Positions 1-64,000 of a stretch of 64,000 nucleotides of DNA are shown in pieces. How positions within the stretch are numbered: position 1 is the stretch's first letter; each line of letters opens with the position of its first letter. The notes below the pieces were generated by a model. That model did not search any database, was not told the DNA's origin, and saw only the letters and a program-made list of their open reading frames with translations. The stretch comes from Trichodelitschia bisporula. Taxonomy: Eukaryota. The stretch lies in the NCBI GenBank assembly GCA_010356995.1, contig ML996707.1, positions 434,001 to 498,000 on the forward strand, in the 5' to 3' direction. The translations under genes and the position numbers were made by a program.

Positions 1-916
1 GCCGTGGCCGCAGGCCAGCTCGGACCCGGGCCCGGTGCTATATTTAACTCTGGCTCGGAGCTTGGCGAGTACAAGACCATCGCAAATACCGGGTGTCTGA
101 TGGGGTTGTATTTTGCAGCATCTTTGTACGGGAGAGAAGATGTCAGAGGGCAACATTCCGTCGCGGTTGTGCGGCAGCGCAATCGGTCCTTTCGGCCGGG
201 TACCGGTGCATCTTATTATTCGGAGATCCCGAACCCCACGTCCCTACAGACGCTCCACTTTTGTCATTTGTTGCTAGGACTGATCGGTAACAGCACTGCC
301 CGAAAATAAATGGAAGAGGCGTCGACTCTAAATCATCGCTCGGGCTGGCGCTTTCATCTCACCTACACTATGGGATTCTGCCCCACATCGCGGCAGACGG
401 CCTGACGGTTGAAGGCTGCCAGAGAGGTGAACAGTGACACTCCCGGGCTTGTTGTATTGGGAACTGGTAAGAGGACGCACATCGCATTCCTACACCTCAT
501 TAGCTTTGACAAAAGACCTTTGGACTGCTACCAGGATTGCTATGGGGACCTCCTAGGTTCCTGGCAGGTCAACGGCGTGAATAATGTGTAGGTTGAAGCA
601 GTGGATCACAGCACGGGGAAGGTCGCTTGACTGGCGAAGGGTGCGAGCATACACTCGTACTTTACATCTGCTATTGGCGGTTACAGTCTGCATCGCATGA
701 TAGAGAGATCCTCCAGTTTGCGTAGGGGGAAATAGATGCTTGTACATAATACATATCTAATGGAGGAGCATCACCGCCGCCTTTTCGGAGCAAAGCGAGG
801 GTGACAATTAACAAGGGACTTTCAATTCGGCGCACGTAGATGGTACATAGAGGCGCGGCGGTGACAGTAAGCGGTAGATACGATGCATGTATCAGCGACA
901 TCTATGAGGACGACGA

Positions 917-943
917 CATCGTCATCGTCATCGTCATCGTCAT
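917..943. repeat. (CATCGT)n hexamer microsatellite
   Basis: catcgtcatcgtcatcgtcatcgtcat read directly. Confidence 0.85.
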
Positions 944-2935
944 AATTCCAGATCAGAAGAACACCCGGATAGTAACGGGCGAGTCGGTGGCTGTGGTGGA
1001 TGGTAGTGGTGAATAATATTGATGGACGGTGGTCAAGCCCCCTCTCCCCTGGCAGCGGAGGCGGAGCGGGAAGGAAGGCGCTGTACGGTCTGAACCCCCG
1101 GCCCGGTCCCTCCTACCTTTCGCGTGGGCTGTGGGTCCAGTTGTGCTTTTCCTACTGCGAGGGGTTGGCATATCTGTCAAGCATAACCGGTGACCAGAGG
1201 GAAAGCGCGACTTGAGCGTCAGGTACAGTACAGTACTTGTGCATGTCGTCATTTCGAGTTCTTTACGGATGTACGTACAGAGGCGAAGGTGGAGGACACT
1301 GAGGATTTGATACATCATGGAACAAACTCAGAATATCATGACTTGAAGGAAGTTACATGAAACGACTTCCCTTACCTCGCTATACCATTCAACACAAGGC
1401 GAGCATGTCGCCCTGGCCGTGCTTGATTTCCCCATGCCTCGCGGAGGAGAAGGAACAAAAGTCCTATACCCCTCCCCATGCATTCACCCCTCCTTCCCTA
1501 CCCTAGCGCGCCAAACTGGCAACGCTCTGAGCCTCTATCGAAATCTCCGTTCAGTTCGCCCATCCGTTCAAACAAACACTCTCCCTACAACCCCACCGCC
1601 TTCGCTTGTCTCCGACAGCGCTGAGGTTTTAACTCGGGTCTAATAATCTTCGTTCCCCCACCTTCTCTCTGGCGGTAAACGCAGGCGCGTGGCGGTTCTT
1701 TTCTCGTCTTTTCCCCTTTCTCTTGGGCATGCTGCCCGAATGGCATTTCGATGTCGGTCAGCGGCTTGCTGGACCAGAAGTTACACGCCCGTGGGGCTAT
1801 GCATACGAGAGCTGGCCGGGACACTGGACCACTGAGGCGACTCGAAGTTTGAAGCTTCATGCACGCCAATGTCGTCGAAGCTCTTCAAACCTTCCACCCC
1901 GTCTTCCTAGTCCCCAATGGGCTAAAGTGGCTTTTTTTTCTATTTTCAGGCATCTTCACTTGTTGTTACAACCATGCAATCCCTGACCCTTTACACTCAC
2001 CACACATACTCACCACCCACCCTTCCACACACCCCCCCAGATCCACCACTGCACTTCATTCCTCCCCTCCTTCTCACCCCAGTCAACCGCCCTAGTAACG
2101 CCTGCATGGGTGAATGTGGTAGCCAAAAGCGCCTCTCCCTAGGCTAGTATGCCCAGGACGGGGAAAGGACGCAAAGGGTTTGAGGGCTGGTGGTCATGCA
2201 TACCATGAAAAAAACAAGCCCCATGGAGCGAGAAAACAGACACGCACGCATCGCGTGTTGTGCTGCCCACCCTCTCTAGTCTCTACCACTCTATCGACTC
2301 CGCAGGATAACGCCTCAGATGGGTGGAACTAAAATCAATATGACCTCACACACACACGCACATACACGCGCGCCCGCCCTAGGAGACCGAGAGGGACGAG
2401 CGGGGGGGTTCACAGCCTCGTTTTCACTATTGCATACCTCTACCAAATCCCCTTGCCAGGTCCACGCTGGGCTGCAAACTCTCGCCCACACGCTTCAACC
2501 ACTCTGATTCCCTCCACCCCCCGTTAAAGGTCACACCCTCATTCTCTCATTAACCGCAGCCGTGGGCCGCCGAGATCCCCATTCAGCCGTAGATCTGAAG
2601 CGTTGGCCGTTGTCATAGTACTTAATCATCCACTGTTGTCGGCGTCTCGCGCGGGGACTGGCCAGATCCGAACGGTTGCCTACTCTCTAACCATAATTAA
2701 CCCCCCATCCTCTCCTGGTGTAAAAGCCACAAAAACATTAACCTACAAAGCCTGGCCACAGCCTTGAGCCTGCGGTTCTGTTTTGGTCCTTGGACATCAA
2801 CACCAACCGTCGACACCCACACACATACCCACACACATATCCCACGCAACCTTGTCGAGTTTATTGTCTCTTCATTGTTCAGCCTTTCTGTAAACGCCAA
2901 CAAAGAACTCCGCATATCCTCACATCTAGTGCTAA

Positions 2936-4964
2936 ATGGCAGGACCAGGTGGTGGGCCATCGCGCAGAAGGTATCGCGTCCTCCGTTCGCCGTCTGCGCT
3001 AGCTTCTTACCAAACCTCAGTCATACCAAGTCCCGAAAGGGCTGCAAGACCTGCAAGAGAAGGCATATCCGCTGCGATGAGACATTCCCGCAATGGTAAG
3101 TGAAGAGTTCGGTCAGAACTCTACCATCAACTAACCTCGGTAAAGTCGGAATTGCACGAAGCATCAGGTCAGATGCGACTATATGGACGGACCAGCGCCC
3201 GTAGATGACGCCATGAGAGTGTCCGCTCAACCCAACCTCCTCTGGACTACCGAGATCGAGCGTACCGTTGACGCCTGGCGCCAAAGTGGGGTTTTTCCCT
3301 TCTCGGAACTGCAAGTCTTCCCGCAACCGCAATGGCAAAGCATGTCGAAAACGGATCTGCGCCTGATTTACCACGTCGCGAATGTGACCAGCGAACTGCA
3401 AAGTTCGCGGACGTCCAACCTCTCTCTTTGGACTGATCTGATGCCAAAGTCAGTGGGGTTCTATACCGCTGCTTCTCCAAACTAACCCCCAACTAGGTTC
3501 CTGAGCATAGCAGCATCGCACTCTTTTGTCATGCACGCTGTCCTCGCCTTTTCTGCAAACCATCTTGCGTGGATCTCCCAGTCTCCTGAGACCCGTCAAA
3601 TAGCCTTCCACCACGGTGGAATTGCCATGAAGGGTTTGCATCAAGCTCTCGGGGGTTTCTCCAAAGCAAATGCCGATGCCGTTCTAGCAGCTTCGCTGCT
3701 CCTGAGCTGGCAATCGATGGACTGGTGAGCCTCACCTGCAGCCTTGCTGACAGAGCAACCAAAGCTGACATTTTCAGGCGGGGCTGGGCATCTCTGATGA
3801 CGGGCACAAAGAACGTAAGGCCTTCGATCGGCACCACCTAACCACAGAATGTTACTAACAGTCCCCTAGGTGCTGATGGCCATGCATGCATGGAGGGACG
3901 AGTCTATCTTCGCAGATTTCATCAGCCAGCAGGGAATCTCTCCCGCCCAGCACTTTACCAACGAGGCCCACTTCGTGAGTCCAGAAGTTCGCCAGGAGCA
4001 TCTTTCCATTCTGCAGCGCGTGCAGGTGGCGCTGCAGCGTGTCCAACCATACCTCGGTGAACCGGAGGCACGGTGGATCGACCAACTGAATGTCTACGTG
4101 CAGCGACTGCGAACAACAAACCCCCCTCAAACTCCAGAAGAGCAGTTTTCGCAACTATATACCTTAAGGAAGTGGCTATTCTGGGTCCCGATTACGCTTC
4201 TGTCATCAAGAAAGCGTGATATTTACACCCTGCTGGTGCTTGCTCACTTCTATGCTGTGGCTCTAGCGCTAGTACCCATCTTCCCGGATACCGCCCCTCC
4301 TTTCCTGGCCAACATGGTGCTGTTTCCTCTCGAGGAGATAGTGAAGATCATCAATACGTACCAGACGAGCCCAACTTATTCATCAATGGCGCAGACTGCG
4401 ATCATGATGATGGACTTTCCGCGCGAGGCTCTCAACAACTACCGCGTGCAGCGTGAGTGGACCCAACAGCAATTAGACACTCAGCATGGAATCCCAAACC
4501 AAAGTCCGTATGCGCTGGAGACGCTGAATCTCGATCTCGGAAACCATATCGCAGAGTATGGATACAGCCAGTCTCTGAGCCCCGCCTTCGCACCTTCTCC
4601 GTTGCACCTTAGTCCCCCGACGATGCCGACAGGCAATGCTCCGCGGTCCCCATACCTGGAAGTGCCGAGGTCGGGAGTGGACTACGCATATAGCAGCGCA
4701 GGAAGCGGTTACTCAACGCCAATGGGGTCCCCCGGTGCGCCTTCGCCATCGATTCCCTCGTCGGTAACGCTTTCATCGGCTGGAGTGGTTCTCCCAGCGC
4801 CTTCAGTGGCGACAGCCGGACCGTCGATGGTTCTGCCGTCATACAAGCAGGAGGAAGATGCCTTCAGCTTCAGTATGGCTTACGGAGGCAACACAGGAAT
4901 GGGAATGGGTGGTTACTCGGGAATTCCTGGCGGGTTCGTGGCTCCCGCGACTGTCTGGACCTAA
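2936..4964 (+). CDS. Zn(II)2Cys6 transcription factor, Upc2/Ecm22 (sterol uptake control)-like
   Basis: Splicing introns 2971-3020 and 3096-3145 gives MAGPGGGPSRRSHTKSRKGCKTCKRRHIRCDETFPQCRNCTKHQVRCDY, a six-Cys binuclear cluster with the HxKSRxGC lead-in of Upc2-like factors. Later exons give MHAVLAFSANHLAW...NADAVLAASLLL; further short introns; stop TAA at 4962-4964. Confidence 0.88.
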
Positions 4965-6162
4965 GTTGAAAAGAAAGGGGCTGAATTGTTTTTCTTGTGT
5001 CCAGGACGCCGCAATTACCATCTCAACCCTATGTCGAGGATTCAGGCGCCGACAGCAAGGGCAAGGGGAAAGCTCGCCAGGAGAATGGCGGATGAGACGG
5101 TAGTGGGCCAACATTGACGGTCATTTCTCTCACAACACACGGCTCTGCGCCACGGCTGTTCGGTCATCTCGACATAAACCGAAGTTTTGGGCGTTGACGG
5201 CATCTCCCCTCTCGCCCCGGGTGGGACTGGGCTTCGATGGACCGCACTCCTCTCTTGGCTACGCTGCCGCCGACATTTACGACTTTACGACTAACGCCAA
5301 AATTGATGCAACGAAAATCTAGACTCTCGCCAGCCGATCAACTGCCATTGTTTCCCCTCGACATCTGCCCAATGCCACCGCATTCGCTGCATCATAAACT
5401 TCGACCACCAGGACGTGCTGCCTTTGCGCCTAACTGCCTGTACATATGTTTTGCTGGGGGTTGCCTCCACATGTATATTGGTACTTTCCACCCACCCTCG
5501 CTTGACGCGTTTGGGGACTGTTCAGAGGGATCATGGTGAGCGTTGCATTGTTTCCTGTTTCACCGGATGTGTTTTAGCGTTTTCCACGGTTGCTTTTCAG
5601 CGCTTTCTCATCCGAGGCGCTTTCATTATATGGATATATCTTTTGCGTTGGATAATGAGACCGGTCCGTTACAAGAGCGCGGGATGGGGCAGGATGGAGG
5701 CGTATGCAAAGCCTGGATTGTACAGGATCATCCACGATGGGATTTTCATGCTTTGGGACTGTAACTATTGGCATCTTCTGTGTTCAAAAAAAACTCAAAT
5801 AGACTGGATTGTTGGGCTCAAATCATCTTCGATGTTCCAAATCCCGCACGGGCACAATGGTACCGTAGGTCAACGGCTTGATAATACCCCGATCCCGGTG
5901 AAGTCCAGGCAGCAGGCGACAAGGCATTTGCCAAGGAACAAGGGTGTAAAGTGGACTTGCGGAACCCAATGCAGCCGCGTTCCATCGCAGCGACGACCTT
6001 GATACACTTCCACAAGGCCTTGGGGATCACCACTGCAACCACACATCACCCCGGCCACCACAAAAGTCCATATCACAACTTCCCCCTAGTCGCTCACCCA
6101 TTTTCCGGTGAGAGCTGTTGCACAGCCATTGGGCCCGGGCCTTGTTATTTGATCCTGCAGTC

Positions 6163-7355
6163 ATGTCGGGAGGGTGGAACACTGTCGAATCGGACGCGGT
6201 TTGTGCGCTTCCCTCTTGATCTCGTAGTGCTAGTGTCGAGGCTATGCCCCAGTGTGGCTGTACCCTGTGGGGCCGGTACTAAGTAAGCACTGGCACAGGA
6301 TACAGACTGACGGAACCTGTTAGGGTGTGTTCACGTATCTGCTCGAAGGTCTCGGTGCCAAGGGTGTGCAGTTCGAAGAGCTGTTTGCACTGGATGAGGA
6401 TGATTTGTATAGACTGAGGTTTGTGCTTTGCTGACACCCTTTTTGCTTGGAGCTAATAGCCGCTGTAGCCCGGTCTACGGTGTCATCTTCCTCTTCAAGT
6501 ACCTCTCCGGTGACGACAAGGCCGGGAAGAACAGCAAGCAGCCAGAAGATGGAGAGTACGACTTTGAAGCAGTCGAGAATATGTTCTTCGCCGCCCAGAC
6601 GATCCAAAACGCCTGTGGCACTCAAGCGCTGCTTTCTGTGCTGCTCAACCAAAGCGACAAGCTCGCACTCGGCCCGCACCTGACCGAATTCAAGGACTTC
6701 ACGTCGGGCCTACCGAGCGATGTACGTATCCGCCCGGCTCCGCTTATTTGCTGTCACGTCTGCAGCTCCACAGAGCCTAAATTGACGTCACCAGATCCGC
6801 GGCGAGTGCCTGTCTAACTCGGAGCTCATTCGCACCACACACAACTCGTTTGCGCGCGCTTCCCCATTTGTGGATGAAACGCAGCGCACTGCCACAGGCG
6901 ATGATGACGTTTATCATTTCATCGCGTACACCCCCGTCAACGGCACCCTCTACGAACTCGACGGACTGGCCCCTGCGCCCATCTCCCATGGTCCCTGCAC
7001 CCTAGAGACGTTCCCGTCCGCAGTTCTCCCGGTGCTCCAGCGCCGTATCGCCCGCTATCCTACTACGGAGATCCGCTTCAATCTCATTGCCATGGTACAG
7101 GATCCGCGGATCAATGCACGAGCCATTGGCGATATGGACACCTTGCAGGCTGAAGCGCGCAAGCGCGACGCGTGGCGGTGGGAGAACGCGCTGCGCCGAC
7201 ACAATTTCGTTGGCTTCGTGGGGGAGCTGGCGAAGGAAGTCACGCGTGCGAAGTTGACCGCGGGGGAAAGCGAGTACGAGTCGTGGATTGAGGGTGCGAA
7301 GGCTCGTACGAAGAGCCAGCGCGAGACGAATCGCAAGCGTGGGATTGAGGAATAA
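6163..7355 (+). CDS. UCH2: Ubiquitin C-terminal hydrolase, UCH37/UCHL5 type (peptidase C12)
   Basis: MSGGWNTVESDA | intron 6199-6323 | GVFTYLLEGLG; catalytic motifs AQTIQNACGTQA (Gln/Cys), YHFIAY (His), ELDGL (Asp); UCH37-type C-terminal WRWENALRRHNFVGF. Confidence 0.93.
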
Positions 7356-8543
7356 CTCTGTCCGACCGGTGTCAGGTACTGCGGCATCTTGTCGGCATAG
7401 GAAGTGCATTGTCGGGCTGGTTGTACCGAGGTTGTGATCGATGCCTGTACTCCATAGGGCGTGCAGAACGTCGACGCGCGGCTTCGGCGATGCCGTTGCA
7501 GGAATCTAGAGACCACAGGGGTGGATATGTTGTCAAGTAGAAGTTATGCAGTTACGGCTTCTAAAAGGGGAGTGAGCGGGTAAAAAACCGTATTCGTGCC
7601 CTACATTTTCTCTCTACTCTGCATGTGCGGTGTTGTACTTTGGGAATGGGGATGCTGACTGGGTGTTCGGAGGCAAACGGACCTGCATGCTGATGTACGG
7701 TAGGTAGGGCTGAGCGGGGGTGGGGGGGTAAGCGGGGATGGGGCGCCTTCTAGAAACTCCACGGTGATGTGATTTCTTTTTTTGGGCCTGTGAGTGGGCG
7801 AGTGGGATGACGGCATTGCGTCAGAGATGCGGAATTAGGGGCCTCAGAGCTGAACCGCATGCATCGTTTGGAGTAAGGGGTGCGCGCGAGGCGTGAGGCG
7901 GGGCCGGTATGGCCGGACGGCTGGGTCCGGGAGTGGGGGGGGAGGCTGCTGCGGCCGCGTGTCACTGGCGATTTGGATGTTAAATGCGGGAATATCGGTT
8001 GCTAATGACTATCTACTTGGGTTCACATCGGGGTACCGTTACAATAGGAGAACATTCAAGGCCGTATCGCTAGAAGAAAAAAGAGCATATCGTCGTAGAC
8101 GCACCCCGCGCGCTTCAAACACAAGCCGTATCAACGCTGCCCCGCCTAGATGCCATTCGCGTAAAAAGCAAACAAGTAAAACAACCCCCACCATCGGCCC
8201 TCCATGCAAAAAATAGCACCTCCGCGGCCGCCGCGCCTCGCTCCCTTCGATAAGTAAGCGGGCAAACGGCGTGCAGCCCGAGCGAACCGGCGCCACCGAA
8301 CGCAGCCTTCCTCCGCCGGGTACACTCCCGAACAGGCAGGTCCAGACGCCCGCCGGCGGGCCGCAGGACGTGCATGCGCACTGCGCAGAATGCAAGAACT
8401 CCACCTCCGCCTTTTGCACTCCAAATTAAAATGCCCGCGTTCAGCCGCAGATGCGGTTGTGCAGACCGACATTATGTAAGGTGGACTTGGCGCGGGGCTT
8501 GTCTGATGCTTGGCAAGCCACGACGCACAGACCGCAAAACCGG

Positions 8544-11495
8544 TCACTGGGGACCCTGGTCTGATGGAGTCAGGTGTGCGCGCGCGTTGGGCGCGTGTGC
8601 GTCATTCTCATGTGGGAGGAGCGCGACGGGAGCCGAGGTTGGGCATGTGTTGAGGAAGGGGTTGGGGGATGACGATGTTGGAGGATGGGGGAGGGATTGG
8701 AGGGTGTCCTGGTGGATTGCTAGGGAGGTGAGGAGGATGAGGGGTGCATTGCTTGGGATGCAGAACTGGCTTGGGTTGGGGGAGGTGGTCGTGAAGGGGG
8801 TGGGCGAGACGGGGATGCGATCCTCGGCCGGGGAGCAGACGGGGAGCGGATTCAGGATGTCGAGTGGAGGTTGAATGGCCGAGGTTAGGGACGACGGCCT
8901 GGGAGAGGTAGAAACTGCGATTGAGGGACGTAGGCTGTCAAGCGCAGTCGACTGCAGGAGCTTGGAGAACGACGTTTCCACCAAGCAGGTCTGCTCGAGT
9001 CGAGGGCCTTCAGCGTCCACCTCATGGGTTTGAGCGTTGACGTCGTCAATCGCCTTGGCCGGAGTTTCGTCCGAAGCGTCCTCGACTGGCGCCGTTTTCG
9101 ATATCGGTTCGGTCGAAGTTGATTCCGAGGTCAATTCGAAAGCGACGTCTTCGTCGAGAGCCTCGTTGAGGGAGATCGAATCTGATGTAGTTTCTTGGGC
9201 TTGTGATACCCCTACCGTGTCGATGGACTCTCCAGCAGGAATCTCTTCTACTGCGGTCGCTTCAATTGCAGCATCTTGGACCAAAAAAGGTGCTTGGAGT
9301 GCGAAGCTCACCACTGGCGGAAGGGCAAGGATAGTCGAAAAGACGACATCCCTTACTGTGTCCGTCATCTGCTCCGTGATGCGGCTGGTAACGGTCTCTG
9401 TTGCCGTCGACACTGCGGTTGAAGTCAGGGTTTGGATTTCCGTGCTAAGGACTGTAGCCGTAGAAATAACGGCGACCATCGAGAACTCCACTGCCGTAGT
9501 CGTCACCACCCTCAAGACCTGAGGTTGAACCAGAACGTCGCCGTCATTCGAAGAGTTCAGGAGTAATCGGTTCGTCGAAAGGACTGACGGCTCGATTGTT
9601 GGCAAACCGGAGCGTAGAGTCATAAACATGACTAGAAGAGCCAGGCAGCAAATAGTGATGTTCCTACGGCTCGTGGCCAGAAGGTAAAGGTAGTTCTTCA
9701 GAAGAGTTGAGAGCGGGACTGTGGAGGCCTTCGATGATTCGGCCTTTGGGAAGTCCTTCGTCGTAGGTTGCGATGGAGTCTTTCGCATTTCGCTCGGGTC
9801 CGAATCTTGGGATTTGGAAGTGTCAGACGGACCAACACCAGTGAGTTTCTCCTCCACAAGCATGACCACCGCATGGGCGGCTCCCACGCTGTTGACCTCG
9901 AGGGCGAGTTCCTCCTCCAGGTCTTGGATCTTCCGCGTATCGTCTCCCGCCGTGTCGCGTTCAAACTGGACCTGTCTGGCCCTCTCCTCACAGATCTCCG
10001 CCTTCGTTTCAGCCTCTTGAACTCTCCCATCAGCCTCCACCCTAGCCATTTCCACGTCAAGGCGCGCCTGTGCCACGATGTTTTCCATGCTCAATCTCTC
10101 CTCCCTCATCTTGTCCTTCTCTTCCGCAACCTTCCGATCCAGCTCCCGTCGCAAGTCCAGCGGGATCCATGGCTCAATCTCTACATCGACGCGTTCCATA
10201 TCATGCCAACAAGCCCCCCATGCCCCGGCCCGAACCAGTCCATTGGAAGCGTAGAAGCGCACATCCCACCGCCGCGTCCCGCTGCCAGTACCGCGGCCAG
10301 GGAGCCGCAGTGGAGCCGCACACTCGCTGCAGCAGATGTCCGAGCCCTCAGAGGATGCACCGCTCATACGAATCAATGCTGCTGACTGTCGCATGTCTCC
10401 GTTGAGGCTGCTGCGCTTGCTACCACCAGCGGAGGATCCAACGCCACTGTCTGTATCGGCCGGTGAGTCGGATGAGAAGTCGCCGGGAACACCATGGACC
10501 AGGAAGTGTCCATCTGAGAGCACACGAGGCGTGCAGAGCTCGAGAGCTTCCAGGAGACGTTCCTCTAGCAGATCATACTCGTCTCCTGGGTGAGAGATCA
10601 GGACACCGCGTGTCATGATGGTAGGGTTTAACTGTTCCCAAAGGAGAGACCAGTTGTCTAGGACGTGGGGCGGAACGACATCGCGGAAGGTGTGTTGCAG
10701 CCAGATAGGTTCCCTGGCCGGGAGAATGGTGACGTGAAGCAGAATGAGAGGTCCCGACTTCGGCTTCGAGTCGTACTGTGACACAGGAAGGTCTGACAAA
10801 ACTGGGGATGGGGGGCCGGGGTCAATAGATCCCATGCGCTGATGACCCTGCATGAGCATTTCCAGCTTCTGTAAGTCGCGGCGTATCTGGACGTTGAGGT
10901 CCTCTTCGTCCCTGTCATCTGAACCGTCGAATGTCGCCATCCTGCGTGTTGTAACCCGGTCGTCGCCAAACTGGGACTCTGTGTTCTCGATGGTCTCTGC
11001 ACGATGGCGAGAGAGTATGATGTCAGATGGATGAGATGGGATTAACTCGTCACCGGCGTGCGCGGGCCACTTTCTGCTGGTGGATGCTTTGGGGGAACCG
11101 ACAACGGAAGGGCTGGCCATCCGTAAAGCTTGCACCTCGCTCGGAGTACGGAAAGGTGGACGGGGTGTTTTGCGTGGCTGATGTGCGGTAAAGTTTGTAG
11201 AGGGTGCGATTGAGGGTGGAATGGAAGAGATGGAAGTGTAAGCGGCAGAAACGTTGCGTGTCTGCGACACGGACGGCAGGTCCGCCGAATTGCCACGCGA
11301 GTGCGTTGGGTAGCGACGTAAGGTCATTGAGTTGCGCTGAGAGATACTTTTGGGGGAAGGAAGCTCGGAGAAGCTAGGTGGGGAGCTGCTTCGGTCGCGC
11401 ATTGCTGCGATGGTGCCAGGCAGTGTCGCTAGGTGGTGTGTGGAAGTGGCCAAAGAAATATCGTGTTGTTGACTGGATTCGACTGCGAAAGGCAT
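8544..11495 (-). CDS. Uncharacterised 983-aa protein: disordered N-terminus, globular core, coiled coil, one TM helix, Ser/Thr/acidic tail
   Basis: Uninterrupted 983-codon ORF. Globular-looking blocks PLILLHVTILP, RGVLISHPGDEYDLLEERLLEALEL, CSEC, WDVRFYASNGLVRAGAWGACWHDMERVDVEIEPW, then an E/K/R-rich coiled coil and hydrophobic ITICCLALLVMFMTL. Confidence 0.75.
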   Translation of the reverse strand: MPFAVESSQQHDISLATSTHHLATLPGTIAAMRDRSSSPPSFSELPSPKSISQRNSMTLRRYPTHSRGNSADLPSVSQTRNVSAAYTSISSIPPSIAPSTNFTAHQPRKTPRPPFRTPSEVQALRMASPSVVGSPKASTSRKWPAHAGDELIPSHPSDIILSRHRAETIENTESQFGDDRVTTRRMATFDGSDDRDEEDLNVQIRRDLQKLEMLMQGHQRMGSIDPGPPSPVLSDLPVSQYDSKPKSGPLILLHVTILPAREPIWLQHTFRDVVPPHVLDNWSLLWEQLNPTIMTRGVLISHPGDEYDLLEERLLEALELCTPRVLSDGHFLVHGVPGDFSSDSPADTDSGVGSSAGGSKRSSLNGDMRQSAALIRMSGASSEGSDICCSECAAPLRLPGRGTGSGTRRWDVRFYASNGLVRAGAWGACWHDMERVDVEIEPWIPLDLRRELDRKVAEEKDKMREERLSMENIVAQARLDVEMARVEADGRVQEAETKAEICEERARQVQFERDTAGDDTRKIQDLEEELALEVNSVGAAHAVVMLVEEKLTGVGPSDTSKSQDSDPSEMRKTPSQPTTKDFPKAESSKASTVPLSTLLKNYLYLLATSRRNITICCLALLVMFMTLRSGLPTIEPSVLSTNRLLLNSSNDGDVLVQPQVLRVVTTTAVEFSMVAVISTATVLSTEIQTLTSTAVSTATETVTSRITEQMTDTVRDVVFSTILALPPVVSFALQAPFLVQDAAIEATAVEEIPAGESIDTVGVSQAQETTSDSISLNEALDEDVAFELTSESTSTEPISKTAPVEDASDETPAKAIDDVNAQTHEVDAEGPRLEQTCLVETSFSKLLQSTALDSLRPSIAVSTSPRPSSLTSAIQPPLDILNPLPVCSPAEDRIPVSPTPFTTTSPNPSQFCIPSNAPLILLTSLAIHQDTLQSLPHPPTSSSPNPFLNTCPTSAPVALLPHENDAHAPNARAHLTPSDQGPQ

Positions 11496-12613
11496 TCCGT
11501 AGACTGGTTACTGAGACACGGTCGTGACAAACATCTAGTAGTAATTGAGACAAGAACAGCAAAATCCTCGAGTAATCGGAACTTGGGACGTCATGGGCCG
11601 TTGAAGCCCATCGTGACATCGCATCTCTGGGCGGGTAAACGCTGATGGTTGGCCCAGCAACGGCCACCACACCACATCCCGATGCCGGGATCGACACACC
11701 GATGCTGCATCATCTTCAACCCGAAACACTTTGAACACTGAGACAGGCCCTGCGATCCGAACCAATTGAGTTTAGTCGAATGCGATCCTGTTGCCGTTGC
11801 TATGTGCGGTTATCTGATGAATTCGTCAAAGCACGTTTGTGGCGCCATCAGCCACGATGTGGATCCGGGTAATGCGGGGCATGCGGGGTGCCTTCCCTTC
11901 AGTTCCGGGGATATTTCAAGGTCGTATGTATTTCCCATCTGCCATTAAACCACCAAGTTACGGTATCTCAGCACTTTCGCCTTTGGTCTGCCTCCTTAAG
12001 CCTGCCTATCTGGTCGGCGACGAGCCATCAGGCTACGGATAAGGTTATCGAAGCGCCGCGCCAGGAGCTCAGCCCCAGCGTATCAGGTCGTGGTATCGTC
12101 AGATATAGCCGCCTTTTTCTACTTTGGTAGGCCCACATCCATGGCGGCTTGGGCTGCCTGCTTGGCTAGTGAGTTAGCCAGGTGACCGAGGCCTCGGTGG
12201 GCTCCTTCAAGATGATATTGCCTTCCAAGCCTACTGTACGGAGCACGGTAGTCGACAACAGTGCCACGATTGGGCTTTCGCGATGAACCAACGTACGGCC
12301 ACGGCATTCTACTTCCATTTTAGCATTTGCAGGGCGGCTTCGGGCCTCCATAATGAAGCTTTCTCCTCGAGGCACCGCCGCTATGTCAGCCTTATTTTCT
12401 AATAAGCGCCCGCAAAGTGCGGCTGAAATTGTCCAAAAGCAGCATGGGGCATGCGCGCCACGATGCGTCTTCGCGGGGCTGGCTTTGACCCCTGGTCGGG
12501 GAACGCCAGACTGACACAAAACTGATCATCACGGCCTCCGTCTACAAGTGGGCATTCGATCCCCAGTTCATGATCTTTATCACAATGCTTTCCGAAAGAT
12601 TGAAGTAAACAGC

Positions 12614-15600
12614 ATGGTTTTTCACAGGCCCAAGTGGCTGAAGGGCTCGAAACTAGAGGAGGCGCATGCCCCACCAATTTACAGCCTACCTCCGGTGCAA
12701 CAACGACCCTACAAAGCTTCCGTGCAACCAGTTCGGGTCCAGGAAACAGAAGAGCAGCCTTCTACAACCAATCTCCGACCAGTCGGCGCTCAAGAAGCCA
12801 ACTTTGGCCTTTCGGTTCCGAGACACGGACATCAAAGATGCAATTCAGCATCATCTGACCTGGACGCCATCCCACAGGCGGAGGCCGAAGCTCGCAAGCA
12901 TATCGCAAAGATTCGAGCCGAAAAAGGTCTTGATGGGACCGACAGCAATACTGCCGACTTGCAGGCCGCCCTCGTTGTGTAAGATATGTGCCAGACCGAC
13001 CTCTTCTAGGAACTAACGTGTTCAGTCTTTCTGAGCAGTTGTACCAGAAGTCAACCCACTTTCTCTTGGAGTTGGTGCAAAATGCGGATGACAACGCCTA
13101 CAATGTGCCCAAGCCTACATTAAATATCACATACGAGAAGCGCACCCTTCGTATTGACTGCAATGAAGTCGGCTTTGCTAAGAAGAATGTCGAAGCCATC
13201 TGCCGAATCGGCCGGAGTTCGAAGGCCGGCTTGGATAATTCGAGGCGGTATATCGGCGAAAAGGGCATTGGCTTCAAGTCCGTATTCAGGGTGTCTGATG
13301 TGGTCTCCATCTTCTCCAACCACTACTCATTCAAGTTCGATAAGAGCCAGCGCCTCGGCATGATTGCTCCCATCTGGGAAAAGTTCCCAGCCAAAACTCT
13401 GCCTGGCTACACATCCATTTTGCTACAACTTTCTCAGGATTGCGACGTTGAGGAGCTCATCCAAGAGATCAAGTCATTGGATCCCAGGCTTTTGATATTC
13501 CTGCAGAAGTTGAGACAAATCAACATCTTGATCAAGAGGGATGATGACCTCCCATGGCGCTCAGCGCTCGAGCGCCTTGATGAGCCCACCATTAATAAGA
13601 AGCACCAGCTCATTACCCTGCATCACCGTTCAAAAGTCCTCCCGTACCTTATCTTTCGGCTGCAGGTAGGAAACCTTCCAAAAGATCCGAAGCGCGAAGG
13701 CATATCGCAGTCCGAACTCCTGCTGGCCTTTCCTCTGGACGGTTCAGGCCAGCCTAGAATCGAACCGCAGAACGTCTACGCGTTTCTCCCAGTCCGAGAC
13801 TATGGCTTTAAGGTCTGAGGCTCCTCCAAAAAACCGCCAAAGTACTAACGCCTTTCAGTTCTTACTCCAGGCCGATTTTCTTCTCATTGCTAGCCGCGAG
13901 GACATTAACTCGTCTGCAGACTGGAACCAAGCCTTGCTCCAAATGGTGCCGCTTGCGCTGCACGATGCTATCAAGGAGTTTAATTCGGGGAATATGCGAT
14001 ACTCATGGCTCCCTTATCTACCACTACGCCCGTACGTCGGTGATTTTTTCAAGGGACTCGAAGACCACACGCTTGATGTGCTTCAGACGTCAGCCATCCT
14101 TGAGTCCTTTGACAACAGGCTCATGATCCCAGGGTCACTCATATATGTACCCGCAAAGTTTGCTGATACTGACGGAAAGCCGCTCATTCTCACTAAAAGG
14201 ACGATGGCCAAGTATCTCTCTCACAAATACTCGGCCAATGACTGGTACCGACTTTCCCATCTGGGAGTGCGGAGCCTTACGATTGATGGCTTCATTGACG
14301 ACCTCAGCAGTTACATTTTGGACGATCCAGCTAGCTTTCAAAAGCAGCCTGATGCGTGGCATTCTCGTCTTGCGCAAGTCTTAGTCTCTCAAATCTTCAG
14401 CAACAAAGCGTACCAGGCTGCAATTGCTACCCTCCAGATCGTTCCGCTTCGGGACGGCGGATGGGCGGCTCCAGCTGAAGTAAACCTTTTGTTTCCGTCC
14501 CGTTCAAAGGCTCTCGTTCTGCCGAAAGGACTTGACATTGTCGAAATCCACCCTCGTGCTGAGACGGACAACCCGCGTCGACAGCTCTTCATGGCGCTGG
14601 GAGCCAAAGAATTCCAGAAAGAGCAAATTTGCGATATCATTACTCGGTCCCACGAAAAGCGTGAATTCCAGCCAGAAAAGCTTACGACTGAGGAGCTGGT
14701 GTCCCAGATTGTTTTCCTCTATCAGTCAGGTTGGCGGAATGCCGACAGACGTGATGTGTGGTTCGCCACGGAGAGCGGGAAACGCTGCCACGGCTCGCAG
14801 GCGTACATGGACTCGGATGTTGAGTATGCAGCGAACTCTGTGTTTTCAGAGAGCAGAGGTCAACTGTCGTTCCTCCATGGAGACTACTACAAGGCTTTCC
14901 AGGTTACAGTCACTTCGGACAAGGTGGATGCTACCTCAAAGTCAGAGGATTGGGAGAAGTGGCTCGCTGCCCATATGAACGTGGCTCAGATACCTCGTCT
15001 AGCTACACCGTCCATCGGAGCACCCTTTTCTCTGTCTAAGGAGTTTGAGCAGCTCCTCAACACGCTTTCGTCAACGGAACTGCTGCTTCTGGTCCGGCAT
15101 CATTGGAAATACTACTCACGATGGATTGCGTACGAAGACTCCCGTGTCAAAAAGTCCGTCTGGGAGATTTCACAAGGGAAACTAAAAAAGAAGCTGTCCT
15201 CCATCCAAGTCATGTGTCGCGACGGTACGATGGCTCCGTTGAACAAGACCTTCTTGCCTCTGAGCAGCATGCAACTCGAAAGTTTTGTCTCCGTTCCATT
15301 CCTAGACGTTCCTGAACCTGACGATGACCGATGGGACTTCCTGCGTCACTTCGGCGTGATTGTCGAATTGGATGCCGCTTTCTTCATTGAATGTGTCCGA
15401 AGGTTGAAGGATGGGCAAACCACGCAGAAGCAGGTCTCACAGCTGTACGAGCAGATAAGCTTGTGGGCCACGCGAGACAACGCCGATTCCATCAGACGTA
15501 CCTTCGACTCCCAAAAGCTCATACTCATTCCTGACGATAGCAATGAAAGTGGAGGCGAGTGGGTCAGCATCGAGGAATGTATCTGGAGTGGACCAAAGTG

Positions 15601-18600
15601 TCTCAAGTCGACACACTGCCTGGAAAGGCACTATCCTGAGCACCAGGCCTTACTCAGAGACATGCTGAGAGTTGGAGACGCAAACATCAATACCCTGGTA
15701 TCCGAAGCGCGCTGCATCGTTGCGTCCGACAGCTTGGAGTATATATCGCAGGTTTTTATCGCCCTCAGCAAATACCTGGAGCTGGCAAATTCGGACTCAG
15801 CAGTCAGACCACTTGTTGCATGCCCGATCTTCCCTGTGACGACCGGAAAGTCTAACTCCGAGTATGATTCACTTGCTACTGCGGCACCGGACGACATGTG
15901 GTTTGTGGCTGACCGCTCGCACTTGCGAGATAGTTTCGAACTTCTGGTTCCATTGCTGGCGTTCGGCATTGATGTTGTCGAAAAGATCGGCCCACTCATC
16001 GACTCGCTGGATATGGAGCGTCGTATGCTATCCAAAGTCGCCAAGGGCGTGTCAAAGGCGCATGGAAGAGTTGAGATTGATCCAAAGTACACAAAGTCTC
16101 TTCGACAGAAGGCCAGATTCATTGCTCGGTAAGGTCTTCGGCATCAGCGTTTCGCTCACATGACGTAATTCAGATGCTAATGTCGATCAGACTGGTTCCA
16201 AAGGAAAGCGCGAACCGGGCCGGGATCCTTCGACTGCTTCCCAAGATCGAAGTGTACCAGTCCGAAAAGGTGCTGGTCGAATGGGTCGTCACTCTGTCTG
16301 GAAATACCTTTTACGGTAGGGCCGACGCCGGGAGGGTGACTTCTTCTCCTGGAAAGCTGGGTCTGAAAATCTTCTTGACTGAGGAGGATATCCATGCGGC
16401 GTTGCCACCCCTCGAGCTCCAAGAGGAATTGGCCAACTTTAGCGAGATCCGCGACCCGAAGCATTTCACCATTTTGCTCTACATCCTTATGCAAAATGAT
16501 TTTTCAGCCATTGGAGACACTTTTGAGCGCCGCGGGATATCCGGTGAGGTCCCAGAGTTTGACGCTGCGAGCGGCGGTGCCGACGACGGAGCCGAGCCGC
16601 TGATTCGACCCTCCAAGCCTCAAGAAGCCCAGAGGAACAGGCGACTCCTATTCAAAGGCCGACGCCGGCCCGTTAAAGATCACGACTCTGAAGATGCACT
16701 GTCTTCCTTCATCAAAAAGGTCGAGAGGGTTGTCAATCTCAAGAAGTCGAGTGCAGAGCCATGGGGAAGCACTGATATGGCTGGTCTCTTGTCGAAGATA
16801 TGCAAGGTAGAAAACCGCGATGCTGACATACTTCTACCGCGCCCGCGCTTGGAGCTTGGTGATATGGGCGATCCAGTCGAGTCGATGTTTGATGCGAGAA
16901 CCGGGCAGTGGAAAGAGATGGTCATTCATCCTGACGACCCGACAGCGGCAAGTAAAGATGGGCAGGGGCCTGCGACGGATTATCGAAGAGTTCCCGATGT
17001 GGACGAGGAAACCCGGTACATCGGAGAGCTTTCGGTGTCTAAACTTTTCGAGTCTTACCTGGGCGGCACATACGATCCGAATGTCCACTGGACAAGCCCA
17101 CTACGCGGCAAAGCTGGCCACATGCCTTACGAGAACTGTGGTGCAGGTGCCTCGACATTTACCATATCATCGCAGGGGGAAATGTTCACGAAGTTTTTGG
17201 CGAAGCGTGGATTCCTCCGGGCAGCCTCGTGGACGACGGCGCCAGCCTACCATATTCATGTCGTCTCAACCTACAAGGGACTTCAGTCCACCTTTCTGCT
17301 CGACCCGACACAGGTCGAAAAGGCAAGTTATGGAACGACGTTCTGCAAATCCTAAGGTTTCTAATATGTGGATAGGCTCAAAAGTCCTCGATGCTGCGTG
17401 ACAGCGGCACGTCTCCCAAGGCGGTATTCATTTTAGTCTCTGTCTTCAAGATAACATCAGATCCTGGTATTGCGCTATTCGTCGATCCATGGCAACTTCA
17501 TGTCAACGGATCTCTGTCTCTGCTTTCACGCACGCCTTACTATGCCGCTTTCCAGGACGCGTCGTCTGCCATCTTGTTGCAGGGGACAGTTGATGCTCCT
17601 GAACCACAGCCGTCCGCTGAAGGCGTTCGTAAAGTCTCAAAAACCATGCAGCATGGTGGAAAAGCCGCAGCAGAAACGCAGCGTAGAGCCATGTCAAAGG
17701 ACGGGTATTACACCTATCGGCCGCTGCGCAACCACCGTGAGATCCGCCTTCTCGAGCTTTACCCCGGAAAGGACGACCAGCCCCTAGAAGGGGCGATCCG
17801 CCACGTCTCTGTTGACAAGCCCGGCGTCTACTGGGCTCTATCCTATTGCTGGGGTGCTGCCCTACAGCCTTTTACCTTCGTTACACCTGACGGCAAAATC
17901 CCGCTCACCGCTTCGTTACAAAGTGCCCTGACCGGCATCCGCGATGCTGATGTCTCAACGCTTCTCTGGGCCGACGCAATCTGCATCGACCAGGATACCG
18001 CGCTGGAGAAATGCACACAAATCCGCCTCATGTATACCATCTTTCAGTCGGCCGAAGGCGTCATCGCCTGGTTGGGAGATGAGCGTGACGGCAGCGACCG
18101 CGTCATCGAAACTCTGCTGCAAATCCGCACGCTAGCTATCAAACCTGATATCTGGCCGGAATACCTTCCCGCCGTACCCGTCTCCTGGGATGGAGGTAAC
18201 ATGCCGCCCGCCACCGACACGGTTTGGCGTGACATCGACCGCCTCTTGAACCGCGCGTGGTTCCGCCGCGCCTGGATTGTGCAGGAACTCATCCTTGCCT
18301 CAGCGGTATCTCTGTTCTGCGGCCGCTGGGCCATAAACTGGGATGACTTCTTCGAGGCCCTGAAGCTCTGCCGCGCCGCCGCACACGATCCCGGCCACCC
18401 GCTCCTTCCCCATTCGGACGCCGCCTATGCCCTCGGCCAAGCCCGCCACATGCACGCCCTCACGCCACGGCCACTGCTGACCCTGCTCGACCTCTTCGCC
18501 TACACCAACGCAACGCGCTCGCGGGACAAGCTCTTCGCGCTCCTGGCCCTCGCACCCGACGCCGCTTCCTCGTCTTTTGATCCGGACTACACCTCACCCC

Positions 18601-19454
18601 TCGAAGCCGTGCTCAGGCGCTACGCTGCCACCTTTGTAGTACAGGGTCATGCTCTCTCTCTTCTCCAGCGCGCCGGCACGGGCAAGTCTTACCCCTTCGC
18701 CAGCTGGATCCCGGCTTGGACAGTTGCGGCCGCGCTGCCGACGCTGGCGACGTGGCGCGGAATGGGCGGGACTTTTTGCGCGGGTGGAAGCGGAGTCCAG
18801 CGCGGGGAGGTGCGAGACGTGGCGTTGGTTGTGCGAGGCGTGGTTCTCGATGAGGTCGCGAGCGTGGTGAGTCCCCGGTCTGCGGATGTGGATGTCATTT
18901 CTTGGATCAACGGCCTGCGCAAAGCGGTCCTGGATCTGCGTTCCTACCCCTCGGGCGAGAGCCGCGCGGATGTGGCGCGTGCATTGCCGATTGGCGCGGC
19001 GGCGGGGCCGGTGGTTGAGCCTCCGGCTGGGAAGGTGCCGGGCATTCTTACGGGGACAGCATCGGCAGGATGGGCATCGTGGCCGAAAGACTACACGAAA
19101 TTGGTGGAGCGGGCGGGTGTTGGAAGTGTTGGGGATATGGTTTCGTTCCTCAAGCGGCCACCGGCGGAGCGTGAGGTCGTGTGGAATTATTGGCAGACTG
19201 CCGGGGCGTTTGAGGGAAGGTTTGGGAGCGCTGGGGCAGTGGGTGCTGTACTGGGGAAAGGATGGGTGGGAGTTCTCAATGCGGGAGTTGAGAAGGGAGA
19301 TCAAGTTGTATTGCTTGAGGGAGCGGCGTGTCCGCTTGTACTGCGGGGGGAGGGGGAGAGCTGGAGAGTGGTTGGGGAGGGGTACGTGCATGGAATTATG
19401 TATGGGGAGCGATGGGAGAAAGAGAAGGGTGGGAGGGAGTTTGTGCTTGTTTGA
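12614..19454 (+). CDS. ~2210-aa fusion: sacsin/NO VEIN-like GHKL (HATPase_c) ATPase + degenerate NO VEIN C-terminal (DUF3883-like) domain + HET (HET-6-like) heterokaryon incompatibility domain
   Basis: Exons 12614-12978, 13026-13812, 13859-16128, 16191-17322, 17376-19454 sum to 6633 nt (2211 codons) with every junction in frame; the last intron is GC-AG. GHKL motifs HFLLELVQNADDN, CNEVGF and IGEKGIGFKSVF. HET motifs EIRLLEL, YWALSYCWG, LWADAICIDQ, WFRRAWIVQE, and C-terminal GDQVVLLEGAACPLVLR...VGEGYVHGIMYGE. Confidence 0.85.
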
Positions 19455-21445
19455 TGCTATGGGTTAGGTGCAGTGTCCTGGATAGCGGTTGGGCTGGGGA
19501 GGGTGTCGGCGTTGCAGAACTCGGCGTTGCCGAAGGCGCATTGCAGAACTTGGGCTTGGAAGGCTGAAGTTGGGTATGCAGGCATATTGGGATCGGAACA
19601 TGGGGCGTGACGGCATCGCGGAGTTTGGCCGATGCTACGGTATTGGATACCTGGACATCTTGGGTTCTACCCCGCTTCTCCGGCCCAGCAAGTGCGGGAT
19701 GCGCAACCAGCATTATATCCCGCCAAGGGATGAGGTTGGAGCGAGCGTGCCTGCGTGCATCTGCAGGATCCTGCATTGCAAAGTGTTGGGCGAGGGCTGA
19801 ATCGGGCGAGGCTGAAGAAGGCGGAAAGAAGACGGTGGTTGGACGAGGGGTGCATTGGCGGCACGGTCACGGCATGAACTAGTAGCTAGTTCTACGGTAG
19901 TTCTAGGAGCCTGAGCCGCGGCTTCTCGGGCCTTGGGACTTGGCTAGGCTCGGACACGGGGGTACCGGTACTCGTTCCATCAGCCCTGGGATGTGGTGTT
20001 TTCTCCGGCTTCACGGAGAGATGAGGAGAGGGGAGGAGGGAAGTGGATGCGATTTAGGTGGGCTCAGCCGGAGGTCACGAGTAGATGTTGGACAAGCGCA
20101 TCAGATACTGTACTCTGCACGAGGCGAAACGAGGGTACAGCGGGCTCGAGCGCGATAGCATGTGTGATAAGAGCCCTTTCCGTGGCGGGAGTGTCGGGTA
20201 ATTTCACGGCCACTTTCACGAGACGCCGATGGACGTATGCCGAGCCCCACTCACCTCTTCCCACCTGCCGATGCCGGTGGAGACGTGGACACTGGCGTCG
20301 GGATTCGGGAAAGAGGAGGAACGGGAACAAACTACGGGTCATTTTTTGACTGGAGAGTTGGAATTTCGGTGGGGCCGTGGGGCCGTGGATCGAGGGATCG
20401 GAGTGTCGCGTGCGGTTCTACCTAGGGTGGTTCCCCAGATTTAAATGCGAACGGCTCAAGGCCGTTGGCATGTGAAAGTACATACCGGGAGAAGGCTGAG
20501 AGGGACAAAGGGCCAAAAAAGTCATGGCCGCTCTGCCTAGGTGTCTTTGCGGACGGAGCGGCTGCGACTTCGGATGGCCCCAAGACCCCGAGGCTTGCTG
20601 CAGGTTGGGTGTTCATCCTCTGATAATGACGACCCCGCATGGCCGAGAAGTGCCGACTGGCGGGTCGACGAGCAGAAGATTGGAGATTTTGAGATGAGAT
20701 GAGACAAGATGATATGCCAGATGGCTGGCCGCCGATGTGCATCTCGTATGGATGTATGGATCCAATTGATGCTCTGAAGATCCTGCTGGATACCGCGTAC
20801 CGGTACAGTAACCCATCCGGGGAAATGGGCGATTCTCTCGTGGACACATGTCGAAAGGCCTAGGCTCAAGCTTCGGCGAACAGCAAGGCAAAAGGCGTGA
20901 CGACGATAAATGGGCGTAGATTGTCTACGGTTCTGCTAATGGAGCGCTGGAAGCGGGAAGGGGTCGGGGTCAGTGGTTAGCGTTCTTCTTTGATGCTCTG
21001 CCGAGCTAGGATTCCCCAGTGTGCGCACCGACCCTTCCCAACAGTTTTTTTTTCTTTGGCCAGCAGAAAATCAACCGAAGACGCGCTGAAAAGCTGTTGA
21101 ACCGAGACAAGAGATCACTATATGTGCCGGACGGATGGAGAGGTCGTGCGGATAGCGAAGAGAAAGAAAAGGGCTAGTTGGTCTGCAGCGGAAAGGCTAC
21201 GTGTAGTGTCCACTTTACCTTCTCGTGTATATACAAGTGACGACCACATCGAGGCACGCGAGAGACTTTTGTTGTACGTTGAACAGGAAGTGACGAGAAG
21301 AGCCTCTCCCTCGTTCTACAGATCTCGTGACCTGGCGCTTGGTGAAGAGTTTGCCAAGAAGCGCTGCACGTCATAGCTACGCCCCCAGTTGGTAAGGTAC
21401 CTTTTCAACAACCTTTTCCCACCAACATCCTCACATCCTCACTCA

Positions 21446-21447
<2 letters not shown>

Positions 21448-21481
<34 letters not shown>
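21448..21481. repeat. (CT)n microsatellite upstream of / in the 5' UTR of the elongase gene
   Basis: About 16 consecutive TC/CT units read directly. Confidence 0.9.
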
Positions 21482-21484
<3 letters not shown>

Positions 21485-21733
21485 TGTTTCCGATTTGCGT
21501 CCTGCCTGTTGGCCCGCTTGTACGGCTGATACCAGAGTCTTCGGTGCGCCTCTGCGTCCAATCCCTTCGAGAAGGCGGCAAGAAAAGCTCCGTGTCAAAG
21601 CTTAGCCCGTGGTAGCTTTCTTCCAACGACCTACAAAAAAAAAGCAAACACCCCGCTCGCGCAATAAAACCTCCCGCTTTCGAAGTCTACAGCTTCTTCG
21701 TCTGCTCTCACAACTCCCTACAACACCACGGCT

Positions 21734-24536
21734 ATGTCCGGGCCCAGCCTGACGCTGCGGCTGCCGCCCAGGTGGCTGTTCGCCTTCCCTCCCGACCCCG
21801 TTCCCCTCGCACTGCCGCCGCCGACCGACGCTCGCACCTTCGCCAGCCCGTTCCCCATCGATGCGAAGCTCTTCAACGATGCGCTTGATTGGAAGGTGCC
21901 TGTCACCATTGGCGCTGTCTATGCGACCACCGCCATCTTCATGAACCGGATCAACCGCGAGCGTGGCAACAAGCCCTGGGGCTTCTCCAAGACGGCCGCC
22001 TTCCACTACTTCGTCCTCGCGCACAACATCTTCCTCGCCGTCTTCTCCGCTCTCACCTTCGTTGGCATGATCCGCGCCCTCGCACACTCGTGGCCTGGCA
22101 ACCGCGAGCTGTACATCATCGGCAAGTGGTGGCCGGGCCTGCGCACGCAGAACGGTCTGGCGGGTGCGGCTGATGCGCTCTGCAAGATGCATGGTCCGCG
22201 CGGTATTGGCGATGCGACCTACTACGACCCGCACACTCATACCTGGCTGAACAAGAACCCGAATGTGTTGCTCGCGGCCAACGGTGCTCCTGAGAACAGC
22301 GATGTTGGGCGTCTTTGGAACGAGGGTCTTGCATTCTGGGGCTGGTGGTTCTACCTCTCCAAGTTCTACGAAGTCCTCGATACCTTCATCATCTTGGCCA
22401 AGGGCAAGCGCAGCTCCACTCTGCAGACATACCACCACACGGGTGCCATGGCGTGCATGTGGGCGGGCATTCGCTACATGAGCCCTCCTATCTGGATGTT
22501 CTGCTTCTTGAACTCGGGTATTCATGCTATGATGGTAAGTGCAGCGCTCTGCTGTTGTCGCTTCCGGACGCTAATGGCCCCAGTACACCTACTATACACT
22601 CTCGGCGCTTCGCATCAAGGTTCCCCAGCGCATCAAGCGCACGCTGACGACCATGCAAATTTCCCAGTTTCTCATCGGCATGACCTTTGCGGGCCTGCAT
22701 CTCTTCGTCCACTACACCGTTCCCGTTTCGGTGCCGATCACCGTCACCGAGACCATCAGCTCCGCTATCTCGAGCGCTTCGGCTGCTGTCGCTAGTGTCG
22801 CATCTGAGGCCTCGTCGGCTGTTGCTGCGGGCGCCACGGCTGGGCTCATGGACGGTCTTAAGAAGGCGCTTTTCCGCGCTGCTGGTGAGGAGGGGCTTGC
22901 GGAGAACGTTGGGCGTCGCACTCGCGAGCCTGCGTTGAGCCGTCCTTCGAGCATTCCGGGCCACCAGATCCGCAAGCAGACCCATATGCACACCGCGTAC
23001 CAGGAGATTCCGTGCATCGACACGCAGGGACAGGCCTTTGCCGTCTGGCTCAACCTGATCTATCTTGCGCCCTTGACGTAAGTGTTCCACTGAATTGTTA
23101 GAAGACTCACCTAATCGTGTTTAAGCCTGCTCTTCGTCCGCTTCTTCATCCGCTCCTACACGCGTCGTGGCTCTCCCTCTACCAAGCACCAGACGGACCG
23201 CCGCCGCGGACAAAAGGCCATTGCTGATGCCGTGCACGGTGTTGATCGTGAGCTCAAGACTCTCGGCTCTGACGGCGCCGCTCCCGACTCTGCCCCGAAT
23301 GGCAAGAAGCACACCAACGGGTCCGCTCAACCGAACGGTCGTCACCACTCGGCGGGAAACGACCAGGCCGCGCATGATGAGGACGCTCCGCTTTCTCCTA
23401 CTCTGCACACTCCCCGTCAACCGGAACGCAACGAGGCTCTCGAGGCCCCTCGGAGCAGCTCTTCCTGCAGCGACAAGCGCCGCGTCAGCTCCACCATCGA
23501 GCGCATCGCGCAGACCTTCGCAAAGGGATCCGATGAGGCTGTCCAGGAGGAGCGTCGCGGCAGCGGTTCGGTTCGCGTTCTGAGGCAGAAGGCGAGCGAG
23601 GGCCACGAGAATCTGCGTCGGCGGTTCGAGGAGGGCGCGAAGGCGGTGCAGCCTCGCTCTGAGGACACTATCCGTCGCCAGGCGAGCTCGAGCTCCATGC
23701 GTGGCGCCTCGGCCAAGGATGACGATTCAAAGTTCTCCATGAGCTCGGATGTTATCGATCGTCTGGCGGACCAGGCTGAGGAGATGGTCAAGCGTGTGAA
23801 GCGTGCAGTCGAGACGGAAGTGTCGGTGGACCATGTGGATGATGAGGAGTCCGACGGGGCGGAGCATGAGGCTAGCTCGGAGTCCGGTGTCCTGGTTAAC
23901 GGACCGGGGTTCTCGCCTGAGGAGCTTGTGCCTCGCTCGTCCAGCCCGCGCAAATCGCGCATCCCTCTGGCTAAGACGCGCAGCGCTAGCCCGATGAAGA
24001 AGGGCGCGAAGGAGAGTGCGCCGGGTAAGAACGCGGAGGAGCGGACCCAGGATGGAACTACGGACCAGCTGATGACTAACGGTAAATCTACCCAGGAGAC
24101 GAGTCCCGCGTCCCCACGCCCGCGTGCGGCAGCGCGCGGCGCTAGCTCGCGTTCTCTGAACGACGGCGCCAGCAGCGATGAATCCCGCGTGGCTGACGAC
24201 GAGGGTGTGGGCAAGGCGGGGCTGGGGAGTGCGGAGGACAAGAGGGCTGATGATAACGAGCAGGCTTCTTCGACGACGGACGGGGACGAGCAGGGTGCGC
24301 GGGGGAGGTCGCCGAGCCGTGGGGCTTCAGCGCCGGCGTCGGAGCGGCGGGATGGGTCTGCTGAGGGGGAGGGGTTGAGTACGGATGATCCGCGCGAGGT
24401 GGGGGTTAGTTATGCGGATATGTTGCACAAGGGAGATGCTGAGAAGGAGGAGAAGGGGGAGAAGGAGGGATTGAGTGCGGATGATCCACGCGACGTGGGC
24501 GTTAGCTACGCCAACATGGTGCAGGCGGGAGCTTGA
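21734..24536 (+). CDS. Fatty acid elongase (GNS1/SUR4/ELO family) with long acidic disordered C-terminal extension, ~901 aa
   Basis: FYLSKFYEVLDT, LQTYHHTGA (His-box variant), NSGIHAMMYTYY, TTMQISQF, YLAPLTLLFVRFFIRSY. Introns 22535-22583 and 23078-23125 join three ORFs in frame (2706 nt). Confidence 0.9.
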
Positions 24537-25410
24537 GCGCGTTCGGTGCGGCTGATGGCTGTGCGGCTGGGGCTTGTGCGGGGTTGGTTCTGGTGTGGCG
24601 CGGAAACCTGTATCTGTATGGCTTTGTGTCTTGTGGTGCATTGGGCATTGGCGAGGGATTGGTACTCGTAGCCTTGCACAGCCCGCGTGAGGCAGACTGG
24701 AAGGGTGCAAACTTGAGAATGATGAAATGCCTTGCCTATCTTCTTTTGCTGCGATCGTGAGTTTACGCGGGTATCGATCAGGGCTGGGCGGTCGCGTGTC
24801 TGCCTACCTGCCTGTGCCGTGTCGCACCTTCCAGAAGCGCGGGGCGAACCGTGGTTGCACCCAGGGTCGCGGGGGGTGGTTCCCGCAATGGAAGGCGCGT
24901 GGCGCTGTGCATATTTCTCGCTACCGAGCGGCCTCGCGCCCGCAGCCGATGTTCGGCCTCGTGCTGGGGATGCGAATCGTGCGGCTCCCTTCGCGGGAAT
25001 CTTCGCGGGAATCCTCAAACGGTGCAACGCTTCCCGTACAGCTGCGCCAGCCGACGGCTGCGGCGCAGTGCCACATTCGCTTATAGCTGGGGATGGGAGC
25101 GATAAACTTGCGCGCGGGGGGATACCGAAATGGTACAAGGCTGAGGCCGGGGGAGCGGGCGGGCACCCAGTTGGTCGCAGATGAGGCGAGGCGGAGACGG
25201 GAATGCTGTTCTGCGTGGGCCTTTTAGACAATGTCCGAAAGGGCAAAAATGATAGCCGAGCGTGGCTGAGGCTGCCGGTTGCTTCGATTACGTATCGTAA
25301 ACCCGCAAGATAGGGCGATCAATGGGTATCTCACAAACCGCCCATCTCGGCCAGCATATGTCCCGTAAATTAATGCCGTTCTTCCCTTTTCCGTCCCATC
25401 CCAGTCCATA

Positions 25411-25591
25411 TCTACCATCTACACGTAGCGACCGCGGATGCCATGACCAAAGGAAATGCGATCCAGTCTTATGTCATGTCTACCGTCTACCCATAAGCGA
25501 CCGCGGATGCGAAGACCAAAAAGTAATATACAAAGTGACGGCGCTTAAACCAAACGCCTCCAAAGAAAAGGAAGCGGATGCGGTGACCAAA
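25411..25591. repeat. Degenerate ~70-bp-period repeat with core GCGGATGCnnnGACCAAA (3 copies)
   Basis: Cores at 25434, 25503 and 25574; the first two copies also share TCTACCRTCTAC...AGCGACC. Confidence 0.7.
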
Positions 25592-25789
25592 GATTTAAAC
25601 GGGAAAAGCGACCGTTATTCGCTCCAAAGATTCCAAAGACTCCGAAGACTCTGAAGAAAAAGAGGCGCCACGCTAAAACATTCGTATCGACGGGCCGTGC
25701 CGAGAGCCTGTCTACCCTTGCTGGCTCTCAGCCGATGGGACATCATCTTTCCCGAAGTCCCCTCCTCCCGCACAATCCTGCTCGGTGAC

Positions 25790-26974
25790 CTATCCGTCAC
25801 CCTCCCCATGCTCTTCATTCCCGGCCGAGTACTCCGGGAAACCAGGTCTCATTTCCTTGCTGCGCAAGTCCGCGGCTCCCGTATCTCCATTGCCTGCCTG
25901 CACAGGCGCTACCTCCCGACTGTTCCACGGTGGAGGGGAACGTCGCCCAGCGGGCGTACCCACATTGGCGCTCATCATCGATGGCAGGCGCCTGTTGCCC
26001 GCACTGTCCATCGCCAAGTTCTCAGACGAAGTAATAGAAGGGGGAAGGGAGGTGAATTGCTCGCCAATGCCCTCGAAGATGCTGGCGTCCGGGGAAGAGG
26101 CGTGGGGTTGTTCGGAGGGGGGTTCGAGGAAGGTAAAGTGGTTGGTTGAGGGCGGGTGATCTGTTGCGTCGTAATGGTTCGATCCGTTCGGGTTCGATTG
26201 GGAGGGGGAAGTCTGGCCTCGGGACGCGGAGTGTGGGTCGTCGTCGCTGTTCCGGAGGCTGTTTGACGGCTCGGCGCGCGTGGACCGCGAGCTGAAGCGG
26301 CGCAGGAAGTTGCCTGACGGTGCCAGGCCCGTGGGACTTGAGGACGCGGAGTCGCTGTCCTCGCTGGAGGATAGCCGGGAGGCGTGATTGTGTTGCTCTG
26401 GCCGTTGGGCCTGGCACGGGCAGTCCTGAGTGCAGGGGCAGCAGGGGCAGCCATTGGCGGGAGCGTTGCCGGTACGGGCCGGGCAGACACGCGGTGCTGG
26501 GCCATTGTCATCGAGTTGACTGGGTGCGGAATCCTCGGACTCGCGATGGGTGTTTGGGTTGGCCTGAAAGGGCGTTCCTGGGGTTACAGGTGGGGTGTTT
26601 TCTGGTTCTGCTGCTGGAGGTGCGGGTCGACGGTGGAATCCTTTTGCGCCTTTGAAGAATCTTGCGATGGTCTTAAGGTGGAGCACTTTGAGGAAGAGCT
26701 CTTTTGGTCGCGACATTTTTTGGACGATCTTGAAGATTGTCGCTTCGCAGTACTGGCAGCGGGCGAAGCAGATGAGGGGACCGACTATGGGACTAATGAA
26801 GGAGCTCTGGTAGCGGAAGTGGAAGGTATCCTGTGTGTTGCTGGTATGGCAGGCGGGACACTCCGGTTTGCAAAGAGTCCAGAGGGTGAAGGGAGCGGGT
26901 GCGGAAGCGGTGCTTGGTGGGCCATGATGAGTGAGGGGTTCGGAGCGGCGCTCTTGGCTAAATCGGCCAGACAT
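25790..26974 (-). CDS. Hypothetical protein with N-terminal CxxC...CxxC (possible Zn ribbon) and Ser/Pro-rich disordered tail
   Basis: 394-codon ATG-initiated ORF; CPAC...CQYC spaced ~30 aa; second Cys cluster CPCCPCTQDCPC. No family recognised. Confidence 0.5.
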   Translation of the reverse strand: MSGRFSQERRSEPLTHHGPPSTASAPAPFTLWTLCKPECPACHTSNTQDTFHFRYQSSFISPIVGPLICFARCQYCEATIFKIVQKMSRPKELFLKVLHLKTIARFFKGAKGFHRRPAPPAAEPENTPPVTPGTPFQANPNTHRESEDSAPSQLDDNGPAPRVCPARTGNAPANGCPCCPCTQDCPCQAQRPEQHNHASRLSSSEDSDSASSSPTGLAPSGNFLRRFSSRSTRAEPSNSLRNSDDDPHSASRGQTSPSQSNPNGSNHYDATDHPPSTNHFTFLEPPSEQPHASSPDASIFEGIGEQFTSLPPSITSSENLAMDSAGNRRLPSMMSANVGTPAGRRSPPPWNSREVAPVQAGNGDTGAADLRSKEMRPGFPEYSAGNEEHGEGDG

Positions 26975-29900
26975 AGTTCGGTGAGGAATGTGGATGTGGG
27001 CGGTGATTCGAGAAGAATTCTAATTGTGGGGATGAGGCGCTTGGAATGGAGGCAATGAGGCGCCAAAATTTGATATGGAGGCGGCAAGGTTGTTGCGTCT
27101 CCTTAATGTCTAGCAGGCTGGTAGTTAGGACGGCGACCCCAAAAGGGCCCCTCAACAGAGAGATCCTAGATGGACGTCCAGGGAAGGCGATTCAAAAGCT
27201 TTCCTCGTGGAGGATGAAGTTCGGTGAGGTATGCAAATATGCCTGTGGATCTCGCGATGCCGAAGTATAGAGGAGGACCACTGAGCTGGAGAGAGCGTAA
27301 GCCAATTTATGTCCAGGCAGTCGGATAGGAAAAACTTTGAGGCTAACATACAAGACCGAGGGTGGGGCTTATCTTTGTACTGAACAACCGCTTTCCGCAG
27401 CAGCTAAGCGGTGAGAAGTACATCCGGCAGCCTGGGAACTTGTGCGTGCACAGCCCTTCTTCAGCCTGACGCTATAGCCAATTTCGATGCCACCATTAAT
27501 TTGCAGCAGATGGAAGGACTGAACATCCCCAAGACATAACGACCAGAAGACCGTGATGATGCCAGCAGGTTGTTGTGTGATGCCAGCTTCAGCGAGCCAT
27601 CTCCTCATGACAGACTGGAACTTAGCAAGGCTGCATCTTCAAGCATACCCCTTGTTTATGATCGATTGAGTCGTTGTCTGGTTTTCCCGCAGCTGTTATC
27701 AAATGCTGTTGGAGTCATGTAGGAATAAATGGGATGTTGGAGACCATGACAAAGGCAAGGAATCGAGATCGATGATGGGCATTTGAAGCGGGAAAACACA
27801 CTGTCGGTGGACTCCCTCGATCGAGTTCAAAACCCAGCGAACTCAGCCCTGGAATGAACGAGGCTCACAATGAGGCTATGCTAAGAGTAACGACTTTGAG
27901 GCTTTACGAAGCCACAAACCAGTCATGCGCTAGGAGGGCGGTGGACAGGCCAACCGAAATCTGTTTAATGGAACAGCGAAGCCTGGCTCTCACAGCTACA
28001 GAAGTCAGAAACACGATCGTCAAGTAGCATCTTTGAGATGCTGTGAAGGACTACCAAGGTAGAGAAGTTGAGGTACAGGAGTGATGTCAGTCAAGCGCTG
28101 AGAAACCTCTTTCCAGATATGGCTTAGCGGTTCAGGCATACTTCATTGATTCTGCAAACCTGAATATTTCGAATCGTCCTCGGCCGCTCTTGCGCCCACC
28201 TTCCAAGGCTGCGGCCTCATGCGAGAATAGCGCTTCACTTTGTCGCTGTGAAAGAAGGCTACCTGTATACCGTAGATTGCTGCTAAGAGCGTCCCTAATT
28301 GGCCGCCGAAGAAAATGCCAGCCGGATGGGTATCGGAAATCAATCCTTAATGGTACCGGTCGGAACGTCTTGATATGGAGCGGCGAACAGCCGGAGCTCG
28401 CCGCCAACCGCTCAGGGATGCCGACCATGTTCAAATAATCCCGAAGCCGTTTTGACGCCCGACGCTGAAGCGGAAATGTCGCCGCTCTCCTTTCGGGCAC
28501 CGTGTGGCTTAAAGTGCCCCATGAATTTACCCGCATACCCGGGCTCTATTTGCATATCAGCTGAGATAAAATGACTTGGCTGAGCCTTACTGTAGTACAA
28601 GACACTGAGCAGTGACCGCTTGTTCCCATACTCCAGCCCTTTTGTACCTCAGATGTGTGCTATTCCAACTGAACTTCCGTAAGAGCGAAAGACGGAGTCG
28701 ACCGTGTTCGTTCACCGACTCATGGCACCATAGAATGCCATCCCATATTGTAACATCGCTGACTTGCCATAGATTGCGATGACAAAGCTTTGTAAAAGGG
28801 CGTGGTTGATGTCCAACATCATGACACGCCCTCGCCGTCCGTCTTGAGACGGTCAGAAAAAGTGTGAAGGTCCTGAGAGCAACCGAAGAAGCATCCCGGC
28901 GGAGATCCTTTTAAATCATGGACCATTCCGTCGGTCACACTCCGTGATGTCAGCATATCCATGGAGTTGTTAACCATGACCGAGAATAGATGAAAGGTGG
29001 GTGTGGAGAGACAGCTCATGAAGAAAACTTGTCCGATCAGTTCAGGATCTAAGCATTTTCGTGGGCAGACTTACCATGGTGCACCTGCAATATCGAGCTC
29101 CAGCGTCCTCGGCATACGATGTGGGATCAAGCTTCTGTCAGGATCCCTTGCCTGCAGGACCAGACGCAGACGGCAGCGCTCGCTTTAACGGTGGTCGCTC
29201 CACCGGCGAAGCAAACGCACATCGCAGAGTCCGCATGGCGATTTGCGTAATCAAGTAACCGAAGGCAGCCGCAGTGCTCGTACTCTTTGCCGCATTACAA
29301 GTTCTGCCAGACATGGGACAAGTGTGTCTCTGTGGTAACAAGTAGTGTCAAGAAGTTATTTCGAGGGATACATCGGTGACGGGGCAAGTTCGCGGACGTT
29401 GGACTTTGAGCTGGAGGCAATGAAACGTTTTAGTGGCAACCTCCAAATGCTACGAGTATCGGAGGTAACGGTTCTCGAGAGGCAAAGACGTCAAGTTAGC
29501 GTCCTTCGTATTCGAAGTCTCCGTGGATGGTACTGTGACATTTCGGAGGGTATATCATCGGCTGCCTAAGAATAGGCTCATCTTTAATCACGAGTACGCA
29601 ACTACTCGCCCAGCAGCCATGTTCCCTCCCGCAAATCTCGACCAACGACCAACCAGAAGCGCCGATTCCTTTCCACGCCCCAAACATGTCAGCTCAACTG
29701 GCGATCAATATTGATTTTTTGCGTATTGGTCCACGAGAGCAGCTGGTCGTGGCAAGCGACGTCGAATGACATTCGGTGATGACAAACCGTAGACTGCGGT
29801 CAAGATCGTGGTTCGTGGCAAGTCGATTGTTCAGCTTTCAGCTTTCAGCTTGCTGGAAACCGGAACTCAGCCTTGGAAGGGTACGGTACTATGGAGTATA

Positions 29901-30011
29901 TTAAGTCAGGTCACAGGCGCCTTTTCGAAGCTGAAATCAGCCTCCGCTTCGACATTCAAAAGATTCAGAAAGGATAAACCTCAATCCACAAACATGCCAA
30001 CCAACTTCGAT

Positions 30012-30586
30012 ATGGCAGGAATCAAGATCGCCGCTCTGCTGCTGCCGTTTCTTCTCGCGCCAACTCTGGCCTCGCCCACTGGAAGCCCTCGGCATGCAAC
30101 CTTCACGCTGAGCAACATCAATTACAACTCTTCCATGATATACTCTACGCCGGCCCACCTTGCCGTCTCAGAAGGATACATCGACTTTGATCTGGAAAAC
30201 AGCGCCGTCCCCTACACCGCGCATTGCAGCGCATACAGCTCCCGGGGATTCGGCTTCTTTTTTGGCGACCAAGTCTATCAATGCACCGTCCCGGCAGGTA
30301 GTGCTAGCTTCACCTTCTCCCAGCCGGACGGCGTATTTAATGTGAACGAGACTTGGACACAGGAACACGGGCACCGGAGGTACGTAGTGCAGTTTCCGAG
30401 GCTTAGGCGCCACTCACACTTCGCAGTCAAGATTACCTGGGCACGGGGTCGGGCAGCATCACCCTCGATTGCTCGACGGTTGTGTACACAAACCCCAACT
30501 GGACTATTGGTGACATCTACAGCACCACGACGGAGACGTGCCAACCCGGCGAGTTGACCATCAAGCCGACTGTTGTTCGCGTGTAA
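30012..30586 (+). CDS. Small secreted Alt a 1-like (AA1-like domain) protein
   Basis: Signal peptide MAGIKIAALLLPFLLAPTLA; YSTPAHLAVSEGYIDFDLEN...CSAYS...FFFGDQVYQC; intron 30380-30426; second exon ...LDCSTVVYTNPNWTIGDIYSTTTETCQP...; 4 Cys. An alternative in-frame ATG lies at 29994. Confidence 0.72.
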
Positions 30587-30850
30587 TGCAGTGGAAACAA
30601 GAGTCCGGGGTGATGGCGGTTGTGTCTGATGCTCCAGGATGGTGATCTGTGAAAATATTCTGTTAATGTAATTGGGATCGTAACGGGATGGGACACATAG
30701 CTGCATAATGCTATAAAAGACTCAACCTTCATCGTGAAGGGCTTGGTGAAGAGGATGCCCTTCGAAGGCCCGCAAGTTGCGAGCACGATGCTAGGCCCCA
30801 CTCAGAGCCCATACAAGAAAGCAGACCCCAAACCTCAAACATCAAAGGAA

Positions 30851-30912
30851 GCGCCGAAGCGCCGAAACGCCCGAACGCCCGAACACCAGATCGCCGAACG
30901 CCGAACTCCGAA
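30851..30912. repeat. Degenerate 7-9 bp tandem repeat (CGCC(C)GAA)n
   Basis: gcgccgaa gcgccgaa acgcccgaa cgcccgaa caccaga tcgccgaa cgccgaa ctccgaa. Confidence 0.75.
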
Positions 30913-30938
30913 GGATAAGAGCACACGCTCCCTTTGAA

Positions 30939-31172
30939 TCACTTTCTTCGCCGAAGTGAAGTCTGTGAGAGCCTCTTGCTCAATGGCTCCTTGGGAGCCG
31001 GTGGTCGATAGTCGTCCCAAGGAGGAGGAGATCTTGAACTTCGTTTGGGAACATGAACCTCATGCTTGCGTCGAGGAGCACCCTTCCAGATGGGCATTTC
31101 GGCGATCTTCTTTGCAGGATCACCTTTTGGAAGGATCCCAGGTGGACGGTATGCCGACACAACGCAGCCCAT
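30939..31172 (-). CDS. Putative 77-aa basic protein with MGCxxS dual-lipidation N-terminus
   Basis: MGCVVSAYRPPG... preceded by a pyrimidine-rich leader and CAAG-ATG-G start context; Lys/Arg/Pro-rich, ends LRRRK. Confidence 0.4.
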   Translation of the reverse strand: MGCVVSAYRPPGILPKGDPAKKIAEMPIWKGAPRRKHEVHVPKRSSRSPPPWDDYRPPAPKEPLSKRLSQTSLRRRK

Positions 31173-31880
31173 CTTGACGAAGAAGAAGAAAGGTGAACGA
31201 GTGGAAGAAGAGGAAAGGATGCTCCCTGAATCCCGGGGAGGAGAACCTTGAAGATTAGGAAAAGATGTGCTGAATAGCTGAAGCTCTGCGCCTACTCGAG
31301 GTTCCTGGAGTAGAGGGAAAAGAAGTCCATGCTGATATCTATGGGAAGAGCCACCGGCACGACAACTTCGGACAAGTTGTGGCAGGCTCTGGGAGGTCTT
31401 TAAGGGACTTGCATTAGTTCTGGTCGGTGGGTCAGGACGCGCAAAGAAGACGCGCTCCAGCCTTACGAATTCACTCTCTAGAACACACATTAACTCTCAG
31501 CAAGAGAATATTGTTCATCGGGCTTTCATGGTTGAGGTTTTGATGTCCTTGACATTGCCGTGGTATCGCGAGGCTGGAAGGTCCGACCAATAGGTTAGGG
31601 CCGCGAACTACAGAGCGGGGCCAGGAAGTGCTTGCCGAACCCCACAGCACGAAATGCGGGGAGGAGGCTGCAACGACAACCTGTTGCATGCACTTGAAAG
31701 TTCGGTTGTGGTTGCGTCAGGCTGCCAAGTACCAGGTTCCTACCCCACACCCGCCGATAACGGCGGAAATGGGGCTGTCCGATGATCGGCGGCGATGGTT
31801 GGCAGTCCCGCATTGATATTTCCGTTTGCCATCAGCATTGAGACCCCTCCGCATCGCACTTCCTCTCACTCTATCCCACA

Positions 31881-33288
31881 ATGCCTGAATTCAATATCGT
31901 TGTCTTTGCTGGTAAGTTGCACTCCGCAATCGCCTCTCCCGAGCGCTCCTGCTGACTCTCTCACCTCCAGGCGACCATTGCGGTCCGGAAGTATGCTCCG
32001 CATCCCCCGCTTGAAACCATTGCTTACCAGCTCGTCAAGGTCGTTTCCGAGGCCATAAAGGTGTATACTTCCTACCGCACTGGCTATCGATGGCTAACAT
32101 GTACTCCAGATTCTCAAGGTCATTGAGAAGGAGAAATCAGACGTAAAATTCAACTTCAATGAGCAGCTACTCGGTGGGGTGAGTGGCCCCGTCGTCCGCC
32201 GGATGAAGAACCCGAGCTCATACCCCACAGTGCTCAATCGATAAGCACGGCGAGCCCCTCACGGCCGAAGCGCTCAACGCTGCTAAAAGCGCCGATGCCA
32301 TCCTCCTCGGCGCCATCGGCGGTCCCGTAAACACACCCACTCCGCTCTACCAACACTGCTTACCATGCCTAGGAATGGGGAACTGGGGCCGTCCGCCCGG
32401 AGCAGGGTCTCTTGAAACTCCGCAAGGAGCTGCAGCTCTACGGCAACCTGCGGCCGTGCTTCTTCGCCGCGCCATCCCTCGTGGCCAGTTCCCCACTCAA
32501 GGAGTCCGTCTGCCGGGACGTCAACTTCACCGTTGTGCGCGAACTGACGGGCGGGCTGTACTTCGGCGAGCGCAAGGAGGACACGGGCGACGGCTACGCC
32601 TACGACGTTGAGCCATACAGTAGGGCCGAGATCGAGCGGGTGACGCGTCTGGCGGCAAACCTGGCTCTGGCGGAGAACCCACCTGCGCCGGTGTGGAGCT
32701 TGGATAAGGCGAATGTGCTGGCCACATCGCGGCTGTGGCGCAAGACGTTCGAGGCGACGATGAAGAATGAGTTCCCGCAGCTCAAGTTCGGAAACCATCT
32801 CATCGACTCTGCGGCTATGCTCATGATCAAGAACCCGCGTGCGCTGAATGGCATCATTGTCACGAGCAATCTGTTCGGCGATATCATCAGCGACGAGGCT
32901 AGTGTGATCCCGGGCAGCTTGGGACTTCTGCCCAGCGCCAGCTTGGGCGCGATCCCCGATGGCAAGAACAGGGTGAACGGGTTGTATGAGCCAATTCACG
33001 GTACGGGCCCTAGAGTTTGTATGCTTTGCTTTTCGTCTGACATGATCAGGATCCGCGCCCGACATTTCCGGAAAGGGCCTCGTCAACCCTATTGCGATGA
33101 TATTGTCAGTGAGCATGATGCTCAAGTACTCGCTCTGCCAGCCGGAGCTCGCCAAGGCCATCGACAAGGCTGTGGAAACAGTGATCGAGAGTGGCAAGCG
33201 GACTGCCGACATTGGTGGTACTCTGTCGACCAAGGAAGTAGGTGATGCTGTTGCGGAGGAGCTGACACGGGTGCTCAAGGCAGTGTAA
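31881..33288 (+). CDS. LEU2: 3-isopropylmalate dehydrogenase
   Basis: [24 protein letters not shown] assembled from small exons; [68 protein letters not shown]; six GT-AG introns. Confidence 0.97.
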
Positions 33289-33430
33289 TAAAAAGTAATC
33301 GTTTTTGGGTAGAAACCTGTATGATGCATGCCGTTATGGAGATTGACGGATATGCCTACACCGAACGCCATATGCTTATTTCCCCGCCACCGAACTCCGC
33401 TCCTAGATGCCAAAGCACAAAGGTACATCC

Positions 33431-34683
33431 CTAACGCAGAACCGGAAGTGAGTCCCACTCCTTGTCCTCCGACAGCATCTGGGAGAAGTGGATGCGCGGC
33501 TTGGCCTTTTTGAGCTTGGGCATGATGGGGAGGCCCATCTTCTCCATGTCCATGGCCTTTGAGCTCTCCGGGGCGTCCTTGGCGAAGAGCTGAACGGCAC
33601 GGAGATGGGTATCCTTGCCGTTCTGATGGTTCTCGCACACACGCACCTGGACCAGCATGCAACGCAGAAAGGGGTCCTCGTCTTCGTCCGTTTCCGAATC
33701 TTCATCCGCGTCAGTCATCGCGACATCGTCCTTCACGACCTTGGGGGCCATGACACCGGCGAAGTCAACGTTAAGCCAGCCGCGCGGCATGGAGAGAGTC
33801 ATCACGCTGAACTCCTGGAGGTCGTTGTAGCCGGTTCCAGCGAAGAACTTGATGACAGTCGGCGTGTAGGACTCGTCGAGCTCGAAGTCGAGGTAGATGC
33901 GGATGCTGACTAGCTCGACCATCTTGAAGAAGTGGATGTTTAGGTGATGGGGCTGCGGGCCGTCGGATTGCCAGTAGGAGGAGGTGGTGGGCTGGCGTAA
34001 CTCGGCTACGCCGCAGCCCGGCTTGTTGCTGGAGACGGTCCAGGAGGCCAGTGATGAGACTTCCTTGAGACCGTCGGGCGGTGGAGGGTAGGTGGTTGGG
34101 ACAGCTGTTTGCTGAGGTTAGCGTACGTACGTAAGGCGAGTCTTTACAATGAAACGATATGCTTTGCATATGCTTCGAAGGTCTGCTCGCCCTTCGAAGC
34201 GAGACGACGAATATAGGGGAATGATGCTGGACGATCTGAATATCACAGCACCTACGTGTCCCAGCGGCACTGTGCATCTGGGGACGATAGCATGCTTGCC
34301 ATGAGGCCCAAGCCTGCATGCATAAGCCCAAAATGGAGGGTTAGATCCTTGCAAGGGACTTCGCATGAAGGGGTCACTGCGATGCCACCTGGGGACAGGG
34401 AGCAATATCAGGGAGCAATATCAGGCCGAAGGCCAGGATATGCAACCAAAGTCGGGCGGTTTGAAAGCAAAGCAAAAGGAAATAGCATACCCATTGGATC
34501 CTCTTCAACTTCTTCTTCTTCCTCTTCAGAGTTTTCCTGACCTGAGTGCGGGGAATCGTGTTCTGCGTGGTCTTCGTTTTCGCTCAGTTCCTCATCGTCT
34601 TCTTCAGAGAGCTCAGGGCCGGGGTGAGTGAGTGGGGAGGGCGGATCGAAGATCTCGGGGATTCGGTTCGCATGATTGGCCAT
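33431..34683 (-). CDS. APC10: Anaphase-promoting complex subunit 10 (Doc1)
   Basis: Exons 34683-34491 and 34104-33431 (867 nt, 288 aa). LKEVSSLASWTVSSNKPGCGV, YWQSDGPQPHHLNIHF, DESYTPT, ENHQNGKDTHLR and a C-terminal LR (IR-type) tail. Confidence 0.93.
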
Positions 34684-36475
34684 TCTGCGGTGACTGGAGT
34701 GCTAAATGTGCCAAGAGTCGATGTTCAAGTGACTATCTACGAAAAGGTCGGTTGATGTTGTCTGTTGTTTGTGGACGGTTGATATGTCAACTTTGCCTGG
34801 ATGCGACGAGAGACTGATAGGGACAGAAAGAATTGCCAATCAGCGGAGAGCAAACTTGACTTGGCATATTTGGGCCAGGGTTTGTTCACGCTATTTACCA
34901 TCTCCTTCGGACTTCAACTTTCTGGCAGATCCAGACTGTCTCCGTGTAGCCATCCGCTACTGGACTTTGCGTTCCAGTACCCTCTACTTGTCTACTCCCG
35001 CCCTCAAACGTCATTGTCAGTTCCAGAAGCCAATGTGGACATCTGATACGGTGAAACAAGATGTCGCGGGCCGGTGCCACCACGGGGCTGCAGCCGTCAA
35101 CGCGTCGAAGGCCCGTAGAAGGTCTTTGGAAGCCGTCTCAACTCCCTCTCTGACATCCCCCCCTCTCCTTCTTTCATGCACGCATAGGTCTGCAAGACGG
35201 ATAGCGCACCTTGCGCCATAAGCCGTCTCGAAGCCCGTTAATGCAGTAGCCTCAGCCACACTGCTGCAACAAGCGTTTTGCCCTGTCGCAAGCCAACCTC
35301 ACCTCGACTCAGCGGTGCCATCTCTCCTCGCTTGAGCACCGCTCGCTACTCGGTGAAGCGATCAATCACGCTCTCCCTTCCATAGCGGGTCTGGGCCGCT
35401 GATGATTGACATCAGCAGGAAAGGTCGGTGGAATGAGTACCGAACTTCGTGGGTTAGCAACCCTCGACGATATTGCGGCCATCAGCACTACGCCACACGT
35501 CCCACGTTCATGACGCGTCTGTTGTCTATTCCAGGTGCCGCAGCGGTGCAAAGCTGCCTTTACCATCTAAGGCGACTTGCTCCGATGATGCTTGCTCCGG
35601 ATTACCAATGACAGATCGTGGGGTTGGGGTTTGCGCAGGTTCCAGCTACACTCGGCCGGCACGTCGGGTTTACCGCATGGGTGCTGAAACGCCTTTGCAG
35701 CGTATACCCGGCCACCTTTAATCTATGGACTTCTTTACTATAGCCATGGACATTCTTATTTGCCAGCGTTGATTACATCTCGCTTGCACAATTCAGCGCT
35801 TGCGGCGCTCTTCCTGGCAAGAAAGCACGAGCGGAGTTCGAAGTCGATCTTTGCTCGTCATGGTCCCCGCAACCCGCGGCAACAAGGACGCTTGACTCCC
35901 GACTCTGAGGCTCCGGACCGTGTGGTCCAACTCCAATTACAATGCATCACCAAGCCTTTCCCCTCCCTATCCTGAGTCCAGTGAAAGCCCTCATACAGGC
36001 CCGTGAGCGTTTAGCTTGCGTCTTGTGTTTTTCCCCATGCCACAATCTGCACGTCACAGCCCTTGCAGTCCGCACGCGCCCTAGTTTCCGCATCCACCCC
36101 ATCAGCGTCGACTTGAGGCCATATCGTTCAATCTATTCCGTCTTATCAGGATGAATCGGAATGCCTCTTTGCACTATCATCCCTGACACGGGCGTTTGAT
36201 GGAGACCCTGGTTCCCCGTTCGCCACCGTCACAAGATCGCTCCATACGCCTCACAGATCTTCTTATTGCCAGATTCTCCCGGCCTTCCATCGGTGTCTTA
36301 ATTAAGCTCTTCCAGTGACGAACTTTATCTCCCGGATAGCTTGATGGCCGTCGTCATAGCGCCTGCGGAGATGCCACGGAGTAGGATCTTCCTCTTGTAG
36401 CCCTCGTTAGTCTTTATACCAAAAGGTGAGCGCCGCGCCCTGATTCCCGCCGTTTGCTGGCTTGTCTTGCTTACC

Positions 36476-38076
36476 ATGGAGTCCTTAGATACTTGGCCGG
36501 CAGATATGGCTGGCGATACTCCATCAAAGGCTCCGGCCCAGATCGCTGTGGTTGCGGTCCTGGTGGTCCTGACCATGAGCGCTGTCGGTCTGCGGCTCTG
36601 GGTGCGGATCCGCATGATCCGGTCGCTGGGCTGGGATGATATCTTTATGGTTGTAGCATTGGTAAGTTGCGCTGATCACGATGCTTGGGACCAAGGCTGA
36701 CCGGGCTGCAGTTTAACTTCCTTATGTACGACTCTTCATTGATGACCATTGTGCATTACGGCGGCGGCACACACATTACCGATCAATCAGATCTTAGAGC
36801 GGCCACCAGCGTACGTTGAGCTTCACGGGCACTCTACCGTCAAATAACCCCTCGCAGTGGATCCTGGTGGCAGAAACCTTCTACCTCACGACCATTCTCT
36901 TCCTCAAGCTCTCTCTCGGCTTCTTCTTCCTACGCGTCGCCATCAAGAAGTGGCAGCGACGAACCATCATCACCACCATGACAGTATCAACCATCATCCA
37001 TTTCTACCACATCTTCTTCGTCATTTTCATGTGCGGCGACCCGCGCAACTACCTGCAGAACCGCCTCAACCACAAGTGCGTAGGCCGCAATGTCGAAGTC
37101 GCGCTCGCCTACGAGCAAGCAGCCGTCACAACCGCCACAGACTGGATCTTCGCCCTCCTCCCCATCCCCATGCTCTGGAACACAAGCATGGACCTGCGCT
37201 CCAAACTCTCCGTCGGCTTCGTTCTCAGCCTCGGCGCTCTGTAAGTCATCCCACACACCACCTCTTGGTAACGTTTCGCTGACAGGTCTCAGTGGGAGCA
37301 TCTGCTCCATGATCCGTTTCAAGTACATCGAGGGCTTAGGCTCGCATGACGATTTCTTCTGTAAGCCCCATAATAACCCCTCTTAATACCCCACACCCCG
37401 CTAATGGCGCTCAGGGTCCGCGGCCAACGTCTCCACCTGGTCCATCCTCGAAATGGGCACGGGCATCATCGCCGGCTGCCTCGCCACCATGCGCCCCCTC
37501 TTCAAGCGCTTCATGTACCGCGCCGCGCAACTCACCTCCCGCACCAACGGGACCTCGTCACGCTCCTGGCTGCGCTCGCACCGCAAACATCCCTCCCGCA
37601 CGAACGGGTCCGGCTGGGCCTACTCCACGAATTCGACCTTTACGACGACGTGCGTCGGCGGCAAGGACGTCGAACTCGGGTCCCCCGGCGACGAGTTGCA
37701 CAGCGTATTTAGGGAAGAGAAGGATCGCCGGAGGTTTCCGGCTGAGGTGTGGAGCGCAGACCCCGAGCGCGCGGTTATTTGGCCCTACTCCAACCACGCC
37801 GGTCCGCGCAGTGTGTCGCCGGCTGTCGAGGGCGCGATTAGTATCTCCAAGGTTGTGGATGTGGAGGTCAGTGTGGTTGGGCCGGACGATTTGTGGCCCG
37901 TGGTGCGGGGAATTCAGAGGCCAGAGAGGGCGAAGAGTCCGCCCCAGATGAGTGGGGATGTGCCCGAGTGGGAGCGGATGCCGGATTTGGTGACGCCGGA
38001 GGAGAGGGGGCATGGGAGGAAGGGGAGTGGAGGGAGCAGTAAGAGTCGTGGGGGGAGTCCGGTCAGGATCAACTAG
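36476..38076 (+). CDS. Pth11-like (fungal rhodopsin-domain) multi-pass membrane protein, no CFEM domain
   Basis: LRLWVRIRMIRSLGWDD, LKLSLGFFFLR, TDWIFALLPIPMLW, SICSMIRFKY, WSILEMGTGIIAGCLATMRPLF; four short introns. Confidence 0.85.
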
Positions 38077-38656
38077 TTCTAGGTGCTTTGGGGGGTTTGG
38101 AAATGCTTTAGCGGGCGTTTTGGGGAAGGTTTAGGGAAGTTGGCTACGATTTAGATGGCGTGTTTTTCGGTGTTTTGAGGGCGTCGATGCGCGCTTGCAT
38201 GGAGCATGGAGGTGGGGAGTCGGGTTTGAGCTGGCGCGTTGAGGTTCGGATACCCCAGGCCATGGTTACGGTTATGAAGATACGTAGAACGGACGGCGGC
38301 AGTAGTCGTGCGCTCCAGTCTAATGAGCACGCGATGCTTCATCTCACACATCACCACTGCTCTGCTCTAATGGCGCATAGACTTGACACGTCTAATGGCT
38401 ACAGTGTAAAGTGAAAAGTTTGATAAAAGGCAAAGAGAAGATGAGAGTCAAGAGACGCTCGAGACTCGCGTAAATACACGATGCAGCAAATGTCTCTCTA
38501 TGGTCCTTCCTCCCATCATGCGCGCATTACATCATGTTCGACCTGTTCCTTCCAGACACAACAATGCTCCTGCCTCACGTCTACCTCACGCTCCCACGTG
38601 GAGCTCCCCTCTTCCTCACCCTTCCGGCCCAGCCGAAAGACGTGACGAAAAAAGAA

Positions 38657-38848
38657 TTCGCGTCCGACCCAGGTAGTGTAATAGGATCGACACGGTGCTG
38701 CGGGACATGCGCTCGCGCAGCGGTTCCCGCAGCGGGGTTCAAAAATAGATAACGGTTGAAAGACGTCCGAGTTGAACGCCGCTTCAGCGGTTAAACTGAG
38801 CAGAACAGATACTACACTTGATCTAAGCCATGAGGCAAAGAGAGCTGG
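38657..38848 (-). ncRNA. U2: U2 spliceosomal snRNA (sequence variant)
   Basis: Minus strand reads CCAGCTCTCTTTGCCTCATGGCTTAGATCAAGTGTAGTATCTGTTC; branch-point recognition GTAGTA (38815-38810); stem IIa TCAG/CTGA; Sm site ATTTTTG (38746-38740); stem III GCTGCGGGA/TCCCGCAGC; stem-loop IV; ~190 nt. Ends approximate. Confidence 0.93.
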
Positions 38849-38878
38849 GGAATGAAAGAAATGGGGGAGGTGGGCGGG

Positions 38879-38886
38879 TTTATATA
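38879..38886 (-). promoter_or_regulatory. TATA box of the U2 snRNA gene
   Basis: TATATAAA on the minus strand ~30 bp upstream of the U2 5' end. Confidence 0.7.
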
Positions 38887-39177
38887 GGGTGGGGGTGGGG
38901 GCTGCCTGGTAGGCTGTAGTGACTCAGCGAATCCTTCGGTTCGGTGGGAGGATTTGTGGTATGGAAGTATGATCCCTCCAGAAACCTGTGGGAGTTTAGG
39001 TCATGGATGGAATTGTGGCCTAGTAGGATTCGGAGGGGTTTATATGCCGTGTGGCTCAGTCACCATCCCATGGCGCTGCCAGCTGTAGAGCTAGAACATG
39101 TTACCGGCTTCACCAGCCTTATCATTTTCCCAAGTAGTTCCAAATAGCGTATATCATCCGAGTCCAGTCATCAGTCA

Positions 39178-41207
39178 TTATTCCAGTTTTCCCACAGGCC
39201 TCGTACCAGTGACCTCCCCTTCACCAACTCCCTCCCCAGCCTCAGCAACAATCCCCCTCGCCGCCATCTCTGTCCCCTTCCCCAACGGCTGCGCGCCATA
39301 CCACGCAATAGCCGCCATCCCCAGGAAGGCACTGATGATGCTAAACACCAGTGCCACAATCCCACGCGCCGTGAACCCCGCTGGCAGCGGCTTGGGACTC
39401 ACGTTCGCGCCCTTAAGGTCGAGGAAGTCCTTCTCATTGCCAGCGGCGTTGCCCTTGAAGGGCTGCTTCGCCGCGCGGCAGGCTGCGTAGTGGTCCTCGG
39501 GGATCGTAAGCGAGGATTGTAGCTCGAGGGGCGATTCGATCATCGTTGCGATTAGGCCGGAGGCGGTGTGCCTAAGGTGATGGGTTAGTTAAGCCGAGCA
39601 AAGGCCCGTGGGGACATACCATTCAATGTGGCAGTGGAACAGCCAGATCCCAGGATTATCTGCGCGGAAGCGCAAGACGAAGTTCCCATTCGGCCGCACG
39701 AGGATGGTGTCACGGCGCATGGGGACGGAGGGAAAAGCCGCCTCAATCGAGGCGTTGGCGACGAAGGGGCCGGCTTCGTCGGCCGAGCGGGATACGACTT
39801 GGAAGTTGTGCCCGTGGAGATGGAAGGGGTGTTTGCCGGGGTCGTTGTTGTTGACAACGATGTCGACGATGTCGTCCTTTTTCAGGATGAAGGCGTTGGT
39901 GTTGACGCCGTAGACGGCGGGGTTGGTGGCTAGGTCGCCGGTGGTGAGGGCGGTGTAGATGGTTGGCACTTTGGGGACTACATAGGTGATGTCGTTGAAG
40001 AAGGCGCTGGGGGGTTAGTGAGGCTTGAGGTGGGATGCTTGACGTACTAGTTGGCACCGTCGCCCAGGTTGTCCATTTTCAGGTCCAGGGTCACGGTGTA
40101 GTCGGCTTTGTCGAGCAGTTTCTCGCCGTCCTGCGGTACGAGTCCGAAGTCGTCGAATGGCTCAAAGGCGTCCAGAGGCTGCGCCTTCGGGAGCTCCTTC
40201 GCGCCATCGTACACTAGCCACCCGGTCACGTTCGGGTTCAAGCCGTCCGGAACAGCATCGAAAAGATCCTGGTCCATACTGCCCTGGATGGCAAAGTTGG
40301 CACCAGTTTCGTTCTTCGCCGTCACCAAGACGCTGTAACGCTGCGCTGCTGTTAGATACAGCATGCTTGCTTCCGCTGGTTCAGTATATACGCCGTCAAC
40401 TTCGACGACGCGCATGGTATGGCCCTCAATCCAGAAATACTGAGCGGCGAAGGCGGCCATGTTGATGATGCGGAACATATACGTCTTTCCCGGCTGAACG
40501 TGGATCTGCAGGTTCTGCGTGTCGTTCATCAAGGCTGCGTCCGGGACTGGCTCGGCACCTGTGGGGTTCGCGAAGCTGATGAAGCGGCTCATGAGCGTCG
40601 TTGACACCATCTGATGGTACCAATCACTGAGAGGTAGCACGATTTCTTCATCGTACTGGTCCTTGAAGGGCATGTCCGGGTCGTGGACGATGAACGGCCC
40701 GCGCAGGCCTTCTGGGTACTGCGCCTTGACATGGCTGTGGTACCTACGAGGGTTAGGTGCGGACCTCCAGCATTCATGGCTCTTACCAGTAGGTGCCTGG
40801 TTGATCAACCTAGCAGAATCAGTACCGGTGCGCTATACAAGACAAGCCGTGGAGCTTACAGTGAAGTTATAAGTGAAGGAACTTCCGGGCGGGATCGAGC
40901 ACTGCGTCACGCCGGCCGCACCGTCCATCTCCGTTTGACCGCGGAGGAAGATACCATGAAAATGCAAAGCGGTCGAAACGTTTCCCAGTCCATTAAAGAC
41001 ATTGATGACGACGCGGTCGCCCTTGTTTACCTCGATTTTTGGGATGGGCCATTGGTTGTTTATGCCAATAACCGATCGGTTGAAAGCGCCATCTGGGTTA
41101 CCATAGGCCCAGGTGATATTGAAATCCTTAGTGACCGTTGCCGCTTCGATAAATGGGAACAGGTGCAAGCCTGCTATTATGAGGAAGTTGAACAAAGACA
41201 AAGCCAT
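39178..41207 (-). CDS. FET3: Multicopper ferroxidase of reductive iron assimilation
   Basis: Signal peptide; Cu motifs LHFHG, GTYWYHSH (via a 23-nt exon 40809-40787), [18 protein letters not shown]; Fet3 iron-site motifs [10 protein letters not shown] and NNNDPGKH; C-terminal [25 protein letters not shown]. Confidence 0.95.
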
Positions 41208-41270
41208 TTTTGCTGGATGTCTTTTGCTCCTTGCGAGAACAAAAGCCTGACGGGTCCGCGCCGTAAGTAA

Positions 41271-42417
41271 ATCAGATAAACCGCCAAGGGAGCCGTAGAA
41301 GCGCCAGAACAAGCAGCAAGGCTTTAGTCTCGCAGATTGATAAGATGGGGAGCCCTGCAGATGCACCCTCGAGGATCAGATAAGTCAGGCGACCGGAGCC
41401 ACAATAATCGTAGCGCAGGATGCCGATTCCGGACCGCGTTCACGGCCTGCAGAAGATCAGATAATCGACGAATAGCCGGGGGGTACAGCGTTAGCGTCAC
41501 GGCCGTGCGATGCGGCCGGCCAATGGAGCCGGAAATGGCGCGGCGGGCTATGGGTAAGTGGCGGGCTCGACGACTTGCAGCTTTGGGCGTCAGACCGGTT
41601 GTCTTGGAAAGTTCAGTGAAAAGCTTAAGGGAAAGAAGCCCAGCGCGAGTGTTGATCCAAGAATGCTTCTGTAGACTGCAGGCCGTGGCAGCTGATGAGC
41701 GCCAGTTCTGTTGTGTCCTCTTTGTAATTCTCTTCGGTCGGGTTATTTTGATATTGGCGGGATCAGATAAGGCCTTCGAGGAATTTTCGCATCGGCTAAA
41801 GTTCCTCCAATGGAAAGATTGGTGTGGGTGAATTTGGTAGTCAATGGCGTGAGATGTTCTTGCCTCAGCCGCAGGGTTTTGATGCTGTCCGTCAGCCGGG
41901 GGCGGGATATGTGGTGGGAAGAAGGCGCAAAATCCCGAATACCCGGAGTGGAACGACACTTCCGAATGTCGAGAGACGAGCAAATGCATCAGCGACCAAT
42001 GGAGACTTATGCAAAGTCTGAGAAGCGAGGAAGGCGGCAAGCAAAAACAAAGGCGGGGTCGAGATACAGGCGCTTCCATGACTGAAGATATTACCCAAGC
42101 TTCTTGGACCAGAATATGAGCCGAAGCGCTCAAAGCGATTTGCAGGACGGCCAGTCGTCGATCCAAAGCTTCGCCTGATAGGACGTAGGGTGAAGACTGC
42201 CGGCACTCATCTCGGGTGCAAAGCCGTGGAAGTGTGCCAGTCAAGCCTCACCTCGGCCGAGTCGGAATGGTGCGCAAGGAAGGACCAGGACGCGCCTTAT
42301 TGCACCTGGTCCAAGTCGGGTTGAAGTGTCATGCAGGTCGATCCTCGCCATTCGCAGCGTTTGACGTGGGTTTAAGGTTATCTGATTCCCACCTCGTTCG
42401 CCCTCGCTTTATCTGAT
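41271..42417. promoter_or_regulatory. Bidirectional iron-regulated promoter with six exact ATCAGATAA (SreA/Sre1/Urbs1-type GATA) sites
   Basis: ATCAGATAA on + at 41271, 41375, 41456, 41762; TTATCTGAT at 42378 and 42409. These match the ATCWGATAA consensus of fungal iron-repressive GATA factors. Confidence 0.85.
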
Positions 42418-42484
42418 TTCCTCACCATCGCCCACCCCTCCGCTTCCTACAACAAGGCGCCCTACTGGCGTATCCACAGCAATT

Positions 42485-43809
42485 ATGGTAAACGTTTTTG
42501 CTGTTCCAGGTAGTCAAAATACTTGCTGTTTTCCAGCCATGAACTGATCACATCAGTGTTTTTCATCTGTTTTCGAGAGTGCCTTGAAACAAGCATCATC
42601 GTGTCCGTGCTGCTCTCGTTCTTGAAGCAGACCCTAGGACCCCAGCACGATGAGAAGGTCTACAAGAAACTCGTCAGACAGGTAAAATTCCCACCGAACC
42701 TACAGTCGTCCTGTGTTTGACGAACAATTTCGCGCAGGTCTGGTTAGGCGTTGGTCTGGGCCTGGTGATATGCTTGATCGTTGGCGCGGGCATGATCGGG
42801 GCCTTCTACGGCATCGGCAAGAACTACTTCGCCCTGACCGAGGACCTATGGGAGGGCATTTTCGCCCTCTTCGCCTCGCTCATCATTACGCTGATGGGCG
42901 CTGCCCTCCTGCGCGTGTCCAAGCTACAGGATAAATGGCGCGTCAAGATCGCCAAAGCCATCGAGGCCAAGGATACAGCAACGGGAGTGAAGCTGAGCCA
43001 TCGTATCAGGCGGTGGACCGAAAAGTACGCCATGTTCGTGCTGCCCTTCATCACGGTGTTACGTGAAGGCCTCGAGGCTATTGTCTTCATCGGCGGCGTC
43101 GGCTTGGGTATGCCTGCCAGTGCGTTTCCGCTCGCCGTTATCTGCGGGCTGCTTGCCGGGGTGGTCGCCGGCTACCTCATCTACAGGTATGGCCTTTGGG
43201 TTCTGCTGCAGGTCATTATGACTGACGATGGTTAGGGGAGGGAATCATGCATCGCTGCAGATCTTTCTCATCATTTCGACCTGCTTCCTCTACCTCGTTG
43301 CCGCCGGGCTCTTTTCCAAGTCCATCTGGTACTTGCAGAACAGAGAAGTGGGTTATCAGTTTGCATAACGAGTCTCTTGCTGACTCCAAGAAGTGGAACA
43401 AGATTGTCGGCGGTGATGCTGCTGAGGTCGGCACCGGACCTGGCTCGTACGACATCCGGAGAAGCGTGTGGCACGTCAATGTAAGTTTTCTCCCGGCCTT
43501 CAGCGACTCTGCTGACTCTTAAAGTGCTGCGGTCCTGAAATCGGCGGCGGAGGCGGATGGGGCGTATTCAACTCGCTCTTTGGCTGGCAAAATTCGGCGA
43601 CGTATGGATCCGTCATCTCGTACAATGTGTACTGGCTTGCCGTGATCGTGGGCTTCCTCGCTCTCGGGTTCAACGAGAAGTATGGACACTGGCCATTCTT
43701 GAAGGCCAAGGCAGGCACGGCGGACGACAGCAGCTCGGATACCACTCCTCCAATCCACTATTCGGACAAGGGCGAGGCTACTGAGGGTACTGTGAGAGAG
43801 GTGCGATGA
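42485..43809 (+). CDS. FTR1: High-affinity iron permease
   Basis: [25 protein letters not shown]; second REXXE motif [50 protein letters not shown]; five short introns; divergent from FET3. Confidence 0.96.
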
Positions 43810-44373
43810 TGAGGAGCATCGATGTCAGGAGGGCGTTTCCAAATGGCCTGAAATGGCATGAAGTTTCAGCCTGATTGCTCAGCCTTGTTGTCTTCTGATA
43901 TCCACACTTACCATCGCTCGTGCCGCTCAGGGAAGCGGCATCTACCTTGAATCAGCCTCTTTATTTCGCGATTAAGCGCGTGTCAATTGCTTTCTCTCAG
44001 CATCACATATTGAGAGTGTGCCTTGGGATGAATATTCATCCAGGCGATCCGTACACATGTATCATCTTTGGTGGTAAGAGGTCATGGCTGCACGCCATTA
44101 ATTTTGAAGTGGGGCTGTGTTGGGCCTGATGGGGGTTACAATTTTCGTTGCCACTTCCTCTACCAACTTTTGGTGTGGTTTTGGGGCAACTACTTTTGTC
44201 ATCTACCCCATGTGCCGGGCACAGCCACCTACGACGCCACAAGTGAGATCACCGCCCGAGACATCGCCCGAACTTCTCACCTTACTCGCACACACATCTC
44301 TCTCCTCCAACATACCTTCGTCCATCACACCGACCCGTAAGCCATCAGCCTCCGCACAACACCCTCTATCATA

Positions 44374-45888
44374 ATGTCGCCCACAGACATCATCATGTCG
44401 ACCACTGAGCGCTCCCCCTCTCCCCCCTCCGCGAGCTTCATCACCCCCATCGCCCTAGCAGGCAACCTCCTCCTGACCATCAGCACCACCCGTCCTCAGC
44501 TCTTCTCACGCACTTATCGCGTCTCCACCACCGCCCTAACATCTGCCTCGCCCTTCTTTGCCGCACTCCTCCACCCCTCCAAATTCGCCGAAGGCCGCAC
44601 CGTCGCCGAGATTCTAGCCAATCTCCCTTCTTCTCTCGGCGACATGGACTTGGCCCAGCTTCCGCGCGTGCACGTTGAGGACGTGGGCCGGATATCGGCC
44701 GTGAACGATGTGGGTGCGTTGATCGGAGACTTTCTGCGTATCATGCACGGCGAGGAGCTTGACAAGCCGACGATGCCGGTGGCCAATCTCGCGAATCTGG
44801 TTGCCGTGGCAGATCGGTTTGAGGCGCTGGACGCGCTGCGCGAGTGGGCAGAGCGGCGGAAGGTGGTGGAATCGATGGAGCGGCGACAGGTGGTGAAAGC
44901 GGCGCATACGAAGTCGGCAAGGGGGAAGGCGGGACCGGAGACGCTGAGTGAGGAGCGGCTGCGGCAGAGGGTTTTGGCTGGCCTGACGCTGGGGTACTCG
45001 CCGTGGGTGGGCACATACAGCAAACAGTTGATATTGGGGCCTATGACGCGGAGAGAGCGCGAGGCCGAGAATGAGGAGGCGGCGTTGTGGTGGGATTTGC
45101 CGAGTGGAATAGAAGGTCGGTTATTCACTTGTCAGGGCTGAGAGAGGGAGGTGTAGAAGCGGGCAAGGCGCTGTGCTGTTGGACAGCTGGATTTCCTACT
45201 ACTCATATGGCGCAAAGCGAGCCTCTAACACGGGCCAGACGAAATACACGTCCGCCGCACCTACATTCTCGACACTCTCGCATCGATTCAATCCTACTTC
45301 CTCAAACGTTACATGTCGGGCGAGCGTCAGTGCCGACTAGGCTACGACACCTCGGCGGCCTGCGACTCCTTCCAGCTCGGAGAAATGGTGCGCTTCTTCG
45401 GCCGCACAGGGCTGCTCCGAATGTCAAGTACATTGCTGAGCGCCTCGGATGCCGACTCGGATGCGGGAGGCACGGAATATACGGGCAGTATATCCGCCAT
45501 CATCGAACAGCTCAAACAGTGCCCGGGCTATCAAATAGATCCGAACCACAAATATTGCGGGCTGCGCTCGAAGCTGTCGCCCTTGCTCTCGACTTTTGCT
45601 TCGATGTTTAAGCCTAACTATCGCGCTGGCAACGTGGGTATCTGTGGTGACTGTTGGGAGAAGTACCGCCAGCGGTATGCGTGGGGTAGGGCCAAGCGGC
45701 CGGTTACATGGGCCATGGAGACGGCAAACGACGGGGAACGGAAGGGTTATGGCTATGATTACGGTGAAACGTCATGTCTGAATGGTCACTTGCCGGCGCG
45801 GGATATGTTCATGGCGGCGATACGGGATTGGACTGATGTTGAGCTCGCACAAACAGGGTGGAGTACGACACCGTTTCTTAGGGTGTGA
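44374..45888 (+). CDS. Fungal BTB/POZ-like domain protein
   Basis: IALAGNLLLTI...YRVSTTALTSASPFFAALL, LANLVAVADRF; intron 45116-45238; C-terminal QCRLGYDTSAACDSFQLGEM and HKYCG. Confidence 0.7.
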
Positions 45889-46837
45889 TGGGAGATGCTT
45901 GGGATGTTAGAGCTGTCTGGAGCTGCTACTCCTTGCTTTACTTTCTCTCAGTGAGTTATACCCTTGGGTTCGGTTAGGCGCGGTTAGAGCAGGGGGCTCC
46001 TGCGAGGCATACAGGCGTTCAGGCATTGTTGAGGCAGTGAGGCACTTCAGAATCCGCTGAAACGACGCGATAGAGGAATTCAGGAGCAATAAAGCCATAC
46101 GCGCCTGATCTAACTCAGAGGATGCCATCATGAGGTGATCGTTGTGGTGCAAAATGATGCCCATAAGGCTGTGCAGGAGGCGCAGTTTGTAGAGAATGAC
46201 TGCGAACAGGCTGAGTCGGATATTTCGATTGGCTTTGATTGGCTGGTTGCAGCTCAGCCACCTTGTGCAGAGTTTAAAGATGCCTGACTTTGCTTAATGT
46301 TGCCTGACCTTGTTGGTGGCTCCGCGTTCAAGCAATCTGGTTCAATGCCACACCCGCTGCATGAGTATACCGGAGACTTCTCCGCACGCACATACCGATG
46401 CAAGGCGGCTGGAGTATCAGCCGGAGGCAATTTGAGGCCCTTTACCTTAACCACCTGGCGTAGATCGTGAGCTCACCTGAATGCGCCGCTGGGGGCGAAA
46501 TGAACGGCGAGGCAGACTGATGGGCAACTTCGCCTTCATCAGGAGTCATGATGGAAGCTGAATGCTGAAACTGTAATATCTAGTTGTGTATAAGAACAAC
46601 GCGTCCTCCACGAGGGAGTGGAATGCTAAACACTAGCTCACCAGTGAACAAAGGACACTTCATACCGATCCGCGTCACCAGCCTTGGTCACCGAACGACA
46701 GAAGCTGCTACCCAACCACTTGGCCTCCCCAACCACCAACTAATAACATGGCTTCCTTCTCACTCATCACTCCCTCTCCCACCATCTGCTTTACCTCCCC
46801 CTCATCAACCCGACCATCCGCCCCCAGACAGAACACC

Positions 46838-47827
46838 ATGTTGCGCTCCCTAAAGGATAGTTTCACCCGCCGCAACTCATCAAAGGGCGACTCTTTCCTG
46901 CGAAAGAATTCAGACACTCCAAACCCCGCCACCAAGCCGACACGCCGGCCAGGTACGTCCAACGCAGCGAGCTCGCACTCAAACACAGCTAACCCACCAG
47001 ACCGCCCAAACATGAACGCCTTCACAACCCCCACCAATGAACCCCCGCCCGCCTACACCCCGGCGGCAGCTCCCTTCCCCGGCAGCATCGCCCCCGCAAT
47101 GAACCCCGCCCCCGGCGCCTTGGCATCAAACCCCGCATCCACCACCGAAGACGATCGCTACGCCTTCCTCTCCACCTTCGACACCGTCTTCCTAATCGAC
47201 GACTCGGGGTCCATGGCCGGGCGCAGCTGGCGCGAAACCGCGCGCGCGCTCGAAATGATCACACCGGTGTGCGTCGAGCACGACGCCGACGGCATCGATT
47301 TGTACTTCCTGAATGCGCCGGACACGCCCTGGTACCGCAATGTGTCCGCGGCGTCTACGATACGGGAGATTTTCAGCTCCGTGCGGCCGCGCGGGGGGAC
47401 GCCGACGGGACAGCGCCTGAATGCGATTCTGCGCCCGTATTTGGCGCGGTATGCGGCGGATCCCGAGCGCACGAAGCCGTTGAACATTATTGTCATCACC
47501 GATGGCGAGCCGAGTGACGACGTTGAGAGCCCGCTGATTGCGGCGGCGAAGAAACTGGACCGTCTCGAGGCGCCGGCGTGGCAGGTTGGTGTGCAGTTTT
47601 TCCAGGTTGGGAATGAGCCTGGGGCGCGCGAGCATTTGAGGCAGTTGGATGATGATCTTGGGGAGCTTGCGGGCGATGACGATCTGAGGGATATGGTGGA
47701 TACGGTGCCGTATGCTGAGGGGATGGAGCTCAATGCGGAGCATATACTTAAGGTGCTCCTGGGGTCGGTGGTTAGGCGGTGGGATCGCAAGCGCTCGGCG
47801 GAGTTTCAGCGGACGCGGAGATCGTGA
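46838..47827 (+). CDS. von Willebrand factor type A domain protein
   Basis: MIDAS DDSGS (FDTVFLIDDSGSM), GGTPTG, IIVITDGEPSDD, VGVQFFQVG; disordered N-terminus with PPPAY. An upstream in-frame ATG at 46748 is possible. Confidence 0.88.
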   Translation: MLRSLKDSFTRRNSSKGDSFLRKNSDTPNPATKPTRRPGTSNAASSHSNTANPPDRPNMNAFTTPTNEPPPAYTPAAAPFPGSIAPAMNPAPGALASNPASTTEDDRYAFLSTFDTVFLIDDSGSMAGRSWRETARALEMITPVCVEHDADGIDLYFLNAPDTPWYRNVSAASTIREIFSSVRPRGGTPTGQRLNAILRPYLARYAADPERTKPLNIIVITDGEPSDDVESPLIAAAKKLDRLEAPAWQVGVQFFQVGNEPGAREHLRQLDDDLGELAGDDDLRDMVDTVPYAEGMELNAEHILKVLLGSVVRRWDRKRSAEFQRTRRS

Positions 47828-47986
47828 GTGGTTTCCGCAGATTGAGGTGTCCCCTAGTCTTTTTTATTCGGCGTTGTGGGACGGTTGAGAGGCGTAACGG
47901 ACAGGTCGCTATTGGCACGGTAGAGGTTTCCTCCTCCCTGGAGGACATCACTTGCGGTTCCTATACGGTTATCATTCTTTTCCTTG

Positions 47987-48285
47987 TCGAGCTTTCTCGT
48001 TGGCCCGAAACCCTAAAACAGCCCGATAGATAGAGCATCACAGCTATTCGATGCTTAGGCAGTTAAATTTCCATTCCTTGACGAGCATTCTCTCTGATCC
48101 GAAAGCTTAGACGAAAACACGATAGACTGAACAGTGCAAGCATCCGATGCTCAAGCAGTTCAAATTTCATTCTTCAAATTTCATTCTTCAACGAGCTTTC
48201 TGTCTGACCCGAATGCTTGGACTAAAGCACGATAGACGGAACGCACAAGCATTCGATATTTGGACATTTGAATATCATGCCTCGA
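47987..48285. repeat. Diverged ~95-110 bp tandem repeat, 3 copies
   Basis: Units start at 47987, 48081 and 48191 (CGAGCWTTCT...CCGAA...CGATAGA...GC(T)ATYCGAT...CAT); copy 2 has an internal CAAATTTCATTCTT duplication. Confidence 0.8.
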
Positions 48286-48617
48286 CAAGGCACGCAACCC
48301 AGCCCACCAGCTCACCCTCGTTGGGTCCTAACCGCAAAACACTCGAAAAGTCATGCCCTTCCTGCTTGTGTGCTTTGAGGGCGAGGCAGGCCACAACCTT
48401 CTCGAGCGACCACTGGACAGGACCCAACCCTGCTGGCCCAATCCCACTCGGTAATGATAGACACCTAACCCGCCCGGGTATATTCTAACCAATGACAGTA
48501 ATGACAGACACGCTAGCCCGCTGGCTATTTACATCTCAGGAAGGACGGTTTCTGATAACCACCAACCCACCAACCCATCATTGCTTCCAATACTGCCCAA
48601 TCCGCTTATTCAACGCC

Positions 48618-49145
48618 TCAGAGCGAAAAGAAAATCCTATAAAGCCAAAGAGCCGCGTTCACCGCGGCCAGCATCACGCTCATGAAGGCGCCGGTCGTAT
48701 CGATCTCGAGGAAAGCATCCGGCCCGGGAACCGCCTCCGGCTCGGGGGTATCCGAGTGCGGCTGCTCGCGCTGCTCGTCCTCGGAAAAGCCTTCGATAAG
48801 GCCGCGTTGGTGCCGCAGCATCGCCGCGGTCGGCGTAGTGCGCGAGGGCCCGCAACGCCGGTAGGCGCGGGGCGGACCTTGAGGAGTGGCGGACCGGTAA
48901 ACAGACACCGGGGGGACGAAGTCCGGGGGGGAAGGAGCGCGCGAGCGGACCGAGCGCGCGGACTGCGGAGGCGAGTCCCCGACCAGGGTGGAGGAGTCGG
49001 AGGAGTCGGAGGAGTCGGAGGTTGGCGGGGATGGGTAGGGAGAGCTAGGCCGAGGCGCTGGAGCTTGAGATTCAATAGTCTCCTGCTCCTCCTCGAGGAC
49101 TAGCCATTCAAAGACGCGCTGGTTGAAAGGAGTGTTCCGAGCCAT
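48618..49145 (-). CDS. Hypothetical Ser/Pro-rich protein with C-terminal hydrophobic helix (possibly tail-anchored)
   Basis: MARNTPFNQRVFEWL... 175 aa, SDSSDSSDSS repeat, terminal GAFMSVMLAAVNAALWLYRIFFSL. Confidence 0.45.
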   Translation of the reverse strand: MARNTPFNQRVFEWLVLEEEQETIESQAPAPRPSSPYPSPPTSDSSDSSDSSTLVGDSPPQSARSVRSRAPSPPDFVPPVSVYRSATPQGPPRAYRRCGPSRTTPTAAMLRHQRGLIEGFSEDEQREQPHSDTPEPEAVPGPDAFLEIDTTGAFMSVMLAAVNAALWLYRIFFSL

Positions 49146-52100
49146 ATTGGCGAATGGCTTGAGAACGAAGAGCGAGTTAAAAAGGCCCAAGGCCAATTTA
49201 TGCTCCTGCTTGAAGGGCCCCCGAGAGATGAAAAGAGGACACTTTTCGAAAGCAGAGGGGAGAGGTCAAGGTATTTTCAAGAGCCACTTCAAGATCTAAC
49301 CTGGTCGCCGATATCTCGTTACGGCTCTCCGCTCTCTAGGACGCGTAGGCACAGTCGCAGTGCTTGCGTCGTCGCAGGGACGGCCAGCATGGTAAGTTGA
49401 CGATGCGGACGCCATCCGGCCCGTTCGAGTCCCGATCTCCGAGATGCATATGCCAGGGAAAGTCGCAGAATCGTAGTGACTCACTGGTTGCAGGGACGCC
49501 AGCATGACACTGTGAATACGTAAGTTGACGATTTGGGGGAGCCGCTATGCCAGTTACAGCGCGTCTACGTACTCTGCCCACCGTGGATTAGGGACAGCAG
49601 GATGAGAAATCAACGACTTTGACTTTCGCCGCTGATATCAGGGTTTGGGAGGATGCAAATACTTGCTACATTATCATGCCATGGCTACGCAGCTTATCAC
49701 GCTTGTGACTACGAAGCTGCCATCATCGTCATCGCAGGGAACGGGGTACCGACCCGGCAGGCCGAGAGTTCAATGTGCGGTACGTTAAGTCGGCGATTTT
49801 GACTGCGACTTCGATGTTGAACCCCCGGATGCTTACGACGCGCGCGCGTTTAAGCTACAGGCCAAGAGCTAGAGTACCATGGAACGCTCTCTGTCTAAAG
49901 CTTGGCTCAACGGCTGTTAGCGCTTGCACCACAGACTGAATATAAATGGAGTTGATACCTCGGAGTTTGTGTAAAAGAATATCAGTCGACGGTGTAGCTG
50001 CAACTTGGGCGTCGAGCCCAGATTCCGCCGAGGCGCGGATATACTAGAACTAGCGACGGGTCCAAAGCTATGGAACCACGGTGCGTACTCTGTCCGGAGT
50101 GATGATGGGCCCGCTGACAGCGCCAATGTTGCAAAAGATGAGATTTCCAAACGGGCGAGAAATCGGAAGTCACAGTGCATGCGTCTTATGCGCGACCACA
50201 CGGGTATTCTCGGTGATTAAAACAGCGTCCTCGGCGTGTGATCTAGAACTTCAGGTACGAGTCATCCCGCTTAAGGTTAGGCAGTATCGTACGTCCATTG
50301 GCTAATTGTCCCCTCCCTCATGTGAATTTCAGCCTTCGTGAGGCTGAGAGTGGTCGTAGTGGGGATGGAGTAGTGGTCTAGAAACAATCCACGCCAGCCA
50401 GAACGCTATTCCAGCTTTGCACAGCTCACTACAACCAAAGTCAGAGAAGGGCAAAGTGCGCGTCAAGTCCTCACTGGCATCACTATACACTCCAGGCGGT
50501 AAGTCTCGGCGATATCACAGCCGGAGACACGTCGGCTCACCCCAGTGGGTCTGCTTTCCCGGAACCGGTGCATTGTCGTTCCTGTTGCGAGTGCGGCCTA
50601 GAACGAAGATGGTGATCGTACCCGCGGGGAGGTGACGCCTCAATCCTAACTTCGGGACCCGGTCAGCTTGGTCGAGAGTTTAAGGGACGATGTCGACCGT
50701 GAAGGTAAGCAAGTGACGTTGTCGCCCTGGTCTTTGAGGCTCAGTCGGCTAAGGCGCGGCTGGGGGCACTTGGCGGTACCATAGGCCGGTCGGGCCGGCC
50801 CATAGATGCGGAGCCGCAGCACACGAAGACAAAACGAAGGAAGCTTCGCCACTCACGCGACCGGATCCTCTCCCAAAATACCACCCCGCACCAACGCTAC
50901 GACATTCCGCATCCACTGCCCCGCACACCTAACCCGCCCCACGCGGACGACGACGAGGGCGACCGCACCCCGGGAAGCGCTCGCCTGTTATATACTGGTA
51001 AGCGCTATGCTCGTATCCCCTTTATTGAGTTGCCAAATATGGTACCCATGCTCCAAGCGCACCGGCCAATGGCACCGCTGTACGGGAACGGCGATGCCTG
51101 TCACGCGAGGGCGAGTACGGTACGGTAGAGACGCACGATCGGCCGTCGCCAGATGTCATGCTGCGCAGCTCGAGGTCGCTGCTGGGGTTTGTACGGTATG
51201 CACCGGAGCAGGATCCGGTGGGGCAGCTTGGGTGCGCGAGCGTAGGACTCGCCGTTCGTGTGCGCGATGAAGCGAGGAAGGTGGCAGTGCTGTGGTTGCA
51301 GCGGGCAAGAGATACTACTCGTATGCGTGCCGAGTGTGTTTGGCGGGGATGTTTGGTTAGGTGGTGCGATATTGGTGAGGATATGGGTGAGTTTGGTGTT
51401 GGCAAGTCGTTCAACACCCCTCCTCTGCGCGTCGTCTGCTCCTTTCTCCTCGCCGCACCGACACCGGCAGCTGTTTGGCCCAGGAGGCAAGCGCGCACCG
51501 ACCAGGAGTTGAGAACATTTTGATCACCCGAAAGCTTCATCTTCGGCCTCCTCCCACGCCGCAGAACAAAAACGCACACCGACCGCCCTTCGGCACCCAC
51601 CACCGGAACAAGCTTCGCAGCGGAACGCCGATGCAGCAAGAAAAAAAGAAGAAGGCCGGAAACTCGCTTGCCCCGCGCCATTGTGTCAGAGCAGCGGAAG
51701 CGCGCAGGCCCAAGCGGGAGAGTTGGTATCGGTGCAGGCTTGCAAAACCTGAGCCGCGCAGGGTAGGGGAGGTTGCTCGGGCTGCACGGCGTGTTTGGGG
51801 TGGAAACGGAACGGGTGGTGGTGGCGGCGGGCGTCAGTCTCTTGTCTCCTTTGTGGAACTCCGCACTCCGCTCCGCGATTCTCTTACCGTGCAAAGTTTG
51901 TACCGACCGGTACGGTGTGCGACCTCCTGCGTCGTGACAGCTGCAGCCAGCAGTATCACCGAGGGGGGAGGGTACCGGTGATATGTAGGAGAAGGGGAGG
52001 GAATGACATGTTGACGTCGGGTGTGTCTCTTGTCAACTTGTCTGACGGGGCCGAGCATTCGGTCTCTGGTTACGTATGGGCGACTCTCTCGTCTGGTTTT

Positions 52101-52576
52101 TGCCGCTCTTAATCCTCCACCGTCGCCGCGGACATCACGACGCCGCACCCCGCGAGGCTGCACGCCCTCTCCAGCCGCGGGCGCTGGGGCTACCGCCAGG
52201 GGCTGGGGGGGCCTGGAAGTGCTTGACTCTTGGTCTGCAGGAGGGCACGAGGTGAGTATGGGGCAACAATCGAAGAGGTCGGGGGAGAAGAGCCGTATCG
52301 AGCAGGTCTTGTTCTCTTCGCCGCGCTAGCAAGCTACTCCGTAGATGTCGTATTCCGGGGATGATGACCGACAACAACGACTACCTGGTAGATTGTCCAC
52401 AGCCTGATAGGCGGCGATCGTCAGGTCTCATTTCCTCTGTTCTCCTCTCTTCTAACCCCCGCATCACTCGTAGATTGTACGGTAGGGAAAGACAGAGAAC
52501 TGTCAGATCCATCTCTTCGTCTCTCCATAGGCATCATCATCCTTGGACGGCAGCGAACAGTTTCTAGCATCTTTCC

Positions 52577-52598
52577 CTCTCTCTCTCTCTCTCTCTCT
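52577..52598. repeat. (CT)n microsatellite
   Basis: About 11 CT units read directly. Confidence 0.85.
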
Positions 52599-53751
52599 GT
52601 ATCTCCATCCTCTCTCCAAGGAGCACGCCTCGTTTCGCCAACCGCCCGATGCCAATTTTTTGGCCCCCGCCAATGCCGTCCACTAGCGACGCCCCCGAAT
52701 CAGCCCGCGTCTACGGTAGTCCTTCACCCCCAGCATTACCACTTACAGTCCCCCGTGGCGCACCCCAAGCCCCATGAAAACTCCTTCTGAATGGCCAGTC
52801 CCCAAGCCCCAGGCTTCAGACTTCCCCAGGAACAAAAAGCTCCCCTGACTTCACCACACCTCCTCAGCCTAGCCTGGTCCTTAAGCAACCACCACACCAG
52901 CAACATACCCCCCCTTCGCCCCCCGTTCCCCCCCCCGCGAGCTCGCCTCTTTCTCCATCACCAACCGTAAATCCTGTGGCTTGGCCCCGTCCAAATTTCA
53001 ACTGCGTCGTGAATTGCTCGTGCGCCTAACTGTTACAGGCTGCTCCTGACCCTCTTCCCTGCCCGCACGATGCTCTCGCCTGCCCGCCTCAGCCAAACCT
53101 CGTACTCTGCCCTCCGTTTATCCCCTCATCCCCAGCGAACATCATTTAGCCTGGGCATCATGGCTCGTTTCGACCGTTCCCCAAGAAACTGCGAGAAGTG
53201 ATCCCATGCTCAACAGCCTCTCCTCCCATCAAAGTTTCGAATACTTGAACCCACCGCCTTGCCGCCTTCACGGCATACTCCCGCCCCCTCCCCCCACTGC
53301 CCGCCTTGTCCGCATTAGACTCCGCAAAACCCACACGGCTGAAGACGCCACAGCACCCTTAGCGACGCCTATCTGCCAACCTAATTTCCCCCCTCTCGCC
53401 GAATATAGCCTGCGCCAACGCCTTCTTATACCGGACTTCCAGCCTCGCAGCAGCGCCAAAGCACAGCACAGATCCTCCACCATCAGCCCACCGCGCACGC
53501 TACGCACGCCTCTCGCTTCTAGTGTCACTCGTTCAACCGCCGCCCAACGCCAGCGACCTGTACCACAGACCACCACGGCTCCCACCGCATCTACTGCACA
53601 AGACTCAATAAAACCACACTCACTCCCCGTCCCCCTGCTCGACCGCCAACCTTCTCGCAACTACATTCTTTCACCTCCCAAACGACACTAATTTTCGTCG
53701 CCGACCTTCGCTATCACCGCGTCCCTCGTTTCCACGCAACCTACAGCAACG

Positions 53752-54511
53752 ATGAAGTTCACAACCCTCCTCCTCCCGGTCTTCGCTGGCCTCGCCCTCG
53801 CTGCGACCTCCGCCCCCGCCCCCTCCCCGAGCGATTCCTGCGCCGCGGGCAAGATCCTCGGCATCAACGCCATGTGCGGCAACTCGCCCGTCGACTGCGG
53901 AAGCGGACGCTGCTGCCTCAAGGGGCAGAAGTGCGTATCCGGGTCGAAGGGCGTGCCTGCCTGCACGGATCCAGATCTCAAGGATGACAGCGGGTGAGCA
54001 GTCCCAACGACGTTGCACAAGCAACGTCATAATACATGAAGCAGGAAGTGCTAACCCAGCCTCCAGGAAGGGCCTCACCGTCAGCGCCGCCTGCTACGGC
54101 TCACCTTCGACGTCCAGCAGCAAGCCCACGGGCACCGGGTCCTCCACGGCCAAGCCGACCGACAGCAAGTCAGGTACATTTACGCACACCGGTTCCGGCC
54201 CCTCTCACCCGACCGGCGGGCCAGGCGGACCCCCGTCAGGCCCGTCGCACCCGGGCGATGGGACTCCAACGCCTTCCTTCCCCGGCGGCGCGTCCCCGAG
54301 CCACAGTGGCCCTCCCGGCCATGGGTTCCCCCCTTATTCCTTTACTAACTCGAGTGATACAGGCTCTGGTGCGTCTGGTACGACCGGTGGTGACAAGGGG
54401 AGCAAGACGGGCGGCGTGGTGCAGCAGACCACCAACGCGGCGCCGCGCAGCGTGCAGATGCAGGCGGCGGCGTTGTTGGCGGGTGTTGGTGCAGTTGCTT
54501 TCTGGCTTTAA
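53752..54511 (+). CDS. Secreted, probably GPI-anchored protein with small Cys-rich domain and Ser/Thr/Pro/Gly stalk
   Basis: Signal peptide MKFTTLLLPVFAGLALA; 8 Cys including CC; intron 53994-54066; omega-like NAA followed by hydrophobic AAALLAGVGAVAFWL. Confidence 0.85.
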
Positions 54512-55323
54512 GCGCAGTCTTTGAGGGTTACCTTGCGGTTTGACAACGAAAATTCGGCGCGTATTTGTCGGTCTTCGGAACAAAATCGCTGCTGTCTTTT
54601 GCGCGTTCGCATTTCGATGATATCATACTGGCGTCCTGTCCTTTGCGTTGGTGTTGTTTATATTCCCCCCTGGCTCTGTTCGGGCGGTAGCTGGTGAGGA
54701 GCGGAGTGCATGGTACCTTAATGTGTATATAATCGGGGGTCAATGTATATGACTGGTTGGACGATGGAGGAGAGATACTTTGGTCATATTCTGGAAATAT
54801 GTTGGCCTGCTGTCTTCAGCGGTTCCCAGCTGTTGCACTCCCGTTTTTCTGTCGTTCGTGTGTCTGGTGTCTTCTGATCGCTGCTCGCCTGCATGGATTG
54901 TCGTCGACCTTCCTATCGCGGTTATGCAGGTCCGTGGTACGCAATATTATGTGCAGGGCTGGGATCAGAGATTCCGAGTCTGGACCCCTCCCGCCAGCGA
55001 ATCTATGACTCCGATTCCGAAAATCGCCTGCAAAAATCCACAAACCAACGCTTTTATGAATTAGAATTAGTTAAGTGAAGAGTGACGTACCGCTCCGTCG
55101 ATGCTCCCTGTCGATAAACTTTCAAGACTGACGACAAGGCTGAGCCACGCCTATCGGTCGCAAAAGCGGCCCCACCGCTCGGGCACCCGCAGGCGCACCC
55201 AACCTCAACCCAATCCCCCCGCCTCCGGACCTCACCCCGGAACCCCAACCACAACCACATCCACATCCTTATCTACAGTGCATCATCATCTTTTTCAATT
55301 CACCAGCCACTATCGAAGTCCAC

Positions 55324-56170
55324 ATGGCCACGGCGGCCCCCTCCTCCCCTGTCCCACACCCCTACTATCCGCCTTCAACGCTTCTGCCCAACTACGTGCC
55401 CAACAGCTGGCACTTTCTGACGCTGCTGGGCACGTTCGCAGCAGGATGCACGGCCGTGCTGGGCGTCGCGGGGCTGGGCGCGCGGAGCTTGAGGCCAGAC
55501 CTGCGAGGGTCGGAGTTGGCGACGGTGCTGTGGTTCGTGTTGTGTGAGTAGCTTGTTGGGTGCTAGTTCTAGTACAGCTGAGCTGATGCGAATAGCGGGG
55601 TGCATACATGTATTATTCGAAGGATACTATGTGTACAACTTTGACCGCATTGCTGGGGCTCAGGACCTGTTCGGTCAGCTGTGGAAGGAGTATGCGTATT
55701 CTGATAGCCGGTATTTGACGACCAATGTCGGGGTGTTATGCATGGAGGTTATCACCGTGGTACGTCCCGCAGCAAGGCCTAGGTTTGTGCAGACTGACGA
55801 TGAGATTTAGCTGCTCTGGGGTCCGCTGTGCTTCACTGTCGCGGCGATGATCGTCACTGATCACCCGCTTCGGTACCCACTGCAGGGCCTGGTGAGTCTG
55901 GGGCAGTTGTATGGCGATGTGCTGTACTATGTGACTAGCTTGACGGATCTTTACCTGCTGGGCGTGTCGTATTCAAGGCCAGAGCGGTTCTTCTTCTGGG
56001 TGTATTTTGTGGGATTGAATAGCTTTTGGCTCTTCATTCCGGCCCGGTTGATTTGGAAGAGTGTGAGGGAGACGGGGGAGTCGTTCGCGGTTAGACGAAA
56101 GATGGAGAGGACATTGAAGCGGGGAAGAGAGAGGTTGGAGTGGGAGAGGGAGGGGAAGAAGGTGCTTTAG
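55324..56170 (+). CDS. Emopamil-binding protein (EBP) family, sterol delta8-delta7 isomerase-like
   Basis: PHPYYP, LWFVLSGCIHVLFEGYY, GQLWKEYAYSDSRY, CMEVIT, SLGQLYGDVLYY, NSFWLFIP; introns 55544-55595 and 55760-55810; C-terminal KKVL ER-retrieval signal. Confidence 0.92.
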
Positions 56171-57235
56171 AATGGGCCGGTGATGGTGAGGCGTGCCCAT
56201 ATGGGTTGAATGCCGAAAAGTCAGCTCATACGTTCGTAAGGTGTCGGTGGCGACATCTTGCAAACGTTCCATGACGTGCTTTATGACCTCATGAACTGCT
56301 CTGTCTCTGATATTGAAGGCAAGCGCCTTCGACACTGTAGAACTACAGTCTTGAACTCTGATCTTAAGGCACCCGAACAAAGTGCTGGCAGCCGTGGTCC
56401 GCTAAAACGTCCGGGCAGGGCGGCCATGATTTTCAATTCGTCTCTCGACGTTGAGACACCAGATCAAATTTGCCTCGAATAACGGTTCTTATATCGAACA
56501 CCCCAACTAGAAGCTTACATATCGACTGAGATAGGCTGTTACCAGCAGGATATCGTCAATCTGATATATCTTCTATGACTATTTGCCAGAGATGTCCTGC
56601 CAATGTATGGCTGTAAATAGATAGGCTAGCGCCACAGTGTGCGGGTAGCCATGGTGACGATCGCAAGGCACAAGCAGGGGTGGCGAGCCTCAAACATCCC
56701 GGAAGGGAAAAAACAATGCTGACTCGCCATGATGCAGCACATCAATTCTCCATCTCATACTCTTTCCAGATGCGAAATAAATAATTGTTTGTGCGTATCT
56801 AATCGACGACCACAAACAACACGTCTATCTTCCAGCGGCCTCACAGACTCTGCGCTGTGAAGGCAAGTAAGCCCAGCAAAGGCAACTGCACCTCGCCGTC
56901 GTGGACCAACCGCATCGCTCGGCCCTGTGTACCTTTTCCTAGCGCTGCAGCGAAACCTCAACCTCACAATCTCCATCCATCCCCCACTCCAACTTCCGGA
57001 GAAACGACTTTCGAAGACCACATCCTTCTCTCTCCCGTGTTTGATGGGCCCATTCTTCCCGGGCACATCATAGCTATAATCTACGACCATTTCCACCCCG
57101 CCAACCCGCGAAACCCCACCCAAAACTACATGTAGCAAGGCAGTGAGGTGGGTAAACAAACGCTCCTTCCGGCTTTCTCTTCACCCCACCACAATTCCGT
57201 TCGCGATTCTGACCGTGCAATCATTTGTAGATTCC

Positions 57236-60200
57236 ATGCCTGCGCCCCTTGCATCGCAGACACGAGCGTCTGCGCCTGCAAAGGCCGCGGACCCCGCGAA
57301 ACCCGCCCCAAAGCTCACGACGCGCAACCTCGTTGGCGGCAAACCGATTGACGTCCACAGCAACGCTACAGTGCGCGACAAAGTGCGAAAATGGCATCTT
57401 AAAGGCGGAGGCGTAATCACGCAGGATGACGTTTTGGCGGACTCTGATGCGGAGGTGCCTGCGAAAGAACCCGTGAAGGAGGCAAAGGAGTCAAGGGAGC
57501 CGTCCGTGGTCGAAAACAGCAAGGAGCTGGTGCTTGTCAAGCCTGATGGCGTCAAGTCAGACGTCTCCTCCAGGTCCAAGGGCAAGGGGGAATCGGTGCT
57601 TGTCGCGCCGGATGGCGTCAAGTCAGACGTCTCCTCCAGGTCAAAGGGCAAGAGCAGAGCGGGCTCCGAGACACCTGTTGTCGTTGTCGAGTATGACACC
57701 GCCGATGCGCCAGCAACCCCACAGCGTAGCCACGTTTCAATCCGCGAAGCCGTAACCGAACCTGCACGTCCGCGCATCATCGAACATCGACCAAAGGCAG
57801 ACAGCGCGGAGGGTCGAATTGTCGATCCTCCCTCCACCCCTCACCAAAGCGACTTATCGCTCCGCGAACCACCTGCTACCGATCCGCTCAAGCCGCGCAT
57901 CGTCGAACGCAAGCCCCGTCCGAACACGCTTGATGAGGAAATCCACGAGGCTACGGCGCCAAAGAAACGCGTTGTCAGCGACAGTCGTTGGCGGCGACAG
58001 CACTCTCCCACCAAGCCCACCCAGCCGAAAGAACCGGCGCCGCCTCCTGCATCAAACCTTTCTAAGAAGGACGTCAAGCTTGCGTGGGTCCGGCCACCGC
58101 TCCTTCCACGCCAGAGCGGCGGGACGGAAGAACCACCGAAACCGAAACCAAAGCCTCCTGCGAAGCCGATCGGTGTGTATTCTGGCAAGGTACAGCAGCC
58201 TCGTCGTCCGCTCGCTGCCACCGTACTCAGCCCTCTCCTTAATAAACTGGAGGGCTCGTTCCTCGACACGCCTCCACAGCAAATCCAGCCTCTCAGCCCG
58301 CCTCGTACGAGATCCACTCTTCGCAAAAAGCCTCCTCAACCGCGTGCTACGTCACCAGATTGGGTCAGCAGTGACGACGACGACATCCATCCTAGTCGCA
58401 ATAACGCTCGTCGACGCCGCAGCAGCGCACAGCCTGAACCATTCATTGACCGACGCACCTCGAAGAACCGGCGAAAGAGCCGCGAGACCCTCTCTGAACC
58501 CTCTCTCTCATCCTCCGAAGAATCCCCAGAGCGACGTCCTAGCGATCGTCGGCGAAACAAGAGTGCCGGGCCTGGAGGTCAAGACTATCGTGGCTATGTT
58601 AGTGACCGCAGACCGAGCAGCGATCGGCGAGCCAGCATGACAAAGAAGCCATCAATGGACGCGCACGATATTCCACATGGCATGCGGCGTGAGAATCACA
58701 TGCGATCGAAAACCGAAGGCAGTTATATGGAGGATAGAGGCTACAAGCAGTCCCCTCGACCGCGGCAAGATCATGATTATGGCCGAACAGCGGCCGATTA
58801 TCGTAGCGAGTACGAAAAGTTTGCGCCTCGGCGTGATCCGTACGACACAGAGCGGAGTGGCACCGTGCGGAGAAAGCAGCCTCCTGCTTACGAGGCAGCT
58901 GAAGATGAGCCCCCTCCACTCCAGCCAGTCTCTGGCAACCGCGTCGAGGCATGGCTTTCCGGGACTCCAGATCCCTTCACAACTCCTAAAAAGAAGCCTG
59001 ATCGCAGAGTGTTCTCATTTGAGCAAACGAGCAAGCTTGAGCTTTCGCCTTCAGATGTCACCTCAGAGAGCCACAGTCCGGATGTGCGGTCTAGCAAGCG
59101 AAAGTCTTCATCGAAGAAAAGCAAGGATCTTAGGGTGGAGACTGAATTGCGGCGACATGTACGCGCGCACTCTGAGCCACTTAACCACGACTTGGAGTCA
59201 GAGACGGGCTACTCATCCACCACATCTGCATCGACATTGAAGCGCAGCGGCGCGCACCGCGGTCACGCACGTACCCCGACGCGCGACTTGAAGTCTCCTC
59301 GATACGATGACACAAACACGGATGTCTCAACGGCGACTTCCTTGACTGAGAGTTCTCGCCTCACCGAGACAACCGTCACTGACAGCTCTCATCTCACCGG
59401 ATCTGTCATCACCGAATCTGTCATCACAGAGTCGACCATCACTGATTCAACCCTCACCGAGTCAACTCTCACTGAGAGTGATTTGACTTCGAGCGCGCTC
59501 TCATCGTCAGTTGATCCGCGGCAATTTGAGCTTCCCGAGCTCCGCCCGCGGCCTGGCATGCCGGGGTACGTTGCACGACGGATGTTCCCCTCCACAGGCA
59601 AACGCCTCTCGACCATTGCATCAGTCGAAACATTCAACACGAAAGCACAACAGGCGCCTCCATCGGAGATTTCAGAAGGCGGCTCGGAAGTCAGCCAAGC
59701 CACCGAGCGGCCAGCCAGCGACATCGTCACGGACCTCCCGAACATGGCTGGTGACAACACCGTGGGAGCATCCAAGAGCCGTGCTAGCCTGAAGAGACGC
59801 CTTACGAAGCACTCCGATCTGATGACCGTTCTCTCGATGCCGGGTGCGACGAGGAGCAAGAGCATCATCTCTGCTCGCAGCATCCGCACGCACCGCAGTC
59901 GTCTCGAGACGGCCACCGTGCAGGATCTCATGCGAGAGCTCGCATCCGATGAGTCCAAATACATGCGCGAGCTGCGCACCCTCGCTGACAGCGTTATTCC
60001 CGTGTTGCTAAAATGCCTGCTCTCCAAGTCCGAGGCCTCGGTGGCCGTTGGGCTTTTCAACAAGGCGCTCACGACGGAGAAGGAGGCCATTGCGGCGACG
60101 ACGAAGACGATAACCGACATGAGTATCGCAGTCAAGAAACTCAAAACACTCCATAAGCGGATTCCCAAGGAGAGCCATACCTCGTTTCTGATCTGGGCGC

Positions 60201-63200
60201 AAAGTGCACACAAACACTACTCAGAGTACGTCGGCACATGGCGGCTCGGGTTTCAGGACGTAGTTGTCAATCTGGTTGCGGAAGAAGGTGCCTCGACGGT
60301 CGTTGGAACGCAACTGACAACGGGGATTGAGGACGGCATGCAGCGGAACGACGAGGGATACATCGTCACCGGTGATGGAGAGCGTGTTGACGTCGAGTAC
60401 CTCCTGCGGCGACCGCTCGTGCGCCTCAAGTACCTGACCAAAACGGTCAAGGGCATCAACTACAAGCAACCCTCAGAGGCGACGTCCGCTCTATTCACCA
60501 AGTTCCAGAACTTACTCGATACCTGCAGGAAGAAGATCAACGACGAGCGGGCCCGGATCGAAGATGAAGTTGCGGCGATGATCGATGCCACTCGCGCTCG
60601 GGATCCCAGGACCCTGGCACCGTTGGCTGGTGTCAAAATCGATCCGACACGTCGCGTGCGCGCACGCGACTTCTTCGACCTTAGTTTCTCACACTCAAGC
60701 GGGCAGCAATTCGACTCTCGAATCGAAATGCTGATGCGCGACGATGCTCCCGGCAAAGGCAACGGTGGCGATGTCTTGATTTGCGACGTCGACGTCACTG
60801 GCCGGTGGTTGTTCCTTCCTCCTGTACAACTCAACCGCATCTCCACCCGCGCTGGAGATGAATTTGGCGAAATTGTCGTCATGATCCGTGGGGGTGTGTC
60901 TACGAATAAGGAGTGGCGCGAGATGTTCACACTCCGGACAGATGATGAGGAAGTTCGATTCGAGTGGATCTCGATGCTGGGTCTTACCCCTGAACCGCCT
61001 AAAATGGTCCGCACGCGAACTTTTAGGGAAGCTTGCCCTACAAGCAGCCACGGCTCATCACTCGTTTCTACATCGACCCGTACCGACTCCACTTACACAT
61101 ATACCAGCGGCTCATCGGGTGCTCAGGAGAGCCTCGTTCCAATTGGTGCTCGGCCTGGTGCCAATGCAAAGAAGTGGAGTGCGGATACCCCAGAGCGGCG
61201 TTCACCAGAGGTGGGCTCGCCGGTATCGCCGCCGAGCAGTGACAGCACTAGCCACCATTCGAAGCTGGACGACGTCGATACCATCTCAACTTTCTCATGG
61301 GGCACAAGCTACATCCCCGCACATCGGCGAAAGACACCAGAACCAATTGAAGGAGCTTCAAGCACATCCTCAATCCTGCCTCAGGAACAGGTTCCGGACC
61401 GTTCCGCGAGCATGCCTCGAGACTTGAACGAAGCCATGGCACTTGCCGGCCGGGCCGAGCCTTCCACTCCGACATTGAAGCGCACCACCGCCAAGCGCTA
61501 CCACCACCGCAAGACTCCTTCTTTGCCAACGACGCCTGAGGAACGGTGCTCTCCTCCACTGGCGGCGCCCACGAAGTCCCCAGTGCAGCCGTCTTCCGAG
61601 CCCACTCGCCGTTCCTCTGGTACGAAGCAAACATCGTCACGCCAACCAAGCAAGCGCCAAGCCAAGAAGCCCGAGTCCAAAGGATTCAGCGTCTGGTTAC
61701 CGACATCAGATGCAGAGCTGAGCGACGATTCTGACAAGTCCGGCGAGGAGACGTCGCCAATTGCTAGGTCTAAGCATAATCGCTCATCTTCAGTGCCGAT
61801 TCTCGACCTTCCGAATATCCCGAAGTTGAGGAAACCGGAGGTGAACTCGGGAGATCGTCAGGTAAGAGAAAATCGCAACACGAGCGGTCCTAGCAGGACG
61901 CAAACAAAGTCTCGTCCACCTTCTGGAAAACCTTCACCCAGCCCCCCCGAGCCCGAGACCCCGCCTCCCCCTCCACCGCACCGCTCGCCGAGTTCATCTC
62001 AGGGGAAGCTTGGAACAATACCTACTTTCACACCCACTCCTACCCAACAGAAGCGCAGATCTTCCTCGCCCCTGAAGCACGAATACCAGCCGTCCTCCCC
62101 GAGTTTGACCTCAAGCTCGTCCGAGGAGTACACTGATGACGATATCTCGCAGTCTTCATCGAGTGATTCGGAAGACGATAGCATCGACAACATAGAAGAC
62201 GACGATATCATCAGTCAGTTATCCTCAGCCATGGTCGCACCATCTCGTATCGCAGCTCAGGAGAGAATGTACTCGATTCCAAACGCCCCGGCCACGGTGA
62301 CGCCTTCTCAGTCAGCTTCGCAGGCGCCATACAGGAAAGTCGTGAAGCAGTCCAGCGATATCATGTTCAAGACTTACGCCACCGTCTTCGCTTGGCTTGA
62401 CGACCGTGGCCGCCATGATAATCTTCATACATCTGAATGCCTGATCGTTGTCTCTCCCGGTCTCATCGAAGCCTTCGATGATGGGTCTGCGGACGGTCCG
62501 CCGCTCATCGCACTGGAGCTGACTCCGATTGTGAGCATCCATCGTGGGACCGTGATTGACGTCAGCATCCAGTCGCCTGTGACCGAGGGCTCCAAGCTGA
62601 AGCCGAAGTCGCGGCAGTTCATGTTCCGTGTGCGCGACTCTTTGGAGGCCGAGGCTTTCTATGGTCAAGTGAACAAGGCGCGGAACAACAATCCAACATA
62701 CAAGCTACTGCAAGACGCACGCCCGGCGCCGCCAGCTGACCCAGCTTGGGCATCTGGTCTGGATCGCGCAAACAGCTTCCGTGCGCAGGGTGCCGGGCCT
62801 GCGCCTAGTTTCTGGAACATTGGCACTCGTCGCTCTCGTAGTTACCGCGCGTCTACTCGTGCTCCGTCTACCGCCGCAAACACCGAGAGCTCAGTCCGGA
62901 CCATTCAATCTGTTCTTTCTGCGATGAAGCGTCTCGGTGCTAGCCGCTTGTTCAGCAACACCCGGGCCAATTCAAGCAACAATGAGGGTTCGTTCGAGAA
63001 CGACGGATCCGGAGGCGAGACTCCCCCGACCGAGCTTATTGGCGGTGCGCAGGGATTGATCGCCAGCGCAAAGGTCCGGCTCTACACTCGGCCCCACAGC
63101 ACCTCGCGGAATTTTCGTGACATTGGCTCAGGACGTCTCTTCATCAAGCGCCCGGAGCCGGACAATACGCCCAACGCGCCTGCCCGCTTGCACACGGGGT

Positions 63201-63499
63201 CGGAGAAGCGTGTCATGGTGGTCAACGAGAAGCGCGGCAATGTCATGCTTGATGTTACTCTAGGCTCGATGTGCTTTGAGCCTCTGGCTCGTGTCGGCAT
63301 TGCCGTCAGTGTGTGGGAGAATGTGGCCGAGGAAGGTGGCGTTGCTCATCAGGGCGGCGTTAGTGAGCGGCGTGTGCGCCTCTATGTTCTTCAGGTAAGT
63401 CTCTATGCTCTGGGATACAATTCAGATACTAACGTCTTGCAGTTGAAGGACGTCCAGAACACGGCGTACATTCTCTCGTTGCTGAGGGGTCGGAACTAG
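57236..63499 (+). CDS. Large (~2070 aa) protein with central DH(RhoGEF)-like helical region and PH-like regions within long disordered segments
   Basis: 2118-codon ORF, first ATG at 57236. ELASDESKYMRELRTLADSVIP (DH CR1-like), LLRRPLVRLKYL (CR3-like), beta-rich PH-like segments; terminal in-frame intron 63395-63442. Confidence 0.7.
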   Translation: MPAPLASQTRASAPAKAADPAKPAPKLTTRNLVGGKPIDVHSNATVRDKVRKWHLKGGGVITQDDVLADSDAEVPAKEPVKEAKESREPSVVENSKELVLVKPDGVKSDVSSRSKGKGESVLVAPDGVKSDVSSRSKGKSRAGSETPVVVVEYDTADAPATPQRSHVSIREAVTEPARPRIIEHRPKADSAEGRIVDPPSTPHQSDLSLREPPATDPLKPRIVERKPRPNTLDEEIHEATAPKKRVVSDSRWRRQHSPTKPTQPKEPAPPPASNLSKKDVKLAWVRPPLLPRQSGGTEEPPKPKPKPPAKPIGVYSGKVQQPRRPLAATVLSPLLNKLEGSFLDTPPQQIQPLSPPRTRSTLRKKPPQPRATSPDWVSSDDDDIHPSRNNARRRRSSAQPEPFIDRRTSKNRRKSRETLSEPSLSSSEESPERRPSDRRRNKSAGPGGQDYRGYVSDRRPSSDRRASMTKKPSMDAHDIPHGMRRENHMRSKTEGSYMEDRGYKQSPRPRQDHDYGRTAADYRSEYEKFAPRRDPYDTERSGTVRRKQPPAYEAAEDEPPPLQPVSGNRVEAWLSGTPDPFTTPKKKPDRRVFSFEQTSKLELSPSDVTSESHSPDVRSSKRKSSSKKSKDLRVETELRRHVRAHSEPLNHDLESETGYSSTTSASTLKRSGAHRGHARTPTRDLKSPRYDDTNTDVSTATSLTESSRLTETTVTDSSHLTGSVITESVITESTITDSTLTESTLTESDLTSSALSSSVDPRQFELPELRPRPGMPGYVARRMFPSTGKRLSTIASVETFNTKAQQAPPSEISEGGSEVSQATERPASDIVTDLPNMAGDNTVGASKSRASLKRRLTKHSDLMTVLSMPGATRSKSIISARSIRTHRSRLETATVQDLMRELASDESKYMRELRTLADSVIPVLLKCLLSKSEASVAVGLFNKALTTEKEAIAATTKTITDMSIAVKKLKTLHKRIPKESHTSFLIWAQSAHKHYSEYVGTWRLGFQDVVVNLVAEEGASTVVGTQLTTGIEDGMQRNDEGYIVTGDGERVDVEYLLRRPLVRLKYLTKTVKGINYKQPSEATSALFTKFQNLLDTCRKKINDERARIEDEVAAMIDATRARDPRTLAPLAGVKIDPTRRVRARDFFDLSFSHSSGQQFDSRIEMLMRDDAPGKGNGGDVLICDVDVTGRWLFLPPVQLNRISTRAGDEFGEIVVMIRGGVSTNKEWREMFTLRTDDEEVRFEWISMLGLTPEPPKMVRTRTFREACPTSSHGSSLVSTSTRTDSTYTYTSGSSGAQESLVPIGARPGANAKKWSADTPERRSPEVGSPVSPPSSDSTSHHSKLDDVDTISTFSWGTSYIPAHRRKTPEPIEGASSTSSILPQEQVPDRSASMPRDLNEAMALAGRAEPSTPTLKRTTAKRYHHRKTPSLPTTPEERCSPPLAAPTKSPVQPSSEPTRRSSGTKQTSSRQPSKRQAKKPESKGFSVWLPTSDAELSDDSDKSGEETSPIARSKHNRSSSVPILDLPNIPKLRKPEVNSGDRQVRENRNTSGPSRTQTKSRPPSGKPSPSPPEPETPPPPPPHRSPSSSQGKLGTIPTFTPTPTQQKRRSSSPLKHEYQPSSPSLTSSSSEEYTDDDISQSSSSDSEDDSIDNIEDDDIISQLSSAMVAPSRIAAQERMYSIPNAPATVTPSQSASQAPYRKVVKQSSDIMFKTYATVFAWLDDRGRHDNLHTSECLIVVSPGLIEAFDDGSADGPPLIALELTPIVSIHRGTVIDVSIQSPVTEGSKLKPKSRQFMFRVRDSLEAEAFYGQVNKARNNNPTYKLLQDARPAPPADPAWASGLDRANSFRAQGAGPAPSFWNIGTRRSRSYRASTRAPSTAANTESSVRTIQSVLSAMKRLGASRLFSNTRANSSNNEGSFENDGSGGETPPTELIGGAQGLIASAKVRLYTRPHSTSRNFRDIGSGRLFIKRPEPDNTPNAPARLHTGSEKRVMVVNEKRGNVMLDVTLGSMCFEPLARVGIAVSVWENVAEEGGVAHQGGVSERRVRLYVLQVSLYALGYNSDTNVLQLKDVQNTAYILSLLRGRN
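57530..57652 (+). repeat. 66-nt in-frame tandem duplication (VLVxPDGVKSDVSSRSKGK x2)
   Basis: Near-identical copies at 57530-57586 and 57596-57652. Confidence 0.9.
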
Positions 63500-64000
63500 G
63501 CGGCGCCGCTATCTATACACCATTGCTAGTCTTGCTATCCCACATTCTTCGTGTGATCTTTGTATCTTTGTAATTTTTTTTCTCTTATTAGCGTGGTGTT
63601 CTGGCGCTGATTTTGCGTGACACGGCAACGCGAATGGGGGATTATGGGGCACGGAGGCTACGGGATAGAGAGGGTCGGCGGACTGTTGTTCAATGTTTTT
63701 CGTTGTATGTTAGGCTGCGTCCGTCTTGGACGTGAGCAGAGTGAGAGCAGCGCCAGTAGTAATGCACGAATAGCAACGATACTACATTATCATACATCTA
63801 TTTGGCTTGTACCCGTGGTTTTCCTCGGCCCGAACACGGCATCCCGACGTTCGCATTGCGCCAAGGTAAGGACTGCGGCAGCACCGGTTGCTCCGGCGCA
63901 ACAAGGGACCGGCGGGCGTAGCGATATGCAGACTCGCTTAAGTTGCACCGGCGGTCTGGCCCTGGGCTCGCCGGCACTGTGGCGCCTGTAGTGGGCGGAG

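Follow-up and report, generated by a model that had tools for sequence, protein, structure and literature searches.

Along a 64,000-nt window of the Trichodelitschia bisporula genome (contig ML996707.1; all positions below are those of the window), five open reading frames raise the question of whether they form one gene joining a sacsin-type GHKL ATPase to a HET module and, if so, what its product might do. The locus almost certainly represents a single gene encoding a fungal Tiamat-like ATPase, a dead nuclease fold, and a HET-6-like module. After splicing, its coding sequence comprises 6633 nt (2210 aa plus stop), and the translation is letter-for-letter that of the T. bisporula NCBI hypothetical protein EJ06DRAFT_240603. 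The gene model is as follows:

12614..19454, + strand: whole gene, five exons, 2210 codons plus stop (splice translation, contigs)
12614-12978, 13026-13812, 13859-16128, 16191-17322, and 17376-19454, + strand: exons
12979..13025, + strand: intron 1, 47 nt, GT-AG (sequence, contig joints)
13813..13858, + strand: intron 2, 46 nt, GT-AG, within the conserved block YGFK|FLLQADF (sequence, contig joints, alignment)
16129..16190, + strand: intron 3, 62 nt, GT-AG (sequence, contig joints)
17323..17375, + strand: intron 4, 53 nt, GC-AG, donor GCAAGT (sequence, contig joints)

The original prediction that the five reading frames splice into one is confirmed by the identical annotated protein and by contigs that lack all four introns. 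In one run, a 6591-nt contig spanning 12516-19314 carries all four splice joints, and intron 4 is bridged by a contig of a second run as well. Across the junctions, all four introns are thus skipped in contigs of two runs, which represent one sample from one study and are presumed to be RNA. The listed contig pieces end at 19314/19321, leaving the final ~45 codons outside the pieces shown. The contigs place the intron 4 joint at 17320/17374 with a 4-nt ambiguity; since only +2 among the ambiguous registers yields a known splice pair, this intron was placed as GC..AG.

Its non-canonical GC donor is one feature that would fit two separate genes merged by annotation, a Tiamat-like gene ending at the TAA at 17353-17355 and a HET gene beginning at the ATG at 17391. 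Consistent with such an arrangement, the Xylogone annotation divides the homologous region into a 1452-aa protein that stops exactly at the intron-4 position and a HET protein of 566 aa, both on equally long contigs. However, the junction is bridged in both runs by contigs that extend over 500 nt to either side, one contig contains every joint, intron 4 splits one folded domain that has its final strands encoded in exon 5, and the full four-part architecture recurs in 45 representative proteins from many genera. In addition, 23 of the 74 nearest stand-alone-length HET matches open with the end portion of the nuclease-like domain and therefore resemble last-exon reading frames of the same kind of gene. 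Taken with this evidence, the two-gene model is extremely improbable, and an independent HET gene from ATG 17391 is rejected because the contigs of both runs join exon 4 to exon 5.

The N-terminal part of the single-gene product, up to the end of the central core, is made up of the following features:

12614..12892, + strand: N-terminal ~93 residues, low conservation (alignment; relatives begin near the ATPase)
12971..13812, + strand: GHKL (Hsp90/sacsin-type) ATPase, residues ~120-384, split by intron 1 (Pfam, NCBIfam, PDB search)
13069-13092, + strand: motif I, ELVQNADD (E137, N141)
13255-13287, + strand: motif III, GEKGIGFKSVF
12893..14968, + strand: PADLOC Tiamat (TmtA) profile match, residues 94-754 corresponding to profile positions 4-668 of 1302 (E 5.9e-83)
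13859..16983, + strand: central core, residues 385-1405, comprising the ATPase/transducer end and ~1000 further residues (conservation)

The proposed sacsin/NO VEIN-type GHKL ATPase is borne out by Pfam SACS (residues 168-227, E 9e-12 in the whole-protein scan), NCBIfam P_loop_sacsin (E 8e-17), the TmtA profile, and intact motifs, two of which begin exactly where first reported, at 13069 and 13255. The sole match in a PDB sequence search with the whole protein is the TRAP1 N-domain (E 0.004). ELxQNADD, DCNExGF, and GEKGIGFKSVF are kept in 15 of 16 aligned relatives, the sixteenth being without its N-terminus, and the sequence suggests that the ATPase is probably active. The suggested connection to prokaryotic conflict systems proves stronger than guessed, with a TmtA E-value of 6e-83 and prokaryotic SACS- and NOV_C-bearing relatives that are up to 41% identical. 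All six proteins tested match the TmtA profile (PADLOC). In the prokaryotic collection, at least 607 stretches match two ATPase motif patterns, and 412 of the matches listed encode a relative, the best among those listed showing 41% identity across the 262 aa encoded by exon 2; both SACS and NOV_C are present in four of the six prokaryotic ORFs scanned.

No Pfam family is detected in residues 385-1405 at E<=0.01, and the central core has conserved counterparts in 1987 representative proteins (E<=1e-3). The original prediction of ~1100 aa of helical-looking sequence holds only in part: this stretch is not all helical filler, and its last ~180 residues belong to a nuclease-type alpha/beta fold. 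This PD-(D/E)xK (NOV_C-type) fold between the core and the HET module had not been part of that prediction.

16984..17585, + strand: nuclease-like (NOV_C / PD-(D/E)xK-fold) domain with C-terminal strand extension, residues 1406-1588 (AF2, VIA-align, alignment)
17257..17265, + strand: dead catalytic motif H1497-V-V1499, (D/E)-x-K in relatives (alignment)

The AF2 model of residues 1406-1588 reaches a pLDDT of 90.1. Its best VIA-align match is the Hjc resolvase 1gef, with a modest Z of 6.2 (rmsd 3.6, 101 residues aligned), and PD-(D/E)xK nucleases fill the list (Hjc, RecU-type, VRR-NUC, and restriction enzymes); Foldseek returned no match for this model against the PDB at E<=1e-3. Pfam NOV_C has no match in residues 1406-1588 at E<=10, nor in the complete protein (E<=0.01) or its separate exons (E<=0.1), and an HMM of the fungal nuclease domain has no match in the ORFs of 79 prokaryotic loci at E<=10. 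The fungal and prokaryotic nuclease domains were connected via Pfam NOV_C, which is found in HET-less fungal relatives, and via direct alignment, the domain being alignable with NOV_C-bearing relatives from both fungi and prokaryotes. Intron 4 interrupts it between residues 1518 and 1519; exon 5 encodes strands 129-137, 144-149, and 162-164 of the 183-residue AF2 model, and the C-terminal end of HET-less relatives aligns with this exon-5 segment.

At the catalytic alignment column, archaeal and bacterial NOV_C sequences read IEVK and HET-less fungal relatives EVKTT, while the window protein reads IHVV and also carries T1463 and S1467 at positions occupied by Asp in relatives. Judged from this alignment, the PD-(D/E)xK fold is kept, the catalytic (D/E)xK is lost, and the nuclease is catalytically dead. 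Because its catalytic residues are missing, the protein is termed Tiamat-like rather than a strict Tiamat. None of the 46 HET-fused representatives keeps (D/E)xK (43 lack the Lys, two have LxK, and one is unaligned), and the motif is retained in 12 of 20 HET-less rows. The remaining eight HET-less rows are also without it, four of them nested within HET clades; these four may be truncated gene models. On an approximate, midpoint-rooted tree (fast alignment and FastTree), HET fusion together with nuclease death seems to go back to a single deep event. There is no support for the two having co-evolved repeatedly: independent contrasts in HET state are too few, and the motif differs in at most one of the five. 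As the link rests on about one evolutionary event, nuclease death is treated as a character of the clade.

When two copies of residues 1406-1588 were modeled together, the homodimer score was 0.62, compared with 0.01 for the best of three controls; the dimer runs share at least 91% of contacts, with a partner pLDDT of at least 80. Among solved microbial structures, 21 of 30 one-chain pairs attain this mark, as against 0 of 23 single chains; for eukaryotes the corresponding counts are 17 of 29 and 0 of 30. The prediction is thus a homodimer of the dead nuclease piece, formed through C-terminal strands located immediately ahead of the HET linker, although the score may stem from solved PD-(D/E)xK dimers that the model has memorised.

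The C-terminal third of the protein consists of the following parts:

17586..17738, + strand: linker, low conservation, residues 1589-1639 (alignment)
17739..19451, + strand: complete HET-6-like module, residues 1640-2210, with HET, a helical middle, and a C-terminal small beta-barrel (AF2, Pfam, stand-alone matches)
17829..18287, + strand: Pfam HET domain, residues 1670-1822, ending in WIVQE (E1822) (E 3.9e-26, full profile 1-146)
about 19236-19448, + strand: C-terminal small beta-barrel of the module (AF2 model)

As first proposed, the module is complete, as indicated by Pfam HET, PF26639, intact motifs (ALSYCWG, WADAICIDQ, and WFRRAWIVQE are all present), and a confident AF2 model (pLDDT 89.9, pTM 0.88). 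PF06985 and PF26639 are precomputed on the annotated protein, and an HMM built from residues 1851-2210 picks up stand-alone proteins with PF26639. The N. crassa HET-6 entry is absent from the hit lists, so that the label HET-6-like derives from the two Pfam families in common and from preprint wording. The absence of an NLR NTPase also stands, NACHT and NB-ARC both being missing when the complete sequence is scanned with Pfam at E<=0.01.

The HET domain appears weakly TIR-like in its modeled fold. Its best match in VIA-align is the TIR protein 7fcc (Z 4.7, below the caution line of ~8; rmsd 3.4, 102 residues), and the best 50 rows include ~10 nucleoside 2'-deoxyribosyltransferase-like entries and 22 TIR-domain proteins, 15 of them by title and the other seven being SARM1, TIRAP, and five ThsB entries. 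A Foldseek search with the HET-module model against the PDB gave no match at E<=1e-3. A review (PMC12881547) gives the biochemical activity and structure of HET as 'ND' and describes cell death as inducible by the HET domain alone.

The architecture had been considered uncharacterised, but fungal Tiamat-like proteins that end in a het-6-like or heterokaryon-incompatibility domain, as the window protein does, are already listed in two bioRxiv preprints dated 1 Oct 2026. Both are bioinformatic only, and the Discussion of the Tiamat preprint reads the swapped C-terminal domains as interchangeable effectors. The sections and passages covered state no systematic loss of the nuclease motif in HET-fused forms, and they contain neither transcript evidence nor a dimer prediction for the dead domain. 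Literature joining a HET domain with sacsin, or heterokaryon incompatibility with NO VEIN, was limited in each case to one of these preprints, and none was found joining DUF3883 with heterokaryon. Since the architecture is already in the two preprints, the contribution of the window is a well-supported gene model, backed by transcripts, and the finding of a pseudo-nuclease.

A candidate immune or cell-death role of the fusion protein is plausible. A housekeeping, non-immune role is unlikely; here the core would serve the homeostasis of nucleic acids or proteins, the HET module would be an appended part, either regulatory or inert, and the dead nuclease would mark the loss of an ancestral defence function. 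Its appeal lies in the critical non-defence roles of NO VEIN and sacsin noted in the abstract of the Tiamat preprint, in the catalytically dead nuclease, and in expression without a stated challenge, contigs being present in both runs (presumed RNA). Yet the HET cores SY.W, W.DA.CI.Q, and WF.R.W..QE, including the Glu of WxxQE, are kept in 11 of 11 aligned HET-bearing relatives and the module folds confidently, which argues that the HET effector is under selection. The named representatives all belong to Pezizomycotina, and absence of the family from most sampled fungal lineages is unfit for an essential housekeeping gene.

Within Pezizomycotina, the family is scattered over four classes that are intermixed within clades of the tree. 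Such a distribution, along with the het-6/un-24 analogy drawn in a passage of the Tiamat preprint, would suit an allorecognition (het) locus of het-6 type, in which the module kills heterokaryons with a non-self partner allele, as HET-6 does in Neurospora, and the large, polymorphic Tiamat-like part serves for recognition or as a scaffold, with no pathogen sensing. Several observations make this quite improbable: by far most HET-domain genes are not het loci according to the passage of the review (PMC12881547), cores from different genera and orders are 53-56% identical, indicating ordinary divergence rather than hypervariability, and the nine neighbouring ORFs scanned contain no candidate partner such as an un-24-like ribonucleotide reductase. 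The only Pfam families among these nine are ELO and AltA1, with seven of the ORFs lacking any. Beyond HET and SACS, no effector domains were found in the 10 extra-long or HET-less relatives scanned; one of the 10, a probable merged gene model, also carries DUF7703 and alcohol-dehydrogenase domains.

The best explanation overall, to which we give about an even chance, is a Tiamat-like fusion with effector replacement, a dimer hub, and ATP-gated HET cell death. In this clade, a HET cell-death effector would have taken the place of the ancestral Tiamat nuclease effector, and the dead nuclease fold would have been retained as a constitutive C-terminal dimerisation hub, comparable to the Hsp90 C-terminal domain. 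A ligand bound in the central core, for which a mycovirus component, foreign nucleic acid, or a non-self protein are candidates, would then gate ATP-dependent closure of the N-terminal GHKL domains, and closure would bring together or re-orient two HET modules, leading to regulated cell death. This sensor-to-HET mechanism is a reasonable possibility that falls somewhat short of an even prospect. The wider proposal, that HET-fused Tiamat-like proteins are non-NLR fungal intracellular immune receptors derived from a prokaryotic antiviral system, with the DNase turned into a hub and a TIR-like HET performing the killing, is tentative and rather doubtful; it would make them a second, independently built sensor-to-HET architecture beside the HET-NACHT-WD40 NLRs.

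If the mechanism is true, fungi would have joined a bacterial-type antiviral GHKL sensor to their own cell-death domain. The system would offer a tractable setting for the HET activator, for HET as an NAD-consuming TIR relative, and for the ligands of Tiamat-family cores. The combination of a dead nuclease with HET suggests a design rule in which the effector is swapped and the dimer hub is kept.

Tiamat (TmtA) is an antiphage GHKL ATPase and PD-(D/E)xK DNase of bacteria and archaea. Its ATPase, of Hsp90/sacsin type, has the motifs seen in the window protein (among the matches listed, identity reaches 41% across 262 aa), and the two share the order of ATPase, long core, and C-terminal NOV_C-type nuclease fold, the best TmtA match covering the first profile half only (4-668 of 1302). 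The Tiamat core corresponds to the DUF3684 region, with a transducer, TPR-like folds, Fold B, and a metalloprotease-like fold. Tiamat has ExK where the window protein has HxV, and the latter further differs in its added linker and HET-6-like module of ~620 residues, its four introns, and its location in a fungal genome.

NO VEIN (Arabidopsis) and sacsin (human) have a sacsin-type ATP-binding domain in common with the window protein. Unlike NO VEIN, the window protein lies below Pfam NOV_C detection, and a passage of Lageide et al. describes fungal homologs as lacking the NOV N-terminal region; sacsin contains J and HEPN domains, neither of which occurs in the window protein. Stand-alone HET-6-like proteins (~565-730 aa, both Pfam families) cover 97-100% of the module at 23-41% identity, whereas in the window protein this module forms the C-terminal third of 2210 aa.

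HET-NACHT-WD40 NLRs (HET-E/D/R) likewise couple a HET death domain to a large NTPase-containing sensor, and proximity-induced activation would be common to both by analogy only. These NLRs use a STAND NTPase with HET at the N-terminus, whereas the window protein has a GHKL fold with HET at the C-terminus; in place of the oligomeric wheel of the NLRs, a dimeric clamp is predicted for the window protein.

The Tiamat-like/HET fusion gene is carried on the plus strand by five stop-to-stop ORF pieces (12515-19454), which the original prediction had spliced into one frame. This holds: when the exons are joined by coordinates with a script, the frame is 6633 nt long (2210 codons and a stop), and its translation matches P0001 exactly, a protein annotated at NCBI as 'hypothetical protein EJ06DRAFT_240603 [Trichodelitschia bisporula]'. 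The introns measure 47, 46, 62 and 53 nt, and the first three are GT-AG. The parts below follow the junction reading.

Exons and fourth intron of the fusion gene
12614-12978, plus strand, exon 1
13026-13812, plus strand, exon 2
13859-16128, plus strand, exon 3
16191-17322, plus strand, exon 4
17323-17375, plus strand, intron 4, GC-AG with donor GCAAGT
17376-19454, plus strand, exon 5

Transcript evidence comes from contigs of two public runs (one sample, one study), whose RNA status is the tool's guess; the contigs derive from spliced RNA, because introns present in the genome are absent from them. Against 12300-19800, the contigs from the two runs lack all four introns exactly at the predicted sites. 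A single 6591-nt contig covers 12516-19314 with all four splice joints, and a contig of the second run crosses intron 4 with flanks of ~500 and ~1950 nt. At this joint the position is ambiguous by 4 nt, and 17323-17375 is the sole register with a known splice pair (GC..AG). The contig pieces listed stop at 19314/19321, so that the last ~45 codons lie outside them. The gene forms one transcript. A separate HET transcript starting at ATG 17391, which would have divided the fusion, is contradicted by contigs that show a spliced joint across intron 4 instead.

Upstream, a contig of run X2 continues for 552 nt beyond 12300 with no joint (11748-12613), which implies that ATG 12614 is preceded by a 5' leader of ~860 nt or more, or else that this transcript has been merged with a neighbouring divergent one; a long minus-strand ORF begins just ~240 nt beyond the upstream end of this contig.

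Neighbouring ORFs
8544-11507, minus strand, ORF of 987 aa, rich in Ser/Thr/Pro and matching no Pfam family, just upstream of the gene
21668-22792, plus strand, GNS1/SUR4 fatty-acid elongase ORF (Pfam ELO, E 6e-35), downstream
29793-30554, plus strand, AltA1 (Alternaria allergen 1) family ORF (Pfam, E 3e-12), downstream

The protein belongs to the Tiamat/NO VEIN/sacsin branch of GHKL ATPases. Profile searches bear out both proposed domains: over the whole protein, Pfam assigns residues 168-227 to SACS (E 9e-12) and residues 1670-1822 to HET (E 4e-26), and the PADLOC profile of the Tiamat protein, TmtA, matches residues 94-754 (E 5.9e-83) and is matched by all six family members scanned. NCBIfam adds a sacsin ATP-binding domain (E 8e-17) and weak Hsp90 matches, and the sole PDB sequence match is the N-domain of the Hsp90 protein TRAP1 (E 0.004). 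The predicted coordinates of ELVQNADD (13069) and GEKGIGFKSVF (13255) are exact. The motifs ELxQNADD, DCNExGF and GEKGIGFKSVF are kept in 15 of 16 aligned relatives, the remaining one being without an N-terminus, and the ATPase therefore looks functional. In Tiamat, TPR-like, Fold B and metalloprotease-like folds are reported for the central core, which here spans residues 385-1405.

Relatives of this ATPase extend to prokaryotes. A scan of one genome per species with two ATPase motif patterns found at least 607 stretches matching both, and at least 412 of these code for relatives of the ATPase exon; among the matches listed, the closest is 41% identical across all 262 residues of that exon's product. 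The canonical Tiamat layout, SACS plus NOV_C (PF13020, a nuclease-type family), occurs in four of six prokaryotic ORFs scanned. Some prokaryotic relatives of this exon bear Cys/His-rich HNH-like tails in place of NOV_C, namely L005, L050 and L057, from two genomes of Bacillus and one of Methanococcoides.

The stretch of ~1100 aa before the HET module had been described as helical-looking, which is correct in part; residues 1406-1588, split by intron 4 at 1518|1519, form a nuclease-type domain that had been missed. The exon-5 segment VFILVSVF...FVDPWQL..G.L.L aligns with the extreme C-terminus of HET-less relatives. A structure model built with 25 relatives (pLDDT 90.1) has an alpha-beta-beta-beta-alpha-beta core, its last strands contributed by exon 5. 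Foldseek returned no match to this model at E<=1e-3; its list is nonetheless dominated by PD-(D/E)xK nucleases. VIA-align, which is independent of Foldseek, places Hjc resolvases at the top (1gef, Z 6.2, rmsd 3.6, 101 aligned), followed by RecU-type, VRR-NUC, homing, tRNA-splicing and restriction endonucleases, with Z>=5 in nine chains; these are modest scores, though the hits are uniform in kind. Pfam NOV_C is not reached in the fusion protein even at E 10. On HET-less fungal relatives it falls in the same region (P0015, 23.9 bits against a cutoff of 22.1; four other proteins, E 4.5e-7 to 1.6e-5), and precomputed PF13020 matches are present on 6 of 34 close relatives.

Direct alignment gives YHIHVVST as the strand of the catalytic (D/E)xK motif in the fusion protein. 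NOV_C domains of archaea and bacteria have YIEVKST or FIEVKGQ at this strand, and fungal relatives that lack HET have YHLEVKTT or YYIEVKTT; the upstream Asp position of the fusion protein holds T or S. The nuclease is judged dead by these residues and, unlike B. cereus Tiamat, would be expected to cut neither ssDNA nor dsDNA. To place this loss, the 756-aa exon-3 product was searched against 1.84 billion representatives, giving 1987 matches at E<=1e-3, with 518 of them passing E<=1e-30; the best 150 of the 1987 were listed, and all 162 proteins assembled by then were scanned with HMMs from our own alignment. ATPase, nuclease-like domain, HET and HET C-terminal part occur together in 45 proteins and, minus the ATPase end, in one more; 18 have only ATPase and nuclease-like domain, and 98 are fragments or other. 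None of 46 HET-fused proteins keeps the (D/E)xK motif (43 without Lys, two with LxK, one unaligned), and 12 of 20 HET-less proteins keep it (eight without). A midpoint-rooted FastTree of 64 rows, restricted to the ATPase-plus-core region, resolves the HET-fused proteins into two clades, both well supported, one made up of 9 HET and 2 HET-less rows and the other of 36 HET and 2 HET-less rows, with the motif-bearing HET-less lineages outside both. The four nested HET-less rows, which may be truncated gene models, are all without the motif. Among five independent contrasts in HET state on this tree the motif differs in at most one, and the pattern therefore amounts to roughly one ancient event: HET fusion with nuclease death is a clade character and not a demonstration of repeated co-evolution.

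The dead domain may serve as a dimer hub, to judge from structure prediction. Two copies of residues 1406-1588 scored 0.62, versus 0.01 for the best of three controls, with contact agreement of at least 91% between runs and partner pLDDT of at least 80. The tool's mark is reached by 21/30 solved one-chain pairs and 0/23 solved single chains from microbes, and by 17/29 and 0/30, respectively, from eukaryotes. The predicted interface consists largely of the last ~25 residues, directly before the HET linker, with strands paired across a two-fold axis. This echoes an AlphaFold3 result for active Tiamat nucleases in the Tiamat preprint, one of two bioRxiv preprints on such fusions, and the prediction may be partly drawn from the model's memory of solved PD-(D/E)xK dimers.

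The HET-6-like module was confidently modelled as a single unit (residues 1640-2210; pLDDT 89.9, pTM 0.88), in which the HET domain is followed by a helical middle and, at the C-terminus, a small beta-barrel. Against this model, no solved relative was found by Foldseek. VIA-align matches the HET domain (model residues 23-241) best to TIR domains and to nucleoside 2'-deoxyribosyltransferases (Z<=4.7), and TIR proteins make up 22 of the 50 best rows for the module; this likeness, weak evidence on its own, is in line with the description of HET in a review as remotely related to TIR (PMC12881547). A module search restricted to proteins of stand-alone length gave 74 matches. Twenty-three of them, among which are most of the closest, open with the tail of the nuclease-like domain and therefore look like last-exon ORFs from fusion genes of this type; proteins that truly stand alone and carry PF06985 and PF26639 match nearly the whole module at ~23-41% identity. 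Within the gene, G+C reaches 0.62-0.66 in the second half of the module (17976-19451; codons ~1801-2210) versus 0.51-0.54 elsewhere; GC3 climbs as high as 0.77 within codons 1801-2000, and this composition produces long spurious opposite-strand ORFs (18594-19463). The rise may stem from amino-acid bias (Ala, Gly, Arg) or a separate history of the fused part.

All named members belong to four classes of Pezizomycotina: Dothideomycetes (Trichodelitschia, Lojkania, Zopfia, Amniculicola, Lentithecium, Plenodomus, Lophiotrema, Clohesyomyces), Eurotiomycetes (Coccidioides, Aspergillus wentii, A. lentulus, Cladophialophora), Leotiomycetes (Cadophora, Cudoniella) and Sordariomycetes (Fusarium, Thozetella, Monosporascus, Xylaria, Rostrohypoxylon, Cercophora). 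In the FastTree the classes are mixed inside clades, consistent with ancient paralogs lost in a patchy way or with transfer from one fungus to another. Ten relatives that are extra-long or HET-less were scanned and showed no effector domain besides HET.

Several annotations deserve separate mention. The homolog of Xylogone sp. PMI_703 is annotated as two proteins encoded on contigs of identical size (9,083,828): P0004 and P0204, a 1452-aa Tiamat-like protein stopping exactly at the position of GC-AG intron 4 and a 566-aa HET protein beginning inside the HET domain. The pair looks like a gene model split at a non-canonical intron. P0171 (Fusarium avenaceum, 821 aa) has an N-terminal HET (184-331), a C-terminal intact NOV_C with EVK and no ATPase, the reverse of the domain order here; it may represent a distinct architecture or result from gene models having been merged. 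P0054 (2398 aa) flanks a Tiamat-like core with an N-terminal DUF7703 and C-terminal alcohol-dehydrogenase domains and is probably a model merging neighbouring genes.

The identity and architecture of the fusion protein can be regarded as secure. Its mechanism can be proposed only tentatively, albeit reasonably from knowledge of the family: the GHKL dimer would act as an ATP-driven clamp, and a HET death module would stand in place of the ancestral nuclease effector. A non-immune role appears unlikely, and a het-type allorecognition locus somewhat more so. The fusion is a good lead, open to testing, for work on how HET is activated and on non-NLR immunity in fungi, though no longer an unreported one. 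The architecture had been thought uncharacterised; the class of Tiamat-like/HET fusions is already described in two bioinformatic preprints (Yuan et al.; Lageide et al., bioRxiv, posted 1 Oct 2026), neither of which includes an experiment on the fusion, and no further mention of it came up in the other literature searches. Added here are transcript support for this gene, the GC-AG intron within the nuclease fold, the consistent nuclease-motif loss in HET-fused forms and the predicted dimer of the dead domain, some of which may already stand in the preprints' supplements. The gene is therefore a further member of a very recently described class, and the HNH-like tails of its prokaryotic relatives match the effector swapping that the Tiamat preprint describes for Tiamat-like proteins.
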